From the NCBI GenBank assembly GCA_963845565.1, contig CAWJSJ010000002.1, forward strand, positions 2,144,001-2,208,000: 64,000 bases of DNA. The letters are read 5' to 3'. Source of the stretch: an uncultured Methylomirabilota bacterium (GTDB lineage: Bacteria; Methylomirabilota; Methylomirabilia; Methylomirabilales; 2-02-FULL-66-22). The translations under genes were made by a program, and so were the position numbers. The notes beneath the pieces were generated by a model. That model had not been told where the DNA came from and did no database searches. It saw only the letters and a program-made list of their open reading frames with translations. Below, piece after piece: positions 1 to 64,000 of this stretch (position 1 is its first letter; each line of letters starts with the position of its first letter).

Positions 1-201
1 CATGGGAACGATGAGGATGGCCAAGAGGGCCAGCGCGAGATTGTACTGGAGGAACAGTGGATCAAACCAGCGCAGGACTTCGGCGAGAGGCCCCATGCCG
101 ACCCGGAAAACGACCGCCCCGAGCGCTACACAGGTTGCGACGCTCAAGAGAACAAGGCCAAAGCGCGCCATCAGCTTTGCGGTCCGCTCGATTGTAGACA
201 T
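1..201 (-). CDS. Membrane protein, N-terminal part (runs off the window)
   Basis: My translation from ATG at 201: MSTIERTAKLMARFGLVLLSVATCVALGAVVFRVGMGPLAEVLRWFDPLFLQYNLALALLAILIVPM. Hydrophobic segments, purine-rich RBS upstream, no stop before the window edge. Confidence 0.6.
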   Translation of the reverse strand, partial: MSTIERTAKLMARFGLVLLSVATCVALGAVVFRVGMGPLAEVLRWFDPLFLQYNLALALLAILIVPM

Positions 202-746
202 CTCACCGGTCCTCACCTTCTCTCGGGTTACAGCCAATCGGAGCCGATTGGCCATCCTTCCCGAACGAGTCCTCGGGGGTTGGCGGCCGGTCCAGGTACC
301 TGTCGCGGCGCGCCTCGGCTGTGTGGACTACGCCTAGACGAATAAAAGCACGCCAGGCGGGGGGATGCGCTGAACGACGCCGAAGGAACACACGCCACGG
401 GCCCAGGCAGGTTTTGACGATCGCGGCGCTGATGGGAAGGGGCGCATCATCGATTCGAGCGGAGGGCGCGCTCGGAGGACCATCGCGTTTCATCGAGAGC
501 GGCGCACACCAGAGCCCGCTGCGTCTTCTCCCCTTGCGAGGACCCATCGATCGCTTCGTGATCCCGCGGGACGCGAACAGGTAGGCTCTTATCCCATGAT
601 AGATTCTGAGCGTCAACTCCGTTATCGCTCACCCTCCCGGAGCGGCCGTCACCGGCGTCAGGCCGTATGCCGCCGGTGCGGCGACGGTTGCGCCAACCCG
701 AAGAGCACATTCGTACTCAGTCCCACCGCACCAACGTGGTGGAGAG

Positions 747-1634
747 TTACGCCCGTGGGTGGAACTTGTCGTAGATCGTCTTCAGGTGGGCCCGGCTGAG
801 ATGCGTGTAGATCTGCGTGGTGCCGATGTCCGCGTGGCCCAGCATGAGCTGGACCGAACGGAGGTCCGCCCCCCGTTCCAGCAGGTGGGTTGCAAAGGAA
901 TGGCGCAGCGTGTGGGGTGTCACCGATGTGGTGATGCCGGCGGCGAGGGCGACCTTCTTGATGAGCTGCCAGAACATCTGGCGCGTGAGCCCGCGGCCGT
1001 GGCGGCCCAGGAAGAGGTAATCGGACGGGTGGCTCTTCGCCAGACGAGGGCGGCCGTCGCGGAGGTAGGCTTGCAGACTCTCGGCGGCGGCGTCGCCGAC
1101 CGGCACCAACCGCTCCTTGTCGCCTTTTCCCACCACCCGCACGATCCCCACGCCGAGATCCACATCTCCCAGGCGCAGGCCCACCAGTTCGGATACGCGC
1201 AGGCCGGAGGCGTACATCAACTCCAGCATGGCCCGATTGCGCAGCTCCCGCGGCGTGGTGACCTGGCGCGCCGCCAGGAGGCGGTCCACCTCCTCGCTGC
1301 TCAACACTCCGGGTAGTCGCCGCCAAGGGCGCGGGGCCTCCAGGTGCGCGGTCGGGTCCTCTGCGGCCTGTCCTTGCCGGACCAGAAAACGGTGAAACTG
1401 GCGGATGGCCGAGAGATGCCGCGCGACAGAGCGGGGGTTGAGCCCCGCCTCACGCAGGGTGAGCAGGTAACGGGGAACGTCTGTCCGATCCAGGGCGGTC
1501 GCCTCTCGCCCTCGACCCGCGAGGTGGGCCAGATAGCGGATGAGGTCGCGCTGGTACGCCTCCAGGCTGTTCTGCCGGAGGCCGCGTTCCACCACCAGCG
1601 ACTCGAGGAATCGGTCGAGGTCGGGATGGTTCAC
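747..1634 (-). CDS. xerD: Site-specific tyrosine recombinase XerD
   Basis: Motifs YASGLRVSEL, GKGDKERLVP, PHTLRHSFATHLL..GADLRSVQ.MLGHADI.TTQIYTH. GTG start (VNHPDLDRF) overlaps the upstream gene stop (GTGA). Confidence 0.93.
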   Translation of the reverse strand: MNHPDLDRFLESLVVERGLRQNSLEAYQRDLIRYLAHLAGRGREATALDRTDVPRYLLTLREAGLNPRSVARHLSAIRQFHRFLVRQGQAAEDPTAHLEAPRPWRRLPGVLSSEEVDRLLAARQVTTPRELRNRAMLELMYASGLRVSELVGLRLGDVDLGVGIVRVVGKGDKERLVPVGDAAAESLQAYLRDGRPRLAKSHPSDYLFLGRHGRGLTRQMFWQLIKKVALAAGITTSVTPHTLRHSFATHLLERGADLRSVQLMLGHADIGTTQIYTHLSRAHLKTIYDKFHPRA

Positions 1635-2848
1635 GTCCGCGCCTCCGTCGAGCGAAGGGCATCGGCGCGTGCGGCCGCCGGCGCGAGACGCCGGGCGGGC
1701 AGCAGCTCCGCGTACAGGCCGAGCAGCGTGGCGGCACTTGCCTCGGGCGTGAACTGCGCCGCGAGCCGTCGGCCTGCGTCCGCCATCGCGAGTCGCCGGT
1801 CTGGAGCCGCCCACAGCGTTGTGACGGCCTCGGCGAAGGCCTTCGGATCCTCGGGACACAGGACGCCCGCGGACTCGCCCTGCAAGAGGTCCGTCGCTGC
1901 CTCGGATGCCACGGCAACGACTGGAACCGCGGCCGCCAGTGCCTCCAGCGCTGCCAACCCCTGCGTCTCCGACTTCGACGGAAAGAGGAACAGATCGGCC
2001 GCCCGCGTGTACTCCACGACCCGCTCGCGTGGGACCGCCCCGACGAACCGGACGCTCGGCCGGACGCCGAGGTCGCGCGCCAGGCGTTCCAGAGCCAGGC
2101 GCTCGTCGCCGTCCCCCACCAGCACCAGCCGGGCGGCGGGAAGGGCGCGCACGATATGGTGGAAGCCATGCAGGAGAAACGCCAGGTTCTTCTCCTTGGC
2201 AAGCCGCCCCACCGAGAGGCACAGCGGGTTTCCGTCGTCCAGGCCGAGTAGGCGGCGACTCGTCCGGCGGTCCGTACCGTCCGTTGTCGGAAGGGTTACG
2301 CCCGTGGGGACGATCTCGATTGGCGTCCGTACCCCCAGCGTGCAGAGATCGCGAGCCACCGACGGGGTCGGGGCAATGACCAAGTCCGCCCGTTGGGCGA
2401 ACGCGAGGGCCCGACGGAGCGCCATGGTCGCGACGATGCGGGACGGCCCGGGAACGTAATGGGCGTATCGATCGTAACGGGTGTGGTACGTGAAGACCAG
2501 GGGTCGGTTCGCCCGGTGAGCCCAGCGTGCCGCGGCGGCGCCCAAGAGAAAGGGGTGTTGCGCGTGATAGACATCCAGGTCCAGCCTAGCAATCGTCTGC
2601 CGGATCCCCGGCCACCAGGGAATCGGGAGGACGTACGCGTGATGGGTCGGCGCCCGGAAACCCGGAACGCGCAGGACGGTGTCCAGATCGGATGGTGTGT
2701 TGTGGTACCGCGGGGCCACGATGGTGACCTGGTGGCCGGCACGGCGGAACGCCTGGGCGAAGGTGTCGATGGACGTTACCAGGCCGTTGGCCAGCGGTCG
2801 GTAGTTATTGGTGAAGAGGCCGATTCGCATGGACGAAGGTTCCGCCAT
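1631..2848 (-). CDS. Glycosyltransferase family 4 (GT-B, diacylglycerol glucosyltransferase-like)
   Basis: MRIGLFTNNYRP..NG, YHT.Y..Y.HY, VGRLAKEKN, FPSKSETQGL..LEALA. Start could be 2830. Confidence 0.9.
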   Translation of the reverse strand: MAEPSSMRIGLFTNNYRPLANGLVTSIDTFAQAFRRAGHQVTIVAPRYHNTPSDLDTVLRVPGFRAPTHHAYVLPIPWWPGIRQTIARLDLDVYHAQHPFLLGAAAARWAHRANRPLVFTYHTRYDRYAHYVPGPSRIVATMALRRALAFAQRADLVIAPTPSVARDLCTLGVRTPIEIVPTGVTLPTTDGTDRRTSRRLLGLDDGNPLCLSVGRLAKEKNLAFLLHGFHHIVRALPAARLVLVGDGDERLALERLARDLGVRPSVRFVGAVPRERVVEYTRAADLFLFPSKSETQGLAALEALAAAVPVVAVASEAATDLLQGESAGVLCPEDPKAFAEAVTTLWAAPDRRLAMADAGRRLAAQFTPEASAATLLGLYAELLPARRLAPAAARADALRSTEART

Positions 2849-2925
2849 CAGCGTTCAGTTCTCAGCTGGTTCGTCGGAAGGACCGAAATCAGGGGGCGGC
2901 TTCTGGCGCCGGCCGCCGCGCCCGG

Positions 2926-4611
2926 TCATTTCCGCGTGACCGGGGTGTGGGCGATGGGAAGACCCAAGGCCAACTTTCCCTGCATGTAGAGCTGGGCGGT
3001 GGCCATCAGGAAGTAGGAGTGGAGGTTGATCGGAGAGAAGACCAACCGGAACCACTCGGCAAACGTGCGACTCCGGCGCCAACGGCGCGGGGTGGGCTGG
3101 TAGATGATCGGCTTCATGGTGTGCGGAATGACCACCATTCCCAGGAGTGTGGACCCGGTGAGGACGATCGTCTGAAAAACCAAGTTGAATGCCGCCATCG
3201 GGCTGACGCACAGGCTCTTTCCCGCCTGTTTCAGCGCAAGGACATCCGGCGAGAGAAACACCGGCACCGGCCACAGTTCCCGGACGCAGGGACTGATCCA
3301 GGAGATCAGGATGAGTTGTGCCGGCAAGAGGACGGTCAGCGGCGGCATGGCGTTCGCGAGCAGGGCACGGAGCGCCTGGAAGGTCTTGCTCCGGAAGAAC
3401 GTCACAGACGCACGAGGACACATCCGGCGGTAGCGGACCACGAACTTCACGTCTACCGCCCCCCGCGCCCAGCGAGCGATTTGCCCCCAGGATTCGCGGG
3501 TCGTGAGCGGCGCCTGGCCCCAGGTGGGGATCTTCAGGGGGGCGACCCGGTAGCCCTCCATGACCACCTTGTAGCGGAACTGCATGTCCTCGTTGTGGCG
3601 ATTGGGCTCGAAGTACTCCACCGCGCGGAACGCCTGGAGATCCATGCTGGTGCCCGGCCCCAGCACCAGGTAGTCGCCCTGCGTCTGCATCTTGCCCATT
3701 TGGTACAGGACGAACCCGGTGTTGTGCAGGCGGGGGAGCATCGGGACCTTCCAGTAGTTGGCCGTGTACGTGGTCAGCGATTGCAGGACGACGCCGCGAA
3801 GCCCCCGCGCGACGGCCGTGGCCTCTTCGTCGCGGTGTGTCGTCTCCCGGAAACCGAGGTCCTGCTCGTGGAGGATGGTGTCGGCGTCGATGATAAGGAC
3901 CTTGACACCGCCCGGGCCCGCCGGGAATTCTCCCCGGTCCACGCGTTCGGCCAGGTGCCGGCCCGCCGTGGTCACCGAGGTGGCCTTGCACTTCACGGGC
4001 AGGCCGTCGGCCGGGTACACGAACGGCTCCACCCGGATGCGGTGCCGGAAGGACGACACCACCTCGGAGAGCTTTTCCAGGGTCACCTGGTCGTCCGCCT
4101 CCACGATAGGCATCAGGGTCACCAACGACGCGGGATAATTGAGTCGCTCCACCGACCGGAAGGTTTGGAAGAGGACGTGGCGGTTCCCCTCGTTCTTGAG
4201 CGGCATGAAGATGACATAGTGACTCAGCGGCGCGGCGACGGATCGCAGTCGGCCGAGCCAGTCTGTCTCCAGGTTCTGCAGGATGGTCTGGCGCGTCTTC
4301 TGGGCGCGCACCATGTTGACGATCAGGAAACCGATCCAGAAGGCGATGAATGCGAACCGGAAAAGCTCCGCCGGGAAGGGATCGCGGAGCAGGTATCGCA
4401 GCAGGGGGTAGACGGACACCAGCAGCAAGGTGGTGAGCAGTGGCGCCACCTCGAGCAGGCGATCCACGGCCCGATGGAGCCCAGTTTCCTGCGGGTGACT
4501 CGTCCGACGCCGGGCGAAAAAAAAGGCTCGCCCGCGGTGCTCCGGCTGCGTCGGGCGAGCCATGGTGGAGGAATCCGGGGCCTCGCCGGCCCCGGGAAGA
4601 TTCGCTCCCAT
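2926..4611 (-). CDS. Membrane glycosyltransferase family 2
   Basis: IFMPLKNE, IIDADT (DxD), NEDM and QIARW (QxxRW) motifs. N- and C-terminal TM helices. Confidence 0.75.
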   Translation of the reverse strand: MGANLPGAGEAPDSSTMARPTQPEHRGRAFFFARRRTSHPQETGLHRAVDRLLEVAPLLTTLLLVSVYPLLRYLLRDPFPAELFRFAFIAFWIGFLIVNMVRAQKTRQTILQNLETDWLGRLRSVAAPLSHYVIFMPLKNEGNRHVLFQTFRSVERLNYPASLVTLMPIVEADDQVTLEKLSEVVSSFRHRIRVEPFVYPADGLPVKCKATSVTTAGRHLAERVDRGEFPAGPGGVKVLIIDADTILHEQDLGFRETTHRDEEATAVARGLRGVVLQSLTTYTANYWKVPMLPRLHNTGFVLYQMGKMQTQGDYLVLGPGTSMDLQAFRAVEYFEPNRHNEDMQFRYKVVMEGYRVAPLKIPTWGQAPLTTRESWGQIARWARGAVDVKFVVRYRRMCPRASVTFFRSKTFQALRALLANAMPPLTVLLPAQLILISWISPCVRELWPVPVFLSPDVLALKQAGKSLCVSPMAAFNLVFQTIVLTGSTLLGMVVIPHTMKPIIYQPTPRRWRRSRTFAEWFRLVFSPINLHSYFLMATAQLYMQGKLALGLPIAHTPVTRK

Positions 4612-4638
4612 GGCATACTCCGATGATTTCGACGGGGT

Positions 4639-5085
4639 TCAGCCCGTCGGCGAATCGATAAGAATCGTGACCGGACCGTCGTTGACCGATTCCACCTGCA
4701 TGGTTTCTTGAAAACGGCCGGATTGAATTATAAGCCCCGAGGGTCGAAGTCTGTCAATGAATTTCTCGAACAGGGCCCGCGCCGTCTCCGCCGGGGCGGC
4801 CCGGTCGAAACTCGGTCGCCGTCCTTTGCGCGCGTCGCCGTACAATGTGAACTGGGACACGACCAGGAGGTCTCCGCCCACGTCCAGCGCCGAGCGGTTC
4901 ATCTTGCCCTGCTCGTCCTCGAAGACGCGCAAGGAGACGATCTTCTCCGCCATCCAGGCAAGGTCCTGCTCCCCATCCCCTCCGCGAAAGGCCGCGTATA
5001 GGAGAAGCCCCGGACCGATGGCGCCGACCGGCGCCCCACCGACCCGGACCTCCGCTCGTATCACGCGTTGGACGACAACTCGCAT
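4639..5085 (-). CDS. dtd: D-aminoacyl-tRNA deacylase
   Basis: MRVVVQRV, VVSQFTLYGD..KGRRPSF, NDGPVTI. Confidence 0.96.
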   Translation of the reverse strand: MRVVVQRVIRAEVRVGGAPVGAIGPGLLLYAAFRGGDGEQDLAWMAEKIVSLRVFEDEQGKMNRSALDVGGDLLVVSQFTLYGDARKGRRPSFDRAAPAETARALFEKFIDRLRPSGLIIQSGRFQETMQVESVNDGPVTILIDSPTG

Positions 5086-5351
5086 CCCGGACGCCCCCGT
5101 GCCATGATGTCACCCGAGTGTGCGGAACTATACCAGAAAAGCGGCGCCGACTCCATTCGCGGATGCGGTCCGGCCAGGTACCGACGGGGGGGCTGGTTAC
5201 CTCATCGTGCACTGCACCATTTCTTGTTTGACTGGATCAGGCGTCGAGTGGTAGGAGGTGAACTGCCCCGCATCGCTCTGCGGGGGGGCGGAGTGAAGAA
5301 TGCTTTCTTCGTGTCCTCCGCCGGAATGAGATGAGAAAGGGAGGGGTCGGC

Positions 5352-6485
5352 ATGCTTTCGCCAAGCGCAGCGCGCCACGCGTGTGCCCCCTGGGTTCTTT
5401 CCGCGGCCGTGTGGTTCGGTGTGGTCGGATGCGGGGCCCAGATGGGCGCCGGCGGCAGGATGGTCCTCACGCTTCCCACCGAGATCCCTGCCGCGCCCGC
5501 GGCCGCGAAGGGATACGTCGGCGCACAGGCGTGCGCCATGTGCCACGAGCAGATCTACAATTACTACCGGGACCACGGGCATCCGAAGAAGCTGCGACCT
5601 GCGGCCGAGGTCCGAGCCTGGGGGATCCCACTTCCGGACGGCTATACCTGGAATGACATCCCCTACGTGATCGGTGGGGCCACCCGCAAGGCCCGTTACA
5701 TTGACCAGCAGGGTTACATCATCACGAAAACCGGCCCGGGCAAAGATAAGCCCGGCAAGAATCAGTACAACACCGCGACCGGCCGGTGGGTGGATTACGA
5801 GGCCGGGAAAGTCACGAAGTATGACTGCGGACCGTGCCACATGACGGCGTACAGCAAGGATGGCAATCAGGATGGCCGTCCGGGAATGGTGGGGACTTGG
5901 GTCTTCCCCGGGATCACCTGCGAGGAGTGCCACGGGCCGGGCAAGCCGCACGTGGCCGCCCCCAATAAGACCAACGTCAAGGTGGATCGGTCCGATGCGG
6001 CCTGCGGGAAGTGCCACATCCGTGGCGCCAAGGAGCGCATCCCGGCCGGCGGTGGATTCATCTCCCACCACGAGCAATACAACGAACTCCTCGCCAGCCC
6101 ACACGCCGGGAAGGTCACCTGCGTGACGTGCCATGACCCCCACAAGCGCGCGGCCATCTCGCGGAAGCTTGGCTGCGAGAATTGCCACGTCAAAGAGGCG
6201 ACCGATTTCAAGGGCAGCCGGCACGAGAAATCCCTCGTCCAGTGCACCGAGTGCCACATGCCGGCCGCCGGGAGGAGCGCGGAGAGCTTCGGGAAATACG
6301 TTGGGGACATCAAGACGCACATCTTCAAGATCAGTCTCGGCCCGACCGACGAGATGTTCTCGCCGGACGGGAAGTTCGCCACCGGGAAGCTTACGGCGGA
6401 CTTCGCCTGCTTGAGTTGCCATGCCGGCCGCGACAAGGCCTGGGCGGCGGCACAAGCCAAGGGGATTCACACGCGGGGGAAGTAG
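5352..6485 (+). CDS. Multiheme (8 x CxxCH) cytochrome c, predicted lipoprotein
   Basis: CAMCH, CGPCH, CEECH, CGKCH, CVTCH, CENCH, CTECH, CLSCH. Hydrophobic leader ending VVGC. RBS AAAGGGAGG. Confidence 0.9.
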   Translation: MLSPSAARHACAPWVLSAAVWFGVVGCGAQMGAGGRMVLTLPTEIPAAPAAAKGYVGAQACAMCHEQIYNYYRDHGHPKKLRPAAEVRAWGIPLPDGYTWNDIPYVIGGATRKARYIDQQGYIITKTGPGKDKPGKNQYNTATGRWVDYEAGKVTKYDCGPCHMTAYSKDGNQDGRPGMVGTWVFPGITCEECHGPGKPHVAAPNKTNVKVDRSDAACGKCHIRGAKERIPAGGGFISHHEQYNELLASPHAGKVTCVTCHDPHKRAAISRKLGCENCHVKEATDFKGSRHEKSLVQCTECHMPAAGRSAESFGKYVGDIKTHIFKISLGPTDEMFSPDGKFATGKLTADFACLSCHAGRDKAWAAAQAKGIHTRGK

Positions 6486-6513
6486 CCGCCGACTGCCGGT
6501 CATCGCGTGGTCT

Positions 6514-6556
6514 CACCAGTGCCCCCGGGGGTTTCTTACGGGGGCACTGGTGTTTT
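6514..6556. terminator. Intrinsic terminator hairpin between convergent genes
   Basis: CACCAGTGCCCCCG...CGGGGGCACTGGTG followed by TTTT. Confidence 0.75.
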
Positions 6557-6673
6557 GGGCGGGTGTCGCGAGAGCGTCGCCGAACCCGAGGGCGGCGAGG
6601 GGTGCGCACACGCCACCGAGGGCCAGAGACTTGCTGTGTGGTGGGGGCGGGGAGTCGGTCCGGGCGATCTGTC

Positions 6674-8653
6674 TCAGGACTGAGGGGCGACGATGCGTAG
6701 CTCTTGGCCTGGTTTCAAGGAGGCGGTTCGCGACAGGCCGTTCCAGCGCCGGAGGTCTGCCATCGTGACGCCGTGGGTGCGGGCGATGGCAGCCAGCGTG
6801 TCCCCGTGCTTGACGGTGTACCGCCGGGCGGGGGTCGGGACTGGGGACGGTTTGTCCGACGCGCTGGACGTCTGTTTCTGGAGGCCGGCGGTGGACATCT
6901 TTGCGCTCGGGGCGGTCACCTTCAGGGTCTGGCCTGGTTTCAAGGAGGCGGTTCGCGACAGGCCGTTCCAGCGCCGGAGGTCGTCGCTCGACACACTGTA
7001 CGCCTGCGCGACCTGGGCTACCGTCTCCCCTTTCTTGACGGTATGCCGCGACGCTGTCTTCGTGCGCGACGCCTCCTGCTTGGCGCGGCCCGCATCGGTC
7101 GCGGCGGTTCCCGTAGTCGGCAGCGTGGCCGAGGTGGGAACCAGAAGGGAGCTGCCAGGCTTCAGGGACGGGCGCTTGCCGAGTCCGTTCATGTCCAGGA
7201 CCGCCTGCAGGCTGGCGCCGTACCGCTTGGCAATCACGGGAGCGGTTTCGCCCTTCCGGACGCGATGGGTGATCCAGCCAACCCGCTGCGAGACGGGAAT
7301 CTCGGCGAGCTCCTCCAGGAAGTCGGCCTTGACGCCCGCCGGGATCCGGAGGGTGTACCGCGCGACGCCTGGGGGTGTGGACCAGCGGATCAACTCCGGG
7401 TTCAACTCGCGCAGGCGTTCTGCAGAGGTGCGCGCCGCCTGCGCGAGGCTGCGGAAATCCGCGGGTTGATCCAGCGTGACGAGATCCGTCTCGAAGGGGT
7501 CGTCGGGTGGTGGCGAGAACCCGTACCGCTCCGGGTCCTTCGAGATGATGGTCATCGCCATGAAGGCCGGGACGAACAGTTGTGTTTCCTTGGGAAGCCG
7601 CAACGCCCAGAAGTTCCGGGTGCGCTGCCGGTCGATGGCCCGCTGCACCGCCCCCTCGCCGGCGTTGTAGGCGGCCAGGGCGAGCTCCCAGGAATCGAAC
7701 ATCCGGTAGAGGTTCTTGAGGTACTCGGCGGCGCCGCGCGTGGCCTTCTCGGGATCCCGGCGCTCGTCCACCCACCAGGACACCTGCATCCCGTAGAGGC
7801 GGCCGGTCCCCGCCATGAACTGCCAGATGCCCGCCGCCTTGGCCTTGGAGGTCGCCCAGGGGTTCACGGCGCTCTCGATGAACGCCAGGTTGATGAGTTC
7901 TTCCGGCAAACCTTTTTCTTGAAAGACCTTCCGCATCATGGGTAGATAGCGGCTGGCGCGCTCGAAGGCGCGGGCGACCACGGCCCATTTGCGGGTCTGG
8001 AAGTACCCGACAAACGTCTTAACCTGGTCGTTGTACACGATCGGGAACTGGAATTCCCCGAGTTTGGGGTCGGGCACCGCGCCGGTGTCAACCGGTAGAT
8101 CCTTTCCGACCGCCTGCAAATCGTTGGGTTCCAGGAGCGCCGCCGCGTCTTGTGTCGGCTGGTCCGGATCCTGGGGCAGGCTTTCGGTCACGGGCTGAGG
8201 GGCGCGCGTCGCAGGGGCGAGCCAGCCGTGGAGCGACACCGTAGACGAGCGATCGGTTCCCAGGAGGCGAGGGGGCAGGGCCGGCGACAGTCCCGTGTCC
8301 AGCAGGGACTCCAGGGCCGCATCGAACTCCCACTCGGCCTGGTCCGTCTTCCCATTCCGCATGGCCAGCAGCCCTCGCTCATAATGCGAGTCGGCACGAG
8401 CCATGGCAAGCGCCAAAGGCGACGGTGGGGTGGGGGGCGGGGCCGATGCGCTCTTCCACGGCACGCCCAGCGCCGCGGTCTGTCCGCTGTCCGTCACGGC
8501 GACAGGGTCTCCGGGAAGGCTCTTCGCAGTCGATTGGTCGGTTGGCTGGAATCCAGAGGCGGGAACGCGGCCAGCGGTGCAGCCGGCGCCGCATGCGGCG
8601 ACGATCGCCAGCACGATACTCACCCGGAGTCCAGGGAACTGCCGGAAGGCCAT
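6674..8653 (-). CDS. Membrane-bound lytic murein transglycosylase D-like (SLT domain plus LysM domains)
   Basis: AFIES, AAGIWQFM, ALAAYNAGEG, LPKETQ.FVP. C-terminal LysM repeats (HRVRKGET, HTVKKGET, YTVKHGDTL). Start uncertain. Confidence 0.88.
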   Translation of the reverse strand: MAFRQFPGLRVSIVLAIVAACGAGCTAGRVPASGFQPTDQSTAKSLPGDPVAVTDSGQTAALGVPWKSASAPPPTPPSPLALAMARADSHYERGLLAMRNGKTDQAEWEFDAALESLLDTGLSPALPPRLLGTDRSSTVSLHGWLAPATRAPQPVTESLPQDPDQPTQDAAALLEPNDLQAVGKDLPVDTGAVPDPKLGEFQFPIVYNDQVKTFVGYFQTRKWAVVARAFERASRYLPMMRKVFQEKGLPEELINLAFIESAVNPWATSKAKAAGIWQFMAGTGRLYGMQVSWWVDERRDPEKATRGAAEYLKNLYRMFDSWELALAAYNAGEGAVQRAIDRQRTRNFWALRLPKETQLFVPAFMAMTIISKDPERYGFSPPPDDPFETDLVTLDQPADFRSLAQAARTSAERLRELNPELIRWSTPPGVARYTLRIPAGVKADFLEELAEIPVSQRVGWITHRVRKGETAPVIAKRYGASLQAVLDMNGLGKRPSLKPGSSLLVPTSATLPTTGTAATDAGRAKQEASRTKTASRHTVKKGETVAQVAQAYSVSSDDLRRWNGLSRTASLKPGQTLKVTAPSAKMSTAGLQKQTSSASDKPSPVPTPARRYTVKHGDTLAAIARTHGVTMADLRRWNGLSRTASLKPGQELRIVAPQS

Positions 8654-8945
8654 GAGGAACCCCCACCAGGCCTCGCTGGCATGAAATGTCCAGCGAGGAC
8701 GGCGATCCTTTTCGGTCATCCTCGACAACCCCTGAGCGAGCGGGCCGACGAACGCCAACTTTTTAACGGGTACCTCGCCCTTTGTCAAGCTCTTCTAGGT
8801 TTCCGACCACCCCGGGGCGCGGAAACGTTTGGTGCGAGGTGGTTAGCAATTCGGCGGGCTTCCAAGACCTCGCCGGGCGGCAGGCCGTGCGGCCGGTCAC
8901 CATGCGACGGCGGCGCCTCGCACGATGGTGTGGAGTTGGATGCCG

Positions 8946-9281
8946 TCACGCGGTGGTGTCCAGCATCCACGCGAGATATGGGGGGGAGCCTGCAGCAACC
9001 GGTACGGCGACAATCGCCGGGACGGCATACGAATGGAGGTCTCGCACCCGACCTGTCAGCGCCGCGAAGCGCGATCGGCGCGTCTTGATCAGGAGGAGGA
9101 CCTCCCGATCCCGACACACCTTGCCTTGCCACCGATAGATCGAGGTGACTCCCGGGATAACGTTGGTGCAGGCGGCCAGATGTTCTTCGACGAGGATCCG
9201 GCCGATGGTTTCACCGGCCTGGCGATTCGGACAGGTCACCAGGACGACGACGAACTGGGAGGATTTTGGCGTATTCGGCAT
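8946..9281 (-). CDS. cutA: Divalent-cation tolerance protein CutA
   Basis: LVEEHLAAC.N, SIYRWQG, LLIKT, LHSY.VP. Confidence 0.92.
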   Translation of the reverse strand: MPNTPKSSQFVVVLVTCPNRQAGETIGRILVEEHLAACTNVIPGVTSIYRWQGKVCRDREVLLLIKTRRSRFAALTGRVRDLHSYAVPAIVAVPVAAGSPPYLAWMLDTTA

Positions 9282-9309
9282 CGTGGTCGTCCCCCCAGAG
9301 ATTGTCGGG

Positions 9310-10482
9310 TCACGAGGCCGGCATCTCGCCGACCTGCACCTTGACGGACCGTTTCTCTTTCTCCCGCAGGACGATCAAATCCAGGCCCTTGCCGATGTCT
9401 GCGTCGGCAATGAGCCGCGTTAACTCCCGCGGATCCTTGATGCTCTTGCCGTCGATACTGAGGATCAAGTCTCCGGCCTTGAGGCCGGCGGCCTCGGCAG
9501 GACTCTTGGGCATGACCTGGTTGACCAGGACACCTTCACCCGAGACGCCGAAACTCTTGGCCAGCTCAGGTGTGAGCGGCTGGATTCCAATACCAAGCCA
9601 CCCGCGGGTGACTTTTCCCTTCTTGACCAAATCGTCCATCACCTTGCGGGCCAGGTTGATCGGGATCGCGAAACCGATACCCTGACCGGACGCGACGATG
9701 GCCGTGTTGATGCCGATCACCTCGCCACGGACGTTCAGGAGGGGCCCCCCGCTGTTCCCGGGGTTGATGGAGGCGTCCGTTTGAATGAAGTTCTCGTACG
9801 CGGCAATGCCGACCTCGGACCTCCCCGTGGCGCTGACGACGCCCACCGTCAGGGTATGATCCAGGCCGAACGGATTCCCGATGGCGATCGCCCACTCGCC
9901 GACCCGCAGGGCCTCTGAGTTCCCAAGGCGAGCGACGGGGAGCTCATCCTTCGCGCCGACTCGAATCACGGCCAAATCGGTCTTGGCGTCTGTCCCGACC
10001 ACCTTTCCCTTGACCTCCTGTTTGTTGGAAAAGCGGACGGTGATCTCATCGGCATCCTTGATGACGTGATTGTTGGTGAGGATCAGGCCACTCTTGTCGA
10101 TGATCACGCCGGACCCGAGGCTTGTCTGTTGGCGCCGGCGCGGCATCCCCTCGAAAAATCGGTCAAAGAAATCGCGGAAGAATGGGTCGTTTCCAAATGG
10201 GCGAAAGAGTTCGTTGGGCGTCCTCCCCTTGCCGGAGGAGACGGTGCTGATGTTGACCACGGATGGCGTGACCTGCTCCGCGACTTGGATGAACGGGTTG
10301 TCGGCACCCCCCCTGTCCGGCGACGTCGCGACGGTCGGCGCGCCCACCGGCCCGCGAGGGGATTGCCAACCGGGCGTAGCGGCCGGTTTTGTGAGAGCCG
10401 TGTGGACATAAATCCCGAGGCTGAAGAACGCCAGGGCATACACGGCGTAGGTGAAAAACCTGAACCAGCGAGAAGTCGGCAT
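9310..10482 (-). CDS. DegP/DegQ (HtrA) serine protease with a PDZ domain
   Basis: TNNHVI, TDLAVI, IQTDASINPGNSGGPL catalytic motifs and a C-terminal PDZ. Confidence 0.93.
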   Translation of the reverse strand: MPTSRWFRFFTYAVYALAFFSLGIYVHTALTKPAATPGWQSPRGPVGAPTVATSPDRGGADNPFIQVAEQVTPSVVNISTVSSGKGRTPNELFRPFGNDPFFRDFFDRFFEGMPRRRQQTSLGSGVIIDKSGLILTNNHVIKDADEITVRFSNKQEVKGKVVGTDAKTDLAVIRVGAKDELPVARLGNSEALRVGEWAIAIGNPFGLDHTLTVGVVSATGRSEVGIAAYENFIQTDASINPGNSGGPLLNVRGEVIGINTAIVASGQGIGFAIPINLARKVMDDLVKKGKVTRGWLGIGIQPLTPELAKSFGVSGEGVLVNQVMPKSPAEAAGLKAGDLILSIDGKSIKDPRELTRLIADADIGKGLDLIVLREKEKRSVKVQVGEMPAS

Positions 10483-10675
10483 GGTCCGCCGTCCTTTGGG
10501 GGACTCGTCGATTAACTAGTTGCCGTCACATTAGAAGATAGCTACGCCGGACTGTCAACAAAGATATCGAGGCGGGGGCGAGGCGCACCACGCAACAGCA
10601 AGACGGGTTGTTGGGATCCGACGCTCCGCGTGCCACCATCACCAACCAGGGACGCCGGACTTTCTTTCGATGATG

Positions 10676-10724
10676 CTTGACAGATATCGGCTCAGGTTTT
10701 ATATTGAAGTCCGTGTGATTCAAG
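10676..10724 (+). promoter_or_regulatory. Sigma70-type dnaK promoter overlapped by HAIR-like (HspR) operators
   Basis: TTGACA(10677)-N17-TATATT(10700). CTTGACA-N7-GCTCAGG and TTGAAGT-N7-ATTCAAG resemble the HAIR consensus CTTGAGT-N7-ACTCAAG. Confidence 0.65.
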
Positions 10725-10783
10725 CGCAAGATATTCATGGCTTCAATACCTATGAATTCCGCAACATAAACAGGAGGATAGCC

Positions 10784-12703
10784 GTGGGAAAGGTGATCGG
10801 GATCGACCTCGGAACGACTAACTCGGTGGTGTCCGTCATGGAAGGCGGTGACCCGGTTGTTATCACCAACACAGAAGGCGGTCGCCTGACTCCGTCCGTG
10901 GTCGCCTTCTCCAAGGACGGGGAGCGACTGGCGGGGCAAGTCGCCCGGCGCCAGGCCATCACCAACCCAGAGAACACCATCTTCTCGATCAAACGCTTCA
11001 TGGGCCGGCGGTACGACGAAGTGAGCCACGAGATCAAGCTGGTCCCATACAAGGTGGTACGGTTCGGCAACGGTGACGTCCGCGTGGAGGCCCGCGGGAA
11101 GCAATATTCGCCGCCCGAGATCTCGGCCATGATCCTTCAGAAACTGAAGGAGTCGGCCGAGGCGTACCTCGGCGAGAAGGTGACACAGGCGGTCCTCACC
11201 GTCCCGGCCTATTTCAACGATAGTCAGCGGCAGGCCACCAAGGATGCCGGTAAGATCGCGGGGCTGGAAGTTCTGCGTATCGTCAACGAGCCGACGGCGG
11301 CCTCGCTGGCCTACGGTCTGGACAAGAAGAAGGACGAGAAGATCGCCGTCTTCGATCTGGGCGGCGGCACCTTCGACATCTCCATCCTGGAGTTGGGCGA
11401 GGGAGTCTTTGAGGTCAAGTCCACCAATGGGGACACCCATCTCGGTGGCGACGACTTCGACGAGCGAGTCATGAACTGGCTGGTGGACGAGTTCAAGAAG
11501 GACCAAGGGATCGACCTGAGCAAGGACCGCATGGCCCTGCAGCGACTGAAGGAGGCGGCGGAGAAGGCGAAGTGTGAGCTGAGCACGACGCTCGAGACCG
11601 AGATCAACCTGCCGTTCGTCACGGCGGATGCCTCTGGGCCGAAGCACCTCAACCTCAAGCTGACGCGGGCGAAGCTGGAACAGTTGGTGGACGATCTGAT
11701 CCAGCGGACGATTGGTCCATGCCGCCAGGCGTTGAAGGATGCCGGGCTCAACGCCAGCCAGATCGACGAAGTGGTCCTGGTGGGCGGGCAGACCCGCATG
11801 CCCAAGGTCCAGCAGGCGGTGAAGGAGTTCTTTGGGAAGGAGCCGCACAAGGGGGTGAACCCGGACGAGGTCGTGGCCATCGGCGCTGCCATCCAGGCGG
11901 GCGTCCTGGTGGGGGACGTCAAGGATGTGGTTCTGCTCGACGTGACCCCGCTGAGCCTGGGGATCGAGACGCTGGGCGGTGTGTTGACACGCTTGATCGA
12001 ACGCAACACCACCATCCCGACGCGTAAGAGCGAGATCTTTACGACGGCCGCTGATAGCCAGACGAGCGTCGAGATCCACGTCCTGCAAGGCGAGCGCGAA
12101 ATGGCCCGGGACAACCGGACGCTGGGGAAGTTTCATCTGGTCGGTATCATGCCGGCGCCTCGGGGGATTCCACAGATCGAGGTCACCTTCGACATCGATG
12201 CCAACGGCATCGTGAACGTGTCCGCCAAGGACATGGCCACCGGCAAGGAGCAGGCGATCACCATCACGGCCTCCTCCGGTTTGTCGAAGGACGACATCGA
12301 CAAGATGGTCAAGGACGCGGATCGGCATGCCGACGAAGACAAGAAACGCCGGGCCGATATCGAGGGGCGTAACCAGGCGGACAGCCTGGTGTACAATACG
12401 GAGAAGATGCTGAACGAGAATCGGGAGAAGATTCCGGTCAGCGACATCAAGCCGATCGAGGATGCCCTGGCGGCGGCGAAGGAGGCCCTCAAGAGCGAAG
12501 ACATGGACAAGATCCGTGCGACGATGGAGACGCTCACCAAGGCCTCGCATCGCCTGGCCGAGGTGATGTATCGGCAGGCGAAGGAGAAGCAGCCCGCCGA
12601 CACCCCGACCGAAGGCGGCGAGTCTCAGCACAAACCGGGTCCGGCCGGCGAGGGTGAGGTCGTGGATGCGGAGTTCGAGGATCTCGGCAAGGGGAAGAAG
12701 TAG
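10784..12703 (+). CDS. dnaK: Chaperone DnaK (Hsp70)
   Basis: [38 protein letters not shown] start after AGGAGG. Confidence 0.98.
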
Positions 12704-12720
12704 CCGCAAGGGGGCGCGCT

Positions 12721-13167
12721 ATGGCGGTAGTGAAATGGGATCCGTTTCGCGACCTCGTGTCGATCCAAGATCGGATGAATAAGCTCTTCGAGCAGACCCT
12801 CTCTCGGTCGCGAGGCGAGGAGGGGGTATCGGCCACGACCTGGACGCCGTCCGTGGACATCTACGAGACGACAGATGCGATCGTCATGAAGGCGGAACTT
12901 CCGGGGGTTTCCCGGGAGGATATCCAGATCCAGCTTCACGAGAATACGCTGACGCTCAAGGGGGAGCGGCGGTTTGCCAAGGACGTGCAGGAGGAAAGTT
13001 ACCTTCGGATCGAGCGGGCCTACGGCAGCTTTCACCGCGCCTTCACCCTGCCGTCTGTGGTGCACCAGGAGACCATCCGCGCGGTGTTTCGAGATGGCGT
13101 CCTGGAGTTGACGCTGCCGAAGGCGGAGGGGGCCAAGCCGAAGCGGATTTCCATCGACGTGCGGTGA
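12721..13167 (+). CDS. Hsp20/alpha-crystallin small heat shock protein
   Basis: WDPFRDL, W.P.VDIYET, ERAYGSF.R.FTLP, DGVLELTLPK. Confidence 0.93.
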   Translation: MAVVKWDPFRDLVSIQDRMNKLFEQTLSRSRGEEGVSATTWTPSVDIYETTDAIVMKAELPGVSREDIQIQLHENTLTLKGERRFAKDVQEESYLRIERAYGSFHRAFTLPSVVHQETIRAVFRDGVLELTLPKAEGAKPKRISIDVR

Positions 13168-13247
13168 GTCCGCTGCATCGCGCGAACGGAACCCCTGCGC
13201 CCGTCCGGGCCGAGGGGTGTGGGTAAACGGATCGTCGGAGGTGCGTC

Positions 13248-13709
13248 GTGGCCGTGCAGCCGTGGCCTGGTCCCGGATGGGATCCGCTAGGGGATCTGCT
13301 GCTGATCAAGCAGGAGATGAGTCGGCTCTTCGAGACCCTCCAGAGCCAAGGCGCAGGCGGGGCGCAATCCGCCGAGGGGGCCTGGACGCCGCCGGTCGAT
13401 GTCTGCGAAACCAAGACGGATCTCCGGATTCAGGTCGAGCTTCCAGGGATTTCCGTGCGCCAGATTCGGATCGAAGTTGCGGAAGGCGTCCTGACGATTC
13501 GGGCCGAACGACCGCCCGACCCCTCGTTTCGGCGCGAGCAGATCCAGCAGATTGAGTGCCGGCACGGCGTGTTCATCCGGCGCTTGACGCTTCCGCCCCT
13601 GGTAGATCCGGACGGGATCCGGGCCACTTGTCGGGACGGCGTGCTGGAGGTTCGGTTGCCGAAGCGCGCGGAGTCTCAACCACGGCAGGTCTCCATCGAG
13701 GCCGCGTGA
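13248..13709 (+). CDS. Hsp20 family protein (second paralog)
   Basis: WTPPVDVCET, VELPG, DGVLEVRLPK. Confidence 0.88.
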   Translation: MAVQPWPGPGWDPLGDLLLIKQEMSRLFETLQSQGAGGAQSAEGAWTPPVDVCETKTDLRIQVELPGISVRQIRIEVAEGVLTIRAERPPDPSFRREQIQQIECRHGVFIRRLTLPPLVDPDGIRATCRDGVLEVRLPKRAESQPRQVSIEAA

Positions 13710-13744
13710 CGGGCGAACCGATGCGGAACTGGCGAGAGTGACGC

Positions 13745-14851
13745 ATGGCAAAGCGGGATTACTATGACGTGCTGGGCTTGACCCGGGGCGCCTCGACCCA
13801 GGAGATCAAGCGCGCCTATCGCAAGTTGGCGCGGAAATATCACCCCGACGTGAATCCCGGGGACAAGACGGCCGAGGGAAAATTCAAGGAGGTCACGGCG
13901 GCCTACGAGGTCCTCAGCGACCAGGAGAAGCGGGGCCAGTACGATCAGTTCGGCCATGACGGATACGCGCGGACTGCGGGCGGGCCGCAACCGGGGGCCG
14001 GGCCGGGTGGGTTCGATTTCAGCCGGGTGAACTACGGATCCGGTGGGTTCGGCGATCTCGGGGATTTCCTCTCCGATCTCTTCGGCGGCCAGGGCGGCGT
14101 CCGGACGGAGGGCCCGGCCGCAGGGGAGGACGTTCACTACAGCCTGGACATCAATTTCGTCGATGCTGTGCGGGGCCTCGCCACCGAGATTAGCGTGCAG
14201 AGGCACTCTCCGTGCGACGCTTGTCGCGGATCGGGGGCCAAGCCCGGGAGTTCGCTGGACGCCTGTCCCGACTGCGGTGGAAGCGGCCGTCGGGGCGGCC
14301 GTGGCCTGCGGCGAACATCCGACGCGTGTCCCCGCTGCCGCGGCAACGGCAAGATCGCCCGGGAGGCCTGCAGCAGTTGCGGCGGTCGGGGGACGACCTT
14401 CGGGACCGAGCGCATTGCGGTCAAGATCCCCGGCGGGGTGGATACGGGCTCTCGCATCCGGCTGCAGGGAAAGGGCGAACCCGGCGCGAACGGGGGTCCG
14501 CCCGGCGATCTGTACATCGTGACCCGGGTGCGCCCCCATCCGTTGTTGGAACGGAAGGGGGACAACCTCCACGTGGAGGTGCCGATCACCATCACGGAAG
14601 CGGCCCTCGGTGCGCGCATCGATGTCCCGACGATCGACGGCGTCACGACCATGCGCATCCCGCCCGAGACCAGCAGTGGGCAGATGTTCCGCCTGCGCGG
14701 AAAGGGCGTGCCGCATTTGAAGGGGGGTGGGCAGGGCGATCAGTTCGTGGGCGTCAAGATCGTGGCTCCCAAGAACCTCGACGTTCGTTCGCAGGAACTC
14801 CTGCGGGAATTCGCGCGGCTGAATCCGGAGGACCCGCGGCCCCGACACTAA
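13745..14851 (+). CDS. dnaJ: Chaperone DnaJ
   Basis: J domain with HPD, G/F region, four CxxCxGxG motifs, C-terminal domain. Confidence 0.95.
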
Positions 14852-14950
14852 GGAGCCGTTACGAAATAACCTAGACATCTCTTTCTATTTCGTTACGGCT
14901 CCTTATGCCGTTTCGGAATGTCTCCGCTCAACTTATTCTTTGACAACGGC
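14852..14950 (+). mobile_element. 99-bp MITE-like element, family A, copy 1
   Basis: GGAGCCGTTACGAAAT...TTTGACAACGGC flanked by TAA/TAA. Near-identical inverted copy at 27751-27849 and a diverged copy at 54369-54468. Confidence 0.75.
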
Positions 14951-14991
14951 TAACGCGGGCGCCGGGCGCTTCGATCGGCAGGTGAGGGACG

Positions 14992-15393
14992 ATGCCAAAA
15001 ACCAGGCGGCCTCTCTATATGATCAGCGTGGTGGCCGAGATGTTCGATGTGCACCCCCAGACGCTCCGCGCCTATGAGCGGGAAGGGTTGCTCCGGCCCT
15101 CGCGGACCGACGGGAACACCCGCCTCTACTCCGAGGACGATCTGGCGCGCATCGAACTGATCCTGCGACTGACCAAGGAACTGGGGGTCAACCTTGCCGG
15201 CGTCGAGGTGATCCTCAACATGCGTGAGCGGATGGGGGAGATGCAGGGGCGTATGAATGAGATGCTCCAGGAGGTTCTCCGTCGGATGGAATCGGAGTTC
15301 AAGGAGCGGGCCCAGGGCCAGGCCCATGGCGAAGGATTGGTCCCCGTCGGACGCAAGGGGATCGTGCGGCACATTCCCGTCGAGGAAGACTGA
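14992..15393 (+). CDS. hspR: MerR-family heat-shock repressor HspR
   Basis: YMISVVAEM..VHPQTLR.YEREGLL.PSRT.GNTRLYS, LGVNLAGV. Located directly after dnaJ. Confidence 0.88.
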   Translation: MPKTRRPLYMISVVAEMFDVHPQTLRAYEREGLLRPSRTDGNTRLYSEDDLARIELILRLTKELGVNLAGVEVILNMRERMGEMQGRMNEMLQEVLRRMESEFKERAQGQAHGEGLVPVGRKGIVRHIPVEED

Positions 15394-15407
15394 GGCCGGA
15401 GGCGTCC

Positions 15408-15436
15408 TTGACAGTCCCTGATCCCTCTCGTATGCT
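15408..15436 (+). promoter_or_regulatory. Sigma70-type promoter of htpX
   Basis: TTGACA-N17-TATGCT. Confidence 0.6.
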
Positions 15437-15504
15437 CGAATCCGTTATGGACGAGTCACCCGGCCGTTGCCGACGTGAAATGAAAGAGTAAAGGAGTTAA
15501 CGCG

Positions 15505-16365
15505 ATGTCGAATTCGGTGAAGACCGCGGCCCTGTTGGCGGCGATGACCGTTCTCTTCATCCTGATCGGCGGCATGCTCGGCGGCGAGCAGGGGATGGTG
15601 GTGGCGTTTCTGTTCGCCGGCCTGATGAACTTCGCCTCGTACTGGTGGTCCGATCGGGTGGTTCTCTGGATGTACGGGGCGAAGGAAGTGAGCGAAGCCC
15701 AGGCGCCGCAGTTCCACGCCCTGGTCCGGCGTCTGGCCCAGCAGGCCGGCCTGCCCATGCCGAAGGTGTACATCATTCCCACGGACACCCCGAATGCCTT
15801 CGCCACTGGACGGAATCCCCAGCACGCCGCCGTGGCCGCCACCGAAGGCATCCTGCGCATCCTTTCCCCGGACGAGCTGGAAGGGGTCATGGCCCACGAA
15901 CTGGGTCATGTCCGCAACCGGGATATCCTGATCTCGACCATCGCCGCCACCATGGCCGGGGCCATCATGATGCTGGCCCGCATGGCGCAGTTCGCGGCCA
16001 TGTTCGGGGGCGCCCGGAATCAGGATGACGAGGAGGGCGGCGGCGGTGGTGGCATCGTCGGCATGATCCTGCTGGCGATCCTGGCCCCTCTGGCGGCGAT
16101 GTTGATCCAGATGGCCATTTCGCGGGCGCGGGAATACCTGGCGGATGCGACCGGGGCGCAGATCAGTCGAAAGCCCTGGGCGCTGGCCGACGCCCTGGAG
16201 AAGCTGGAGCGGGGTGCCACGGCGCTGCCGATGGACGCGAATCCGTCGACCGCCCATATGTTCATCGTGAATCCACTGCGCGGGTCCAGCCTGCTCAATC
16301 TGTTCTCCACCCATCCACCGGTCGAACAGCGTGTGGCGCGGCTCCGGGCCATGCGGATCGCCTAG
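15505..16365 (+). CDS. htpX: Zinc metalloprotease HtpX (M48)
   Basis: [29 protein letters not shown]. Confidence 0.95.
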
Positions 16366-17013
16366 ATGACGACGAACCGGACGACCCAGCGGTGTCGCGC
16401 GTGGCGGACCGGCGTTGCGATCCTCGGCCTGTGTGGGGTCCTGGCCAGCTGCGCGACGACCGAGCCGCCGAAGGGGCCGGCGATCGTGCGCCCGGCGTCC
16501 CAGCAGGCGCCGGTCAACCAGGTTGTCGGCGAGGCCATCGTTGCGTCCTTGGGGGGTGCGGCGGTGACGGTGCGCTGGCTGGACGCGGCGGCCGTGGGCC
16601 ATTACTACGCGAATCGCCCGGGGTTGGTGGCTCCGTGGCCACCGGAACTGTGGCAGGAATCTCCGCCGACAATCTTCCTGGCGCGGATCCGGAACCAGAC
16701 CCGTGAGGAGGTGCAATTCGACCCGGCGGTCGTGGCGCTGGTGGCGCAGGACGGGCAGCGTGACCAGACAATTCCTTACGAGGAAATGTACATGCGCCTG
16801 GCGGATACCGACGGGGCCGCGCCGCGCTTGAGGAGCCTCCAGGCCACACTGCTGAGCCGCTTCGTGGTCATCCAGCCGGGCGGCGAGCGCGAAGGTATGT
16901 TGCTCTTTCCGAGTCTCAAGCCCGAGGCCGTTTACCTGCTACTGGAACTGCCGTCCTTCTTCGTCGGGGGGCGCCCGTTTCCCGGCCGCCTCGAATTCCA
17001 GGTCACCCACTAA
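16366..17013 (+). CDS. Hypothetical lipoprotein
   Basis: LASC lipobox. Starts immediately after the htpX stop. Confidence 0.7.
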   Translation: MTTNRTTQRCRAWRTGVAILGLCGVLASCATTEPPKGPAIVRPASQQAPVNQVVGEAIVASLGGAAVTVRWLDAAAVGHYYANRPGLVAPWPPELWQESPPTIFLARIRNQTREEVQFDPAVVALVAQDGQRDQTIPYEEMYMRLADTDGAAPRLRSLQATLLSRFVVIQPGGEREGMLLFPSLKPEAVYLLLELPSFFVGGRPFPGRLEFQVTH

Positions 17014-17050
17014 CCCGGATTGCTCCGGGAACAGCCGCATCATCCACAGA

Positions 17051-17371
17051 TTACCGCGATCCGCTCTCTCGCCGGGCGGGCTGAAGGCGGTTGAGAATCG
17101 CGGCGGCGTCGGCATCGCGGATGCGGAACAGCTTGGCGCGAGCCGTATCCCCTCGCACGATGGTGATGCGGGATTTGGCGACGTCAAGCCGTTCGGACAG
17201 GAAGGCGCGGCAGGCGGCGTTGGCGGCCCCATCCACAGGCGGCGCGGTAAGCCGCAGGACGATCCGGTCCGAGGAGAACGCGAGATGGTTTCGCGAGGCG
17301 CGGGGCTGGACGTGGATGGTCAGGAGGACATCGGGTCCCTCTTGCTTCACGAGAGGTGGGTCCAGTGTCAC
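17051..17371 (-). CDS. DUF167 (YggU/UPF0235) protein
   Basis: VQPRASRN, APPVDGAAN. Typical context. Confidence 0.88.
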   Translation of the reverse strand: MTLDPPLVKQEGPDVLLTIHVQPRASRNHLAFSSDRIVLRLTAPPVDGAANAACRAFLSERLDVAKSRITIVRGDTARAKLFRIRDADAAAILNRLQPARRESGSR

Positions 17372-17835
17372 TTGGCAGGCGCCGGCTTGTCCGGGATGGC
17401 AGCGTCCAGCAGATCCTGGTGCGTCTTGAAATGCCCGCGCAGCTTGGCGGCAAACAAATCCCGCTGCCGCCGGAGCTCGGCGACCTCTGCCTGGACCTGG
17501 CCGAGCTTCTGGTGGGCCTGCTCCAGGAGCTTTTCCGCCCGGAGTTCGGCCTCCTTGATGATCAGCTCGGCCTCCCGTTTGGCGTTTCCCTTGATCTCCT
17601 CGGTCATCTTCTGCGCGGTGACCAAGGTGTTTCGCAGCGCGTCCTCGCGCTCCTGGTGACCTTTCATCTGCGCTTCCAACCGCTGCACCAGGCTGGCCTG
17701 GTCGGTGCTCTGTTGCAAGAGCCGCGTCATCTCCTCGGCGACTTGCTCCAGAAAGGTGTGCACCTCGTCCGGGTCCAGACCGCGCAGCTTCCGACCGAAC
17801 TCCCGTTGCGTGATCTCCAAGGGGGAGAATTCCAT
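17368..17835 (-). CDS. DivIVA domain protein
   Basis: MEFSPLEITQREF..KLRGLDPDEV..FL followed by coiled coil. Confidence 0.88.
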   Translation of the reverse strand: MEFSPLEITQREFGRKLRGLDPDEVHTFLEQVAEEMTRLLQQSTDQASLVQRLEAQMKGHQEREDALRNTLVTAQKMTEEIKGNAKREAELIIKEAELRAEKLLEQAHQKLGQVQAEVAELRRQRDLFAAKLRGHFKTHQDLLDAAIPDKPAPAK

Positions 17836-18134
17836 CAGCGCATCCTCCAGGCCAGTTCTCTCAGGGAGGCCACCAGGAAGTACTGGACGAACATGACGGC
17901 CAGTATTGCCACCAGCGGCGAGAGGTCGAGACCCACGCGCCAGGTCGGCAACCGGCGGCGGATCGGGGCCAAAACGGGTTCGGTCGCCCGTTGCAGGAAC
18001 TGGACGATAGGGTTCCAGGGGTCCGGGTTGACCCACGAGAGCAATGCCCGCACGATGATGATCCAGTAGTATGCCGTGAGGATGACGTCCAACACCCCGG
18101 CGATGGCACTCAGAAAGTTGGCGAACACGAACAT
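17835..18134 (-). CDS. YggT family membrane protein
   Basis: RALLSWVNPDPWNPIV, TEPVLAPIRR, LDLSP. Confidence 0.92.
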   Translation of the reverse strand: MFVFANFLSAIAGVLDVILTAYYWIIIVRALLSWVNPDPWNPIVQFLQRATEPVLAPIRRRLPTWRVGLDLSPLVAILAVMFVQYFLVASLRELAWRMR

Positions 18135-18949
18135 CAGGGTTTTCCCAGCTCTCGCGAGCGGCGTGTGGCCGCCTCGACCGCGTTGATGAGGGCGGCGCGG
18201 ACGGCCCCCTGTTCGAGGGCGTGCAGCCCTGCAATGGTGGTCCCGCCGGGGGACGTGACCATGTCCTTGAGCTCGCCCGGATGCTTTCCGGTGTCCAGGA
18301 CCATGCGGGCAGCGCCCCGCAGGGTCTGGGCGGCGAGGGCCACGGCCGTGTCGCGCGGCAAGCCGACCTTGACCCCGGCGTCGGCGAGCGCCTCGATGAT
18401 CAGGAAGGCATACGCGGGTCCGCTGCCCGAGAGGCCGGTGACACCGTCCATCAGCGCCTCGTCCACGACGACGACCCGCCCCACGGCTTCGAACAGGTCG
18501 CGGGCGGTCTCGAGATCCTGGGGTGTGGCATGGGTCCCTCGGGCGAGAGCGCTGACGCCTTCCAGAACCAGGGCCGGCGTGTTCGGCATCACGCGGATGA
18601 CCCGGACGGGGCGAAGAAAGGCGTCGGCAAGGGTCGTGGTGGAAATGCCCGCGGCAATCGAGATGACGAGCTGCCGGTCGGCGACGACCCTGCGCAGATC
18701 GTCCAGCGCCCGGCTCATGACCTGCGGCTTGACGGCAAGGATCACCGTCTCGGCGTGTCGAGCCGCCTCGGCGTTGTCCGAGGACACGCCGATCCCATAG
18801 GTGGTCTTGAGATAGGCGAGTCGGTCGTCGCGAACGTCGGTGACGAGGATCTCCTCCGGCGGCACACGCCGCGCCGCGAGAATCCCCCGCACCAAAGCCT
18901 CCGCCATGTTGCCGCCACCGATGAACGCCAGCCGCACGCCCTGTCCCAT
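18134..18949 (-). CDS. proC: Pyrroline-5-carboxylate reductase
   Basis: FIGGGNMA, LAVKPQ, RVMPNTP, LSGSGPAY, VTSPGGTT. Confidence 0.96.
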   Translation of the reverse strand: MGQGVRLAFIGGGNMAEALVRGILAARRVPPEEILVTDVRDDRLAYLKTTYGIGVSSDNAEAARHAETVILAVKPQVMSRALDDLRRVVADRQLVISIAAGISTTTLADAFLRPVRVIRVMPNTPALVLEGVSALARGTHATPQDLETARDLFEAVGRVVVVDEALMDGVTGLSGSGPAYAFLIIEALADAGVKVGLPRDTAVALAAQTLRGAARMVLDTGKHPGELKDMVTSPGGTTIAGLHALEQGAVRAALINAVEAATRRSRELGKP

Positions 18950-19113
18950 GCCTACCTCCGTCGGGGTTTTATAGCCCCCGCGTCTGCGGAAGTCAAGCTT
19001 TTCGCCCCACCGGGACCGCTTGGGGCTTGCAGTCCGCGCCGGTCTGGGCTATACAGCCGGAGGGAACCACAAGGGATACGAGGAATGTCGATCGAGACGT
19101 GACGGAGGACCGC

Positions 19114-20037
19114 ATGGAAAAACGGCGGTGGGTGAGGCTGCGGGTGCCGGCCTCCACGGCCAACCTCGGAGCGGGGTTTGACGCGCTGGGCATGGCCCTG
19201 GGGTTGTACAACGAGATCGAACTGGAGCGCACGGGAAGCGGGGTGCGCCTGGAAATCGAGGGTGAGGGCGCCGATCGGTTGCAGGCGCTCGGTACGCAGA
19301 ACCTGGTGGCACGGGCGGTCACGAGCACGCTGACGTACCTGGGAGACCCGTCGGACGGGCTTCGGGTGCGCATGCTCAACCGGATCCCGCTGAGTCGCGG
19401 TCTGGGCAGCAGTTCGGCGGCGGTCCTGGGGGGTGCAGCCGCTGCCGCGGCGCTGGCCGGGGTCTCGCTACCTCCGGAAGAACTGCTCGATCTTGCCCTG
19501 CCGCTGGAAGGCCATCCGGACAACATCGCGCCGGCGCTGCTGGGCGGCCTGACGGTGGCGACGCTGGTGGGGGGAAAGGTGCGCTGCGTCAAGCTGCCGG
19601 TTCCCGAGTTGTTGCAGGTCGTCGCCGTGATTCCGGATTTCCGCCTGCCGACCGTCAAGGCCCGGCAGGCCCTGCCCCCGACGGTGCCGCGGAGCGACGC
19701 GATCTTCAACATCGGGCGCGTGGCGCTGTTCCTGGCCGCCATGCAGATGGGCCGCCTGGATCTCTTGCGCGAGGGGGTCAAGGACCGGCTGCACCAGCCC
19801 TACCGGGCGCCCCTGGTCCCCGGCATGCCCGAGGTCCTGGCCGAGGGGGAACGCGCCGGGGCACTGGCATGTTTCCTGAGCGGGGCGGGGCCGACATTGT
19901 TGGCGTTGGCGGCCGGAGATCCCGGGGAGATCGGCGCGCGGATGGTGCGCTGCTGGCGCGAGCAAGCGGGCGTGTCGGCACGGGCGGAAGTTCTGGCGAT
20001 CGACCGGCAGGGCACCCGAGTGGAGGAGGAGCGGTGA
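19114..20037 (+). CDS. thrB: Homoserine kinase
   Basis: VPASTANLGAGFD, IPLSRGLGSS, EGHPDN, DRLHQPYR, SGAGPT. Confidence 0.95.
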   Translation: MEKRRWVRLRVPASTANLGAGFDALGMALGLYNEIELERTGSGVRLEIEGEGADRLQALGTQNLVARAVTSTLTYLGDPSDGLRVRMLNRIPLSRGLGSSSAAVLGGAAAAAALAGVSLPPEELLDLALPLEGHPDNIAPALLGGLTVATLVGGKVRCVKLPVPELLQVVAVIPDFRLPTVKARQALPPTVPRSDAIFNIGRVALFLAAMQMGRLDLLREGVKDRLHQPYRAPLVPGMPEVLAEGERAGALACFLSGAGPTLLALAAGDPGEIGARMVRCWREQAGVSARAEVLAIDRQGTRVEEER

Positions 20038-20073
20038 GCGCTCGGCCGATGGAGTGATCGGGAGGCTCCCGCG

Positions 20074-21570
20074 TCACACGTTGAGAGGAAAGTGTACCGT
20101 GAAGGTGGTGCCGAGGCCGACCTCGCTCTTGACGTCGATAGTGCCCTTGTGGTCCTCGACGATCCGGTGGGTGATGGCCATGCCCAAGCCCATCCCCTTC
20201 TCCTTGGTGGTGAAAAAGGGGTCGAAGATGCGGGGCAGGCGATCCGCCGGAATGCCCTGGCCGGTGTCCGTAACCATCACGCGAAGCGCTGGTTCCGGCT
20301 GGGGGTGGGGAGGGCCGGAATTGGAAAAGACCATGGCGGGGACCGTGCCCGTCCGGACGGTCAGGTCGCCGCCCGCGGGCATTGCCTGGATGGCATTCGA
20401 CACCAGATTGCTGAAGCACCGATGCAGCCGCTTCCGGTCGGCCATACAGAAGGGCAGTTCGGGATCGTACTCCTGCGCGAGCTTGACCTTCTGAGTGGCC
20501 ATCTGGTTTTCAAACAGCTCCAGAACCTGCGCGAAGACCTCATTGAGATTGACGGGGTCCCGGTGAATCGCGACGGGGCGGGCCAGTTCCATCATGTCCT
20601 CGATGACGGCCTGGACCCGCTCCAGCTCTCGTGGCACCACTCGGTTGAACTTTTCCCGCACGTCGGGGTCGTCGTGATGCAGCGACATGAGCTGCGAAAA
20701 GATCAGGATGGAGGTCAGGGGATTGCGGATGTCGTGAGCGATCCCGGCCGCCATGGTGCCCAGGGCGGCCAGGCGATCGGCGCGCCGCAGACGATCCTCC
20801 AGGTCGCGCACCCGAGAGAGCTGGGCGATCATCTCATTGAACGCCGCCGACAGTTGTCCCAGCTCATCTCGCGAGGTGATCTCGATCCGATGGTCGAACT
20901 CGCCGCGGCCGACGGCGGCCACGCCGCGCATCAGCGCCTGGATCGGCCGGGCCGTACGCCGCGCCAGAAAAATGGAGCCGACGCTTCCGATCAGCAGCCC
21001 GAGAAGCACGAACCCTGCGATCTGCCAGCGCGTCCGAGTGATTTCCTGATGCATGGCCTGGAGGGAGACTCCAAGGCGGATCACCCCCCACGTTTCTTGC
21101 GATCCCTCGATGGTCACGGGAAGTCGCACGTCATATACCGTCTCCCGCTCGGTACCGGGAAGATGGAGCTGGTCCACGGTCGCGTCGCCGGGCTTCACGT
21201 CGTTCCGTCGTTGTAGCAGTTGACCGAGCGGGTAGTCTGGGATGAACTGCGCGGCGACGTTGCCTTCCTTGTCGAGGACCACGGCGTATACGAGATCCGG
21301 TTTCTTCTTGAACTGATCCAGCGTTTGCTCGATGGACACATAGTTGTAAGTCAGAAGATCGCTGGCCACCGAACCCGCCAGCGCTTCGACCATGACGAGC
21401 GCGCGCTTCTCGACTTCCTGGACGATGGCGGTCCGCTGCCGCTGCTCGACCAGAAAAGCCGAACTGCCGATCAGCAACACGATGAGCAGGTTCACCAGCA
21501 GGGCGAGTTTGACCCGGAAGCTCAATCGTTCGGCCCACGCGAGCCAGTGGAACCTCTTGAACGGACTCAT
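20074..21570 (-). CDS. Membrane sensor histidine kinase (2 TM, periplasmic domain, HAMP, HisKA, HATPase)
   Basis: DELGQL..AFN.M (HAMP), AHDIRNPL (H box), NAIQA, DTGQGI, FFTTKEKGMGLG. Start overlaps the upstream SBP stop (ATGA). Confidence 0.93.
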   Translation of the reverse strand: MSPFKRFHWLAWAERLSFRVKLALLVNLLIVLLIGSSAFLVEQRQRTAIVQEVEKRALVMVEALAGSVASDLLTYNYVSIEQTLDQFKKKPDLVYAVVLDKEGNVAAQFIPDYPLGQLLQRRNDVKPGDATVDQLHLPGTERETVYDVRLPVTIEGSQETWGVIRLGVSLQAMHQEITRTRWQIAGFVLLGLLIGSVGSIFLARRTARPIQALMRGVAAVGRGEFDHRIEITSRDELGQLSAAFNEMIAQLSRVRDLEDRLRRADRLAALGTMAAGIAHDIRNPLTSILIFSQLMSLHHDDPDVREKFNRVVPRELERVQAVIEDMMELARPVAIHRDPVNLNEVFAQVLELFENQMATQKVKLAQEYDPELPFCMADRKRLHRCFSNLVSNAIQAMPAGGDLTVRTGTVPAMVFSNSGPPHPQPEPALRVMVTDTGQGIPADRLPRIFDPFFTTKEKGMGLGMAITHRIVEDHKGTIDVKSEVGLGTTFTVHFPLNV

Positions 21571-23195
21571 TCGCGTCCCGGAGATTTTGCCAGCCAGATC
21601 TTTCGCATGGGGATGTATGGATCGCCCAGGGCGTTCACCTCGATGCTTCGCACATACGGTTGGAAGATCCGCTCGTAACTGTAGTAGTTCAAGGGGATGA
21701 TCGGTGCATCGTCGAGGATCAATCGCTCCGCCTCGCGGTACAAGATCACGCGCTTCGGAAGATTCTGCTGAATGCGGGCTTCGTCGAGTAGTCGGTCCAC
21801 CCGCGGGTTTCGGTAGCGCGTCATGTTGTTCCGACCCTGCGAATGGAAGAGGCGGTAGAGAAAATTCTCCGGCTCAGGGACGTCGCCGACCCAGCCATAT
21901 CGAAAGATGGGCATCTTCCCGTCGTACATGTCGCGGTTGAAGGCCGGAAAATCCGTATTGTAGCGGAATTCGATCTGGACGCCGATTTCGGCCAGTTGCT
22001 GTCGAAGGGTTGCATGTTCCCGTTCGACGATTTCCGAACGCGGGTTGGACCAGACTTGAAAAACGGGCAGGCCTTTCCCGTCCGGGAATCCGGCCTTTAT
22101 TAACAGGGCACGCGCACGCGCGGGATCATAGGCGTACGGTTTGAACTGGGGGTCATGGCCGTATGTTCCTGGTGGAAGGAAGCTGTTACCGGGCTTGTAT
22201 CGTCCCTTGTAAACGTTCTGCACCAAAGCGTCTCGGTCGATCGCGAAATTGAATGCCTGGCGCAATTCCCGGCTGGTAAGCGGCTCCTTGGTGGTGTCGA
22301 AGCCAAAGAACCGGACGCCGAGAATGGGTCGGCTTACGAACTGGTGTTGTTTGCTCTCACGCGCCGTGCCCAATTCGCTTGTTGGAACTGGGGTGTCCTC
22401 GAGGTCTCGTTTGCTGAACCTCGAATACATCTCCTCGATCTTCTGTCCGGGGAAGATACGGTATTGCAGACGATCCAGGAAGGGCCGCCCCGCGAAGTAG
22501 TCAGGGTTTGCCTCCAGCTGGATCATGTCGTCTTTTTTCCATCCGGCGAACTTGAACGGGCCCGTTCCTACGGGACGATTCCCGAACTCGACGCCACTGG
22601 CTTGCACCGCTTCCCGCGGTACCACCTTCGCGTACCCGATGGCCAGGCTGGAGACAAACGGGGCGGAGGCTTCGGCGAGAGAGATCTCGATCGTGTGCGC
22701 GTCCAAGACCCGGAAACCGGAGACGCTCCGGGTTCGGCCCTCGATAAAATCCCGTGCGCCCCGTACCTTCGCAAACACTTCGATGCCGCTGGAACGTACC
22801 TTGGGGTCAAGGATGCGGAGGAACGAGAACACGACGTCATCGGCAACCAATTCCCGGCCGTTATGGAACTTGACCCCCTTCCGCAAGAAAAACGTCCAAA
22901 CCAGATTATCTCGCGAACTCTTCCAGGTTTCGGCCAAAGCCGGCGCGATGGAGAGGGTGTTGTCGTACTGCACCAAGCCGTCGAAGATCTGCTGGACCAC
23001 CGTGACGGCATTCGTATCCGTGACCCCTGCAGGGTCGAGCGTGGAGGGATTGTTGCTCAATGGACGACGATATGTCCCGCCATACTGAGGCGTCGGGCCC
23101 TTACCCTTGGTTTGCGCTAAGACATCAGGGGCGCCGAGCATTCCGGGGGCGAGGGACAGGAAACACAGAACGCAGAGAACGCGATGCAGCAGCAC
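21567..23195 (-). CDS. Family 5 (Opp/Dpp-type) solute-binding protein with no adjacent permeases or ATPase
   Basis: Signal peptide, YGGT, LDPA, IFDGLV, LRKGVKFHNG, PVGTGPF, LRQAFNFAIDR. Confidence 0.9.
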   Translation of the reverse strand: MLLHRVLCVLCFLSLAPGMLGAPDVLAQTKGKGPTPQYGGTYRRPLSNNPSTLDPAGVTDTNAVTVVQQIFDGLVQYDNTLSIAPALAETWKSSRDNLVWTFFLRKGVKFHNGRELVADDVVFSFLRILDPKVRSSGIEVFAKVRGARDFIEGRTRSVSGFRVLDAHTIEISLAEASAPFVSSLAIGYAKVVPREAVQASGVEFGNRPVGTGPFKFAGWKKDDMIQLEANPDYFAGRPFLDRLQYRIFPGQKIEEMYSRFSKRDLEDTPVPTSELGTARESKQHQFVSRPILGVRFFGFDTTKEPLTSRELRQAFNFAIDRDALVQNVYKGRYKPGNSFLPPGTYGHDPQFKPYAYDPARARALLIKAGFPDGKGLPVFQVWSNPRSEIVEREHATLRQQLAEIGVQIEFRYNTDFPAFNRDMYDGKMPIFRYGWVGDVPEPENFLYRLFHSQGRNNMTRYRNPRVDRLLDEARIQQNLPKRVILYREAERLILDDAPIIPLNYYSYERIFQPYVRSIEVNALGDPYIPMRKIWLAKSPGRE

Positions 23196-23263
23196 GTTGG
23201 TGCTCCAGTTGGCGCGACCTTTGTTGTGCGAGGGCGCGTTAGGCGCTTGAGTGTGTACCGTGG

Positions 23264-23292
23264 AGGCTAGCGCTCGCGCTGCCCGAAGTCAA
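23264..23292 (-). promoter_or_regulatory. Possible sigma70 promoter for the SBP-kinase operon
   Basis: Minus strand TTGACT-N17-TAGCCT downstream of the peptide terminator. Confidence 0.4.
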
Positions 23293-23320
23293 GGTGCGTG
23301 TGCGGAAAGGGCGGCGGGAC

Positions 23321-23355
23321 AAACAAAAGAGCGCGACCCTGAGGATCGCGCTCTT
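23321..23355 (-). terminator. Intrinsic terminator after the peptide array
   Basis: Minus strand AAGAGCGCGA-loop-TCGCGCTCTT followed by TTGTTT. Confidence 0.75.
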
Positions 23356-23389
23356 ACTCGGTAGTCTTAATGAGTGCTGTCTTTATTCC

Positions 23390-23524
23390 CTACTCGCCGC
23401 CGCCCCCGTCACCCTCGGCCATGCCAACGCGGCTGAACACCTGGGTCGAAGACTGGAGCTCCATCGCCGGAACGATCGCCAGAAGACCGAGCACCACCAG
23501 GGCGAGCACGATGAGCTTCTTCAT
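23390..23524 (-). CDS. 44-aa secreted peptide precursor, copy 3
   Basis: GGAGGA-N6-ATG. MKKLIVLALVVLGLLAIVPAMELQSSTQVFSRVGMAEGDGGGGE*. Sec-type leader. Confidence 0.8.
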   Translation of the reverse strand: MKKLIVLALVVLGLLAIVPAMELQSSTQVFSRVGMAEGDGGGGE

Positions 23525-23602
23525 GTCAGTTCCTCCGCTTTGGCAGCGTAAGTTATTTTATTGAATGATAACGGCTTCGTTTCCACTCGGACGAATGATT
23601 GC

Positions 23603-23737
23603 CTACTCGCCGCCGCCCCCGTCACCCTCGGCCATGCCAACGCGGCTGAACACCTGGGTCGAAGACTGGAGCTCCATCGCCGGAACGATCGCCAGAAGAC
23701 CGAGCACCACCAGGGCGAGCACGATGAGCTTCTTCAT
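23603..23737 (-). CDS. 44-aa secreted peptide precursor, copy 2
   Basis: Identical to copies 1 and 3, with its own GGAGGA RBS. Confidence 0.8.
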   Translation of the reverse strand: MKKLIVLALVVLGLLAIVPAMELQSSTQVFSRVGMAEGDGGGGE

Positions 23738-23815
23738 GTCAGTTCCTCCGCTTTGGCAGCGTAAGTTATTTTATTGAATGATAACGGCTTCGTTTCCACT
23801 CGGACGAATGATTGC

Positions 23816-23950
23816 CTACTCGCCGCCGCCCCCGTCACCCTCGGCCATGCCAACGCGGCTGAACACCTGGGTCGAAGACTGGAGCTCCATCGCCGGAACG
23901 ATCGCCAGAAGACCGAGCACCACCAGGGCGAGCACGATGAGCTTCTTCAT
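23816..23950 (-). CDS. 44-aa secreted peptide precursor, copy 1
   Basis: Identical sequence and RBS. First gene downstream of the sigma54 promoter. Confidence 0.8.
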   Translation of the reverse strand: MKKLIVLALVVLGLLAIVPAMELQSSTQVFSRVGMAEGDGGGGE

Positions 23951-24070
23951 GTCAGTTCCTCCGGTTGGTTGAGAATCGTTTTTGAGTCTTCGACGAATCT
24001 ACACGCGTGATTCGTTGTTGGTCGCTGGTGTGTTTTCGCTGTGTTTCTCGTCGTACGGTGTCTACAGGAA

Positions 24071-24086
24071 AGCAGGCTTCGTGCCA
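24071..24086 (-). promoter_or_regulatory. Sigma54 (-24/-12) promoter driving the peptide array
   Basis: Minus strand TGGCACGAAGCCTGCT, with GG-N10-GC spacing. Consensus is TGGCAC-N5-TTGCW. Confidence 0.75.
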
Positions 24087-24269
24087 GGTGTCGGGATTGC
24101 GCGATGTGGGCCGGGAAATGGCCGTGCATGGCGGCGATCTGTGGGTGAAGGTCGCCCCCCAAGAATCCCCGATGCCCAATTCTCTGGGCGAACGACGCAT
24201 CGAAATCGGAGATTATCGCCGCGGAAGGAAGGGAACTGCTTGAATCGGAAGGGGTTTATGTCGATGTCA

Positions 24270-24298
24270 GATTTTTTGTGCAAGCTGCTACAAAAATC
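24270..24298. promoter_or_regulatory. Candidate upstream activator sequence
   Basis: Dyad GATTTTTTGT-N10-ACAAAAATC (TGT-N10-ACA core) about 190 bp upstream of the -24 box. Confidence 0.45.
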
Positions 24299-24325
24299 GT
24301 GCAAGCCAGCATACACGAAGAGTGG

Positions 24326-25735
24326 CTAACTATTCGGAAATAGCTGGGGGCGAGAGTCAATCCGCAAGCGCTGCAGCTTCCACGCGAGCGTATTGCGATG
24401 CAAGCCGAGTACCCGAGCAGCTTCTGTCTGGTTCCACTGCACTTTTTCCAGGATGTTCAGGATATATTGGCGCTCGAAATGGCCCCGTGCCTCCCGCAAA
24501 GACAGTCCTGCCTTCTGGATGTCCTCGATGACATCCCCGCCAAGAATAGAGATTTCCAGGGGCAGCTCCCGCAGTGAGATCGTCTCGCTCTGGGCGAGGG
24601 CCACGGCCCGCTCGATCACGTTTTCCAGTTCGCGCACGTTGCCCGGCCAGTCGTAATGATAGAGAGCGGCCGTCGCCCCGGCGGAGAAACCCTTCACCTT
24701 CCGGACGAACTCCCGATTGTACTTGCCGATGAAGTGCTCCACCAGCAGCGGAATGTCCTCGCGCCGCTGACGCAGCGGCGGGAGAACGATCGGGACCACG
24801 TTCAGCCGGTAATACAGGTCCCCTCGGAACGTACCATCCTCGATCGCCTTCTTCAGGTCCCGGTTGGTCGCGGCGATGACCCGGACATCGATCTTGATGG
24901 TCCGGGTGCCGCCGACCCGCTCCACCTCGCGCTCCTGGAGGGCTCGGAGGATCTTCGCCTGAAGGTCCAGGCGCATGTGGCCGATCTCGTCCAGGAAAAG
25001 ACTCCCCCCGGTCGCGAGCTCGAACTTTCCCACCTTGGTGGCGATGGCCCCGGTGAATGCCCCCTTCTCGTGACCGAAGAGCTCCGACTCCAGGAGTTCC
25101 GCCGGGATGGCGGCGCAGTTGACGGCGACGAAGGGGCGCTGGTTCCGGTTGCTCTGCTGGTGGATGGCGCGGGCCAGCACCTCTTTCCCGGTTCCGCTCT
25201 CGCCGCTCAGCAGCACCGTCGCATTGTTATCGGCGATCCGGGCGACCAGGGTGTAGATCTCTTGCATCCGTTGGTTGCGCCCCACGAGATTCTCGAAGCG
25301 GTGGTCGCGCGCGATCTCGGAGCGCAGGTAGAGGACCTCCTTGACGAGTTCCTGCTTCTCGACCACGCGCTTGATCAGCGAGAGGATGTCGTGGGTGTCG
25401 AAGGGCTTGGTGATGTAGTCGGATGCGCCGAGCTTGATGGCCTCGATGGCGGTCTTCAGGGATTTGACTGCGGTGACGATCACCACCTCGGTCTGTTCGT
25501 TCAGGTCTTTGATCCGGCGCAGGACCTCGATTCCGTCCATGCCCGGCATCCGAATGTCGAGCAGCACGAGATTGACGTCGCGGGTGCTCAGGATGCGGAG
25601 CGCCTCGGGGCCCTGGGCGGCGAAGAGCAGGTCGTAATCCTTGGCGAGGACCGCCTCGAAGGATTCGCGGATGGCGGCGTCATCGTCCACCACCAGGATG
25701 CAGGCCCGGATCGGATGCCCGTCGTGATTCGTCAT
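24326..25735 (-). CDS. Sigma54-dependent response regulator (REC-AAA+-Fis HTH, NtrC/AtoC-like)
   Basis: ILVVDD, LLDIRMP, GESGTGKE, GAFTGA, WPGNVRELEN, NQTEAARVLG. Start taken at MTNHDG. Confidence 0.94.
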   Translation of the reverse strand: MTNHDGHPIRACILVVDDDAAIRESFEAVLAKDYDLLFAAQGPEALRILSTRDVNLVLLDIRMPGMDGIEVLRRIKDLNEQTEVVIVTAVKSLKTAIEAIKLGASDYITKPFDTHDILSLIKRVVEKQELVKEVLYLRSEIARDHRFENLVGRNQRMQEIYTLVARIADNNATVLLSGESGTGKEVLARAIHQQSNRNQRPFVAVNCAAIPAELLESELFGHEKGAFTGAIATKVGKFELATGGSLFLDEIGHMRLDLQAKILRALQEREVERVGGTRTIKIDVRVIAATNRDLKKAIEDGTFRGDLYYRLNVVPIVLPPLRQRREDIPLLVEHFIGKYNREFVRKVKGFSAGATAALYHYDWPGNVRELENVIERAVALAQSETISLRELPLEISILGGDVIEDIQKAGLSLREARGHFERQYILNILEKVQWNQTEAARVLGLHRNTLAWKLQRLRIDSRPQLFPNS

Positions 25736-25916
25736 GCCGTATCCCACCCCCGCGAGGTTCCCTTGGCACACATGCGACCCGGCCCGGCGGCCCGAAAGAC
25801 TGTTCGGGCTAGTAGCCCAAACGACGCAAGAAGTCAAGTCCAAAGGCCCGCCACGCCTTGACAGGGCCGGACAACTGTGCGACCGTTCGGTCCCTCATTA
25901 CGGGAGTCGGAATCAG

Positions 25917-27707
25917 ATGGACCTGCACGAGAAGATCCGCGGCCTCCCCGACGCGCCCGGCGTGTACCTGTTTACCGACGCCCAGGGCGCGCTGCTCTAC
26001 GTGGGCAAGGCGGTCTCCCTGCGAAAGCGAGTGCAGTCGTATTTCACCGAGCGGGATCTCGGCCACGATGCCGAGCGACTGGGCGCCATGGTGGCGCAGA
26101 TCGCCGAGGTGGAGTACCTGCTGACCGCGAACGAGCTGGAGGCGCTGATCCTGGAGAGCAACCTGATCAAGGAGCGGCGCCCCCGCTACAACATTGTCCT
26201 CCGCGACGACAAACATTATCCATTCATCCGGCTGGACCTGCGGGACCCTTTTCCGGCGCTGCAGGTGGTCCGCCGGATCCGTCGCGACGGCGCGCTTTAC
26301 TTCGGACCCTACGTGCCGGCCGGGACGATGTGGAACCTGCTGGCCCTGATCCACCGGACGTTTCCGCTGCGCACGTGCCGCAGCATCGCCGGGCGCACGC
26401 GTTGCCTGGAGTATCACCTGGGGCGTTGCCTGGCCCCCTGCGAGGCCCTGGTGACGGCACAAGAGTACGGCCAGATGGTGCAGGAGGTGCGGTTACTCTT
26501 GGAGGGCCGGGACCGCGAGGTCATCGGGCAGCTGGAGTCGCAGATGCGGACGGCGGCGGAGCGGCTGGAGTTCGAGCGTGCGGCGCGTCTGCGGGATCAG
26601 GTCGCATCGTTGCGCAGGGCCGGGGAGGGGCAACGGGTTCTGTCCGCCCGAGGCGAGAACCAGGACGTCTTCGGCGTGGCCCACGAGGGACGCGAGGCGC
26701 AGGTGCAGCTCCTGGTGGTGCGGGGCGGCAAGCTGATCGGGCGGGACCGCTTTCCCTTCGAGGCCGTGCCGTCGCAGGCGGCCGGCGCGCTCCTGGGGGC
26801 GCTCTTGCCTCAGTACTATCTGGGCGCCCGCGAGATCCCGGGGACGATCCTGACCTCGCACGCGCCGCCGGAGGCGGACCTGCTGGCGGCGATGCTCTCG
26901 GCGCGGGCGGGACAGCCGGTGACGCTCAAGGTGCCGGAGCGAGGCCCCAAGGCGCGGCTGGTGGAGATGGCGGTCGGCACCGCGGAGGCGGTCCTGGCGC
27001 AAAGCCTCGCCTCGGCATCGGCGCGGGAGCGCGCCGTGGCGGAGGTGCAGGCCGCACTCGCCCTGCCGCGCCCGCCCCGCCGGATCGAGTGTACGGATAT
27101 CTCCGACCTCTCCGGGACGCTGGCCGTCGGCTCTTTGATCGTGTTCGTGGATGGCCTCTCGCGCCGGTCGGAATACAAACGGTTCCGGATCCGGACGGTG
27201 GAAGGGGCGGACGACTACGCCATGCTGCGCGAGGTGCTGCGCCGGCGGCTGGCCCGGACGGAATGGCCAATGCCGGATCTGCTCCTGATCGACGGGGGCC
27301 GAGGGCAGCTCACAGCGGGGATGCTGGCGGCGCGGGAGGCCGGGTTCCCCGATCTTCCGCTGGCCAGTCTGGCCAAGGAGGAGGAGCTGGTCTTTCGTCC
27401 GGATCGGTCCCAGCCGATCCGGCTCCCGGACGGCTCGCGCGGCAAGCACCTGCTCCAACAGGTCCGCGACGAGACGCACCGATTCGCTCTGGCCTACCAC
27501 CGGACGCTCCGTGGGAAGGCGGGGCTCGCCTCCGCCCTGGACGAGATTCCCGGGGTCGGGACGAAGCGAAAACGCCAACTCCTGCAGCGGTTCGGGAGCC
27601 TCGCGCGGCTCCGCGACGCGTCGGTGGAGGAGCTGGTCCGGGTCGGTGGGATCCCGCCACGCGTGGCCGAGGCGACGCACCGGATGCTGAATGCGGTGGT
27701 GGAGTAA
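25917..27707 (+). CDS. uvrC: Excinuclease ABC subunit C
   Basis: LPDAPGVY, YVGKA, PRYNI.LRDDK.YP, IECTDIS, LIDGG.GQ, RDETHRFA, HhH. Confidence 0.96.
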   Translation: MDLHEKIRGLPDAPGVYLFTDAQGALLYVGKAVSLRKRVQSYFTERDLGHDAERLGAMVAQIAEVEYLLTANELEALILESNLIKERRPRYNIVLRDDKHYPFIRLDLRDPFPALQVVRRIRRDGALYFGPYVPAGTMWNLLALIHRTFPLRTCRSIAGRTRCLEYHLGRCLAPCEALVTAQEYGQMVQEVRLLLEGRDREVIGQLESQMRTAAERLEFERAARLRDQVASLRRAGEGQRVLSARGENQDVFGVAHEGREAQVQLLVVRGGKLIGRDRFPFEAVPSQAAGALLGALLPQYYLGAREIPGTILTSHAPPEADLLAAMLSARAGQPVTLKVPERGPKARLVEMAVGTAEAVLAQSLASASARERAVAEVQAALALPRPPRRIECTDISDLSGTLAVGSLIVFVDGLSRRSEYKRFRIRTVEGADDYAMLREVLRRRLARTEWPMPDLLLIDGGRGQLTAGMLAAREAGFPDLPLASLAKEEELVFRPDRSQPIRLPDGSRGKHLLQQVRDETHRFALAYHRTLRGKAGLASALDEIPGVGTKRKRQLLQRFGSLARLRDASVEELVRVGGIPPRVAEATHRMLNAVVE

Positions 27708-27750
27708 GGGGTCGGCCGGCGCCCGGCGGACGCGGTCCGCCGACCGCTAA

Positions 27751-27849
27751 GCCGTTGTCAAAGAATAAGTTGAGCGGAGACATTCCGAAACGGCATAAGG
27801 AGCCGTAACGAAATAGAAAGAGATGTATAGGTTATTTCGTAACGGCTCC
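27751..27849 (-). mobile_element. 99-bp MITE-like element, family A, copy 2
   Basis: Reverse complement of 14852-14950 with about one mismatch. TAA on both sides. Confidence 0.75.
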
Positions 27850-30251
27850 TAAGCGATGGTCGCCGCCCTGACCTGCTGGAGGGTGGTGCGACCCTGCAGA
27901 ACCTTGATCGCCCCGTCCTGCAGGAGGGTGGTCATTCCCTCGTCCACGGCCACCTTCCGAAGCTGCTCGGCGGTGGCGCGTTTCAGGATCGCGCGCTTGA
28001 TCCGGTCGGTCCCGAGCAGGAGCTCGTGCAGGCCGAGCCGGCCGTGGAGCCCGCTGCCCCGGCAGAGGTCGCAGCCCGTGCCGCGATACAGGACGAGGCC
28101 GTCCGTATAGGTGTACCCGAGCGTCTCCAAGACCGCCAAGCCGCACACCCGGGCCAGCTCGTCGAACTCCTCTTTGGGCGGATGGTACGCCTCGCGGCAT
28201 TTCGCGCAGACCGCCCGGCACAGCCGCTGGGCCAGCACCCCCACCAGGGCGTCGGCGACGCCGAAGCAGTCCAATCCCAGGTCCAGCAGGCGTGAGACGG
28301 TCTCCACGGCGCCGCCCGCGCGCAGGGTGCCGAGGACCAGATGGCCTGCCAGCGCTGCCTCGAGGAGCGCATCCCAGGTGTCCTGGGTCCGCACGGCATC
28401 CACCGCGATCACGTCCGGGTCGGCGCGGAGCGCCGCGCGGACGGCCGCGGCGACGGTCACGCCGCGTGCGGGTTGGACCTGGACTCGGCGCAGACCGGTG
28501 TGGGCCGTCTCGATCGGGTCTTGGATACTCCAGACCTTGCGCTCGACCGCATCGACGGCACCGAGGATGGCGCCGAGCGCAGCGGTGGCGCCGGCGCCCG
28601 GCGGGCTCCCGCAGAGGAACAAGCCAGCGGGTCTGGACGCGATCGCGTGAAGGGTGTGGAGGTTTCGCTCGGCGAGACCGAGTTGGTCCAGCGACAGGGG
28701 CACGCTCGCCGGCAGGAGGTGCATCACCAGGTCCTCGTTCGACCCGGCCGTCGGGAGCGTGGCGACGCGCAGGGCGACCTCTCGGTTGTCGACGACATAC
28801 GTTCCCCGACCCTCCTGGGGCGCGCGCCGCTCGGCGGGATCGAGTCCGGCCACGGCCTTGCAGTGAGCCACCAGGGCCAGCCCCTCTGCCGCCGGCAGCG
28901 TGGTATGCTCGACACACAGACCGTCCACCCGGAAACGAATGACGCACGCCCGCTGGCCGCCCTGCGGCTCGAGGTGCACGTGCGACGCCCCGACCCGGCA
29001 GGCGTCACGCATGATCTGATCGGCGACTCGGGTGCCGGCCGCCTCGCTCGCCTCCCCAGGCTTACTTCCCTGGTCCTCTCCGGTCTGCCCCATGGGCATT
29101 TCCGGCTCCCGCTGGTGGGCCACCTCGTCCGCCGTGTCTTCCGCGGCCGCTTCGCAGACCAGCGGCGCGGTTGCGACGGAGACCGGTGCCTCTGCATCGA
29201 CGGACCGGCTCGGCGTGTCCGCAACGGACGCATCGTCAGGCGTGCGACCGGCAGGGCCGGTCACCGCGTCGAGGAATCGCAGGATATCCGCGCGCAGACC
29301 GACGGCGAACCGGATGGGCCGGCCAGGGAAGGTCCGCTTGATATCCTGGATACGGTTCAGGTGATTTGGGTCGTCGCTCAGGATATGGACGCCGTCCTTG
29401 TCGTGCTTCAGGGGAATCCAGCCGTTGTTCCGCAGGGTTTCGGGATTCACGCTGTCGAGCAGAGTCGGATCGAGGCTCGTCGCGCCGTCGTATTCGATGA
29501 AGGGGCACCGGTAGAACTGGCTGAGGGACTTCCCGATGTCCGCCCTGGGGACCTGGTACTGCTCCAGCAGGACCGTTTCGACGTCAACCTGACCCTGCTG
29601 CGCCTCCCGGATCGCCTGCTCCAAATCGGCTTGGGTGATCCGGTTGTGGGCTACCAGATAGTCGAACTTGGTGGGGATCCGCCGGGAGACCTTGAGTCGG
29701 TTGAAAAACGCGATCCCCAATGTCTGGGCGAGTTCGGAGACCGCGTCCTCGTCCTTCTGGGTGAATCGTCCGCCACTCTTCTTGTTCACGAGCTGTATCA
29801 CGCCCATCAGATACTTGCCATCGGCCACGATCGGGTAGGTCAGGATCTGCTTGGTGCGGAATCCGCTCTTCCGGTCCCAGGAGCTGTCGAACGTGAGCGC
29901 CGGGCTGACGGCGCGAAGCTCGGCGCGGCTGTACGCGTCCGCGATGTTCACGGGGCGGCGGAACTTGGCAGCGAAGCCGGCGATGCTCTGCTCGCTGATG
30001 GGGACGCGGATCTCGCGGATCTTGTTGATATCGAGAAACTTGGAGTAGATCTCGCGCCGTTCGGCGTCCACGACGTACAGGGTCAGCAGCTCCGCGTCGA
30101 GCACCTGGAGGATCTCATCCTTGAGGTCCACCACGATGTGGTCCAAATCCTTGGCAGAATGGATCCGATTGATGATCTCTTTGACGTGTTCCGCGCGGGC
30201 GACTTTCTGCTCGAGTTCTTCCACCCTACTGGAACGGCCTTCGGTCTCCAT
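27849..30251 (-). CDS. GAF domain plus GspE/PilB-like ATPase with degenerate catalytic motifs
   Basis: N-terminal GAF (FD..WDRKSGFRTKQIL..P, GVIQLVNK). RFRVDG, ERRAPQEGR, LRADPDVI, AQRL, CxxC...CxxC. Walker A reads GSPPGAGAT. Confidence 0.82.
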   Translation of the reverse strand: METEGRSSRVEELEQKVARAEHVKEIINRIHSAKDLDHIVVDLKDEILQVLDAELLTLYVVDAERREIYSKFLDINKIREIRVPISEQSIAGFAAKFRRPVNIADAYSRAELRAVSPALTFDSSWDRKSGFRTKQILTYPIVADGKYLMGVIQLVNKKSGGRFTQKDEDAVSELAQTLGIAFFNRLKVSRRIPTKFDYLVAHNRITQADLEQAIREAQQGQVDVETVLLEQYQVPRADIGKSLSQFYRCPFIEYDGATSLDPTLLDSVNPETLRNNGWIPLKHDKDGVHILSDDPNHLNRIQDIKRTFPGRPIRFAVGLRADILRFLDAVTGPAGRTPDDASVADTPSRSVDAEAPVSVATAPLVCEAAAEDTADEVAHQREPEMPMGQTGEDQGSKPGEASEAAGTRVADQIMRDACRVGASHVHLEPQGGQRACVIRFRVDGLCVEHTTLPAAEGLALVAHCKAVAGLDPAERRAPQEGRGTYVVDNREVALRVATLPTAGSNEDLVMHLLPASVPLSLDQLGLAERNLHTLHAIASRPAGLFLCGSPPGAGATAALGAILGAVDAVERKVWSIQDPIETAHTGLRRVQVQPARGVTVAAAVRAALRADPDVIAVDAVRTQDTWDALLEAALAGHLVLGTLRAGGAVETVSRLLDLGLDCFGVADALVGVLAQRLCRAVCAKCREAYHPPKEEFDELARVCGLAVLETLGYTYTDGLVLYRGTGCDLCRGSGLHGRLGLHELLLGTDRIKRAILKRATAEQLRKVAVDEGMTTLLQDGAIKVLQGRTTLQQVRAATIA

Positions 30252-30574
30252 GTGTCTCACTCCCCCTGCCTTCCGGCGCAGGTCCATCCGCGTCGCGTGC
30301 CCCTGGTGCCTTTGGGGTGACCCGAGGACGGTGCGCGGTGAGCCGCCGCCCTTCCCGGGTCTGGGACGAGTTGCCGGCAGAAGACTAGCGATCGTTTTTG
30401 GCGAAGGCAAGTTGAAAGATGACCTGCGACATTCGCTTGCCCAGCGGGTCGCCTGGCAGTATGCTCTCGCGCGATCACATGCGAGGGTGCGACCCAGGGG
30501 CACCCCCGCCGGGCACGACCATTATTGCCCCGGCTCCTCCACCTGGGGGAGGTGCCCCCGTTCAGGAGGCCCCC

Positions 30575-33127
30575 GTGATTCCTGTCCATGGTTTCAACGT
30601 CATCCCGCGGATCCCGGATCAACTGCAAGGACTCTTCCGTATCGCGATGAATCTGTGGTGGTGTTGGGACCCGGAGGCGATCGACGTTTTTCGCCATCTG
30701 GACCGTATGCTCTGGGAGCGGTGCTACGCCAACCCGATCCGGATGCTGGGTCTGGTGTCTCAGGAGCGACTGGCCGAGCTGGCCACCGACGAAGGATACC
30801 TGGCCATGCTCGACCGAGTCGGCGCGCGCCTCTCCCATTACCTGGAGCGGCCGACATGGTTCGCGCAGACCCACGGAAAGAGCGGCCTTCAGGTGGCCTA
30901 CTTCTGCGCGGAGTTCGGCATCGTGGAGGGGGTCCGCTTGTACTCGGGCGGTCTCGGCATCTTGGCGGGCGATCATCTCAAGTCGGCCAGCGACCTGGGC
31001 ATCCCCCTCACGGCGGTGGGGCTGCTCTACCGCCGAGGGTATTTTCGCCAGTACCTGAACGCCGACGGCTGGCAGCAAGAACAGTATCCGGAGGCCGATT
31101 TCCATGCGCTCCCCCTGTCGCTGGAGCGAGGGCCAGACGGCAACCCGATGACCGTCTCGGTGGAGTTCCCCGGCCGGACCGTGCAGGTGCAGGTGTGGCG
31201 GGCTCAGGTCGGTCGCGTCCCGCTCTACCTCATGGACACGGACATAGACGCCAACCGGCCCGAGGACCGCGCGGTGACCTCCACGCTCTACGGCGGGGAC
31301 AAGGACCTGCGCATCCGACAGGAGATCGTCCTGGGCATCGGGGGGTTGCGGGCCCTCACGATGCTGGGGATCCAGCCCACGGTCTGCCACATGAACGAAG
31401 GGCACGCGGCCTTTCTGGCCGCCGAGCGGATCCGACAGGTGATGGAACGGTTCGGCGTCCGGTTCGCCGAGGCCAAGGAGGTGGTGGCGGCGAGCAACGT
31501 CTTCACCACCCACACGCCTGTCCCCGCCGGCATCGACGTCTTCCCTCCGGATCTGGTGGATCGGTATTTCGGTCCGACCTACGCGCAGTTCGGGCTCACG
31601 CGAGAGGCGTTTCTGGCGGCAGGTCGCCAGAATCCGGCGGACGGAAACGAACCGTTCTCCATGGCCGTCCTGGCCATCCGGCTTTCCGGGGCCACCAACG
31701 GCGTGAGCGCCCTGCATGCGCGGGTGTCGCGGCGGATGTGGGGCGGGTTATGGCCGGACGTGCCGGTGAACGATCTGCCGATCACCTCCATCACCAACGG
31801 GGTGCACGTGCGTGGCTGGCTGTCCCAGGACATGGCCGGCTTGTTCGACGCGTACCTCGGGCCGCGGTGGGTCTCCCATCCGGCCGATCAGTCGGTCTGG
31901 GAGCGGGTCGAGCAGATCCCGGACGCCGAGTTGTGGCGCACCCACGAACGGCGGCGCGAGCGGCTGGTGGGCTTCGCCCGGCGGCGGCTCCGGATGCAGC
32001 TGGAACAGCGAGGCGCCCCCTCCGCCGAGCGGGAGCTGGCCGAGGAGGTCCTGGATCCCAAGGCCCTGACCATCGGTTTCGCCCGGCGTTTCGCGACCTA
32101 CAAGCGCGCCACCCTGCTTTTCAGGGATCCCGCCCGGCTCGGACGAATCCTGTCCGATCCGCAGCGGCCGGTGCAGCTCATCTTCGCCGGGAAAGCCCAT
32201 CCCGCCGACCACGAGGGGAAGGACTTCATCAGGCAGGTGGTCCACTTCGCTCGGCAACCCGAGTTCCGCCAGCGGATCGTCTTCCTGGAAGACTACGATA
32301 TCAAGGTGGGCCGGTACCTGTACCAGGGTGTGGACGTGTGGCTGAATACGCCCCGCCGCCCCCTGGAGGCCAGCGGCACCAGCGGGATGAAAGCCACGGC
32401 CAACGGCGCCATCAACATCAGTGTCCTGGACGGTTGGTGGGACGAGGCCTACGACGGAACCAACGGGTGGGCGATCGGGCGTGGCGAGGAATACGAGGAT
32501 ACCGGTTACCAGGACCAGGTGGAGAGCCAGGCCCTCTACCAGATCCTGGAGAGCGAGGCCGTGCCGATGTTCTACGCCCGGAGCCGGGACGGGTTGCCGC
32601 GGGAGTGGATCCGCCGCATGAAACACGCCATGCGGACGGTTTGCCCGGTCTTCAGCGCCACCCGCATGGTGCGGGAGTACACCGACCTGTTGTACGTTCC
32701 CGCCGGCGGGCGATGGGAGCGCTTGGGGGCGGACGGCCTGGCCCGGGCGCGCGCCCTCGCGACCTGGCGAGAGCGGGTGCAGGCGGCCTGGAAAGATGTC
32801 GCGGTGCGGGCCGTGCGCGCCGACACGGTCACGCCGCTGGAGGCGGGCGGCACGCGGGTAGTGCAGGCCGACGTGGCCTTGGGTGCCCTGCGTCCGGAAG
32901 ACGTCGCGGTCGCGCTGTACGCCGGGCCGATCGGCGGACAGGGGGAGATCCTCGACCCGGCCGTGTCGGAAATGAAGGTCGAGGGCGCGATGCGGGACGG
33001 CGTCTTCGTGTTCGGCGGGACGCTGTCGGGGCGCGACGCCGGCCGCCACGGTTTCCGGGTCCGCGTTCTGCCGGCCCACGAAGATCTCGCCAGCCCACTC
33101 ACGCTCAACTGCATCGCCTGGGGGTAG
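30575..33127 (+). CDS. glgP: Alpha-glucan (glycogen) phosphorylase
   Basis: YSGGLGILAGDHLKSASD, HMNEGH, FARRFATYKR, EASGTSGMK (PLP lysine). Confidence 0.95.
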   Translation: MIPVHGFNVIPRIPDQLQGLFRIAMNLWWCWDPEAIDVFRHLDRMLWERCYANPIRMLGLVSQERLAELATDEGYLAMLDRVGARLSHYLERPTWFAQTHGKSGLQVAYFCAEFGIVEGVRLYSGGLGILAGDHLKSASDLGIPLTAVGLLYRRGYFRQYLNADGWQQEQYPEADFHALPLSLERGPDGNPMTVSVEFPGRTVQVQVWRAQVGRVPLYLMDTDIDANRPEDRAVTSTLYGGDKDLRIRQEIVLGIGGLRALTMLGIQPTVCHMNEGHAAFLAAERIRQVMERFGVRFAEAKEVVAASNVFTTHTPVPAGIDVFPPDLVDRYFGPTYAQFGLTREAFLAAGRQNPADGNEPFSMAVLAIRLSGATNGVSALHARVSRRMWGGLWPDVPVNDLPITSITNGVHVRGWLSQDMAGLFDAYLGPRWVSHPADQSVWERVEQIPDAELWRTHERRRERLVGFARRRLRMQLEQRGAPSAERELAEEVLDPKALTIGFARRFATYKRATLLFRDPARLGRILSDPQRPVQLIFAGKAHPADHEGKDFIRQVVHFARQPEFRQRIVFLEDYDIKVGRYLYQGVDVWLNTPRRPLEASGTSGMKATANGAINISVLDGWWDEAYDGTNGWAIGRGEEYEDTGYQDQVESQALYQILESEAVPMFYARSRDGLPREWIRRMKHAMRTVCPVFSATRMVREYTDLLYVPAGGRWERLGADGLARARALATWRERVQAAWKDVAVRAVRADTVTPLEAGGTRVVQADVALGALRPEDVAVALYAGPIGGQGEILDPAVSEMKVEGAMRDGVFVFGGTLSGRDAGRHGFRVRVLPAHEDLASPLTLNCIAWG

Positions 33128-33221
33128 GCCGTTCCCGGTGCGAGAAACTGGTGGACCAGCGAGGAGTGCTGTGGTATGTAAATGGCCCCCGCGGGTCACG
33201 GAGGGCGGGAATGCACGCGGC

Positions 33222-33298
33222 GGGCGCTTAGCTCAGCTGGTTAGAGCGCCGTCTTCACACGGCGGAGGTCGCTGGTTCGATCCCAGCAGCGCCCACCA
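33222..33298 (+). tRNA. tRNA-Val (CAC)
   Basis: GGGCGCT acceptor stem, TAGCTCAGCTGGTTAGAGC D arm, anticodon loop TTCACAC, GGTTCGATCC T loop, encoded CCA. Confidence 0.95.
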
Positions 33299-33306
33299 TG
33301 TCAACG

Positions 33307-33343
33307 AACGGGGTTGGCCTGTCGGCCGACCCCGTTTCTCTTT
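33307..33343 (+). terminator. Intrinsic terminator after the tRNA
   Basis: AACGGGGTTGGCC-loop-GGCCGACCCCGTT followed by TCTCTTT. Confidence 0.7.
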
Positions 33344-33403
33344 GGCGCAAGGCCGGTCGGCGGGTGTGACGCGATGCGGTCTGGCAGCGGACGGAGGACG
33401 CGG

Positions 33404-34645
33404 ATGAAACGATGCGGTGCGGATGCGGTCGGAGTGCGGCAGGCGGGAAATCGTCGGTCTGGGCGAATCGCAGCCGCGTTGTTGCTGCTGGCAGGGGCGC
33501 TGGCGTTACTGGTGCAGCCGGCCCTGGCGGCCGGGCCGCGCGGGCGTGCAGCAAAGCCTGCGGCGACGCAGGCGGAGCCGCGGACGAAAGCACTGGCGGG
33601 CCCAGCGACCCCGTCGTGGATCGTGGTCCACGCCGCCACGGGCGAGGAGTTGGCGAGCCAGGAGCCGGATCGCCCGGGCGCGCCGGCCTCCATGACAAAG
33701 ATGATGCTGGCGCTGGTGGTGATGGAGGCGGTGAAGGACGGGCAGCTCACCATGGCCGATCCGGTGCCGACGTCCCGATTGGCCAGCAAGATGGGCGGCT
33801 CGCAGGTCTTTCTGAAGGAAGGGGAGAGCTTCTCGGTGGAGGATATGCTGGCGGGCCTGCTCATCGGGTCGGCCAACGATGCCGCCGTCGCGCTGGCCGA
33901 GCGCCTCACGGGGAGCGTGGAGGCGACGATCCAGCGGATGAACGATCGGGCGGGCTCGCTCAAGCTCACCCAGACCAAATTCGGATCGGTCCACGGCCTG
34001 CCCCCGTCCCCGGGGCAGGCGGGGGACGTGACCACTCCCAGGGACATGGCGCGGGTTGGGCAGGAGTTGCTCAAGTATCCGGAAATCCTCCGCTGGACGG
34101 GAACGCCCGAGGCCCCCTTCCGGGGCGGGAGCTTCATCCTGCGGAACAGCAACAAACTGATCGGCAAGTTCCCCGGCATGGACGGAATCAAGACCGGGCA
34201 CTTCGCCGAGGCCGGCTACAACGTGGCGGTCACCGCCAAGCGAGGAAATCTGCGGCTGGTCGCCGTGGTCATGGGCGCCCCCACGAACCAGGCGCGCTTC
34301 ACCGAGGCGGCGCGACTGCTGGGCGAGGGGTTCAATCGGTTCACCGAGGTGAGCGTGGTCAAGGCCGGCGCCCCGGTGGGCAGTGAGCTCCGGATCGCCC
34401 GAGCCAAGGGGCCGTTCCGGCCGCTGGCCAAGAACGACGTCCAGATCCTGATCAAGCGCGAAGAGAAGGACGCGCTCAAGACCAGCGTGGAGATCCAGCC
34501 CAACCTCGCCGCGCCGCTGGCCAAGGGGCAGGTCGTGGGGGCGTTGATCGTGCGCGTGGGGGAGCGCGAGGTGGCGCGGACCCCGGTGGTGACGGCCGGG
34601 GAGGTAGCGCGCAAGTCCTTCTGGTGGCTCACGCCGTGGAAGTGA
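33404..34645 (+). CDS. D-alanyl-D-alanine carboxypeptidase (peptidase S11)
   Basis: PASMTK, SAN and KTG motifs. Start uncertain. Confidence 0.92.
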   Translation: MKRCGADAVGVRQAGNRRSGRIAAALLLLAGALALLVQPALAAGPRGRAAKPAATQAEPRTKALAGPATPSWIVVHAATGEELASQEPDRPGAPASMTKMMLALVVMEAVKDGQLTMADPVPTSRLASKMGGSQVFLKEGESFSVEDMLAGLLIGSANDAAVALAERLTGSVEATIQRMNDRAGSLKLTQTKFGSVHGLPPSPGQAGDVTTPRDMARVGQELLKYPEILRWTGTPEAPFRGGSFILRNSNKLIGKFPGMDGIKTGHFAEAGYNVAVTAKRGNLRLVAVVMGAPTNQARFTEAARLLGEGFNRFTEVSVVKAGAPVGSELRIARAKGPFRPLAKNDVQILIKREEKDALKTSVEIQPNLAAPLAKGQVVGALIVRVGEREVARTPVVTAGEVARKSFWWLTPWK

Positions 34646-34834
34646 GCACGTACCGACAGCGACAGGGAGAGGGGCAGAGCGGGGAAGCGCCGCACGCGGG
34701 GGCCGGATTCGAGCCTCGGCGTTGACAATTCGCGCCCCGGGTGGCTGTGTTGACGATCGGTTTCTGGTCGCCTATCCTGGGGTCATGGCACAACCTGGGA
34801 CGGCGCTCCTTGCCGGCCGACACGAGTGGATTGC

Positions 34835-35974
34835 ATGGGCGCGCTTGCCTTTATCTGGAAAAATATCACGCGAAATCGTCGACGGACGGTTCTGACCATC
34901 CTGAGCATCGCGTTGTCGTTGTTCTTGCTGTCGACATTGATGACGGTGCTCACGGAACTGGGGCGGGAATCGCCGGATGGCGATCAACATCTGCGCCTGG
35001 TGGTGCGACGGGCAAGCTCGCTGGGGGACCCGCTACCCGAATCCTATCTGGACAAGCTGAAACGTGTTCCCGGGGTTCGGATGGTGCACACGCTGAGCTG
35101 GTTCGGCGGCCTCTACGTGGATGAGCGGAACTTCTTCGCCAATTTCGGCTGTGACCCCGAGACGCTCTTTCCGATGTTCAACGAGAACCGCCTCCCACCC
35201 GAGCAGCTTTCCGCGTTCAAGAAGGAGCGGACCGCGGCCGTGGCGGGTCGCAAACTGGCGGAACGGTTCAAGTGGCGGCTGGGCGACAAGATCACGCTGC
35301 TGGGGACGATCTACCCGGTGGACTTGGAGTTCACACTGCGCGGGATCTACACCGGGCTGGACGAGACGGCGTTCTTTTTCCACCACGCCTACCTGGACGA
35401 GGCGCTGGGCCGGACGGGGAAAGTGGGCACCTTCTGGCTGAAGGCGGCCTCGGCGGCGGAGGTGCCGGTGATCGCCGAGCGCGTGGATGCCATGTTCAAG
35501 AACAGCGACGCCGAGACCAAGACGGAGACCGAGCGTGCGTTTCAGCTCGGCTTCGTGGCCATGCTTGGCAACATCAAGACCTTGATCAGCAGCATCTCCA
35601 GCGTGGTGGTGTTCACCATCCTGCTCGTCACCGCCAACACCATGGCCATGTCCATCCGCGAGCGTGCGCGGGAGATCGCCATCCTGAAGACGCTGGGGTT
35701 CACCCGGCGCCGGCTCCTGGGCCTCCTGGTGGCCGAGTCGGCCGCCATCGCGCTGGCGGGCGGCCTCCTGGGGACGCTCGGCGCCCGGCTCTTCTACTCC
35801 CTGGTCGATGTGTGGAAGCACACCCAGGGCTTCTTTCCCATCTTCGTCGTCGAGCCCGAAACCATCACGATCGGGCTGCTGCTCTCGGTCCTGATCGGCG
35901 TCACCAGCGCCGCGGTGCCCGCCTACCGCGTGAGTCGGCAAACCATCGCCCACGCGCTGCGCCGGACGGGGTGA
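34835..35974 (+). CDS. MacB/FtsX-type ABC permease
   Basis: RNRRRTVLT, ANTMAMSIRER.REIAILKTLGF. Confidence 0.9.
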   Translation: MGALAFIWKNITRNRRRTVLTILSIALSLFLLSTLMTVLTELGRESPDGDQHLRLVVRRASSLGDPLPESYLDKLKRVPGVRMVHTLSWFGGLYVDERNFFANFGCDPETLFPMFNENRLPPEQLSAFKKERTAAVAGRKLAERFKWRLGDKITLLGTIYPVDLEFTLRGIYTGLDETAFFFHHAYLDEALGRTGKVGTFWLKAASAAEVPVIAERVDAMFKNSDAETKTETERAFQLGFVAMLGNIKTLISSISSVVVFTILLVTANTMAMSIRERAREIAILKTLGFTRRRLLGLLVAESAAIALAGGLLGTLGARLFYSLVDVWKHTQGFFPIFVVEPETITIGLLLSVLIGVTSAAVPAYRVSRQTIAHALRRTG

Positions 35975-35983
35975 TCACCCGCC

Positions 35984-37147
35984 ATGGCCGTTCCGCTGGC
36001 GTATAACATCCGAAATCTCCGGGTCCGCGTCTTCAGCACGGTGATGACTATCTTCAGCGTGGGACTGGTGGTGGCGGTGTTCATCGGGGTGATGGCGCTG
36101 GCCCGGGGGCTGGAAGAGGCTTTCGTGGCCACCGGCGATCCGCTGAACGTGGTGGTGCTGCGGCAGGGGTCGCAGGTCGAGACGAGCAGTTCCGTCCGTC
36201 GCGACGCGTTGCAGGTGATCCGGTACTTGCCTGGCGTGGCCACGGACGCCGCGGGCGTGCCGCTGGTTTCCCCCGAGGTGATCGTGCTCTTGAACTTGCC
36301 GAAACGTTCCGATGGCCAGGGGGCCAACGTGCTCGTGCGGGGCTTGCGCGCCACGGGGTTCGAGCTTCGCCCCCAGGTACGGTTGATCCAGGGTCGGATG
36401 GCCCGGCTGGGACTCCGGGAGGTCATCGTCGGGCGATCCATCGCCGAGCGCTTCCAGAACGCCGGCCTGGGCGAGCGGCTGCGCTTCGGCCGGAGCCACT
36501 GGACCGTGGTGGGGATCTTCGAAGCCGGGCGGACCGCGTTCGGGTCCGAGATCTGGACGGACGCCACCGAACTCGCGGACGACTTCGACCGTGCCGACTA
36601 TTCCGCCGTGCTGCTTCGGGCCGAGAGCCCGCTGGCCCTGCGGACGATCACACGACGGATCGACGGCGATCAGCGTCTGCACCTCAAGGCGCAGGCCGAG
36701 CCCGAATACTACGCGGAGCAAACCAAGACGGCCGGGCCGATCAAGATCCTGGGGAGCTTCATGGCGGTCCTGATGGCCATCGGCGCCAGCTTCGCCGTGA
36801 TGAACACCATGTACGCCTCCGTGGCCCGCCGCAGTCGGGAGATCGGCGTCCTCCGCGTGCTGGGTTTCCAGCCGGCCAGCATCCTTCTCTCGTTTCTGGG
36901 GGAATCGGTGCTGCTGGCGCTGCTCGGCGGTCTGGTGGGCTGTCTCCTGGCGTTGCCGATTCACGGCCTGACCACCGGGACGATGAATTTTCGGACCTTC
37001 AGCGACATCTCCTTTGCCTTTCGAATCACGCCGGATCTGCTGTTGAATGGGCTCGGCTTCTCTCTGGCGATGGGTGCGTTGGGCGGTTTCCTGCCGGCCC
37101 GGCTGGCGTCGCGGCAACCGATGGTCGAGACCTTGCGGGAAGGGTGA
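35984..37147 (+). CDS. MacB/FtsX-type ABC permease
   Basis: NTMYASVARRSREIGVLRVLGF, GGFLPA. Confidence 0.9.
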   Translation: MAVPLAYNIRNLRVRVFSTVMTIFSVGLVVAVFIGVMALARGLEEAFVATGDPLNVVVLRQGSQVETSSSVRRDALQVIRYLPGVATDAAGVPLVSPEVIVLLNLPKRSDGQGANVLVRGLRATGFELRPQVRLIQGRMARLGLREVIVGRSIAERFQNAGLGERLRFGRSHWTVVGIFEAGRTAFGSEIWTDATELADDFDRADYSAVLLRAESPLALRTITRRIDGDQRLHLKAQAEPEYYAEQTKTAGPIKILGSFMAVLMAIGASFAVMNTMYASVARRSREIGVLRVLGFQPASILLSFLGESVLLALLGGLVGCLLALPIHGLTTGTMNFRTFSDISFAFRITPDLLLNGLGFSLAMGALGGFLPARLASRQPMVETLREG

Positions 37148-37267
37148 CGGAGCGAGCGGCGAGCCGCGAGCCGCGGATGGAGAGCCGAGCACGGAGAGTC
37201 GCAAGAAAGGCCGGTAGCTGATAGCTGAATGCTGATAGCTGATTGCTGACAAGGCACAGAGCATCCC

Positions 37268-38611
37268 ATGCCCGACACCGTTGACCACATGGACGAGGCG
37301 CTGCGTGCGCTGCGGATCGACCCGGAACGGCGCCGCCGGGGCCGCCGCCGCTCCGCATGGCTGCGGTACGGGGTCTTGGCGCTGGTGGGCCTCGCGATCG
37401 CGGGATACTTCTTCTCCCGGACCGGCCTGAACCCCGTCGAGGTGGAGGTCGCCGCGACGCAGCGGCTGGACCCCGGCGCCCCGACGCCGGTGCTGACCGC
37501 GGGAGGGTATATCATCCCACACCGCAAGGTCGAGTTGGCCCCGAAGATCACCGGGCGCGTGGAGTGGATCGGGGTGGAGAAGGGCGACGCAGTCACGCGA
37601 GGACAGGTGCTGCTCCGCATCGAACAGCGGGAATTCCTGGCCGCCGCGGACCGGGCCCAGGCTCTGCTCGCAGGCGCCCGCGCCCGGTTGCAAGAGCTGG
37701 AGGCCGGTTCCCGGCCCGAGGAGATCGAGCGGGCCCAGGCGGGCGTGGAGGAGGCGCGCTCGAACGTCGCCAACGCGGTGCTGGAGCTGGAGCGGTTCGA
37801 GCGGCTCCATGCGGACGGGGCGGTATCCCGGCAGACCTTGGACGTCGCCAAGAACCGGCACGAAGTGGCGCTGGCCCAGCAGGTGGCGGCTCAGACGAGC
37901 TACCAGTTGCTTCGGATCGGACCGCGCCGAGAGCAGATTGACGTCGCGCGCGCCCAGCTCCGCGAGGCCGAGGCCGTCGTCCGGGCGTCGCAGGTGGACC
38001 TGGACAGCACCGTGATCCGGGCACCGATCGCCGGCACGGTGCTCGAGCGACTGGTCGAGCCGGGCGAGATCGTGACGATATCCTTCATCGGCGGTCGCGG
38101 GGCCAAGTCGGCTGTCCTCTCCTTGGCCGACCTCGGGGTCCTGGACGTGGAAGTGGACGTCAGCCAGAACGAGATCGGCAAGGTGAGACTCGGCCAGCCG
38201 GCCAGCATCGTCGCCGATGCGTTCCCCGACCGGACCTACCAGGGGAGTGTCACGGAGATGGCGCCCGAGGCGAACCGACAGAAGGCAACCCTTCAGGTCA
38301 AGGTCCGCGTCGCACGGCCAGACGGCGTCATCCGTCCCGAGATGAACGCCAAGGTCACATTCCTCGAGCCGCCGTCGGGGCCGACCGGGCCGGCCAAGGT
38401 CTTCGCCCCGAAAGAGGCGGTGTTCAGCCGGGAGGCCCAGCGTTTCGTCTATCTGGTGGACGGCGGCAAAGCGAGCGCCCGCCCCGTGCGCGTCGGGGCG
38501 GAGGCGGACGGCCGGGTCGAGGTCCTCGAGGGGCTGGCGGGGGGCGAGCAGGTCGTGGTGCGCGGGGTCGAACTTCTGAAGGACGGGCAGCGAGTTCGCG
38601 TGAAGAAGTGA
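37268..38611 (+). CDS. Efflux periplasmic adaptor (MacA/HlyD-like)
   Basis: TM anchor, KITGRV..I.VEKGD, long coiled coil, IRAPIAG. Confidence 0.9.
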   Translation: MPDTVDHMDEALRALRIDPERRRRGRRRSAWLRYGVLALVGLAIAGYFFSRTGLNPVEVEVAATQRLDPGAPTPVLTAGGYIIPHRKVELAPKITGRVEWIGVEKGDAVTRGQVLLRIEQREFLAAADRAQALLAGARARLQELEAGSRPEEIERAQAGVEEARSNVANAVLELERFERLHADGAVSRQTLDVAKNRHEVALAQQVAAQTSYQLLRIGPRREQIDVARAQLREAEAVVRASQVDLDSTVIRAPIAGTVLERLVEPGEIVTISFIGGRGAKSAVLSLADLGVLDVEVDVSQNEIGKVRLGQPASIVADAFPDRTYQGSVTEMAPEANRQKATLQVKVRVARPDGVIRPEMNAKVTFLEPPSGPTGPAKVFAPKEAVFSREAQRFVYLVDGGKASARPVRVGAEADGRVEVLEGLAGGEQVVVRGVELLKDGQRVRVKK

Positions 38612-38644
38612 GCGCTCGCGGGCTGGTGGAGTCGTTCCGAGATC

Positions 38645-39346
38645 ATGGCATCGCAACCGATCGTGCGGGTTGAACATCTCTCGAAAGTCTTCCATCGCGA
38701 TTCCGCCGAGGTGACGGCACTGGACGACGCCAGTCTGGAGATCGCCGCGGGGGAGTTCATGGCCCTGATGGGCCCCTCCGGGTCGGGGAAGACGACCCTG
38801 CTCAACATCATCGCGGGGATCGACCGGCCCAGCGCGGGTCATGTGTACGTCGGCGACACGGACATCGCCGAACTGGACGAGGACGAGCTGGCGGAGTGGC
38901 GGAATCAACACGTGGGCTTTATCTTTCAGATGTACAATCTGATCCCCGTCCTGACCGCACGGGAAAACGTCGAGCTTCCCCTGCTGCTGACGGATCTCGG
39001 CCGGGCAGAGCGGCGGGCGCACGCCGAGGCGGCCCTGGCGCTGGTGGGTCTGGCGGATCGGATGGACCACCGGCCGCGGCAGCTGTCCGGCGGGCAGGAG
39101 CAACGGGTGGCCATCGCGCGGGCGCTGGTCACCGATCCGGTGCTCTTGCTGGCGGACGAGCCCACCGGCGATCTGGACGCCAGATCGGCCCAGGAGATCC
39201 TCGCGATCCTGGGCCGGTTGAATCGGGAGTTCGGCAAGACGATCGTGATGGTGACCCACGACCCTCGGGCCGCCAAGTCGGCCTCGGTGGTTCGCCAGCT
39301 GGACAAGGGCGTGCTCCTGCCGCTCGACGCGCGCTCCCAGGTGTAG
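38645..39346 (+). CDS. ABC ATP-binding protein (LolD/MacB-like)
   Basis: [35 protein letters not shown]. Confidence 0.94.
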
Positions 39347-39461
39347 GGCCCCGCGCCCAGGCGGTGAGGCGGTCGGCGACGCGGTGCGGGTCGGCAGCGG
39401 GGTTCGGGAGCAAAGGCGCGTACCGAGCGGGCGACGTCGGTGCGGCACACGGAGGCGTGCG

Positions 39462-40205
39462 ATGATGCGAGTTCTGATCCGCAGCGGAATCGGCCTGGGC
39501 TGGCTGGCCCTCGTGGTGACGGGGTGTTCGAGCGGCCCAGCCGCACCGTCCGCGCAATCCATCGAGACGTCCGGATTCGGGCAAACGGTGGGCGGGATCC
39601 AGGTGGTCGTGGACCCGCTCTTCGGCCGGGAACGGGCGAGCGCGGAATTCCCGGGGGGCGAAACGTTCGAGGAGCAAGGCTTGCTACCCGTGCAGGTCCT
39701 GATCGAGAACGGCAGTCGCCAGCCGGTGCGGGCCGACCGCGCGGACTTCCGGCTGGTCCGGCCGCAGAACCGGGCGGATGTCGCGCTCTCTCCCCTGGAT
39801 GCCTTTGGGATGGTCAAACCTCCGGTGGGCTGGTGGGCCGCGCTGCCGATCCTGGGCCCCTCGGCATCGGCCTATCGGAATTCGGACTGGCTCAAGCAGT
39901 TCGAAGCCCGGGCGCTCAAGGACATTCCGGTCGCGCCGGGCGGATCGGCGGTCGGGTTGGTGTATTTCTACTTTCCCGAGAACGAGAAGTCGCTGGCCGG
40001 CACCCGGATCGTGTTGGTGGTCCGGGGCGACACCGGGGAGGAGCGAACGTTCGACATCCCCCTGCAGGGTCGGCGCGGAATCCTGGACGCCCCCGCCCCG
40101 ACCGCCCCAGCGGCGGCGCCGGGCCAGCGGACGCAGCCTTCGTCGACGCCGACGCGCGTCGATGGGGCGGGCGGCGGCGTGATCATCCGCAGCCCGGCGC
40201 CGTAA
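39462..40205 (+). CDS. Hypothetical lipoprotein
   Basis: VVTGC lipobox, GGAGG RBS, plausible globular sequence. Confidence 0.68.
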
Positions 40206-40285
40206 CCAACAAAGCGTCCCCGCCGAGAGCCGGGCGCGATGACCTGTTGTTCCAGCGCCGCCCCTCGACAGGACCAGGCCGCCCA

Positions 40286-41509
40286 ATGACCAGCGCCACC
40301 CCTCGGGAGCAGCGCCCCTTCACGCTACGCTCCCTGGCCTTCAGCGTGTATGTGCCGACGCTGCTCTTCTCGATCGGTCAAGGCGCCGTCCTTCCCATCA
40401 TCCCCCTCTTCGCTCTCGAACTCGGCGCCTCGACCGCTGTGGCCGGTTTCGTGGTCGGAATGCGCGGCCTCGGCTTGATGCTCTTCGACGTTCCTGGCGG
40501 TGTCGCCGTGTCTCGCTTCGGCGACAAAGGCGTCATGGTGCTCGGTACCGCCATGGTGGCCGTGGTCGCGATCGGAGCCTCTCTGAGCAAGTCGGTGGCG
40601 GTCCTGGCGCTGCTGATGCTGATCATGGGGGGAGGCTGGGCATTCTGGCAGCTGGCGCGGCTCGCGTACGTCAGCGAGGTGATCCCCGTCGACCAACGCG
40701 GTCGCGCCCTGTCTCTCGTGGGCGGAGCGCATCGATTAGGCCTGTTCCTGGGGCCCATCCTCGGCGGTTTCCTCGGCAAATACTACGGCCTCGAGTCCGC
40801 ATTCTACGCGCAGGCTGCGATGGGTCTGGCCGCCTCGACGATGATGTTCATCGTCGTCCAGCAGAGCTCCGGCGCGGACGATCTCGCGGGACGCGGCATC
40901 GGCGGGCGGCTTGTCGCCACGGTGGTCGAGCACCGACGGGTCTTTCTGACTGCGGGCTGCGCCGTGATCGCCCTCCAGGTATTACGCCAGGGTCGTCAAG
41001 TCTTCTTGCCGCTGTGGGGAGATGCGATCGGCCTCGATGTGGCCCAGATCGGCCTGGTCTATGGGATCTCTTCCTTCCTCGATGCCGGTCTCTTCTATCC
41101 TATCGGGTACGTCATGGACCGGTGGGGCAGAAAATGGGCAGGCGTGCCAAGCTTGCTCACGTTGGCGATCGGGCTATTGATTCTTCCGGCAACCACCGAG
41201 GTATACGGTTACGGCCTCGTGGCCATGCTGACGGGTATCGGCAACGGTTTTGGGGCCGGGATCGTGCAGGTTCTTGGTGCGGACTTCGCACCGGCGGAGC
41301 GGCGAGGCGAATTCCTCGGCGTCTGGCGACTCATCGGCGATGTGGGAAACGCCGGCGGACCGTTTGTGGTGAGCTTCGTCGTCGGGATCGCGAGCCTCGG
41401 CCTTGCCGCGATCTGCACCGGCAGCCTCGGTCTCGCCGGGGCCGTGCTCATGTGGCTGGTGGTCCCCGAAACACTGCAGCGAAGAAAGGCACCGATCAGA
41501 AAAACCTGA
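40286..41509 (+). CDS. MFS transporter
   Basis: About 12 TM segments. G.AVSRFG.K and GYVMDRWGRK motif-A-like loops. Confidence 0.88.
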   Translation: MTSATPREQRPFTLRSLAFSVYVPTLLFSIGQGAVLPIIPLFALELGASTAVAGFVVGMRGLGLMLFDVPGGVAVSRFGDKGVMVLGTAMVAVVAIGASLSKSVAVLALLMLIMGGGWAFWQLARLAYVSEVIPVDQRGRALSLVGGAHRLGLFLGPILGGFLGKYYGLESAFYAQAAMGLAASTMMFIVVQQSSGADDLAGRGIGGRLVATVVEHRRVFLTAGCAVIALQVLRQGRQVFLPLWGDAIGLDVAQIGLVYGISSFLDAGLFYPIGYVMDRWGRKWAGVPSLLTLAIGLLILPATTEVYGYGLVAMLTGIGNGFGAGIVQVLGADFAPAERRGEFLGVWRLIGDVGNAGGPFVVSFVVGIASLGLAAICTGSLGLAGAVLMWLVVPETLQRRKAPIRKT

Positions 41510-41863
41510 TCCTCGGGAATCGGGACGGGGTGTCCGATCGCTGGTGCCCTTGGGGCTTGGTTGCGATTCGCCTGCGGATGAGTTCGTTCCGCGACCGGGT
41601 ATTCCGAATGTCCGACGAACCGAAGACCCGGTGCCGCTCGCGGTTCCGGCTTGTCACACAGGACAGGCCGAGCCACAATCGGCCTTGCCCGGCGGGAATC
41701 GGATGGGCTATTCTCCGACGGACAGCGCACGCATGAGCGCGGCGCGTCGACGCGCGGTGAGAGCCATCGCCCGGGACGCCGTCCGCGCCTGGTGTGCCGA
41801 CGTTGTCGGATCGTTCCGCCGTCGGGTGGCGGGTGGCGCGGCGGGTAACCGAAAGGAGCGGGG

Positions 41864-42844
41864 ATGAGGAAGCCGACGGTGTATGTCTCGAGAACGGTGC
41901 AGCCGAACGTCCTCGCCCGACTGGGTGAGGTGTGCGAGGTCCGGAGTTGGTCGGGGCCCGGGCGTTGTCCGGCCGAGGTCCTGACCAAAACAGCGGCGGA
42001 GGTCGAGGCGGTCCTGGGTACCGATCGCTGGACCGCCGCGATGCTGGACGGGGCGTCCCGCCTGCGGCTGATCGCGTTGACGTCGGTCGGCTTCGACATG
42101 GTGGACATCTCGGCCGCCACGGCGCGCGGCATCCTGGTGACCAATACCCCGGATGTGCTCACCGAGACGGTCGCCGATCTGACTTTTGCCCTTATCCTCG
42201 CGGCCGCGCGGCGGATCTGCGAGACGGAGCGGTGGATGCGGGCGGGGCAGTGGCAGACGCCCGGCGTGAGCCCGATGGGGCGGGACGTCCACCACGCGAC
42301 TCTGGGGATCGTCGGGCTCGGGCGGATCGGTGTGGCCGTGGCAGAGCGGGCGCGGGGTTTCCGGATGCCGGTGCTCTATTTCGACTTCGTGCGGCGCGAA
42401 GCGCTGGAGCGGGAGTACGGCTACCGGTACGTCAGCCTGGAGACGTTGTTGCGGGATTCGGACTTCGTGACACTCCACGTTCCCCTTTTGCCGGAGACGA
42501 CGGGGATGATCGGGGCGCCGCAGTTGGCGCTGATGAAGCCGACGGCGTACCTGATCAACGCCGCCCGGGGGCCGGTGGTCAACGAGCGATCCCTGATCGA
42601 TGCGCTCCAGGCGAGGCGGATCGCCGGCGCTGGGCTCGACGTCTTCGAGGTCGAACCGACGGACATGGCGAATCCGCTTCTGAAGATGGAGAACGTCATC
42701 ACGCTGCCGCATGTGGGCAGCGCCACCGATGCCACGCGCCAGGCCATGGTGGACCTGGCGGTCGAGAACGTGGTGGCCGTGCTTGCCGGAGAGCCGCCGC
42801 TCACGCCGGTCAATCCCGATGCGCGGTCAGGACGGGCGGCGTAG
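41864..42844 (+). CDS. D-2-hydroxyacid dehydrogenase (glyoxylate/glycerate reductase-like)
   Basis: VTNTPDVL, GLGRIG, INAARG, GLDVFEVEP, PHVGSAT. Confidence 0.92.
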   Translation: MRKPTVYVSRTVQPNVLARLGEVCEVRSWSGPGRCPAEVLTKTAAEVEAVLGTDRWTAAMLDGASRLRLIALTSVGFDMVDISAATARGILVTNTPDVLTETVADLTFALILAAARRICETERWMRAGQWQTPGVSPMGRDVHHATLGIVGLGRIGVAVAERARGFRMPVLYFDFVRREALEREYGYRYVSLETLLRDSDFVTLHVPLLPETTGMIGAPQLALMKPTAYLINAARGPVVNERSLIDALQARRIAGAGLDVFEVEPTDMANPLLKMENVITLPHVGSATDATRQAMVDLAVENVVAVLAGEPPLTPVNPDARSGRAA

Positions 42845-42889
42845 CGGATCGCCATCGGCACCCGCATATTTTCTGGACGAGGGGAGATC

Positions 42890-44068
42890 ATGGATTTTGA
42901 TCTGGTCATCCGAGGCGGCGAGGTGGTGGACCCCGGCGGCGGGTTGATGGGGCGGATGGACGTGGGGATTCGCGGGGGTGTTATCGCCGCCGTGGACCAT
43001 TCGTTGCCGATCGAGGGCGCGCGGGCGACGCTGGACGCCGCGGGGAAGATCGTGACACCCGGCCTGTTCGATCTGCACACCCACGTGTACTGGGGGGCAA
43101 CCTACTGGGGGATCGAGCCGGACCCGATCGCGGCGCGCACCGGGGTGACCACCTGGCTGGACGCCGGGACGGCGGGCGGCTACAGTTTTCCGGGATTCCG
43201 CCGCTACGTGGTCGAGCGGTGCGAGAGCCGGGTCTTCGCGCTCCTGAACGTGTCGGCGATTGGACTGATCGCGCCGACCTACGAACTGGCCAACCTCGAC
43301 TACTGCGACCTGGACCTGGCGCGCCGGATGGTGGACGCCAACCGGGACGTCATCCTGGGGATCAAGGCGCGGATCGACGCCAACACCACTCGCGGCGTGG
43401 GCATCGCGCCGCTGCGGCCGGCGCGCGCGCTGGCCGATCAGGTCGAGTTGCCGTTGATGGTTCACATCGGGAAGGGGCCGCCGGCCCTGGACGAGATCTT
43501 CCGGCTGCTCCGTCCCGGCGACATCCTCACCCACTGCTGCACGGGGCAGGACAACCGCATCCTGGAGCCGGACGGGAGCCTCAAGGAGTTCGTCCGCCGC
43601 GCCTGGGACGCCGGGCTGGTCCTGGACGTCGGGCACGGGACGGGCAGCTTCAGCTTCGAGGTTGCCGAGCGGATGCTGGCGGCGGGGATGCCACCGGACG
43701 TCATCAGCACGGACGCGCACCAACTCAGCGTCCAGGGTCCCATGTTCGATCTGCCGACGACGCTCTCCAAGTTCTTGAACCTGGGCATGAGCCTCTCCGA
43801 CGCGATCGAGCGGGTGACGGCGCGACCGGCGCGGGCAGTCCGCCGCCCGGACCTGGCGACGCTCAAGCCGGGGGCTCCTGCCGACGTGGCGGTGTTCGCG
43901 CTGGAGCAGGGTTCCTATACGTTCCACGATGTGTTCATGACGGCCCGGCCCGGCACGGTACGTCTGGTGAACACCGCGACCGTCCGGGGCGGGCGGCGCA
44001 TGGCGCAGCAGCCGGAGCGGCCGCTGGCGCCCTGGGCGGTGCGCCCCGAGCATCAGCGCGCGAAGTAG
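42890..44068 (+). CDS. Amidohydrolase/deacetylase family metallohydrolase (dihydroorotase-like)
   Basis: DLHTH, DAGTAG, GIK, MVHIG, THC, DVGHG..SF, ISTD. Confidence 0.88.
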   Translation: MDFDLVIRGGEVVDPGGGLMGRMDVGIRGGVIAAVDHSLPIEGARATLDAAGKIVTPGLFDLHTHVYWGATYWGIEPDPIAARTGVTTWLDAGTAGGYSFPGFRRYVVERCESRVFALLNVSAIGLIAPTYELANLDYCDLDLARRMVDANRDVILGIKARIDANTTRGVGIAPLRPARALADQVELPLMVHIGKGPPALDEIFRLLRPGDILTHCCTGQDNRILEPDGSLKEFVRRAWDAGLVLDVGHGTGSFSFEVAERMLAAGMPPDVISTDAHQLSVQGPMFDLPTTLSKFLNLGMSLSDAIERVTARPARAVRRPDLATLKPGAPADVAVFALEQGSYTFHDVFMTARPGTVRLVNTATVRGGRRMAQQPERPLAPWAVRPEHQRAK

Positions 44069-44200
44069 GCCGCAGGGCGACGATCCGGGTTCAGCTCTCA
44101 CGTGCCACAAGACGCACAGACGGCACGTCCGTCCGAAGTGTCCGCCAACCGTTTGGGTCAGTGGATCGGGCGGACGTGTGCGCCCGCGAGGGAAGAAAGC

Positions 44201-44794
44201 ATGGCGAAGGCGAAAGACTCGGGTGGGGATTACGCGAGGGCTGAGGCGCTCCTGGCCGAGGCGGGCCTCATGATGCCGCCGATGCCCGAGATGGCTGAGG
44301 CGCGGCTCAAGGAGCGGGAGGACGACTGTTTCAGCACGCGCACCTTCAAGGAGTCGCCCGCCAACCTGTTGCACTACGTGCGAAAGGCGATCGGGGGCGT
44401 CTCGCCCGACTATGTCCTGGTGGCGCTGGGCAGAGATGGGCGCACCGCGGACGCGCTGCATTTCTTCCTGGTGCAGGGCCCGCTCCAACTCTTCCTGCAG
44501 ATCGGTTGGGGAGGCGCCGGGGCGGCCCGCGAGCGGGCGACGGTGTTGATCAACGACTGCTTTGCCTTGGCCCATCAACTGTGCGAGGCGGTCCCCGCCG
44601 CCCTGCGGAAAGGCCGGCTTGCGCCGACGGGGCGGCTCACGGTGGTGGGGTCGGATCTCGGCGAGAGCTTCTGGGAGGTCGCGCAGGCGGATGAACGTGC
44701 CGATCGGCCATCGGGTCCGCTCCGCGGCAAGAACCGGGGGGCCCGCGGTCCGCGCGAGGTTCTCGAGGAGGCCGTCCGGTGGTGCCGCGAATAA
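44201..44794 (+). CDS. Hypothetical protein
   Basis: Coding-like codon usage and a purine-rich RBS. No family recognised. Confidence 0.6.
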   Translation: MAKAKDSGGDYARAEALLAEAGLMMPPMPEMAEARLKEREDDCFSTRTFKESPANLLHYVRKAIGGVSPDYVLVALGRDGRTADALHFFLVQGPLQLFLQIGWGGAGAARERATVLINDCFALAHQLCEAVPAALRKGRLAPTGRLTVVGSDLGESFWEVAQADERADRPSGPLRGKNRGARGPREVLEEAVRWCRE

Positions 44795-44803
44795 CGGGGG
44801 GTT

Positions 44804-44950
44804 GAGAGCCGCGAGTCGAGACGGAGCAGAGGTCGGAGAGCAGAGAACAGAGGTCAGCGGGTGGAGAACAACGCAGAGAACGAAGGTCGGAGGTCGGCGA
44901 GCCGAGCCGCGAGCCGATCTGAGCGCTGAGCGCCGAGAGCCGAGAGCTGA
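44804..44950. repeat. Degenerate heptamer tandem repeats
   Basis: Units such as GAGAGCC, GCGAGCC, CAGAGGT, CAGAGAA, TGAGCGC. Confidence 0.55.
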
Positions 44951-44965
44951 ATCGCATGATCGTTC

Positions 44966-45847
44966 ATGAGTGACCTCGCCCTCGGAATTGCGGGGGCACT
45001 GGGAAGCGCCGGCACCTGGGCGCTCATCTGCATCCTGGCCCAGACGCTTTCGGGGCGGCTGACGTCGGCGGGCATTAACGCGTTTCGGGCCCTGGTAGGC
45101 GGCCTCATCGTCCTCGCCGGGGCGCTGGCGGCCGGATTTGGCGGCGAGATCGTGGGGATGCCCCTCTGGGTTGCCCTGACGCTCTGGGCCTCCATCCTCA
45201 TCGGGTATGCGGGTGGGGACACGATCTTCTTCCTGGGGATGCAGATCCTCGGGGTGACCCGGGCGCATACCCTGAGCATGGTCCACCCGCTCATGTCCAC
45301 GGTGGCCGGGATCGTCCTCTTCGGCGAGTCCATGACCGCGACCCGGGCGGCGGGGATCCTGCTGGTGGTGGGCGGGGTCGCGCTGATCGTCACGGGTCAC
45401 GCGGAGGGTGGTGTCGAGGCTTCCCGCACGCGTCGGCGGGGCGCCTGGCTGGTTCTGATAGCGGCCGTCGCCTGGACGGTGGGATCGGTGATGCTTCAGC
45501 CGCCGCTCCAGGTAGTGTCGCCGGTCACCGCGACGGCGATCCGGAGCCCACTGGTCGGCCTCGTGCTGTGGCTGACCCCCTGGGCGAGAGGCACCTGGCC
45601 GGCAGTGCGGATGACGCGTGGCCGGGAGGCAGTTGCGCTGGCTGTCATCTGCCTGCTCAGTGCTGTGAGCCCGGTGATGTATGCCTTCGGGATCAAGCAC
45701 GCCGGCGTGGCCATCGGTTCCGTTCTGTCCACGACGTCCCCTCTTTTCACGATTCCGTTGGAGATCGCGGTCCTGGGGCGGTGGCCCACCCGGCGCACCA
45801 TTCTCGGGGCCGTGACGACCGTTCTCGGGATTGCGTTGATGGGTTAG
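44966..45847 (+). CDS. DMT/EamA family transporter
   Basis: About 10 TM segments in two EamA-like halves. Confidence 0.85.
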   Translation: MSDLALGIAGALGSAGTWALICILAQTLSGRLTSAGINAFRALVGGLIVLAGALAAGFGGEIVGMPLWVALTLWASILIGYAGGDTIFFLGMQILGVTRAHTLSMVHPLMSTVAGIVLFGESMTATRAAGILLVVGGVALIVTGHAEGGVEASRTRRRGAWLVLIAAVAWTVGSVMLQPPLQVVSPVTATAIRSPLVGLVLWLTPWARGTWPAVRMTRGREAVALAVICLLSAVSPVMYAFGIKHAGVAIGSVLSTTSPLFTIPLEIAVLGRWPTRRTILGAVTTVLGIALMG

Positions 45848-45964
45848 GGGAGCGGGGCGACAGGGACAGGGACAGAGGAAAGCGCCGGGCAACTGGCGGA
45901 GCAACGGAGCTGATCGCTGAAGGCTGACCGCTGAACGTTCAGTACCGAGAGTACGGGAGAGGCC

Positions 45965-47174
45965 ATGAGCATCTATGAGCGATTTGGCGTGCGCACTCGG
46001 ATCAATGCGGCCGGGTTACTGACGCGCCTGGGCGGCAGCCTGATGCCGGACGAGGTCCGGGATGCGATGACGGAGGCCGCCGGGAGTTTCGTTGATATGG
46101 CCGAGCTCCAGGCGGCGGCGAGCGCCGTGATTGCTCGGCACACGGGCGCCGAGGCTGGGCTGGTGACGGCGGGGGCCGCGGCCGCGCTCACGGTCGGGAC
46201 GGCGGCATGCCTCGCCGGACTGGATCCCGCGCGCATGGACCGACTCCCCGAGACGGACGATTTCCCGAACGAGGTTGTGATGTGTCGGACGCACCGGACC
46301 GGCTACGACCATGCCATTCGCGCGGCGGGCGCCCGGATCCGCGAGGTGGGGTTCAACGACCGGGCGACAGGCGCCGGCGTGCGGGACGTGGAGGCGTGGG
46401 AGCTGGAGGCGGCCATCACGCCGCGTACGGCGGCCATCGCCTACATGGCCGCACCGGGGAGTCGACCCCCCCTTGCGGAAGTGGCCGCCCTGGCGCACGG
46501 CCATCATCTGCCGGTCTTGGTGGACGCCGCCGCCCAGTTGCCGCCGGCGGAGAACCTCCGCCGCTTCGTGGCGGAGGGCGCCGACCTGGTTGCCTTCAGC
46601 GGGGGAAAGGCGATCCGGGGTCCGCAGGGGACAGGCATTCTCTGCGGTCGGCGGGACCTCGTCGGGTCCGCGGCGCTCCAGCAGCTCGACCTGGATGTTC
46701 GGCCTGAGACCTGGCGGCCGCCTGAGGATCTTCTCCCTCGGTTGCCGCTCGGGGGGATCCCCCACCACGGGATCGGGCGCGGGTGCAAGGTGAGTAAGGA
46801 AGAGATCGTCGGTCTGCTGGTCGCCCTGGAACGCTTCGTGGCGCTCGATCACGCCGGCGAGCAGGACGCGACAGGAGCGCCTGCTCGTGGCGATCCGCGG
46901 CCAACTGGCGGGCGTGCCGCACCTCGAGGCGCGGCTACTGTCGGCGGCGGAGACGGGCCGGGACCCACTGCTGGACATCCACTTGGACGAGGCCGCCCTC
47001 GGCCTGTTGGCGTTTCAGCTCAGCCTGGTCCTGCAGCGTGGAGACCCTCCGGTCCACCTCGGCGAGCGCCGCGCCACGGACGGCATCCTCACCGTCAATC
47101 CGGTCGGGTTGCGGGAGGGGGAAGAGGCCATCGTTGCCGCGCGCCTCCGGGCCGCCTGCGAGGGACGCGGCTGA
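45965..47174 (+). CDS. SelA-like PLP-dependent enzyme (DgaE-like), +1 frameshift near 46870
   Basis: INAAG..TRLGGS, VDAAAQ, FSGGKAIRGPQ, RGCKVSKEEI. The C-terminus continues in the 46887-47174 frame. Confidence 0.8.
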
Positions 47175-47247
47175 TCGGCAGCGGCCACGGGAGCCCGGCG
47201 GGCAGTCGGAGGACCTCGGTCGTCCCACGAGCGAAGGTGGGCTCGGG

Positions 47248-48571
47248 CTATCCCGCGTAGACCGCCTTCAAGCTGTCCTCGAAAGCCTGCAGGACGGTGG
47301 CGACTTCGGCCTCGGTGATAATGAGCGGCGGCTTGATCTTGAGGACGTTGGGCACGGCTGATGCCGTGGCTAGGATGACGCCCCGCTTCCACGCCTCGGC
47401 GACGATCCGCTTGGCCTCGGCGGTTGCGGGCTCCTTGGTGCCCGGATCCTTCACCATCTCCACGCCGATGAACAGCCCCGGCCCGCGAATATCACCGATC
47501 TGGGGGTAGCGCGCCTGGAGTCGCGTCGAGCCCCCGCGTAAAGAGTTCCCCCATTCGCGCGGCATGCTCCGGGATTCGGTCCCGCTCCAGGATCTCGATG
47601 ACCTTGAGGGCCGCCGCCTGGGCGACGGGGTTGCTGCCGAAGGTGTACACGTCCTCGCCGGTGGGCTCGAACTGCTTCAGCCGATCGTCCACCACGACGG
47701 CCGCGATCGGAAATCCTCCGCCCATGGACTTGGACAGGACCAGCATGTCCGGGACGACGCCCAACCCTTCCAGTGCAAACATCCGGCCGGTCCGGCCGAA
47801 CCCTGTCTGAATCTCGTCGAAGATCAGGGGAATCCCGAACTCGTCGCAGACCCGCCGGACCGCCTGGACAAAGAGGGCGGGGAACGGGATCTGTCCGCCA
47901 TTGCCCTGGATCGGCTCCAGCAGGACGCCGGCCACGGGTCCGTCCACGCCGCGCACGATGGTGTCGCGCAGTGGCGCGGCGCACGCCGCGTGGCAGCTCG
48001 GATAGGTCAGGCCGAGCGGGCAGCGGTAGCAGTAGGGGTTCGGCACGCGCACGAAGTTCTGCATGAAGGGGAGGAACTTGGCGCCGGGGCCGAAGCGGCC
48101 CGGCGTCTGGGTGGGCATCCAGCCGGCCGCCATGGTGACGAGGGTGCTGCCGTGATAGGCGTGATAGAACGTGATGAAGCGGTGCGCCTCGGGGCGGTTG
48201 ATCAGGGCCAGCTTCATGGCCGCCTCGACGGCGAGCGACCCGGTCGGGGCGTTCACGACCTTCTTCAGGTGGCCGGGGCAGAGATCGGCCAGCCTCTTCG
48301 CCAGCAGCAGGCGCGGGATCGTGGGGAAGCCGGCCCGCGCGTGGGCGAGGGTGCGGATCTGTGCGATGGCGGCCTCGATGACCTCGGGGTGGTTGTAGCC
48401 CAGGGCCAGCGACCAGGCCTGCGAGGTGCAGTCGATGTACGTGTCGCCGTTGATGTCGGTGACGCGGCATCCCTGCCCCGAGACGAGAGCCGGCCCCAGC
48501 CAGCTTGCCCCGTACCCGATGTACTGCTGGAGTTGGCCTGCTGCCTCTGGTGTCAGCTTCAACTCTTCCAT
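47248..48571 (-). CDS. Class III aminotransferase, +1 frameshift near 47527
   Basis: YHGST, EPIQG.GG, IFDEIQTGFGRTG, SKSMGGG, TFGSNP. C-terminus GDIRGPGLFIGVE...KIKPPL is in the next frame. Confidence 0.85.
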
Positions 48572-48664
48572 CGTCTATCCTCCCTCGGAATGATCAATGA
48601 CGTGAGAGTGGCCAACCTCCACATCGCAAAGACCAGTGGCGGGACCTTCTGTGATCGTGGCAGA

Positions 48665-49534
48665 TTATCCCTTAAGCCCCGTCAGTGCAACCGATTCGAT
48701 AATCCGGCGTCGCAGAAGGACGAAGGCGATCAGCATCGGGACCGTGTTCAAGACCGATGCGGCGCTCAGCAGGTGGTAATCGGCTGTGTACCGGAACTGG
48801 AAAGTGCTAAGCCCCAGCTCCATTAGGTACATGCTCCGGTTCGTGGCCATCAGCAGGGGCCAGATGAATGCGGCCCACGCCTGGATGAATGCCAGGATGC
48901 CCAGGGCGCCGATGGCTGAGGAGCACAGCGGGATGATCACTCGGATGAAGATCTTGAGCTCAGATGCCCCATCCACCCGCGCCGCGTCCAGCAGCTCGTC
49001 CGGAATGCTATGGGCGATATGCTGTCGCATCAGGAAAATGCCGAAACTCATGATCAGGTAGGGGGCCGCGATCCCCTGGTAGGTGTTGATCCAGCCCAGC
49101 GATTTCATCGTCAGGTACAGCGGGATCATGTACGTCTCGAACGGGAACATGGCCGAGGCTAGGATCAACAGGAACAGGGCCTTCTTGCCCGGGAAGGTGT
49201 ACTTTCCGAAGATAAATCCCGCGATAAGCGAAGTCAGGATGACCATGATCGTCGAGCCCACCGACACGATCACGCTGTTCAAGAAGTACCGGATGAAGGG
49301 CGCGGCGTTCAGCACCACGGGGTAATTGGCCACCGTCCAACGAATGGGGAGCAATCGGGGGGGCCAGAGGAGCGTCTCGTCTGCAGGCTTGAGCGAGGTC
49401 GCCAGCATCCAAATGAAGGGAAACATCATGGCGAGACTGCCCAGGAGCAGGACGGTGTGACTCAGCGTTGGCGCGCCCAAGCGCCGCCACGTTTCATGCG
49501 CCGTCTTGCCCGTCCGCTCCGTCATGGCCGTCAC
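48665..49534 (-). CDS. Carbohydrate ABC permease (MalG-like)
   Basis: PFIWM..TSLK, IPDELLDAARVDGA, FIWPL. Confidence 0.9.
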   Translation of the reverse strand: MTAMTERTGKTAHETWRRLGAPTLSHTVLLLGSLAMMFPFIWMLATSLKPADETLLWPPRLLPIRWTVANYPVVLNAAPFIRYFLNSVIVSVGSTIMVILTSLIAGFIFGKYTFPGKKALFLLILASAMFPFETYMIPLYLTMKSLGWINTYQGIAAPYLIMSFGIFLMRQHIAHSIPDELLDAARVDGASELKIFIRVIIPLCSSAIGALGILAFIQAWAAFIWPLLMATNRSMYLMELGLSTFQFRYTADYHLLSAASVLNTVPMLIAFVLLRRRIIESVALTGLKG

Positions 49535-50490
49535 TCCCCGTCTAATCGGATGACTCGAAACTGGATCAACGTCAAAGCGAGCACGATCAGCGTCAGCACG
49601 ACGGCCTCGGCCGAGGCATACCCCATCTTGAAGAACTGAAACCCGTTCTGATAGATGTCGAACACCAGCACGCGGAGCGGGGCGCCGGGTGCGGCCTGAG
49701 ATCCCTGGGTCATCACGTACACCTGGGTGAACACGTTGTAGGCGTTGATCGTCGAGACCACGATGACGAACAGCAGGATCGGCTTCAGGAGGGGCAGCGT
49801 GATGCGCCGGAACACCGCCCAGCTCCCGGCGCCGTCAATGCTGGCCGCCTCATAGTAGACCACCGGAATGCTCTTGAGCCCGACCAGCAGCAGGACCATG
49901 TTGTAGCCGAGCACCTTCCAGACGCTCATGATGATGATGGCCCACATGGCAACGTCCGGCGAGGTCAACCATCCGATGGGCCGGACCCCAACCCAGGACA
50001 ACGCGTAGTTCAGGATGCCGTAGCGCGCGTCGAAGATCCACTTCCAGGCAATGGCCATGGGGACCATGGGCGTGATCACGGGCAGGAAATAAATGGCCTG
50101 ATAGGCGGCTGTGAACCGCAGCTTTCCGGCCAACAGGACAGCCAGGGCCAGGCCCAAGACGATGCTCACGCCGACGACGAAGACCGCGAAGAGTGTGGTA
50201 TTGGTGAGCGCCAGCAGAAAGTTCTCGTCGGAGAGGAGGTCCCGGTAATTGGCCAGACCCACGAACGGTTTCAAGGGGCGGATCAGATGCCAGTCGTAGA
50301 AGCTGAGGATGAAGGTGCGACCGATGGGCTCGAGGCGGAGGACCCAGTAGACGACGAAAACCGGGAGCAGGCCGAGATAGCAGAAGCAGTATTTCGCCAA
50401 GGTCAGGCGGTTGATCCGGAGCCGGCGGGAGAGTCGGTCGGCCAGGGTTGTGCCGCTCGGCAGGCAGGGGGTCGCGGACGGTTCCGCCAT
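49531..50490 (-). CDS. Carbohydrate ABC permease (MalF-like)
   Basis: FVGLANY, WK..GYNM, YEAASIDGA, ITLPLLKP. Confidence 0.9.
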   Translation of the reverse strand: MAEPSATPCLPSGTTLADRLSRRLRINRLTLAKYCFCYLGLLPVFVVYWVLRLEPIGRTFILSFYDWHLIRPLKPFVGLANYRDLLSDENFLLALTNTTLFAVFVVGVSIVLGLALAVLLAGKLRFTAAYQAIYFLPVITPMVPMAIAWKWIFDARYGILNYALSWVGVRPIGWLTSPDVAMWAIIIMSVWKVLGYNMVLLLVGLKSIPVVYYEAASIDGAGSWAVFRRITLPLLKPILLFVIVVSTINAYNVFTQVYVMTQGSQAAPGAPLRVLVFDIYQNGFQFFKMGYASAEAVVLTLIVLALTLIQFRVIRLDGE

Positions 50491-50506
50491 GTCCCGGTAC
50501 TCCTCG

Positions 50507-50538
50507 TGGGCCCCCGCGCCCGGCGGCGCGGGGGCCCA
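50507..50538. other. Strong intercistronic hairpin between SBP and permease
   Basis: TGGGCCCCCGCGCC-cggc-GGCGCGGGGGCCCA. Confidence 0.6.
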
Positions 50539-50559
50539 TCGTGGCGCCAGGCAGCGAGG

Positions 50560-51933
50560 CTAGTTGGTCCCGTAGAGACCGGCCTTTTTCAGCAAGTCGT
50601 CGCTCTGCGCCGCCATCTCCTTGATCCGCTTGGCGATGGCGTCCGGCTTGTCCAGGAGCGACTTGTCTGCGTACGCCGTAACCAGTCGTTCGGCCAGCTT
50701 CGTCTCCAGCTCGTCAAAGACCGGAATGGCCGGCTCTGCATACAATCCCCGCCCCTTATCCCACACGAGGAACGGTTTGAACTGCGGCGTCTCCTTGAGG
50801 ATAGGCGTCCAATCAATGTCCTGCCGCATGGACGTCCATCCGGTCATCTGCAGATGCAGGATGGCCATGGGTGGGCTCACCAGGAACATGGCAAAATCCC
50901 ATGCGGCGTCGGCCTGCTTGGTGCTCTTCGTGACGTACAAGCTCCAGGGTTGCGTCATCCCGCCAAAGCGCTTGGCTCGGGGGATCGCCACCGTGTTGTA
51001 TTGCACGTTCGGGCCCTTCGCCTTCAACTCTCCGATCACCCAGGCCTCGCGCATCAACATGGCCGCCTGCTCGCCGGCGAAGGCGGCGGCGTCGTGCGGG
51101 AGCTTGGGGTCATCCACCTGGTATTTGTGGACGGCGTCAATGTAGAACTTCAGTGCGGCCCGCCCGCCCTCGTTGTCGTAGCCGTTGTGCCACTTGCCTG
51201 ACTTCGTCTGGACGACGAGATCGCCGCCCATGGCATGTAGAACGTACCACCACTTCTCGGCCACGCCCGAGCCTTGTCCGGAGAGCCGCAGGCTCAACCC
51301 GGCGCGGGTGAGGTTGCCCGCCGCGTCCTTCTTGGCCAGCTTTCGGGCGGCGGCCATCAGCTCGTCGAAGGTCGTGGGGGGCTTCTTCGGGTCCAGGCCC
51401 GCCTCGGTGAACATCTTGGTGTTGTAGAACAGAGCCGGCTTCGACCCCTCCTGGAAGGGGATGCCATAGACCTGGCCCTTCCAGGTGTTGTACTCCACCA
51501 CCACCGGATGGTAGGCCTTGCTCTTGACGAGAGCCATGACCTTCGGTGGGTTCGGCGGCAGCAAGCCGGCGTCGGCGAAATTGAGGGAAATGTTGCGGCC
51601 GATGTCGAACAGGTCGGGGCCGGTGTCCGTCGGGATCGCCGCGGTCAGCTTTTGCTCCACCTCGCGGAGCTGGCTGCTCAGGGTTTCGAGCTTGAAGCCC
51701 GGATGGGTCTTGGCGTATTCCTCTGCCGCTTTCTTGTAGAACGGTTCCAACTCGGGGTAGCCCGTCCAGAGGTTTAACGCCACCGGTTCGGCCGCCACAC
51801 TGGCCCGCGGCCGCCCCAGGACGGGTCCGGCGGCTGCGGCCAGACCGGCGGCCCCGACCTGCTTGAGAAACGTGCGGCGCGTGTCGCCTACGCCTGATGG
51901 CACCCTCGTCTCCGATCGCGACCGTTTGCTCAT
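50560..51933 (-). CDS. CUT1 extracellular solute-binding protein with Tat signal
   Basis: TRRTFLK twin-arginine motif. LFYNTKMF..AGLDP..PPTTFDE. Confidence 0.88.
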   Translation of the reverse strand: MSKRSRSETRVPSGVGDTRRTFLKQVGAAGLAAAAGPVLGRPRASVAAEPVALNLWTGYPELEPFYKKAAEEYAKTHPGFKLETLSSQLREVEQKLTAAIPTDTGPDLFDIGRNISLNFADAGLLPPNPPKVMALVKSKAYHPVVVEYNTWKGQVYGIPFQEGSKPALFYNTKMFTEAGLDPKKPPTTFDELMAAARKLAKKDAAGNLTRAGLSLRLSGQGSGVAEKWWYVLHAMGGDLVVQTKSGKWHNGYDNEGGRAALKFYIDAVHKYQVDDPKLPHDAAAFAGEQAAMLMREAWVIGELKAKGPNVQYNTVAIPRAKRFGGMTQPWSLYVTKSTKQADAAWDFAMFLVSPPMAILHLQMTGWTSMRQDIDWTPILKETPQFKPFLVWDKGRGLYAEPAIPVFDELETKLAERLVTAYADKSLLDKPDAIAKRIKEMAAQSDDLLKKAGLYGTN

Positions 51934-52464
51934 GGAGTGGCCCTCCTCTGTTTGCCCTTCCTGACGTTCTGCGCCTACGCGCGGAGAGGTTGACCCGGTG
52001 GGTGTTGTCGTCCTCCTTTCCCCGGAGGCCTCCGGAAAGCCGACTTCCTCAGCGGTACCCTACCCGTGGGGCCCGTACGGGAGACGTGGGCCACCCGGGC
52101 CGGGGCACCTGCTCCCCACGAAGGGGAACCCTCCGTCCCGCATTGCGACCGGTATTCGATGATGGGCATAACACTGTTCGCGGGGGGATGGCCAGATCCG
52201 GCATCGGATCGAAGTGATTCTCCCGGCCGATGCCGAAGCCATCCTCACACGGGCCAGGGATTTTCGAACGGCAACCCGAATATGTATCGGGAGTCTAACA
52301 CCCTTTGTCAGGTGGGTCAAAGAGAGGGGCTGGGGCGGGGCGCACGCCTCTCGACCAGCCGGGGTGCGCGCCTTGCGGCGGCTCGGGGAGCGTTGTATAG
52401 TCACTGGCACCGGTGGAGAGGGTCACGCGAGGGGCTGTAGGCTGATTCTGGTGAGGAGGGTAGG

Positions 52465-53397
52465 ATGGCAGACTACATTGCGTATTTCTGTGGCGAGTGG
52501 ATGCCCGCCAGCCGGGTCAAGATCGATCCCACGGACCGCGGATTCCTGGTTGGCGATGCGGTGTTCGATGTTGCCCGCACCTTCAACGGGAAGAGCTTCC
52601 GCATGCGGGAGCATGTGGATCGGCTCTACCGGTCCCTGAAGTACGTTCGCATCGACCCGGGCCTGTCGCCGGATGACATGGTTCGAATCAGTGAAGAGGT
52701 GATCGCCCGGAATGAACCGCTTCGAGCCGAGGTGGGCGACTTTGCGATCTGGCAGTTTGTGACCCGCGGGCGAGGCCGCTGGGCCCACAGCGCCGGACCG
52801 CCCGCCGTCGGCGTCTTCATCCGGTCGCTTGGCCTTTCCCGATTTGTCCACCTCTACAGCGAGGGGGCCCACGGCGTGATCGTCCGCGTTCGGAGCTACT
52901 CGCCCGAATCGCTGGATCCCAAGGTCAAGAATTTCAGCCGGATGAACTTCAACATCGCTGAGCTGGAAGCTGCCGATATCGACAAAGCCGGCTGGCCGAT
53001 CCTGCTCGATCACCGAGGCAATCTCGCCGAGGGTGTTGGGTACAACGTGTTTCTGGTCACCGACGGCGTCATTCGCACCCCCGGGGACCGTTCGGTCCTC
53101 CAGGGGGTGTCCCGGGGGATGGTCTTCGACCTCGCCAAAGGCCTGGGCATTCCCATCGTGGAGGAAGATCTCCAGCCCTACGATCTTTACACGGCCGATG
53201 AGGCCTTCTTCTCGAGTACCAGCCCCTGTGTCTTACCGGTGTCTCGCGTAGACCGGCGTCCCGTCGGCAACGGCGTTCCCGGTCCCATCGTTCACCGGCT
53301 CTTGGCAGGCTGGAGTGAGGCCGTGGGGGTTGATATCGTGGGGCAGGCGCGGATCTACGGCCCGAAGGAACAGCTGGAATCCAAGGCCGGCTCGTAA
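52465..53397 (+). CDS. Class IV aminotransferase (BCAT/D-amino acid aminotransferase-like)
   Basis: DRGFLVGDAVFD..RT, H.DRL..S, KVK, EG.G.NVF, LQGVSR, ADEAF. Confidence 0.9.
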   Translation: MADYIAYFCGEWMPASRVKIDPTDRGFLVGDAVFDVARTFNGKSFRMREHVDRLYRSLKYVRIDPGLSPDDMVRISEEVIARNEPLRAEVGDFAIWQFVTRGRGRWAHSAGPPAVGVFIRSLGLSRFVHLYSEGAHGVIVRVRSYSPESLDPKVKNFSRMNFNIAELEAADIDKAGWPILLDHRGNLAEGVGYNVFLVTDGVIRTPGDRSVLQGVSRGMVFDLAKGLGIPIVEEDLQPYDLYTADEAFFSSTSPCVLPVSRVDRRPVGNGVPGPIVHRLLAGWSEAVGVDIVGQARIYGPKEQLESKAGS

Positions 53398-53422
53398 ACG
53401 CTGGAGGAGTTTGAAACGACCA

Positions 53423-53462
53423 AGGGCGGCATCCCCTCCGACAGGGAATGCCGCCCCCTTCC
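53423..53462. terminator. Hairpin between convergent genes
   Basis: AGGGCGGCATCCC...GGGAATGCCGCCCCCTT. Confidence 0.5.
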
Positions 53463-53516
53463 TTGTATCCGCCGATCGTCCCCCGATCCCCAGTCTCTGG
53501 TCCCGGCTCCCGGCTT

Positions 53517-54353
53517 CTACCCCTTCAATCCCGTCATCGCTATGCCCCGGATCATGTACTTCTGGGAAACGACGTAGGCCACGAGCATGGGCGCCGTGGT
53601 GATGAGCGTGGCCGCCATCAAGGGCCCATAATTGATGTTGCCGTAGGGGTCCTTGAAGAGGGCGATGGCCACCGGGAGAGTCCGCAGGTCTGCCGAGTTG
53701 ATGACGATGACCGGCCAGAGAAAATCGTTCCAGGAGCCCAGGAACAATATCATGGCCACGGTGGCGACCGTCGTTTTGATGAGGGGCGCGATGATCGTGA
53801 GTACAATGCGCATCTCGCCGGCTCCGTCGATCCGAGCTGCCTCGATGACGTCCACTGGGATTTGCTTGATCCCCTGGCGGAGCATGAAGACCCCGAAAGC
53901 ACTGGCAAAATTGGGCGCCAGGATGCCGAGGAACGTGTCCACCCAGCCGATCTTGGAGAGTTGGATATACAGGGCCACCGAGGTGACCTGGACCGGCACC
54001 ATCAGGGTCCCCAGGATGAGCAGGAAGAAGACGTTCTGCAAGGGGAAGCGATACACGGCGAACGCGTATCCAGCGAACAGGCCGAAGAGGAGGGAGCAAC
54101 TCACCGATCCGACCGCGACGACGAAGCTATTCCAGTAGTAGGTCAGCCAGGGCGCCTTGGCGAAGGCCACGACGAAATGTTCCAGGGTCAGGGTGGTTGG
54201 AATCCACTTGGGAGGGAAGGAGAGGATGTCGGGCGCGGGCATCAAGGCGGTGATGATCATCCAGTAGAACGGCAGGATCATGAGCGCCGCCACCGCGCCG
54301 ACCACGAGGTACAGGCTCAACCTTCCCACTGGCACCAGGACGGAGCGGAGCAT
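53517..54353 (-). CDS. Carbohydrate ABC permease (MalG-like)
   Basis: PFYWM, IEAARIDGA, WNDFLWP. GAGG RBS before MLRSVL. Confidence 0.9.
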   Translation of the reverse strand: MLRSVLVPVGRLSLYLVVGAVAALMILPFYWMIITALMPAPDILSFPPKWIPTTLTLEHFVVAFAKAPWLTYYWNSFVVAVGSVSCSLLFGLFAGYAFAVYRFPLQNVFFLLILGTLMVPVQVTSVALYIQLSKIGWVDTFLGILAPNFASAFGVFMLRQGIKQIPVDVIEAARIDGAGEMRIVLTIIAPLIKTTVATVAMILFLGSWNDFLWPVIVINSADLRTLPVAIALFKDPYGNINYGPLMAATLITTAPMLVAYVVSQKYMIRGIAMTGLKG

Positions 54354-54368
54354 CTCCCCTCTCTCTAA

Positions 54369-54468
54369 GCCGTTGTCAAAGAATAACTTGACCGGAGAAA
54401 TTCCGGGAACGGCAAAAGGAGCCGTACCGAAATTACAAAAAATGGACAAGCGATTTCGTAACGGCTCC
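54369..54468 (-). mobile_element. 100-bp MITE-like element, family A, diverged copy 3
   Basis: Same termini as copies 1 and 2, with TAA on both sides. Inserted between two permease genes. Confidence 0.7.
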
Positions 54469-55385
54469 TAATAGGCGACCTCGTACCGTTTACTGTAGTA
54501 GTACTGCAGGAGTGTGACGGCCAAGATGAACAGGAAGAGCACCATCGCCTCGGCAGCGGCATATCCGAAGTTGTACCGCTCGAAGGCCTGCCGGTAGAGG
54601 TCCAGCACGACGACGTTGGTGGAACCGGCCGGTCCGCCCCCCGTCAGGACGAAGACCTGGTCGAAGACCTGGAGCGCCAAGATGGTATCGTAGATCAGGA
54701 TGAAGGTGGTGGTGGGAGCGAGGAGCGGGATCGTGACGTGCCGGAATCGCTTCAGGGGACCGGCCCCGTCGATGGTGGCGGCCTCGTAGAACTGCGGCGG
54801 GATGGCCTGGAGTCCCGCCAGGTAGATGATCATGTTGTAGCCCAGATTCTTCCAGACGCTGAAGATGATGATGGAGGTCAGCGCCATGTGGCTGGACATC
54901 AGCCAGGGCTGTTCCGGAAGGTGGGCCAGCTTGAGCAGGACGTTGAAGATGCCGAACTGCGGGTTGTACATCCACCACCAGACCATGGCTGCGGCCACGG
55001 TGCTGGTGACCATCGGGGAGAAGTACACCGCCTTGAAGAACTCCTTGAGGTGAAACTTCGCGTTGAACAGGACCGCGAGAAGCAACCCCAGGAAGGCCGA
55101 GATGGGCACGATGGTGATGACATAGGTCAGCGTGTTGACGGTCGCCCTGCGGAAGGTCTCGTCTTCGAATAGGGAGTAGAAGTTCTCCAGCCCGATGAAT
55201 GTGAACCGGTCCCTGAGCAGTTCCACCTTGTAGAAGCTGTAGAGAAGCGTCTGGACCGACGGCCAGACGCGGAAGAGCCCGAAGAGGATGATGACCGGAG
55301 CGATGAACAGGTAGGCGTGGAGGATGTGCCGGGCGTGGAGCCGCGCCAGGACTTGCCGGAGGGATCGTCTGCGCTCGCTGATCAC
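54468..55385 (-). CDS. Carbohydrate ABC permease (MalF-like)
   Basis: FIGLENF, WKNLGYNM..YLAGLQ.IP..YEAA.IDGA. Confidence 0.9.
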   Translation of the reverse strand: MISERRRSLRQVLARLHARHILHAYLFIAPVIILFGLFRVWPSVQTLLYSFYKVELLRDRFTFIGLENFYSLFEDETFRRATVNTLTYVITIVPISAFLGLLLAVLFNAKFHLKEFFKAVYFSPMVTSTVAAAMVWWWMYNPQFGIFNVLLKLAHLPEQPWLMSSHMALTSIIIFSVWKNLGYNMIIYLAGLQAIPPQFYEAATIDGAGPLKRFRHVTIPLLAPTTTFILIYDTILALQVFDQVFVLTGGGPAGSTNVVVLDLYRQAFERYNFGYAAAEAMVLFLFILAVTLLQYYYSKRYEVAY

Positions 55386-55423
55386 GCCGCCCTCTGCCGT
55401 TTACGGATCCGGTGACGAGAGAA

Positions 55424-55453
55424 CCGCCCCACGGGGGTGCCCCCGTGGGGCGG
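55424..55453. other. Strong intercistronic hairpin between SBP and permease
   Basis: CCGCCCCACGGGG-gtgc-CCCCGTGGGGCGG. Confidence 0.6.
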
Positions 55454-55477
55454 CGGCCGGTGGATTGGTTGCGGTTA

Positions 55478-56771
55478 TTACTTGGCGGCGTCGGCGATGG
55501 CCTTGTTCGCCTGACGCTCGGCCTCGGCCAGGGCTGCGTCCACGGAGGCCTCGTGGTGCCAGACCTTCTGGATGGCGTTTCCCGTGGCGTCCATGATCCC
55601 GTTGAAGCCCAGGTTGATGGGGAGCTTGGTCCCATAGGGGTAGAGCTGCTTCAGCCCCTGATTGTATGCGTCGGACTTGAACGGCTCTTTCTCCCAGTTC
55701 GCCTTGTAGCGCGGTGAGGCGCCGTACTTCTTGCAGAGCTCGTAGTCCTTCTCGGGGCTGTTCAGCCACTCGATCAGCTTCCAGGCGTCGGCCTTGTTCT
55801 TGGCCTGCTTCGGGACCGAGTACAGCCAGCCGCCCAGATTGGTGGCCGGCTTGTCGCCCGCCTTCGGCACCGGCGGGAGGGCCATGCCCCACTTGAGGTC
55901 CGGGGCTTCCTTCGGCTGCGCGCGCCCTGATGCTGACCGTCTCGCTGATCTGCATCGAGGCGATGCCTTTCAGGAAGGCCGCGCGCGGGTCCGGGAAGTT
56001 CAGGCTGGTGGACTTGTCCACGTCCAGCATGTCCAGGACGAGCTGGAGGGCCGCCTTGCCCCCCGGCGTGTTGACCATGTACTTGCCGCCACGCAGAGCG
56101 AGCGGAGTGTCAATCAGCGCGGCCCCCGCCCCGTAGATCGCCCAGAAGTGCTTGTGGACGATGCCGTGGGGCTGGCCGACGTGCCGGATGGCGTAGCCGA
56201 CCCGCGTGATGTTGCCCTGGGCGTCCCGCTTGGTGAGCTTCTTGGCGTAGTCCCGGAACTCATCCCAGGTCTTGGGCGGCTTCTCGGGGTCCAGGCCGGC
56301 CTCCTTGAATTGGTCCTTGTTCCAGGTCAGGCCGTAGACGTCGATGCCGTACTGAGTGTAGCCCCACATCCGGCCCTTGCCGTAGTCGGACAGCGTCCGG
56401 ATCTCGGGCGATACGGCGTCCAGCCACGCCTTGGCTTTGGCGTCCGCCACCGGTTCCAGCATCTCCTCTTTCAGGAAGCCGGGGGCCCAGGAATCGTCGA
56501 TGAACAGGATATCGGCGATGTTCTTCCCGGCCGCCGCGGCGAAGATCTTCTGCTGCATGGTGTCGTAGTCGAGGGCGACGGCCTCGACCTTGACGTTGTT
56601 CTTTTTTTCGTACTCGGCGAAGAGCGCCTTGTCGGCGAAATGGGCGGCGCCGGCCGTGATGTCGCCGGCAGGATACCAGAGGGTGATCTTCTTGGCTGCA
56701 CCGGCCAGGACAATCGCCGGGGTGAGGAAGAGCAGGGCGAGAGCAACTGCGAGTACGCGTGATCGTCGCAT
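55478..56771 (-). CDS. CUT1 solute-binding protein, +1 frameshift near 55920
   Basis: Signal peptide MRRSRVLAVALALL, AGLDPEKPPKTWDE. C-terminus (APDLKWGMALPP...) is in the 55478-55885 frame. Confidence 0.82.
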
Positions 56772-56909
56772 GGGTCGAATCCTCCTCCGTGAAGGTGGTC
56801 GGATTCCAGAGGAATACGGGTCGGTCATCGCCGACCGCTTGCGCCGTTGGCGGGCCATCCCTCCTTTCGGGGCTGCGGGATTCGGAGCGAACAGATTGTC
56901 GGCCATTGG

Positions 56910-56939
56910 ATTATCCTCCTCGGCATCTGCCGAGGTCAA
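56910..56939 (-). promoter_or_regulatory. Possible promoter with a perfect palindrome in the spacer
   Basis: TTGACC-N18-GATAAT containing CCTCGGCA-GA-TGCCGAGG. Confidence 0.45.
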
Positions 56940-57143
56940 GCGCAACCTGCGCGCGGAAATGACCGGTCCCATGTTCTTTTTTCCACGCCTTTCGGCGGGT
57001 TAGTCTTGCGCGCGCGTCCGCGAGGGGGTAAAGTCCGACAACCTTCGAGACGCTCTCGCCCAGGGGGTGGCGGTAGCGATCCGACCGGGACCGCCCGGCG
57101 GTGCGACATACAAACACGTGGCACACGTGGAGGAGGAGACGAG

Positions 57144-59033
57144 ATGCAGGGCGCATTCAACGGCAAGTATCTGCGAGTGGATCTGACCCAGGGGACCACG
57201 TCGGTGGAGCAGTTCCCCGAACTCGATTACCGTCTGTTCATGGGTGGCGCGGCCATGGCGGCGGCGATCCTGATGAAAGAGTTGAAGCCGGGCGTCGACC
57301 CGCTCGGTCCGGATAATGTCATGGTCATCTCCACCTGTCCGCTGAACGGGATCCCGCTCTCCGGCACCAACCGCTTCACGGTGGCCGCCAAGTCGCCGCT
57401 CACCGGCGGCTACGGCGAGGGCGAGGCCGGCGGCTGGTGGGGGCCGGAGCTGAAGTTCGCCGGCTTCGACGGCATCATCGTGACCGGCCAGTCGCCCAAG
57501 CCGGTGTACCTCTGGATCACCGACGGCAAGGCGGAGCTGCGCGATGCCGCGCATATCTGGGGGAAGATCTCGGGCGAGGTGCAGGACATCCTGGTGGCCG
57601 AGACCGAAAAGCGGGCCCGCGTGCTGCAGTGCGGGATCGCCGGCGAGAAGGGCTGCCTGCACGCCAACATCGTGAACGAGCTCAAGCACTTCAACGGCCG
57701 GTCGGGCCTCGGGGCCGTGATGGCCAGCAAGAAGCTGCGCGCCATCGTGGTTCGCGGGAAGGACAAGCTGGAGCCCAAGAATAAGGAGGGGCTGCAGGCG
57801 GTCGTGAAGTGGATGCGCGAGCACTACGACCGCGAGAAGGACATGCTGCACAAGTACGGCACCTCCCGGAACGTGGTGGCCATGAGCGCCGACGGGATCC
57901 TGCCCACCCGGAACTTCCGCGAGGGGCAGTTCGAGGAGGCCAAGGCGATCAGCGGCCAGACCATGGCCGAGACGATCCTGACGGACGAAGGCACCTGTTA
58001 CGCCTGCGCCATCGCGTGCAAGCGCGACGTGGACGTCCCCGAGCTGGGCGTGACGTCGAAGTACGGCGGGCCGGAGTACGAGACCATCGCGTCCAGCGGG
58101 TCGGTGTGCGGGATCGGCGACCTGAAGGCCATCGCCAAGTTCCACCAGATCTGCGGCGAGTACGTGATGGACACCATCTCCGTCGGCATGACGATCTCGT
58201 TCGCGATGGAGTGCTTCGAGAAGGGGATTCTGACCACCAAGGACACCGATGGGATCGAGCTCAAGTTCGGCAACGCCGACGCGCTGATCGCCATGACCGA
58301 GAAGATCGGCAAGCGCGAAGGGTTCGGGGACATCCTGGCGCTGGGAGCCGAGCGGGCCGCCCAGAAGATCGGCCGCGGGGCCGAGCAGTACGTCCTGACG
58401 GTCAAGAAGCAGGAGATCCCCATGCACGAGCCGCGGGGAAAGCAGGGCCTGTCCTTGGCCTACGCCACCGCCCCGGCCGGCGCCGACCACATGCGCGCGC
58501 CGCACGATCCGATCTACGAGGGCTTCCACCCCGGCGGCGCCCACGCGCTGGAGCCGATGGGCTTGGCCGAGTCCATGAAGCGGCTGGAGCTGTCGCCGCG
58601 CAAGGTGCGCGCCTTCACCTACGCCAGCCACTGGTGGTCGCTGTGTAGCTGCGTGGGGGTGTGCCATCTGGCCGCGGCGCCGATCGACGCCGTGGGCGTG
58701 ACCCTGGTGACCAACGCCATGCGGGCCGTCACCGGCTGGGACACCAGCCTGTGGGAGCTGGTGAAGGTGGGCGAGCGCGCCAAGGCGCTGGCCCGCGCCA
58801 TCAACTGCCGCGAGGGTTTCACCGCCAAGGACGATCGGCTGCCCAAGCGGCTGCACGAGGCCTTCGCCGACGGCCCGCTGAAGGGGGTCCGCGTGGATCC
58901 CGAGATGTTCGGTCGAGCGCTCCGGCTCTATCATCAGATGGAGGGCTGGGACACGGAGAGCGGCTGGCCGACGTTCGCCAAGCTGGCCGAGCTGGGGATC
59001 GAGTGGGCGGCTAAGCCCGGCGATTCCTGGTAG
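57144..59033 (+). CDS. Aldehyde:ferredoxin oxidoreductase family (tungsten/molybdopterin)
   Basis: LRVDLT, AKSPLTG, GRSGLGAVM.SK.L, CYACAIAC, GPEYET, DTIS, DDRLP.R. Confidence 0.92.
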   Translation: MQGAFNGKYLRVDLTQGTTSVEQFPELDYRLFMGGAAMAAAILMKELKPGVDPLGPDNVMVISTCPLNGIPLSGTNRFTVAAKSPLTGGYGEGEAGGWWGPELKFAGFDGIIVTGQSPKPVYLWITDGKAELRDAAHIWGKISGEVQDILVAETEKRARVLQCGIAGEKGCLHANIVNELKHFNGRSGLGAVMASKKLRAIVVRGKDKLEPKNKEGLQAVVKWMREHYDREKDMLHKYGTSRNVVAMSADGILPTRNFREGQFEEAKAISGQTMAETILTDEGTCYACAIACKRDVDVPELGVTSKYGGPEYETIASSGSVCGIGDLKAIAKFHQICGEYVMDTISVGMTISFAMECFEKGILTTKDTDGIELKFGNADALIAMTEKIGKREGFGDILALGAERAAQKIGRGAEQYVLTVKKQEIPMHEPRGKQGLSLAYATAPAGADHMRAPHDPIYEGFHPGGAHALEPMGLAESMKRLELSPRKVRAFTYASHWWSLCSCVGVCHLAAAPIDAVGVTLVTNAMRAVTGWDTSLWELVKVGERAKALARAINCREGFTAKDDRLPKRLHEAFADGPLKGVRVDPEMFGRALRLYHQMEGWDTESGWPTFAKLAELGIEWAAKPGDSW

Positions 59034-59038
59034 ACCAA

Positions 59039-59163
59039 CAGGCTGCTGAAACAGGCCCATCTGCGGCGTTGGCTCACCTCGCCATTCGCTGCGGCGTACC
59101 TCCAGTACGCCTCGCTCGGGCTTCAGCGTGCCGCCTTGCATCTGGCCCTTTTTGAGCAGCCTG
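59039..59163. mobile_element. MITE-like element, family B, copy 1
   Basis: Terminal inverted repeats CAGGCTGCTGAAA / TTTGAGCAGCCTG. Second copy at 60096-60200. Confidence 0.65.
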
Positions 59164-59300
59164 AGCAAGAAGAGGTTGTCCGGCATCGGTCGGGTTTGTC
59201 CGAAGATTTCCAGGGGCGAACGGATTCAAGATTGGGGGAAATCCGGGGACGAATCTGTGTAATCTGTGGTTGAAGCCTGTGTCCAACGAGAGGGGTTTCC

Positions 59301-60095
59301 ATGCGACTGGCCGGCAAGGTGGCCATTGTGACGGGAGGCGCGCAGGGGATCGGGCGCGGGATCGTGCTGTGCATGGCCAAGGAGGGCGCCGACATCGCTA
59401 TTGCCGACCTGAAGGTCGAGGGGGCAAAGCAAGTCGCCGACGAGGTCGCCGCACTGGGCCGGAAGGCTATCGCGGTCAAGACCGACGTGACCAGGCAGGC
59501 CGACTTCGCGGCCTGCTACGAGCGGGTCAAGAAAGAGTTGGGGCGGATCGACATCCTCGTCAACAACGCCGGGACGGCCTGTCAGCCGGGTAACCCTTTC
59601 ACGAAGAACGTGGAGGAGGACTGGGATCAGGTCTGGGCGGTGAACGTGAAGTCGATCTTCTTCGCCTGTAAGGCCATCGCGCCGTACTTCATCGAGCGCA
59701 AGTCCGGCAAGATCGTGAACATCGCGTCCATCGCCGGGACCATGAACTCGCCGAACATGCCGCCGTACAGCGTCTCCAAGATGGGGGTGGTGACGTTCAC
59801 CAAGATCGTGGCCAAGGAAATGGCTCAACACAACGTCAACGTGAACGCCATCTGCCCCGGCATCTTGTGGACGCAGTTCTGGCAGGAGACGGGGGAGCGG
59901 CTGGCGAAGGCCGGCGGACCCTTCGCGGGCATGGCACCGCGCGAGGTGTTCGAGAACCGGGTGAACGCCATCATCCCCATGAAGCGTGAGCAGACGCCGG
60001 AAGACATCGGAAACGCGGCAGTGTTTCTCGCGTCCGATGAAGCCCGCAACATCACGGGCCAGGCCCTGCACGTGGATGGCGGCGTGGTGATGTAG
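59301..60095 (+). CDS. Short-chain dehydrogenase/reductase
   Basis: TGGAQGIG, NNAG, YSVSK, VNAICPG, ITGQ..VDGG. Confidence 0.94.
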   Translation: MRLAGKVAIVTGGAQGIGRGIVLCMAKEGADIAIADLKVEGAKQVADEVAALGRKAIAVKTDVTRQADFAACYERVKKELGRIDILVNNAGTACQPGNPFTKNVEEDWDQVWAVNVKSIFFACKAIAPYFIERKSGKIVNIASIAGTMNSPNMPPYSVSKMGVVTFTKIVAKEMAQHNVNVNAICPGILWTQFWQETGERLAKAGGPFAGMAPREVFENRVNAIIPMKREQTPEDIGNAAVFLASDEARNITGQALHVDGGVVM

Positions 60096-60200
60096 CAGGC
60101 CGCTGAAAAGGCCCACGTAGTTGACAAATTCGAAATTCGAATTTCGAAGTTCGAAATTGAGGCACGACCGCCTTGCATCTGGACCTTTTTGAGCAGCCTG
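60096..60200. mobile_element. MITE-like element, family B, copy 2 (heptamer-filled interior)
   Basis: CAGGCCGCTGAAAAGGCCCA ... CCGCCTTGCATCTGGACCTTTTTGAGCAGCCTG. Interior has AATTCGA-type repeats. Confidence 0.62.
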
Positions 60201-60320
60201 CGGGAAACGGCTTTCCGGCAGCGTGGTAGAACGAGACGTGAGACAAGATTAGACATGATGGAGCGGGGTTCCGGGTGTTTCGGAACCCCGTTGCCGTTTT
60301 GGGAGCGAGAGGAGATGGTC

Positions 60321-60821
60321 ATGGCGACACGTGAGGAACTGATCGGGCGGGCCGGGGAGTTGGCTCATCACAACGAGATGACGTTTCTTGGGTGAACGCA
60401 GGCCGTGCTTGCAGCTTTGCAAGCCAGCATCGGCGGGATCGATCAATCGGTGTTCAAGGCCGGGACCTGTCTGTCCGGCGGTGTGGTCGGACGCGGCGAG
60501 ACCTGCGGGGCGCTCACCGGCGGCCTGATGGCCATCGGCAGCGAGGTGGGGCGCGAGCGGCTGGAAGACACGCCGCAACTCAAGAAGGCGCGCGTCCCCG
60601 GCACCGAGATGTATCTTCGGTTTCAAGAAGAGAACGGTCACACGCAATGCGCCGAGATCCATAAACTGAAGTTCGGCCGCACCTACCGCCTGTACGATCC
60701 GGAGGACTTGAAGGCGTTCCACGAGATCGGCGGTCACGGCCCCGAGGGCTGCCCCGTGGTCTGCCAGAGCGCCGCCCGGATCGCCGCCGACATCATCCTG
60801 CGGCTGCGGGAGGTGGGGTAA
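60321..60821 (+). CDS. C-GCAxxG-C-C family redox protein, probable selenoprotein (UGA at 60393)
   Basis: MATREEL...FLG-UGA-TQAVLAALQ...GETCGALTGG...QCAEI...CPVVC, all in one frame. The UGA sits at the first conserved Cys. SECIS-like hairpin 11 nt downstream. Confidence 0.8.
60407..60424 (+). promoter_or_regulatory. Putative bacterial SECIS element
   Basis: GCTTGCA-GCTT-TGCAAGC stem-loop starting 11 nt after the UGA, with G first in the loop. Confidence 0.6.
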
Positions 60822-60992
60822 GGAGCGGCAGGCCGACGGGTCTTCCGTCGGCGCAACACAACCGCAGGTCCCGCTCGGACGACCGTTCGTGGCCGGCCGA
60901 ACGCGTAACATGAGCTGCAGCCACCGGCTCGCCGGTGGCTGGCCGTTCGATGGAAAAGTTCGGTTTCGTCGAACAACGCAGATGCCGACGCT

Positions 60993-61310
60993 TCACGCAG
61001 CCTCTGCGTGCAGGCGCACGCCCAGCGCGCGTGCCACTTTGAGGATGGTTGCGAAGCTCGGATTGCCGCTCTCGCTCAGGGCCTTGTACAGGCTCTCCCG
61101 ACTCAGACCGGCATCCCGAGCGACCTGTGACATGCCCTTTGCGCGGGCGATGTCGCCGAGCGCGCGGGCGATGCCCGCCACGTCGTCGGGGGCTTCGGTG
61201 AGCCAGGCATCGAGATACGCGGCCATCTCCTCAGGTGTTCGCAGTTGCTCGGCCACATCGTATGGCACGGTCTTGGTCTTCGCGGATGTCTTCGTTACGG
61301 TTTTTACCAT
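60993..61310 (-). CDS. Addiction-module antidote (HTH antitoxin)
   Basis: YDVAEQL, ALGDIARAKGMSQVA..AGLSRESLYKALS..GNPSF.TILKV. Confidence 0.9.
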   Translation of the reverse strand: MVKTVTKTSAKTKTVPYDVAEQLRTPEEMAAYLDAWLTEAPDDVAGIARALGDIARAKGMSQVARDAGLSRESLYKALSESGNPSFATILKVARALGVRLHAEAA

Positions 61311-61322
61311 CTTGACCTACTC

Positions 61323-61610
61323 CTATAGGTTCCCGGCGAGCGCAGTGGCCTTCTTGATGTCCTGATCCTGTGTGGACTTATCGCCGCCCGCCAGAAGCAC
61401 AATGAGTTCGCTACCCCGCTCGGTGTAGTAGACTCGGTACCCGGGACCGAAGTCGATCTTCAGTTCGGACACGCCACCGGTCAGGTTCCGATGCTGGCCT
61501 GGGTTGCCATGGACCAGTCGATCGACCCGCACTTGGATGCGTGCGCGAGCTGCGCTATCCGTGAGAGTGTCGATCCAATCGCGGTAGACCTCGGTCATCC
61601 GGACGCGCAT
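61323..61610 (-). CDS. RelE/ParE-family addiction-module toxin
   Basis: W...L.D..ARARI..R..RL..GN.G, GVSELKIDFGPGYRVYY, LLAGGDKSTQ..DI. Confidence 0.9.
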   Translation of the reverse strand: MRVRMTEVYRDWIDTLTDSAARARIQVRVDRLVHGNPGQHRNLTGGVSELKIDFGPGYRVYYTERGSELIVLLAGGDKSTQDQDIKKATALAGNL

Positions 61611-61616
61611 GCGCAG

Positions 61617-61644
61617 AGTGTATCCTATACGCTACATATGTCAA
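61617..61644 (-). promoter_or_regulatory. Promoter/operator of the RelE-type TA operon (likely leaderless transcript)
   Basis: TTGACA-N16-TACACT ending 6 nt before ATG. TGTA-N10-TACA dyad within it. Confidence 0.55.
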
Positions 61645-61835
61645 GCTCTCGGTGTGCAGGGTTGAGGACCGAACGTACTGCGGACTAGTAGGGGACCTTG
61701 CCAAGCAAGACAGTCCTGGCTGGCTTGGCTCTTGCCATGCCCCGTGACGCGGCATCACTGCGTCGGGCGCCTCGTCCAGAATCGGTACAAATCCATCGGA
61801 GGGCTGCCTGCGGATGCGTGTGTTAGTGCTCAGCC

Positions 61836-62171
61836 TCAGTAGATGCACGCATCGAGTATCGACAGCACTTCCTGCAGCACGGGTTCCGGCGCGTGTCCGA
61901 GGCGCTTCACGTTCCGAGACCGGAAGTCGATCGACTTGACCTGCTCGACGATGACAACGCTGGTAACGTCCTGCCCGTCAGGGATCGACACGTGGAAGGG
62001 GTAGTCGCGCCGAGTGTTGGTGATGGGGAAGGCGATGCAAAGACCCGTGTGCCGGTTGAACAGATCGTTGCTCACCACGAGAGCAGGCCGACGGCTGTGC
62101 TGCTCGTGACCGGACTGAGGGTCGGAGGTGACCGTGATGAAGTCCCCCTTGCGCGGGACGTAGGTCGCGAT
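61836..62171 (-). pseudogene. PemK/MazF toxin lacking a canonical start codon
   Basis: Frame reads ATC-ATYVPRKGDFITVTSDPQSGHEQHSRRPALVVSN...PITN...QVKSIDF..R. The first codon is ATC. Confidence 0.7.
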
Positions 62172-62420
62172 CTACCAGACCTCCCGGCCAACCGGAGGCC
62201 TCCAGGCGAGCTGTTCAGGCTTGTAACCCTTGGGGATGCGGCTGACTAGCTGTCTGAGATCGCATCCGCCCCTGACGCGGCGAACGGGCGTGACGACGAG
62301 GGCCCCGTCGCGAAACGCCACGTGGACGGCATCCCCGACAGCGATCTCGGCGTCCACGAGCAGATCCTTGCTCAGGCGCACGCCCTGGCTGTTGCCCCAT
62401 TTCTGGACTTTGGTGATCAT
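62172..62420 (-). CDS. AbrB/MazE/SpoVT antitoxin
   Basis: MITKVQKWGNSQGVRL, C-terminal W..PVGREVW. GGAGG RBS. Upstream dyad ATGGCTA-N9-TAGCCAT (62434-62456). Confidence 0.9.
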   Translation of the reverse strand: MITKVQKWGNSQGVRLSKDLLVDAEIAVGDAVHVAFRDGALVVTPVRRVRGGCDLRQLVSRIPKGYKPEQLAWRPPVGREVW

Positions 62421-62673
62421 GACTCCACCTCCAATGGCTATCCGAAGTGTAGCCATCAATGCCATCTGGGGCAAGGTCGATTCCGCGAAGGAGTCGCGAA
62501 TCGTGTGGCGGCCCCGAAAGGCCGGAGGCCGGAGGCGTGCGTCTGCGGAGCGGATACGACTTCATCTTCTTCGCTCCCGGGTTTTGGGTTGACATGGGTC
62601 GCGCGATCAGCATACGCTTTCACCGCCGCAGCCATAGACGCCCTCGACTCAACACGAAACAAGGAGGTTTCGA

Positions 62674-64000
62674 ATGGCTAAGCGACCGCTTGCGTGGACG
62701 GTACTGCCCCTGGTGATCCTCCTGCTCGGATCGGCTCCCACCTGGGCGGGTGAGACGCCCGTCCGCGGCGGCACACTGCGGTACGCCATGATCGACACCC
62801 CGCCCTCGCTCGACGCGCACATCCTGACCGCCACCCTGAGCACCACCGTGAGCCAGCACTTCCTCGAGACGCTGTTCACCTTCACCGAGAACTACGAGCC
62901 GGTCCCCTTCCTGGCCAAGGGCGCGGAGGTGCGCGACGGCGGCAAGCTCATCCTGATCCAGCTCCGCCAGGGGGTGCTGTTTCACAACGGCAAGGAGATG
63001 ACCTCCGACGACGTGGTGGCCTCGTTGAATCGCTGGGGCAAGTTCGGGGCGCGTGCGCCGGCGCTCTTCCAGCAGGTAGAGCGCGTCAGCGCGGACGGCA
63101 AGTACGGCGTCCGCATCCAGCTGAAGAATCCCTTCGCCCCCTGGGCCACACATGCTCGCCTATGCCAACGGCGGGCCGACGATCTTCCCCAAGGAGGTCA
63201 TGGAGAACGCCACCAAGGAGCCCATCGCTCCCAAGGACTACATCGGCACCGGGCCGTATCGGTTCGTCGAGTGGAAGGCCGGCCACGAGATCATCCTGGA
63301 GCGGTTCGACAAGTACGCGAAGCGCACCGAGAAGCCCGACGGCTACGCCGGCGAGCGCACGGCCTACTTCGACAAGATCATCTTCGTCCCGGTATCGGAC
63401 CCGGGGACCCGCGTGAACGGGACCAAGGCGGGGGAGTACGATTACGCCGAGAACATCCCGGGGGACCTCTTCGAGGGCCTCGACAAGGATTCGAGCGTCC
63501 GGACCATGATCCGGAAGGCGGCGGGCTTCGGCGAGCTCTTCTTCAACCAGAAGGAGGGCATGATGACCAATCCGAAGCTTCGCCAGGCCATGCTGGCCGC
63601 CACCAGCATGGAGCCGGTGCTGCAGGCGTCGTTCGGCCCGGAGAAGCTCTGGGCGGTCAACGGCGCCCTGATGTCCCCGGGCACCAAGTGGTACACGAAG
63701 GTCGGACTGGAGGGCTACAGCCAGAACAATCCAGACCAAGGCCAAGGCGCTGGCCAAGGAGGCGGGGTACAAGGGGGAACCCATCCGCTACATGGTCACC
63801 ACCTCCTACGCCGACCACTACACCGCCAGCGTCGTGCTGGCGAAGCAGCTCAAGGACGCGGGCTTCAACATCGACTTGCAGATCTACGACTGGGCCACCC
63901 TGGTCTCGCGGCGCGCGCAGCCCGGGCTCTGGGACGTGTACTTCACCACCCACGGGTTCGTGCCGGATCCGATCCTCTTCACCTTCATGAATCCGACCTA
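62674..64000 (+). CDS. Family 5 ABC solute-binding protein, partial, +1 frameshifts near 63150 and 63737
   Basis: Signal peptide, RGGTLRYA, LRQGV.FHNG, DDVVASL.RW. Next frame gives IGTGPYRF. Third frame gives KAKALAKEAGYKGEPI. Confidence 0.82.

Follow-up and report, generated by a model that had tools for sequence, protein, structure and literature searches.

A compact module in the genome of an uncultured Methylomirabilota bacterium brings together a periplasmic family-5 binding protein, a sensor histidine kinase, an NtrC-type sigma54 regulator and a tandem array of small peptide genes, and its arrangement suggests an autoinduction loop: the peptide, once exported and either whole or as a fragment, would be the cognate ligand or a modulator of the binding protein and kinase; this reading is given a probability of roughly 0.45. 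The module lies within a 64,000-nucleotide stretch of DNA (the window), in which an earlier note had listed a regulator with a GAFTGA motif, a -24/-12 promoter, three 44-residue ORFs, a terminator, a binding protein and a kinase, all on the minus strand; each is found there (Table 1). In the proposed mechanism the translationally coupled binding protein and Cache/HAMP kinase would form the sensor, phosphotransfer from the kinase would control the regulator, and the regulator would bind three palindromes just downstream of its own gene to turn on a sigma54 promoter, from which nothing would be transcribed but 1-5 tandem genes encoding a peptide of 40-48 residues that would be exported or anchored in the membrane. 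The periplasmic tail of the peptide, or a fragment from its C-terminal part, would then act on the binding protein and the kinase sensor, so that the circuit would induce itself, and peptide, binding protein and kinase sensor domain would be swapped together as alternative specificity alleles, referred to as types A and B.

Table 1. Features of the module in window coordinates, listed in the direction of the minus strand.
Feature	Position	Strand	Basis
NtrC-type response regulator / sigma54 enhancer-binding protein, 469 aa	24326..25735	-	Pfam domains REC, AAA+, HTH_8
Three enhancer-like palindromes TGC-N12-GCA (TGCAC-N8-GTGCA): 24286-24303, 24265-24282, 24173-24190	24173..24303	-	phylogenetic footprint
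Sigma54-type -24/-12 promoter, TGGCAC-N5-CTGCT	24071..24086	-	120 nt upstream of first peptide ATG
Peptide gene copy 1, 44 aa	23816..23950	-	ORF behind GGAGGA ribosome-binding site
Peptide gene copy 2, identical to copy 1	23603..23737	-	ORF behind GGAGGA ribosome-binding site
Peptide gene copy 3, identical to copy 1	23390..23524	-	ORF behind GGAGGA ribosome-binding site
Intrinsic terminator 3' of the peptide array	23327..23355	-	13-bp stem, 8 GC pairs, T-run
Orphan periplasmic family-5 solute-binding protein, 542 aa, DppA/OppA-like cluster	21567..23195	-	SBP_bac_5 1.5e-88
Sensor histidine kinase, 498 aa: TM, periplasmic sCache_3_2, TM, HAMP, HisKA, HATPase_c	20074..21570	-	

The peptide genes form a tandem array (23385-23963) with a period of 213, 2.7 copies and 99% matches, and across the loci they number 1-5 and encode peptides of 40-48 residues. 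Each peptide consists of MKK, an 18-residue hydrophobic stretch and a conserved tail of ~22 residues that is acidic, glycine-rich and not amphipathic. The ORFs are regarded as real genes because orthologues differ at many synonymous and few non-synonymous codons; e.g. the window and L024 peptides differ by 14 synonymous vs 4 non-synonymous changes over 38 codons, a pattern of purifying selection, and within the genus the peptide is strongly conserved. No signal-peptidase site that is conserved in position was found on reading the orthologue sequences with the -3/-1 rule, and the hydrophobic stretch, which lies between the KK and an invariant Glu, could be a membrane anchor. Contigs from RNA libraries (4 runs, 4 studies) cover the array in all four, although such contigs cannot prove transcription, show starts or rank genes; in the X15 library a 153-nt contig matches the array exactly, the uncovered parts carrying no meaning. 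In G009, an assembly that also splits thrB and uvrC, two peptide copies have frameshifted tails, which were left out of account.

The peptide has no family match in Pfam or NCBIfam, homology to ZraP or CpxP included, and in the protein atlas it falls into unnamed clusters only. Several classes of small exported protein were considered and dropped: the G/XXXXEY of Flp or type IV pilins is absent from the peptide sequences, as are the lipobox Cys of an entericidin-like lipoprotein, the GG leader of a double-glycine bacteriocin and the C-terminal TM helix of a GlyGly-CTERM protein, and a RiPP precursor would call for neighboring modification enzymes, none of which was found.

The regulator belongs to the NtrC-type sigma54 enhancer-binding class, with a receiver (Response_reg, 4e-30), an AAA+ domain (Sigma54_activat, 3e-74; AAA_lid_14) whose GAFTGA is read straight from the translation, and a C-terminal Fis-type HTH (HTH_8, 6e-12). 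It is 74-92% identical to its orthologues, and against the NCBIfam equivalogs AtoC, NtrC, ZraR and LuxO it scores under the cut-off in every case (AtoC 489 vs 714; LuxO 369 vs 800), so that orthology to a named regulator is not indicated. The predicted sigma54 promoter, TGGCACGAAGCCTGCT at 24071-24086, has the GG-N10-GC element before the array and is the sole TGGCAC-N5-YTGCW match in the 64-kb window, where 0.08 matches are expected from shuffled windows (at least one match in 6 of 100 shuffles); rpoN is present in the genome (7e-61). The earlier note proposed to look in other genomes for short ORFs behind such a promoter, and in 15/15 sequences a -24/-12 element does precede the first peptide gene, at a distance of 77-140 nt; it occurs in 10/11 distant loci as well. 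The palindromes between regulator and promoter, for which the footprint was built from 11 loci, the third being read from the window sequence, are likely binding sites of the regulator, and the same enhancer architecture recurs in loci of families f10 and f9. A genome-wide weight-matrix scan for the palindromes gave 6 matches, of which the top two are the two upstream sites of this promoter, and none of the remaining four lies near a sigma54-like site. The conserved enhancer and sigma54 architecture adjoins the gene of the regulator that would bind it and is the sole such target in the genome scan, in which no regulator target beyond the peptide and no physiological output was found; the missing output counts against the loop.

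The binding protein combines a family-5 (PF00496) domain with a hydrophobic N-terminus, read in the translation, that would act as an export signal, and its nearest solved relatives in the PDB are peptide, dipeptide and glutathione binders, PrgZ being among the matches. Similarity at the equivalog level to NCBIfam DppA is lacking (204 vs a cut-off of 1005). The equivalent of DppA Arg355, which binds the carboxylate of the ligand, is not conserved, being Pro in the window and variable among the orthologues. The protein keeps the Asp that anchors the amino terminus of the ligand in DppA: its Asp438, invariant in 21/21 orthologues, aligns with DppA Asp408, which forms a salt bridge to the amino terminus of the ligand (PMC3295651). 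A complex prediction of residues 28-542 (21-row alignment) with peptide residues 15-44 gave a score of 0.02 against a mark of 0.32, and counts neither for nor against binding. The kinase start overlaps the stop of the binding protein by 4 nt, and its periplasmic sensor domain matches sCache_3_2 (32.4 bits vs a cut-off of 28.4), a PDB sequence search with that domain returning no meaningful match. As the earlier note had it, neither a permease nor an ATPase gene is found in the module or its flanks, either in the window or in 9 distant loci. The gene coupling, the periplasmic sensor domain and the lack of transporter genes together suggest a binding-protein-dependent sensor kinase of the LuxPQ, AioXS and CBP-ChiS kind, and across the compared genomes binding protein and kinase sensor diverge together.

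Conservation of the unit extends over a class of Methylomirabilota: in every spanning locus examined, regulator, 1-5 peptide copies, binding protein and kinase follow one another in that order. The earlier note had proposed a search for adjacent binding-protein, kinase and regulator genes with a small ORF in the intergenic space, and such an ORF does accompany the homologous loci: the peptide adjoins the binding protein in 14/14 loci of close relatives, in 12 of which the regulator-to-binding-protein interval is complete, and peptide ORFs lie between regulator and binding protein in 11/11 distant loci that were picked by the kinase sensor alone and that the peptide profile had missed. All 15 further loci found through the peptide have it beside the binding protein, with the regulator on the other side in 13, and a contig scan with the peptide alignment found at least 2 loci. 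In the genus g21 the peptide profile matches 0/21, and weak kinase-like matches stand without binding protein or regulator alongside in 4/4 loci examined; peptide and module are therefore absent together. Neighboring genes vary between lineages, and the module thus moves as one unit. The apparent lack of the peptide in 8/20 genomes of the same genus was rejected as evidence, as contig breaks explain four of the eight; the contigs of G001, G002 and G019 end inside the kinase or binding-protein gene, and that of G004 begins in a DDE_3 transposase, 490 nt ahead of the gene for the binding protein.

This conservation bears on whether the genes are neighbors by coincidence, the array being driven by some other enhancer-binding protein or being functionally untied to the binding protein and kinase, and the regulator having other targets. 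Such an arrangement would accommodate the 27 strict sigma54-like sites in the genome, which probably imply several enhancer-binding proteins, and the assignment of the palindromes to the regulator does come from adjacency alone. Coincidence nevertheless seems quite improbable in view of a gene order that is maintained amid differing neighborhoods, of conserved palindromes that begin 23 nt past the regulator stop codon, and of the joint absence of peptide and module in g21.

Evidence for the autoinduction loop also comes from allelic variation. In uvrC, thrB, proC and the kinase core the identity between loci L024 and L032 is 93-98%, but it falls to 45-67% over the stretch that starts with the regulator-peptide spacer, runs through the peptide and the binding protein and stops near kinase codon 235, so that the variable cassette takes in the sensor part of the kinase (~codons 1-235) and leaves out its core. 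Binding-protein and kinase-sensor trees both divide into two starred clades that correspond to peptide types A and B, and in the kinase-core and regulator trees the two types are mixed. The flank tree requires at least 3 changes of peptide type, and there an AU test speaks against monophyly of type A (p=1.8e-4); the cassette tree requires 1 change, and here the AU test rejects an L024+L032 clade (p=8e-53). The residues that separate the types all lie in the C-terminal third of the peptide. Against the loop, the peptide is better conserved between types than the binding protein (~71% vs ~50% identical), and the types were named after the identities had been seen. A weaker second case is found in family f10, where the binding proteins of the two loci whose peptides are D-tailed group as sisters (97, starred), which the regulators of these loci do not. 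By these trees the peptide, the binding protein and the sensor domain of the kinase are inherited together in alternative allelic types, as a signal/receptor pair predicts, and the two cassette types, at odds with the flank phylogeny, are pherotype-like groups that may differ in specificity. Co-variation of peptide and binding protein, which the earlier note named as a support for its proposal, is seen in types A and B and fails in one pair of genomes: in G000 and G009 the flanks are ~95% identical and the peptide core is shared, with binding proteins 57-80% identical (DNA) and kinase sensors 75-87%, so the sensor can be swapped while the peptide stays as it is. Peptide type might also travel by linkage alone, because the peptide gene adjoins the binding-protein gene.

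The main alternative, somewhat less probable than the loop, is a ZraPSR- or CpxP-like module for sensing the environment. Here the binding protein would sense an outside ligand (peptides, cell-wall peptides or an envelope stress cue) and the induced peptide would be an effector, perhaps damping the kinase, and not a signal. The unchanged peptide of G000 and G009 beside a changed sensor fits this, as does the finding that the peptide is the only detectable target of the regulator, and both kinase and regulator score against the NCBIfam ZraS and ZraR models, under the cut-offs. The architecture is that of ZraPSR, in which ZraR drives the sigma54 promoter of the adjacent gene for the small periplasmic protein ZraP (PMC4987338), and family-5 binding proteins take many outside ligands and signal to receptors, as in DppA-Tap, AibA-TlpB and CBP-ChiS (Table 1 of PMC8050422). 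A diderm envelope would also hold a Sec-exported peptide in the periplasm. What an effector leaves unexplained, unless by linkage alone, is that the peptide residues specific to each type follow the binding-protein and kinase-sensor clades and not the flank tree; moreover the peptide belongs to no Pfam or NCBIfam family, those of ZraP and CpxP included, and its acidic, glycine-rich tail of ~22 residues has no apparent effector function. Pure negative feedback of the MgrB kind as the sole function was ranked low, as the search for regulator targets gave none besides the peptide.

The envelope also limits how far the peptide of the autoinduction loop could travel. The genome carries Omp85 and LpxC and the cell is therefore diderm, which the earlier note had thought probable, and by the size limit of porins a peptide of ~22 residues would be confined to the periplasm if neither cleaved nor carried out. 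The flanks of the module in the window hold a GHMP kinase (thrB-like), ProC and UvrC, and neither the window nor the 9 distant loci have a protease, exporter, modification or immunity gene next to the module. The proposal of the earlier note that the locus is a peptide quorum-sensing circuit stands for the conserved four-part unit, the sigma54 promoter, the DppA/OppA-like binding protein, the allelic types and a gene-encoded precursor with a predicted export signal beside the receptor genes; support does not extend to release of the signal from cell to cell, on which quorum sensing proper depends, since in this diderm neither the module nor its surroundings offer a dedicated processing or export function and the position of a cleavage site is not conserved. 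It is rather unlikely that this non-proteobacterial phylum of diderms has a true peptide pheromone system. In such a system a Sec-exported peptide, or a C-terminal fragment that passes porins, would reach the orphan DppA-like binding protein, the Cache/HAMP kinase and sigma54 regulator would amplify peptide synthesis, and the A and B cassettes would be pherotypes that part close lineages into communication groups.

Tandem arrays of up to 5 diversified copies with differing variable regions, their allelic diversity and their tight sigma54 control would also suit a regulated antimicrobial or competition peptide, i.e. bacteriocin-like tandem products switched on by sensing competitors or their peptides. 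This is very improbable, however, for a peptide that is strongly conserved within the genus, that has an acidic, glycine-rich and non-amphipathic tail, that lacks an immunity, export or processing gene in the module and its neighborhood, and that in a diderm would need a route across the outer membrane.

To our knowledge gene-encoded peptide signaling is textbook in Gram-positives and nearly unknown in outer-membrane bacteria. The module looks like a new kind of peptide self-signaling with peptide and sensor in matched alternative versions, in which a compact four-gene cassette, conserved in an uncultured class found widely in soils, sediments and groundwater, joins a binding-protein-to-kinase route, a sigma54 switch and a multi-copy peptide gene as its only visible output. 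Even if the loop is private to the periplasm, its small peptides would represent a new family of modulators acting on two-component sensors, and types A and B a ready-made orthogonal sensor pair for synthetic biology. The question is directly testable with four proteins, one promoter, synthetic peptides and a heterologous host.

The earlier note knew of no described system with this arrangement, a claim that is too strong for its separate parts: AioXSR joins a kinase aided by a binding protein to a sigma54 regulator, CBP-ChiS pairs a kinase with a family-5 binding protein, and ZraPSR is a sigma54 two-component system whose small periplasmic target lies next to it. ZraP, of ~140 aa, is unrelated to the present peptide, and ZraPSR is not known to have a binding-protein partner, a tandem array or allelic cassettes. 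ZraPSR of E. coli and Salmonella is alike in that an NtrC-family regulator activates the sigma54 promoter of an adjacent gene for a small periplasmic protein, and a title cited in PMC4987338 names ZraP a repressor of ZraSR. AioXSR, which senses arsenite, and LuxP/LuxQ/LuxO likewise have a periplasmic binding protein that works with a sensor kinase, and AioR and LuxO are sigma54-dependent regulators; their ligands, As(III) and AI-2, are small molecules and not gene-encoded, and neither locus is known to contain a peptide gene. AioS is listed with an sCache-like sensor and AioX belongs to a phosphonate-binding family, not family 5, in Table 1 of PMC8050422. The same table gives CBP-ChiS of Vibrio, DppA-Tap and AibA-TlpB as SBP_bac_5 binding proteins that signal to a membrane receptor; unlike the present module they recognize chitin oligosaccharides, dipeptides and AI-2, their binding proteins also serve transporters, and they have no sigma54 regulator and no encoded ligand.

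Among known peptide systems, MgrB-PhoQ shares a membrane peptide of ~47 residues with a periplasmic tail that is induced by a two-component system and acts on the kinase, but the peptide is non-homologous, mgrB lies outside the phoPQ locus in single copy under sigma70, and there is no binding protein. Phr/Rap and PrgZ/Opp share a Sec-exported precursor with a C-terminal active part and a family-5 binding protein that recognizes a signal peptide; there the binding protein hands the peptide to the Opp permease for sensing inside the cell, whereas the present module is without a permease and its kinase is coupled to the binding protein. In the Gram-positive pherotype loci agr, comCD and comQXP, the peptide is sensed by the kinase itself and no binding protein is known to take part, processing and export are carried out by AgrB, ComAB and ComQ, the cells are monoderm and sigma54 is not involved. 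These loci nevertheless share an encoded peptide that adjoins its receptor kinase and a sharply bounded variable cassette of peptide and kinase sensor, with the kinase core and regulator conserved and the allele tree and species tree in disagreement, the same population-genetic signature that the allelic cassette of the present module carries.

The module stands among housekeeping genes (a GHMP kinase, ProC and UvrC), and all the elements listed in the earlier note, from regulator, promoter and three peptide ORFs to terminator, binding protein and kinase, were found on the minus strand (table). The kinase start and the binding-protein stop share 4 nt, and the promoter is the sole match to TGGCAC-N5-YTGCW in the window, with 0.08 expected from shuffles. 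The host genome (5.36 Mb, 6 contigs, 66% G+C) has rpoN, and strict -24/-12 matches elsewhere in it precede typical sigma54 targets, i.e. flagellar rod, PII, pilin and TRAP permease genes. A further strict site outside the window (G000, the window's genome, contig position C2:2258461, plus strand) lies 81 nt before a 122-aa ORF with an MKK-type signal and an Ala/Pro/Lys-rich body. Two genes from the module, an 884-aa ATPase (27849-30503, minus strand; GAF_2, MshEN and T2SSE) carries a sensory GAF domain at its N-terminus and is by its domains a predicted ATPase of type II/IV secretion or of pili. Between the array terminator and the binding-protein gene, TTGACT-N17-TAGCCT at 23264-23292 (minus strand), which is below the threshold of the promoter scan, has a counterpart TTGACA-N17-TATATC at the matching place in the related genome G009, and may be a weak sigma70-type promoter making the sensor pair independently of the peptide.

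Features of the module in the window
Feature	Position	Strand	Remarks
Regulator, 469 aa	24326-25735	minus	Response_reg, Sigma54_activat, AAA_lid_14, HTH_8; GAFTGA seen in translation
Candidate enhancer palindromes	24286-24303, 24265-24282, 24173-24190	minus	first starts 23 nt after regulator stop codon
Sigma54-type promoter TGGCACGAAGCCTGCT	24071-24086	minus	match to TGGCAC-N5-YTGCW
Three letter-identical peptide ORFs, 44 aa	23816-23950, 23603-23737, 23390-23524	minus	each preceded by GGAGGA site
Tandem array of peptide ORFs	23385-23963	minus	period 213 bp, 99% matches
Hairpin after array, 13-bp stem and T-run	23355-23327	minus	
SBP_bac_5 binding protein	21567-23195	minus	1.5e-88
Kinase	20074-21570	minus	sCache_3_2, HAMP, HisKA, HATPase_c

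No family in Pfam or NCBIfam matches the peptide, and the protein atlas holds only unnamed clusters for it. A word-based search returned 105 small proteins. When 1.84 billion cluster representatives were searched with a profile, 77 clusters, formed at 50% identity, scored E 0.001 or better, almost all with lengths of 36-124 aa. The family pattern begins with M, K/T/A/R and K, followed by a hydrophobic stretch, Pro-x-x-Glu and 6-10 variable residues, and continues with (V/I/L)-F-x-x-x-G-x-A and an acidic or Cys residue with a glycine run, the last residue often being W, E, D or M. Across 21 orthologues drawn from several families, Pro19, Glu22, Gly34 and Ala36 never vary. Among 38 codons the window and locus L024 of the same genus differ by 14 synonymous and 4 non-synonymous changes, and such codon comparisons show that this genuine, conserved family of genes is under purifying selection. 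Codons 27-32, ACCCAGGTGTTCAGCCG (Thr-Gln-Val-Phe-Ser-Arg), are near-invariant in 11 orthologues even at synonymous sites, which could reflect codon bias or RNA-level constraint. At five loci of family f10 (L069, L070, L072, L073, L074) the copies inside one array differ from one another both in their signal region and over a variable stretch of five residues (e.g. PTSMP or RTSMP; QNRLP or QTSMP), and many of these copies have a Cys and a C-terminal Trp, both absent from the window's type.

The four-gene unit recurs widely. In all 14 loci taken from relatives, of which 12 belong to the same genus and two other families supply one each, the peptide genes (or the single gene) adjoin the binding-protein or regulator gene, and the order regulator-peptide-binding protein holds in each of the 12 loci spanned by a contig, the kinase following where the contig reaches; the thrB/proC and uvrC flanks recur within the genus. 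The peptide profile matches 109 of 251 genomes of the phylum (a tally that includes the unpublished G075 and G217), and the kinase sensor domain (residues 1-200) matches 194 of 251 (including the unpublished G075, G217, G216 and G028). The earlier note had proposed a genome search for binding-protein, kinase and sigma54-regulator genes with a small ORF between them, and had seen a danger to the circuit in homologous loci generally lacking that ORF. The contrary was found: in further loci reached through the peptide profile, the binding-protein gene adjoins the peptide in 15 of 15, with the regulator on the other side in 13, the two exceptions being L055, at a contig start, and L054, which has no regulator match within 1.5 kb. 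In a reverse test, 11 loci chosen by a strong kinase match alone from genomes without a peptide-profile match all have diverged peptide ORFs, in 1-5 tandem copies, between regulator and binding protein; a twelfth, L075, was no more than a weak paralogue. Conversely, in genus g21 the peptide profile matches 0 of 21 genomes, and the weak sensor matches (28-31% identity) in the four loci examined are flanked by no binding-protein or regulator gene; peptide and module are absent together. Beside these counts a coincidental neighbourhood is a minor alternative, and a very improbable one.

Several loci depart from the common plan in detail. L054 (genome G135) is the sole spanning locus without a regulator at the expected place in the 1.5 kb scanned upstream. 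In L064 (G004) a DDE_3 transposase fragment at the contig start (3-422) occupies the place expected for the array, 490 nt upstream of the binding-protein gene; either the array has been interrupted by an insertion or the assembly breaks at a repeat. Two genomes of genus g22 carry, immediately upstream of the regulator, another orphan SBP_bac_5 gene (L078, 4837-6417, minus strand; L079, 2040-3617, plus strand), ~27% identical to the binding protein of the module. Two peptide loci occur in some genomes (G170, contigs C32 and C166; G249, C423 and C164; G224) and several have more than one kinase-sensor match, up to 10 in G227, so there may be several parallel modules per cell.

The peptide genes lie behind a conserved sigma54-type promoter. 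All of 15 sequences have a -24/-12 element, TGGCA[CT]-N5-[CT]TGCT, whose distance to the ATG of the first peptide is 77-140 nt; in the distant set, all seven f10 loci have TGGCCC-N5-xTTGCT ~80 nt upstream of the peptide, and variants occur in three of four loci of family f9, with no clear element at L076. Upstream of the promoter, three 18-bp palindromes (TGCAC-N8-GTGCA type) stand out as conserved in the alignment; they resemble NtrC-type sites, and their adjacency suggests that this regulator binds them. A weight matrix of the palindromes finds six matches of at least 16 bits in the whole genome, of which the top two are the window's own sites and the other four have no sigma54-like element within 450 nt; the peptide array is thus the only detectable direct target. 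A terminator-like hairpin at 24297-24318 (minus strand), directly after the regulator stop, overlaps the first palindrome, and the shared bases may function as a terminator, as a site for the regulator or in both roles.

Peptide, binding protein and kinase sensor are inherited as an allelic cassette. Identities to the window range over 74-92% for regulators, 52-89% for kinases, 49-64% for binding proteins alignable in one piece and 59-96% for the housekeeping flanks. The loci L024 (G013) and L032 (G012) share 93-98% of DNA positions in the kinase core and in uvrC, thrB and proC; the value is 85-94% for the regulator gene and only 45-67% from the regulator-peptide spacer through peptide and binding protein to kinase codon ~235, at the HAMP end; their peptide genes are 75% identical, with 9 synonymous and 11 non-synonymous differences among 38 codons. 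The peptides of the genus fall into two types: type A, which includes the window and L024, has ...SR(V)GMAE(G/S)xGGG(E/D), and type B, which includes L032, has ...SR(A/S/T)GFA(E/D)GG(M/P), L027 (GLADGGN) being assigned to type B; the distinguishing residues all lie in the C-terminal third, and the types were named after the identity tables had been seen. Binding-protein and kinase-sensor trees resolve two deep clades corresponding to types A and B (98/99 for the sensor, both values starred); in the kinase-core and regulator trees the types are mixed and L024 and L032 are sisters (100, starred). The binding-protein tree omits L023 and L025 because their genes are frameshifted in the assemblies, and loci lacking the required genes were omitted as well. 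The flank tree (thrB, proC and kinase core concatenated, 9 loci) requires at least three changes of type, and monophyly of type A is rejected there by the AU test (p=1.8e-4). The cassette tree (7 loci, binding protein with kinase sensor) requires a single change, and the same test rejects an L024+L032 clade (p=8e-53). Co-variation of peptide and binding protein had been proposed earlier as a check; at the level of types the two vary together, the peptide types matching the binding-protein clades (99/100, both starred) against the flank tree. Peptide type could travel by linkage alone, because the peptide gene adjoins the binding-protein gene. A weaker second allelic case comes from f10, where the binding proteins of the two loci whose peptides are D-tailed and Cys-free are sisters (97, starred), and the loci are not sisters in the regulator or kinase-sensor trees. 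A counter-example is the pair G000 and G009, which are ~95% identical through the end of the third peptide copy and have the same peptide core; thereafter DNA identity drops to 41-57% in the spacer, is 57-80% for the binding-protein gene and 75-87% for the kinase sensor, and recovers in the kinase core. At least inside one type, the sensor pair can thus be replaced while the peptide stays as it is. The G009 binding protein is nearest to type A (41-55% identity; ~37% to type B), figures that are rough because the assembly is frameshifted. In that assembly (locus L023) thrB, uvrC and the binding-protein gene are split into frames and the glycine-run tail is shifted by one base in two of three peptide copies, probably through homopolymer errors, which makes the tails of those two copies unreliable.

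The binding protein reaches no NCBIfam equivalog cut-off, and its nearest solved relatives are the peptide binding protein 8upi (8e-72), DppA 1dpp (2e-59), the glutathione-binding GbpA/HbpA, MppA and OppA. The position aligned with DppA Arg355, which binds the carboxylate of the ligand, is not conserved. Asp438, invariant in 21 of 21 orthologues, aligns with DppA Asp408, which forms a salt bridge to the amino terminus of the ligand (PMC3295651). On these grounds the ligand likely has a free amino group and is most simply a peptide of more than two residues, which does not of itself identify the encoded peptide as the ligand.

The N-terminus of the peptide is compatible with a Sec signal: MKK is followed by 18 hydrophobic residues, with Pro-x-x-Glu at their end. 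A stretch of this length would also suffice for a membrane anchor. Signal-peptidase sites carry small residues at -3/-1; no position-conserved site of this kind was seen across the family when the sequences were read by eye. The window's peptide offers a possible cut between VPA and M, and in most other families Pro directly follows the sole A-x-A-like site and a cut after E-S would be required. Omp85 (3 matches) and LpxC are found in the genome, and the cell, earlier called probably diderm, is therefore diderm. In a diderm a peptide of ~22 residues would be confined to the periplasm by the porin limit unless it is cut short or exported. No export or cutting function is encoded near the module, in the window flanks or among the neighbours of distant loci; the upstream neighbours vary by lineage (RecQ, a short-chain dehydrogenase, DUF1989, a ComM-like protein, a proteasomal ATPase) and include no permease, ABC ATPase, peptidase or modification enzyme. 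In such surroundings a bacteriocin-like peptide, a minor alternative, is very improbable. Because of the possible anchor, the lack of a conserved cleavage site, the diderm envelope and the missing nearby exporter, the data fit a loop confined to the periplasm as well as they fit cell-to-cell signalling.

The best explanation, to which we give a probability of roughly 0.45, is an autoinduction loop: binding protein and kinase sensor would have the exported peptide, or a fragment of it, as their cognate ligand or modulator, the circuit would induce synthesis of its own peptide, and the cassettes would be specificity alleles. True cell-to-cell quorum sensing, as a part of the autoinduction reading, is rather unlikely. 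Should peptide binding and release be shown, the module could be a categorically new signalling route. To our knowledge none of LuxPQ-LuxO, agr, com, Phr, PrgZ-Opp, CpxP and MgrB has all of the module's features together. A full-text literature search, at the level of titles and abstracts, returned nothing on such a system or on Methylomirabilota signalling. The earlier statement that no described system of this arrangement was known is too strong for the separate parts, since binding-protein-assisted kinases and sigma54 small-protein loci are known. Binding-protein-dependent kinases, the tendency of binding-protein genes to adjoin signalling genes, the family-5 receptor partners DppA-Tap, AibA-TlpB and CBP-ChiS, and AioX-AioS with its sCache-like sensor all figure in passages of PMC8050422. 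ZraR drives the sigma54 promoters of zraSR and of the adjacent zraP, which encodes a periplasmic protein, and a title cited in PMC4987338 calls ZraP a repressor of ZraSR (PMC4987338). The main rival is built on this precedent, with the module as a ZraPSR-like sensor of an outside cue and the peptide as its effector, and we regard it as a possible, if doubtful, account. By analogy the module is akin to binding-protein-assisted sigma54 two-component systems and to peptide pherotype loci; set against DppA-Tap, AibA-TlpB, CBP-ChiS, AioX-AioS and ZraPSR, it alone joins an encoded peptide, an orphan family-5 protein coupled to a kinase, a sigma54 regulator and pherotype-like cassettes.

Follow-up and report, generated by a model that had tools for sequence, protein, structure and literature searches.

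A tandem array of secreted-peptide genes in Methylomirabilota lies in a conserved regulatory cassette that may form a peptide quorum-sensing circuit

The window considered here is the whole stretch of DNA that was analysed, 64,000 nucleotides of contig CAWJSJ010000002.1 (assembly GCA_963845565.1, positions 2,144,001 to 2,208,000) from an uncultured Methylomirabilota bacterium. Part of it carries, all on the same strand and in this order, the gene of an activator, a sigma-54 promoter, three peptide genes, a hairpin, and the genes of a solute-binding protein (SBP) and of a sensor kinase:

24326..25735, minus strand: sigma-54-dependent response regulator, 469 aa (PF00072, PF00158, PF02954)
24286..24303, no strand assigned: predicted enhancer site 1, TGCAC-N8-GTGCA type, ~217 nt upstream of the sigma-54 site
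24265..24282, no strand assigned: predicted enhancer site 2, ~196 nt upstream of the sigma-54 site
24173..24190, no strand assigned: predicted enhancer site 3, ~104 nt upstream of the sigma-54 site
24071..24086, minus strand: sigma-54 (-24/-12) promoter TGGCAC-N5-CTGCT, from a motif match and a position conserved in relatives
23816..23950, minus strand: peptide precursor gene copy 1, 44 aa; ribosome-binding site at 23957-23962
23603..23737, minus strand: peptide precursor gene copy 2, 44 aa
23390..23524, minus strand: peptide precursor gene copy 3, 44 aa; its last eight codons (23393-23416) encode the predicted mature EGDGGGGE
23327..23355, minus strand: intrinsic terminator-like hairpin after the array (13 pairs, 8 of them G-C, T tail; consensus match)
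23264..23292, minus strand: possible, weak sigma-70 promoter TTGACT-N17-TAGCCT for the SBP and kinase genes
21567..23195, minus strand: family-5 (Opp/Dpp-like) SBP, 542 aa, Sec-type leader, PF00496, no adjoining permease
20074..21570, minus strand: sensor histidine kinase, two membrane segments flanking sCache_3_2, then HAMP, HisKA and HATPase

The three minus-strand ORFs encode one identical 44-aa peptide (MKKLIVLALVVLGLLAIVPAMELQSSTQVFSRVGMAEGDGGGGE), each is preceded by GGAGGA-N6-ATG, both 78-nt spacers are identical, and an exact 213-bp periodicity runs over 23389-23963 (2.7 units, TRF score 1151), which confirms the three identical 44-codon genes in tandem that had been proposed from the sequence-only reading. 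No copy beyond these three was found in the 5.36-Mb genome (6 contigs). Among 12 genus-level homologues compared over codons 2-36, pN is lower than pS in 66 of 66 pairs (mean 0.105 vs 0.413), which marks the peptide gene as protein-coding and under selection; third positions account for 147 of the 222 differences between genus-level homologues and the window copy. The view that these are real, ribosome-binding-site-led genes of secreted peptides is thus borne out, while the plus-strand ORFs overlying the array, already taken for antisense shadows, have no support of their own.

The triplication is not restricted to the window. A sister genome (G009, UvrC 95% identical) likewise has three copies, which differ among themselves at synonymous sites and in the second spacer, and this speaks against the recent amplification that had been suggested; short indels in G-runs of the G009 array look like long-read errors, as far as can be inferred. 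Contigs from three RNA-library runs of three studies each traverse an array spacer: X16 (covering 23654-23882) and X18 (23721-23963) show one difference each from the window, and X15 (23391-23633) has a diverged spacer. Such contigs give neither strand nor level, DNA carry-over is possible, and their depths cannot rank genes. Because G009 has three copies and contigs of three studies bridge a spacer, the triplication is no assembly artefact. The array is common to the sister genome and was homogenised in the window genome by gene conversion or polishing, and the perfect identity of the window copies could partly stem from consensus polishing. Two to five peptide genes occur in 12 of 106 Methylomirabilota loci. 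Read depth was set aside as a measure of copy number (X2, a 97-nt DNA contig within the array, has a depth of 15.6 vs 3.1-6.6 in its flanks).

The array had been recognised as a set of peptide genes, correctly, but the circuit that surrounds it (sigma-54 promoter, enhancer sites, activator, SBP and kinase) had been overlooked. The activator combines a receiver, an AAA+ domain with GAFTGA and a Fis-type HTH, and is NtrC/AtoC-like while scoring below equivalog cut-offs; the start of the kinase gene overlaps the stop of the SBP gene by 4 nt. Matches to the SBP at E 1e-120 are present in 120 of 251 genomes of Methylomirabilota, about ten of which have only a more distant SBP paralogue without the cassette. 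In the 106 loci of the closer SBP group that were examined, a subset of all matches, a peptide gene was recovered in 102 (101 by pattern, one by eye); three of the other four end early or lack the peptide near a contig end, and the fourth is a second SBP copy without a kinase. Among loci with enough DNA to judge, a same-strand activator gene ends no more than 2 kb upstream in 92 of 96, and the SBP gene is succeeded by that of the kinase in 95 of 97. No SBP match at 1e-100 was found in the plasmid collection. Several named SBP matches suggesting a wider spread beyond the phylum were left uncounted, as they lie on short contigs of Rokubacteria-type look. Two further ideas were dropped: an "in-frame TGA" taken for selenocysteine in SBP homologues proved, in the one case displayed, to be a normal stop at query position 538, where matches end, and no peptide-SBP fusion was seen among the long open frames that precede some SBPs.

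The cassette varies in its details. One locus (L149) has two tandem SBP genes between peptide and kinase, L092 and L063 have partial SBP duplicates, and L107 (G012) has a second SBP copy without peptide or kinase. Kinases of the window genus have no cytoplasmic PAS domain and Rokubacteria-type kinases carry one between HAMP and HisKA (window 20074-21570 compared with L080, L097 and L149). In a clustering of neighbours that covered 40 of 80 loci, one gene family adjoins the cassette in 18 of the 40 (e.g. L146:81-1685); by eye we presume it to be ComM/YifB-like. Elsewhere in the window, an 884-aa ORF (27849-30503, minus strand) is, to judge by eye, presumably a GAF-like region joined to a PilB/GspE-type ATPase. 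The window genome also contains, at L328:4609-10976 (contig C1, ~1,025,600-1,032,000), a further pair of genes for family-5 SBP-like proteins, after which comes a kinase gene with a sensor that fits the cassette sensor profile (E 5e-24); no peptide gene or sigma-54 site was seen in the upstream region, and this is possibly a distant SBP-kinase relay for another ligand.

A lone sigma-54 match in the window is not above chance (one found vs 3.6 expected), and it is the comparison across loci that singles out the peptide promoter: 90 of 101 loci have a sigma-54-type site 75-192 nt ahead of the first peptide gene, and shuffles give 5.3 (maximum 12). The palindrome TGCAC-N8-GTGCA occurs upstream of this site in 46 of 90 loci, vs 10 in shuffles, at distances that peak near 100-110 and 180-220 nt. 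The window genome encodes RpoN, and in a genome-wide regulon scan, whose training left out the window and G009, the peptide promoter heads the 2244 candidate sites with a score of 30.1, the runner-up reaching 15.1, and no other activator target stands out. The simplest reading is that the sigma-54 regulator drives the peptide genes, presumably by binding the predicted enhancer sites. The sigma-70 pattern before the SBP was met in only 2 of 13 loci tried.

Three precursor designs go with this type of SBP and sensor. In Methylomirabilota, the precursor consists of a hydrophobic leader, P-x-x-E, a polar linker, F-x-x-x-G-x-A and a tail of 4-9 residues, the invariance of P..E and G.A being partly built in, because the search pattern for tails required both. 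These tails are 59% Gly, with 70 distinct ones among 118, and start with Asp (59), Glu (32) or Cys (21). In a Rokubacteria-type group (L087, L095, L097, L098, L102, L103, L112 and L115), 2-5 non-identical peptide genes occur per locus, and the tails start with Cys and end with Trp (CDGGGGGW and kin). No Pfam or NCBIfam family was found for the window peptide, with weak scattered matches among 91 members, and its atlas look-alikes are unnamed hypothetical clusters only. A profile search of 1.84 billion proteins returned 80 matches, 34 of which were inspected and are nearly all Methylomirabilota-type precursors or misread frames.

The second design, which that profile search did not reach, comes from Desulfobacterota, where the SBP-sensor cassette is also found (among 301 genomes of the phylum 8 have an SBP profile match, as have 20 of 81 G251 relatives and 9 of 81 G518 relatives). 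Two loci, from records labelled Thermodesulfobacteriota and delta proteobacterium, have the same order of regulator, promoter, SBP and kinase, with a 29-aa precursor made of a signal peptide ending in P-V-L-A followed by EGSGY or DEGGW. More broadly, 27 of 29 Desulfobacterota kinase-type loci carry a precursor of 29-33 aa, in which a signal peptide with an A-x-A-type site, mostly P-V-L-A, is followed by 5-7 Gly-rich residues (such as EGGGY, DGNGW, CGGAGP or WGGGGGD); the first of these residues is variable, 12 different ones occurring in the 27 tails. In the Desulfobacterota loci L282-L284 and L280, a single-domain receiver (~120 aa) comes after the kinase, a possible second output.

In the third design, the same SBP and sensor families stand beside a secreted subtilase with intact-looking catalytic motifs and tandem pentapeptides (ADGGS x8 in G518, ADGGA x5 and x7 in G321), the SBP matches scoring 622-643 bits and the sensor, where present, 192-215 bits. 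Such arrays are carried by 73 of 76 homologues of this subtilase, with units DGGAA, DGGSA, DGGAG, EGGAG, DGGSG and others, located after the pro-region and after the G-N-H-S-N-W motif; the phase of the repeats and all cutting are our inference. Among eight further subtilase regions, four have the SBP beside the subtilase (G698, G757, G900 and one locus of G687), G682 has the sensor, and the rest have neither in the stretch examined. In subtilase-type loci the output side consists either of HD-GYP domains accompanied by an RHH or RHH-PilZ gene, or of hybrid kinases together with sigma-54 regulators. Gly-rich pentapeptides form one or two arrays in members of the subtilase family (L275:6387-8054, L277:9158-10903, L318-L324 and P0083-P0158), a single chain carrying as many as 39 motif copies; in G757, four of these subtilases lie within ~25 kb, together with a second sensor.

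What would be the mature signal? In the window, it is most likely the C-terminal tail EGDGGGGE (676.2 Da), because a small residue with D/E-G-G-x-x or a similar Gly-rich tail after it is all that the three precursor designs have in common, and because all three go with one SBP and one sensor family. Two cleavage sites had been proposed, of which GMA|EGDGGGGE is favoured, because Desulfobacterota signal peptides run straight into such a tail, and VPA|MELQ would be at most a first cut, because P-V-I-E stands there in most of the phylum. The G-x-A site lies 17-20 residues past the conserved Pro, a distance greater than the usual length of a signal c-region. With one signal peptidase I in the window genome, no S8 subtilase match in it, and a G-x-A site so far from the membrane segment, an additional maturing protease probably acts on the window precursor.

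As for the receptor, the structure model of the SBP (pLDDT 91) has Dpp/Opp peptide-binding SBPs as nearest folds, among them structures with a bound tetrapeptide, nonapeptide or Phr pentapeptide (the last being PDB 8are, OppA with the PhrE pentapeptide). Residue D438, kept in at least 90% of 117 rows, aligns with D436 of E. coli DppA, and DppA R383 aligns with N384 of the SBP. We take DppA D436 to hold the amino end of the peptide and R383 the carboxyl end of a dipeptide. Mutants of both DppA residues are named in the title of PDB 8z1z. The pattern of D438 and N384 fits a cut peptide longer than two residues. No match to OppB/OppC was found in 159 cassette loci, and matches are present in 2 of 4 control loci of SBP paralogues, these two being 43% identical; the window genome has 19 other family-5 SBP matches, and the peptide may be imported elsewhere. 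A model of the SBP with the kinase sensor scored 0.38 vs 0.00 for the best of three controls, with at least 95% of contacts agreeing between runs and a partner pLDDT of at least 74; of 157 solved pairs 116 attained the mark applied, as did 2 of 215 mismatched ones, and a contact is only weakly suggested, because scores of at most 0.60 came from only 18 solved pairs and from both mismatches.

Comparison of close relatives indicates that parts of the cassette travel together. Within the genus, genomes G012 and G013 are 98% identical in the C-terminal part of the activator and 97% in the kinase domain, vs 61% in the N-half of the SBP and 51% in the sensor. A group of seven genomes forms one clade in the SBP tree (100/100) and in the sensor tree (91/90), but is rejected as such in the kinase-domain tree (p-AU 2e-58) and in the activator tree (1e-103), these trees leaving out G005, G009 (frameshifted SBP) and G021 (no SBP sequence available). 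The tails have 4 residues in 6 of 6 group members with a peptide, and 6-8 residues in 6 of 6 others. As the group was named from SBP identities, the SBP clade is circular, and independent evidence comes solely from the sensor tree, the two rejections and the tails. As a block, tail class, SBP and sensor domain travel together, against the kinase and activator trees, and represent exchangeable specificity groups.

Taken together, these data are probably best explained by a quorum-type peptide autoinduction loop relayed through the SBP, and the signal role ascribed to the peptide from its sequence holds up as the best reading. The phosphorylated sigma-54 activator would bind the three enhancer sites, which are conserved among relatives, and fire the peptide-gene promoter. 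By analogy with the homologues, the 44-aa precursor would pass through the Sec system and be cleaved behind G-x-A, in the window peptide probably by two successive cuts, freeing the acidic, Gly-rich EGDGGGGE, which would leave the periplasm and re-enter it. The family-5 SBP, turned into a receptor as its fold, kept Asp and absent permease suggest, would bind the tail by its free amino end and dock on the sCache domain of the kinase, to which it is coupled at the gene level. The kinase would then phosphorylate the activator and close a feedback loop, probably a positive one. Extra gene copies may raise the dose of peptide, as the pentapeptide repeats may do in the subtilase form, and each combination of tail class, SBP and sensor domain, set apart by the conflict between trees, would define a specificity group. 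Two features of the tails weigh against a peptide-quorum reading, namely their low complexity (59% Gly) together with a variable first residue, and the mass of the octapeptide, which is near the usual porin limit of ~600 Da. In addition, family-5 SBPs often bind peptides with little sequence choice. The regulon scan, which yielded the peptide promoter as sole clear target, and the search for a maturing protease, which gave one signal peptidase I and no S8 subtilase in the window genome, also count against the reading.

A private form of sensing, in which the cut peptide is kept in the periplasm of its producer and reports outer-membrane leakiness, confinement, or Sec/signal-peptidase throughput, appears unlikely, yet deserves attention. 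It accounts equally well for the gene order and for the evidence on binding, the peptide promoter is the only clear target of the activator, and the octapeptide has a mass close to the porin limit. On the other hand, the block-wise exchange of tail, SBP and sensor among close relatives, as well as the diversity of the tails, are expected if the signals of neighbours matter, the subtilase chains with their many motif copies suggest bulk release, and the HD-GYP and RHH-PilZ partners point to c-di-GMP. Community behaviour is often an output of c-di-GMP signalling. It is only because of block exchange and high repeat numbers that private sensing can be set apart from the quorum-type loop.

Does the active species have to be the short tail? 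A longer pro-peptide (the 24-mer starting at VPA|M) could be active instead, or the peptide could bind the kinase sCache domain directly, with the SBP buffering or antagonising it, as might be thought from the linker motifs P-x-x-E and F-x-x-x-G-x-A kept across the phylum, from the V-P-A site that follows the hydrophobic core in the window genus, and from the fact that the sensor domain too follows the specificity group. This is rendered improbable by the Desulfobacterota precursors, which have no linker, and by the subtilase repeats of five residues, both of which go with the same SBP and sensor families, and by the persistent pairing of SBP and sensor whatever the output domain.

With 44 aa, a basic start, a single hydrophobic segment and a short periplasmic tail, and with its apparent induction by the cognate regulator, the peptide also resembles MgrB and SafA, the anchored modulators of PhoQ, and could in principle be an uncut, membrane-anchored feedback modulator of the kinase. 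We consider this very improbable: none of 91 members has an MgrB-like Pfam/NCBIfam match at E 0.1, the Desulfobacterota forms stop 5-7 residues after a canonical signal-peptidase site, the subtilase-borne repeats have no anchor, and the SBP would be left without explanation. That the peptide is a RiPP precursor or antimicrobial whose enzymes are encoded elsewhere, the cassette merely regulating it, is close to negligible in our view, since its leader-plus-variable-core layout, the 21 of 118 tails that start with Cys and the tandem precursor copies common in RiPP loci are outweighed by a Sec-like leader, by cores so rich in Gly, and by the neighbourhood of the cassette, which shows no recurrent gene for a modifying enzyme, a dedicated exporter or immunity, in line with the earlier statement that no RiPP enzymes adjoin the array.

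The quorum-type loop can be placed among known systems. Sensor kinases stimulated by SBPs include LuxP-LuxQ (AI-2), CBP-ChiS (a family-5 SBP) and AioX-AioS (a sCache-like sensor), and the sensor-kinase ligands in Table 1 of a 2021 paper are AI-2, sugars, TMAO, arsenite and citrate, with no ribosomal self peptide in this table (PMC8050422). In these three systems the SBP gene is linked to a sensor gene, not to a transporter, as in the cassette; according to the same table, AioS is a sCache-type sensor like the cassette kinase, CBP belongs to SBP_bac_5 like the cassette SBP, and the SBPs of NspS-MbaA and ScrB-ScrC serve c-di-GMP enzymes, as in some cassette-related loci. What distinguishes the cassette from LuxPQ, CBP-ChiS and AioXS is that the putative ligand gene lies inside it, under the activator's own promoter. 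Like the cassette regulator, AioR is a sigma-54 activator.

The precursors recall those of Rap-Phr/RRNPP systems of Bacillota, with a Sec-type precursor, a short C-terminal peptide after a small residue (its cutting being predicted here), a family-5 SBP that binds Phr (as the cassette SBP may bind its tail), and maturation of subtilisin type in some forms. Whereas Opp brings Phr into the cytoplasm and to its TPR receptor there, the cassette has no permease, and its signal is apparently read outside the inner membrane, in diderm phyla; no gene of a cytoplasmic TPR receptor was found beside the peptide gene, which is flanked by the sigma-54 regulator and the SBP. In agr (AgrBDCA) and ComCDE, peptide gene, kinase and regulator form one auto-regulated cassette, a likeness that extends for agr to specificity groups with co-varying peptide and sensing parts, set as a variable block amid cytoplasmic parts that are conserved. 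Unlike both, the signal here would be a linear, Sec-exported tail and no thiolactone or double-glycine peptide. The agr parts also differ, with a polytopic HPK10 kinase in place of a sCache_3_2-HAMP-HisKA kinase and its SBP, and a LytTR regulator in place of a sigma-54 AAA+ activator; between activator and SBP there is no room for an AgrB peptidase, and none is among the recurring neighbours of 40 loci. The leaders have G-x-A or P-x-x-A at their end, vs Gly-Gly in ComCDE, and no peptidase-ABC exporter is among the recurring neighbours of the 40 loci clustered. MgrB and SafA differ in sequence (no match among the 91 members) and in the C-terminal end of the homologues, a signal-peptidase site followed by 5-7 residues, and RiPP loci in encoding modifying enzymes with the precursor. 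Polyprotein precursors of the yeast alpha-factor type contain many copies of a short signal per chain, as does the subtilase form; here, in contrast, the repeats belong to the protease itself, where they follow the pro-region and also sit in a loop of its catalytic domain, which would allow self-release.

The cassette may be likened to an agr-type arrangement in which a LuxPQ-type relay reads a precursor of the Phr type. All its parts belong to known families, but the wiring of self peptide, receptor-only SBP, sCache kinase and sigma-54 matches no system found, nor does the protease-borne repeat form. No description of the cassette was found in a literature search made mostly without subscription journals and supplements, which could list the family.

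Peptide pheromones are regarded as a Gram-positive language, and to our knowledge well-defined cases in diderms are few. We lean, if only slightly, towards the broader view that at least Methylomirabilota and Desulfobacterota share a previously undescribed peptide quorum sensing of diderms, in which a Gly-rich pheromone of 4-9 residues, derived from a small Sec precursor (1-5 genes) or from tandem pentapeptides borne by a subtilase, would be bound by a periplasmic, receptor-only family-5 SBP, and relayed by one family of sCache sensors to sigma-54 kinases, hybrid kinases or HD-GYP phosphodiesterases, with exchangeable groups of kin specificity. Direct tests in cultured organisms may be feasible, because members of the subtilase family are source-named Desulfococcus multivorans and Desulfonema magnum. 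The cassette represents a complete, testable candidate circuit whose ligand sequence can be read from the genome, and it occurs in an abundant uncultivated phylum of soil and groundwater as well as in sulfate reducers. If its peptides gate growth or aggregation, synthetic versions might aid the culturing of Rokubacteria.
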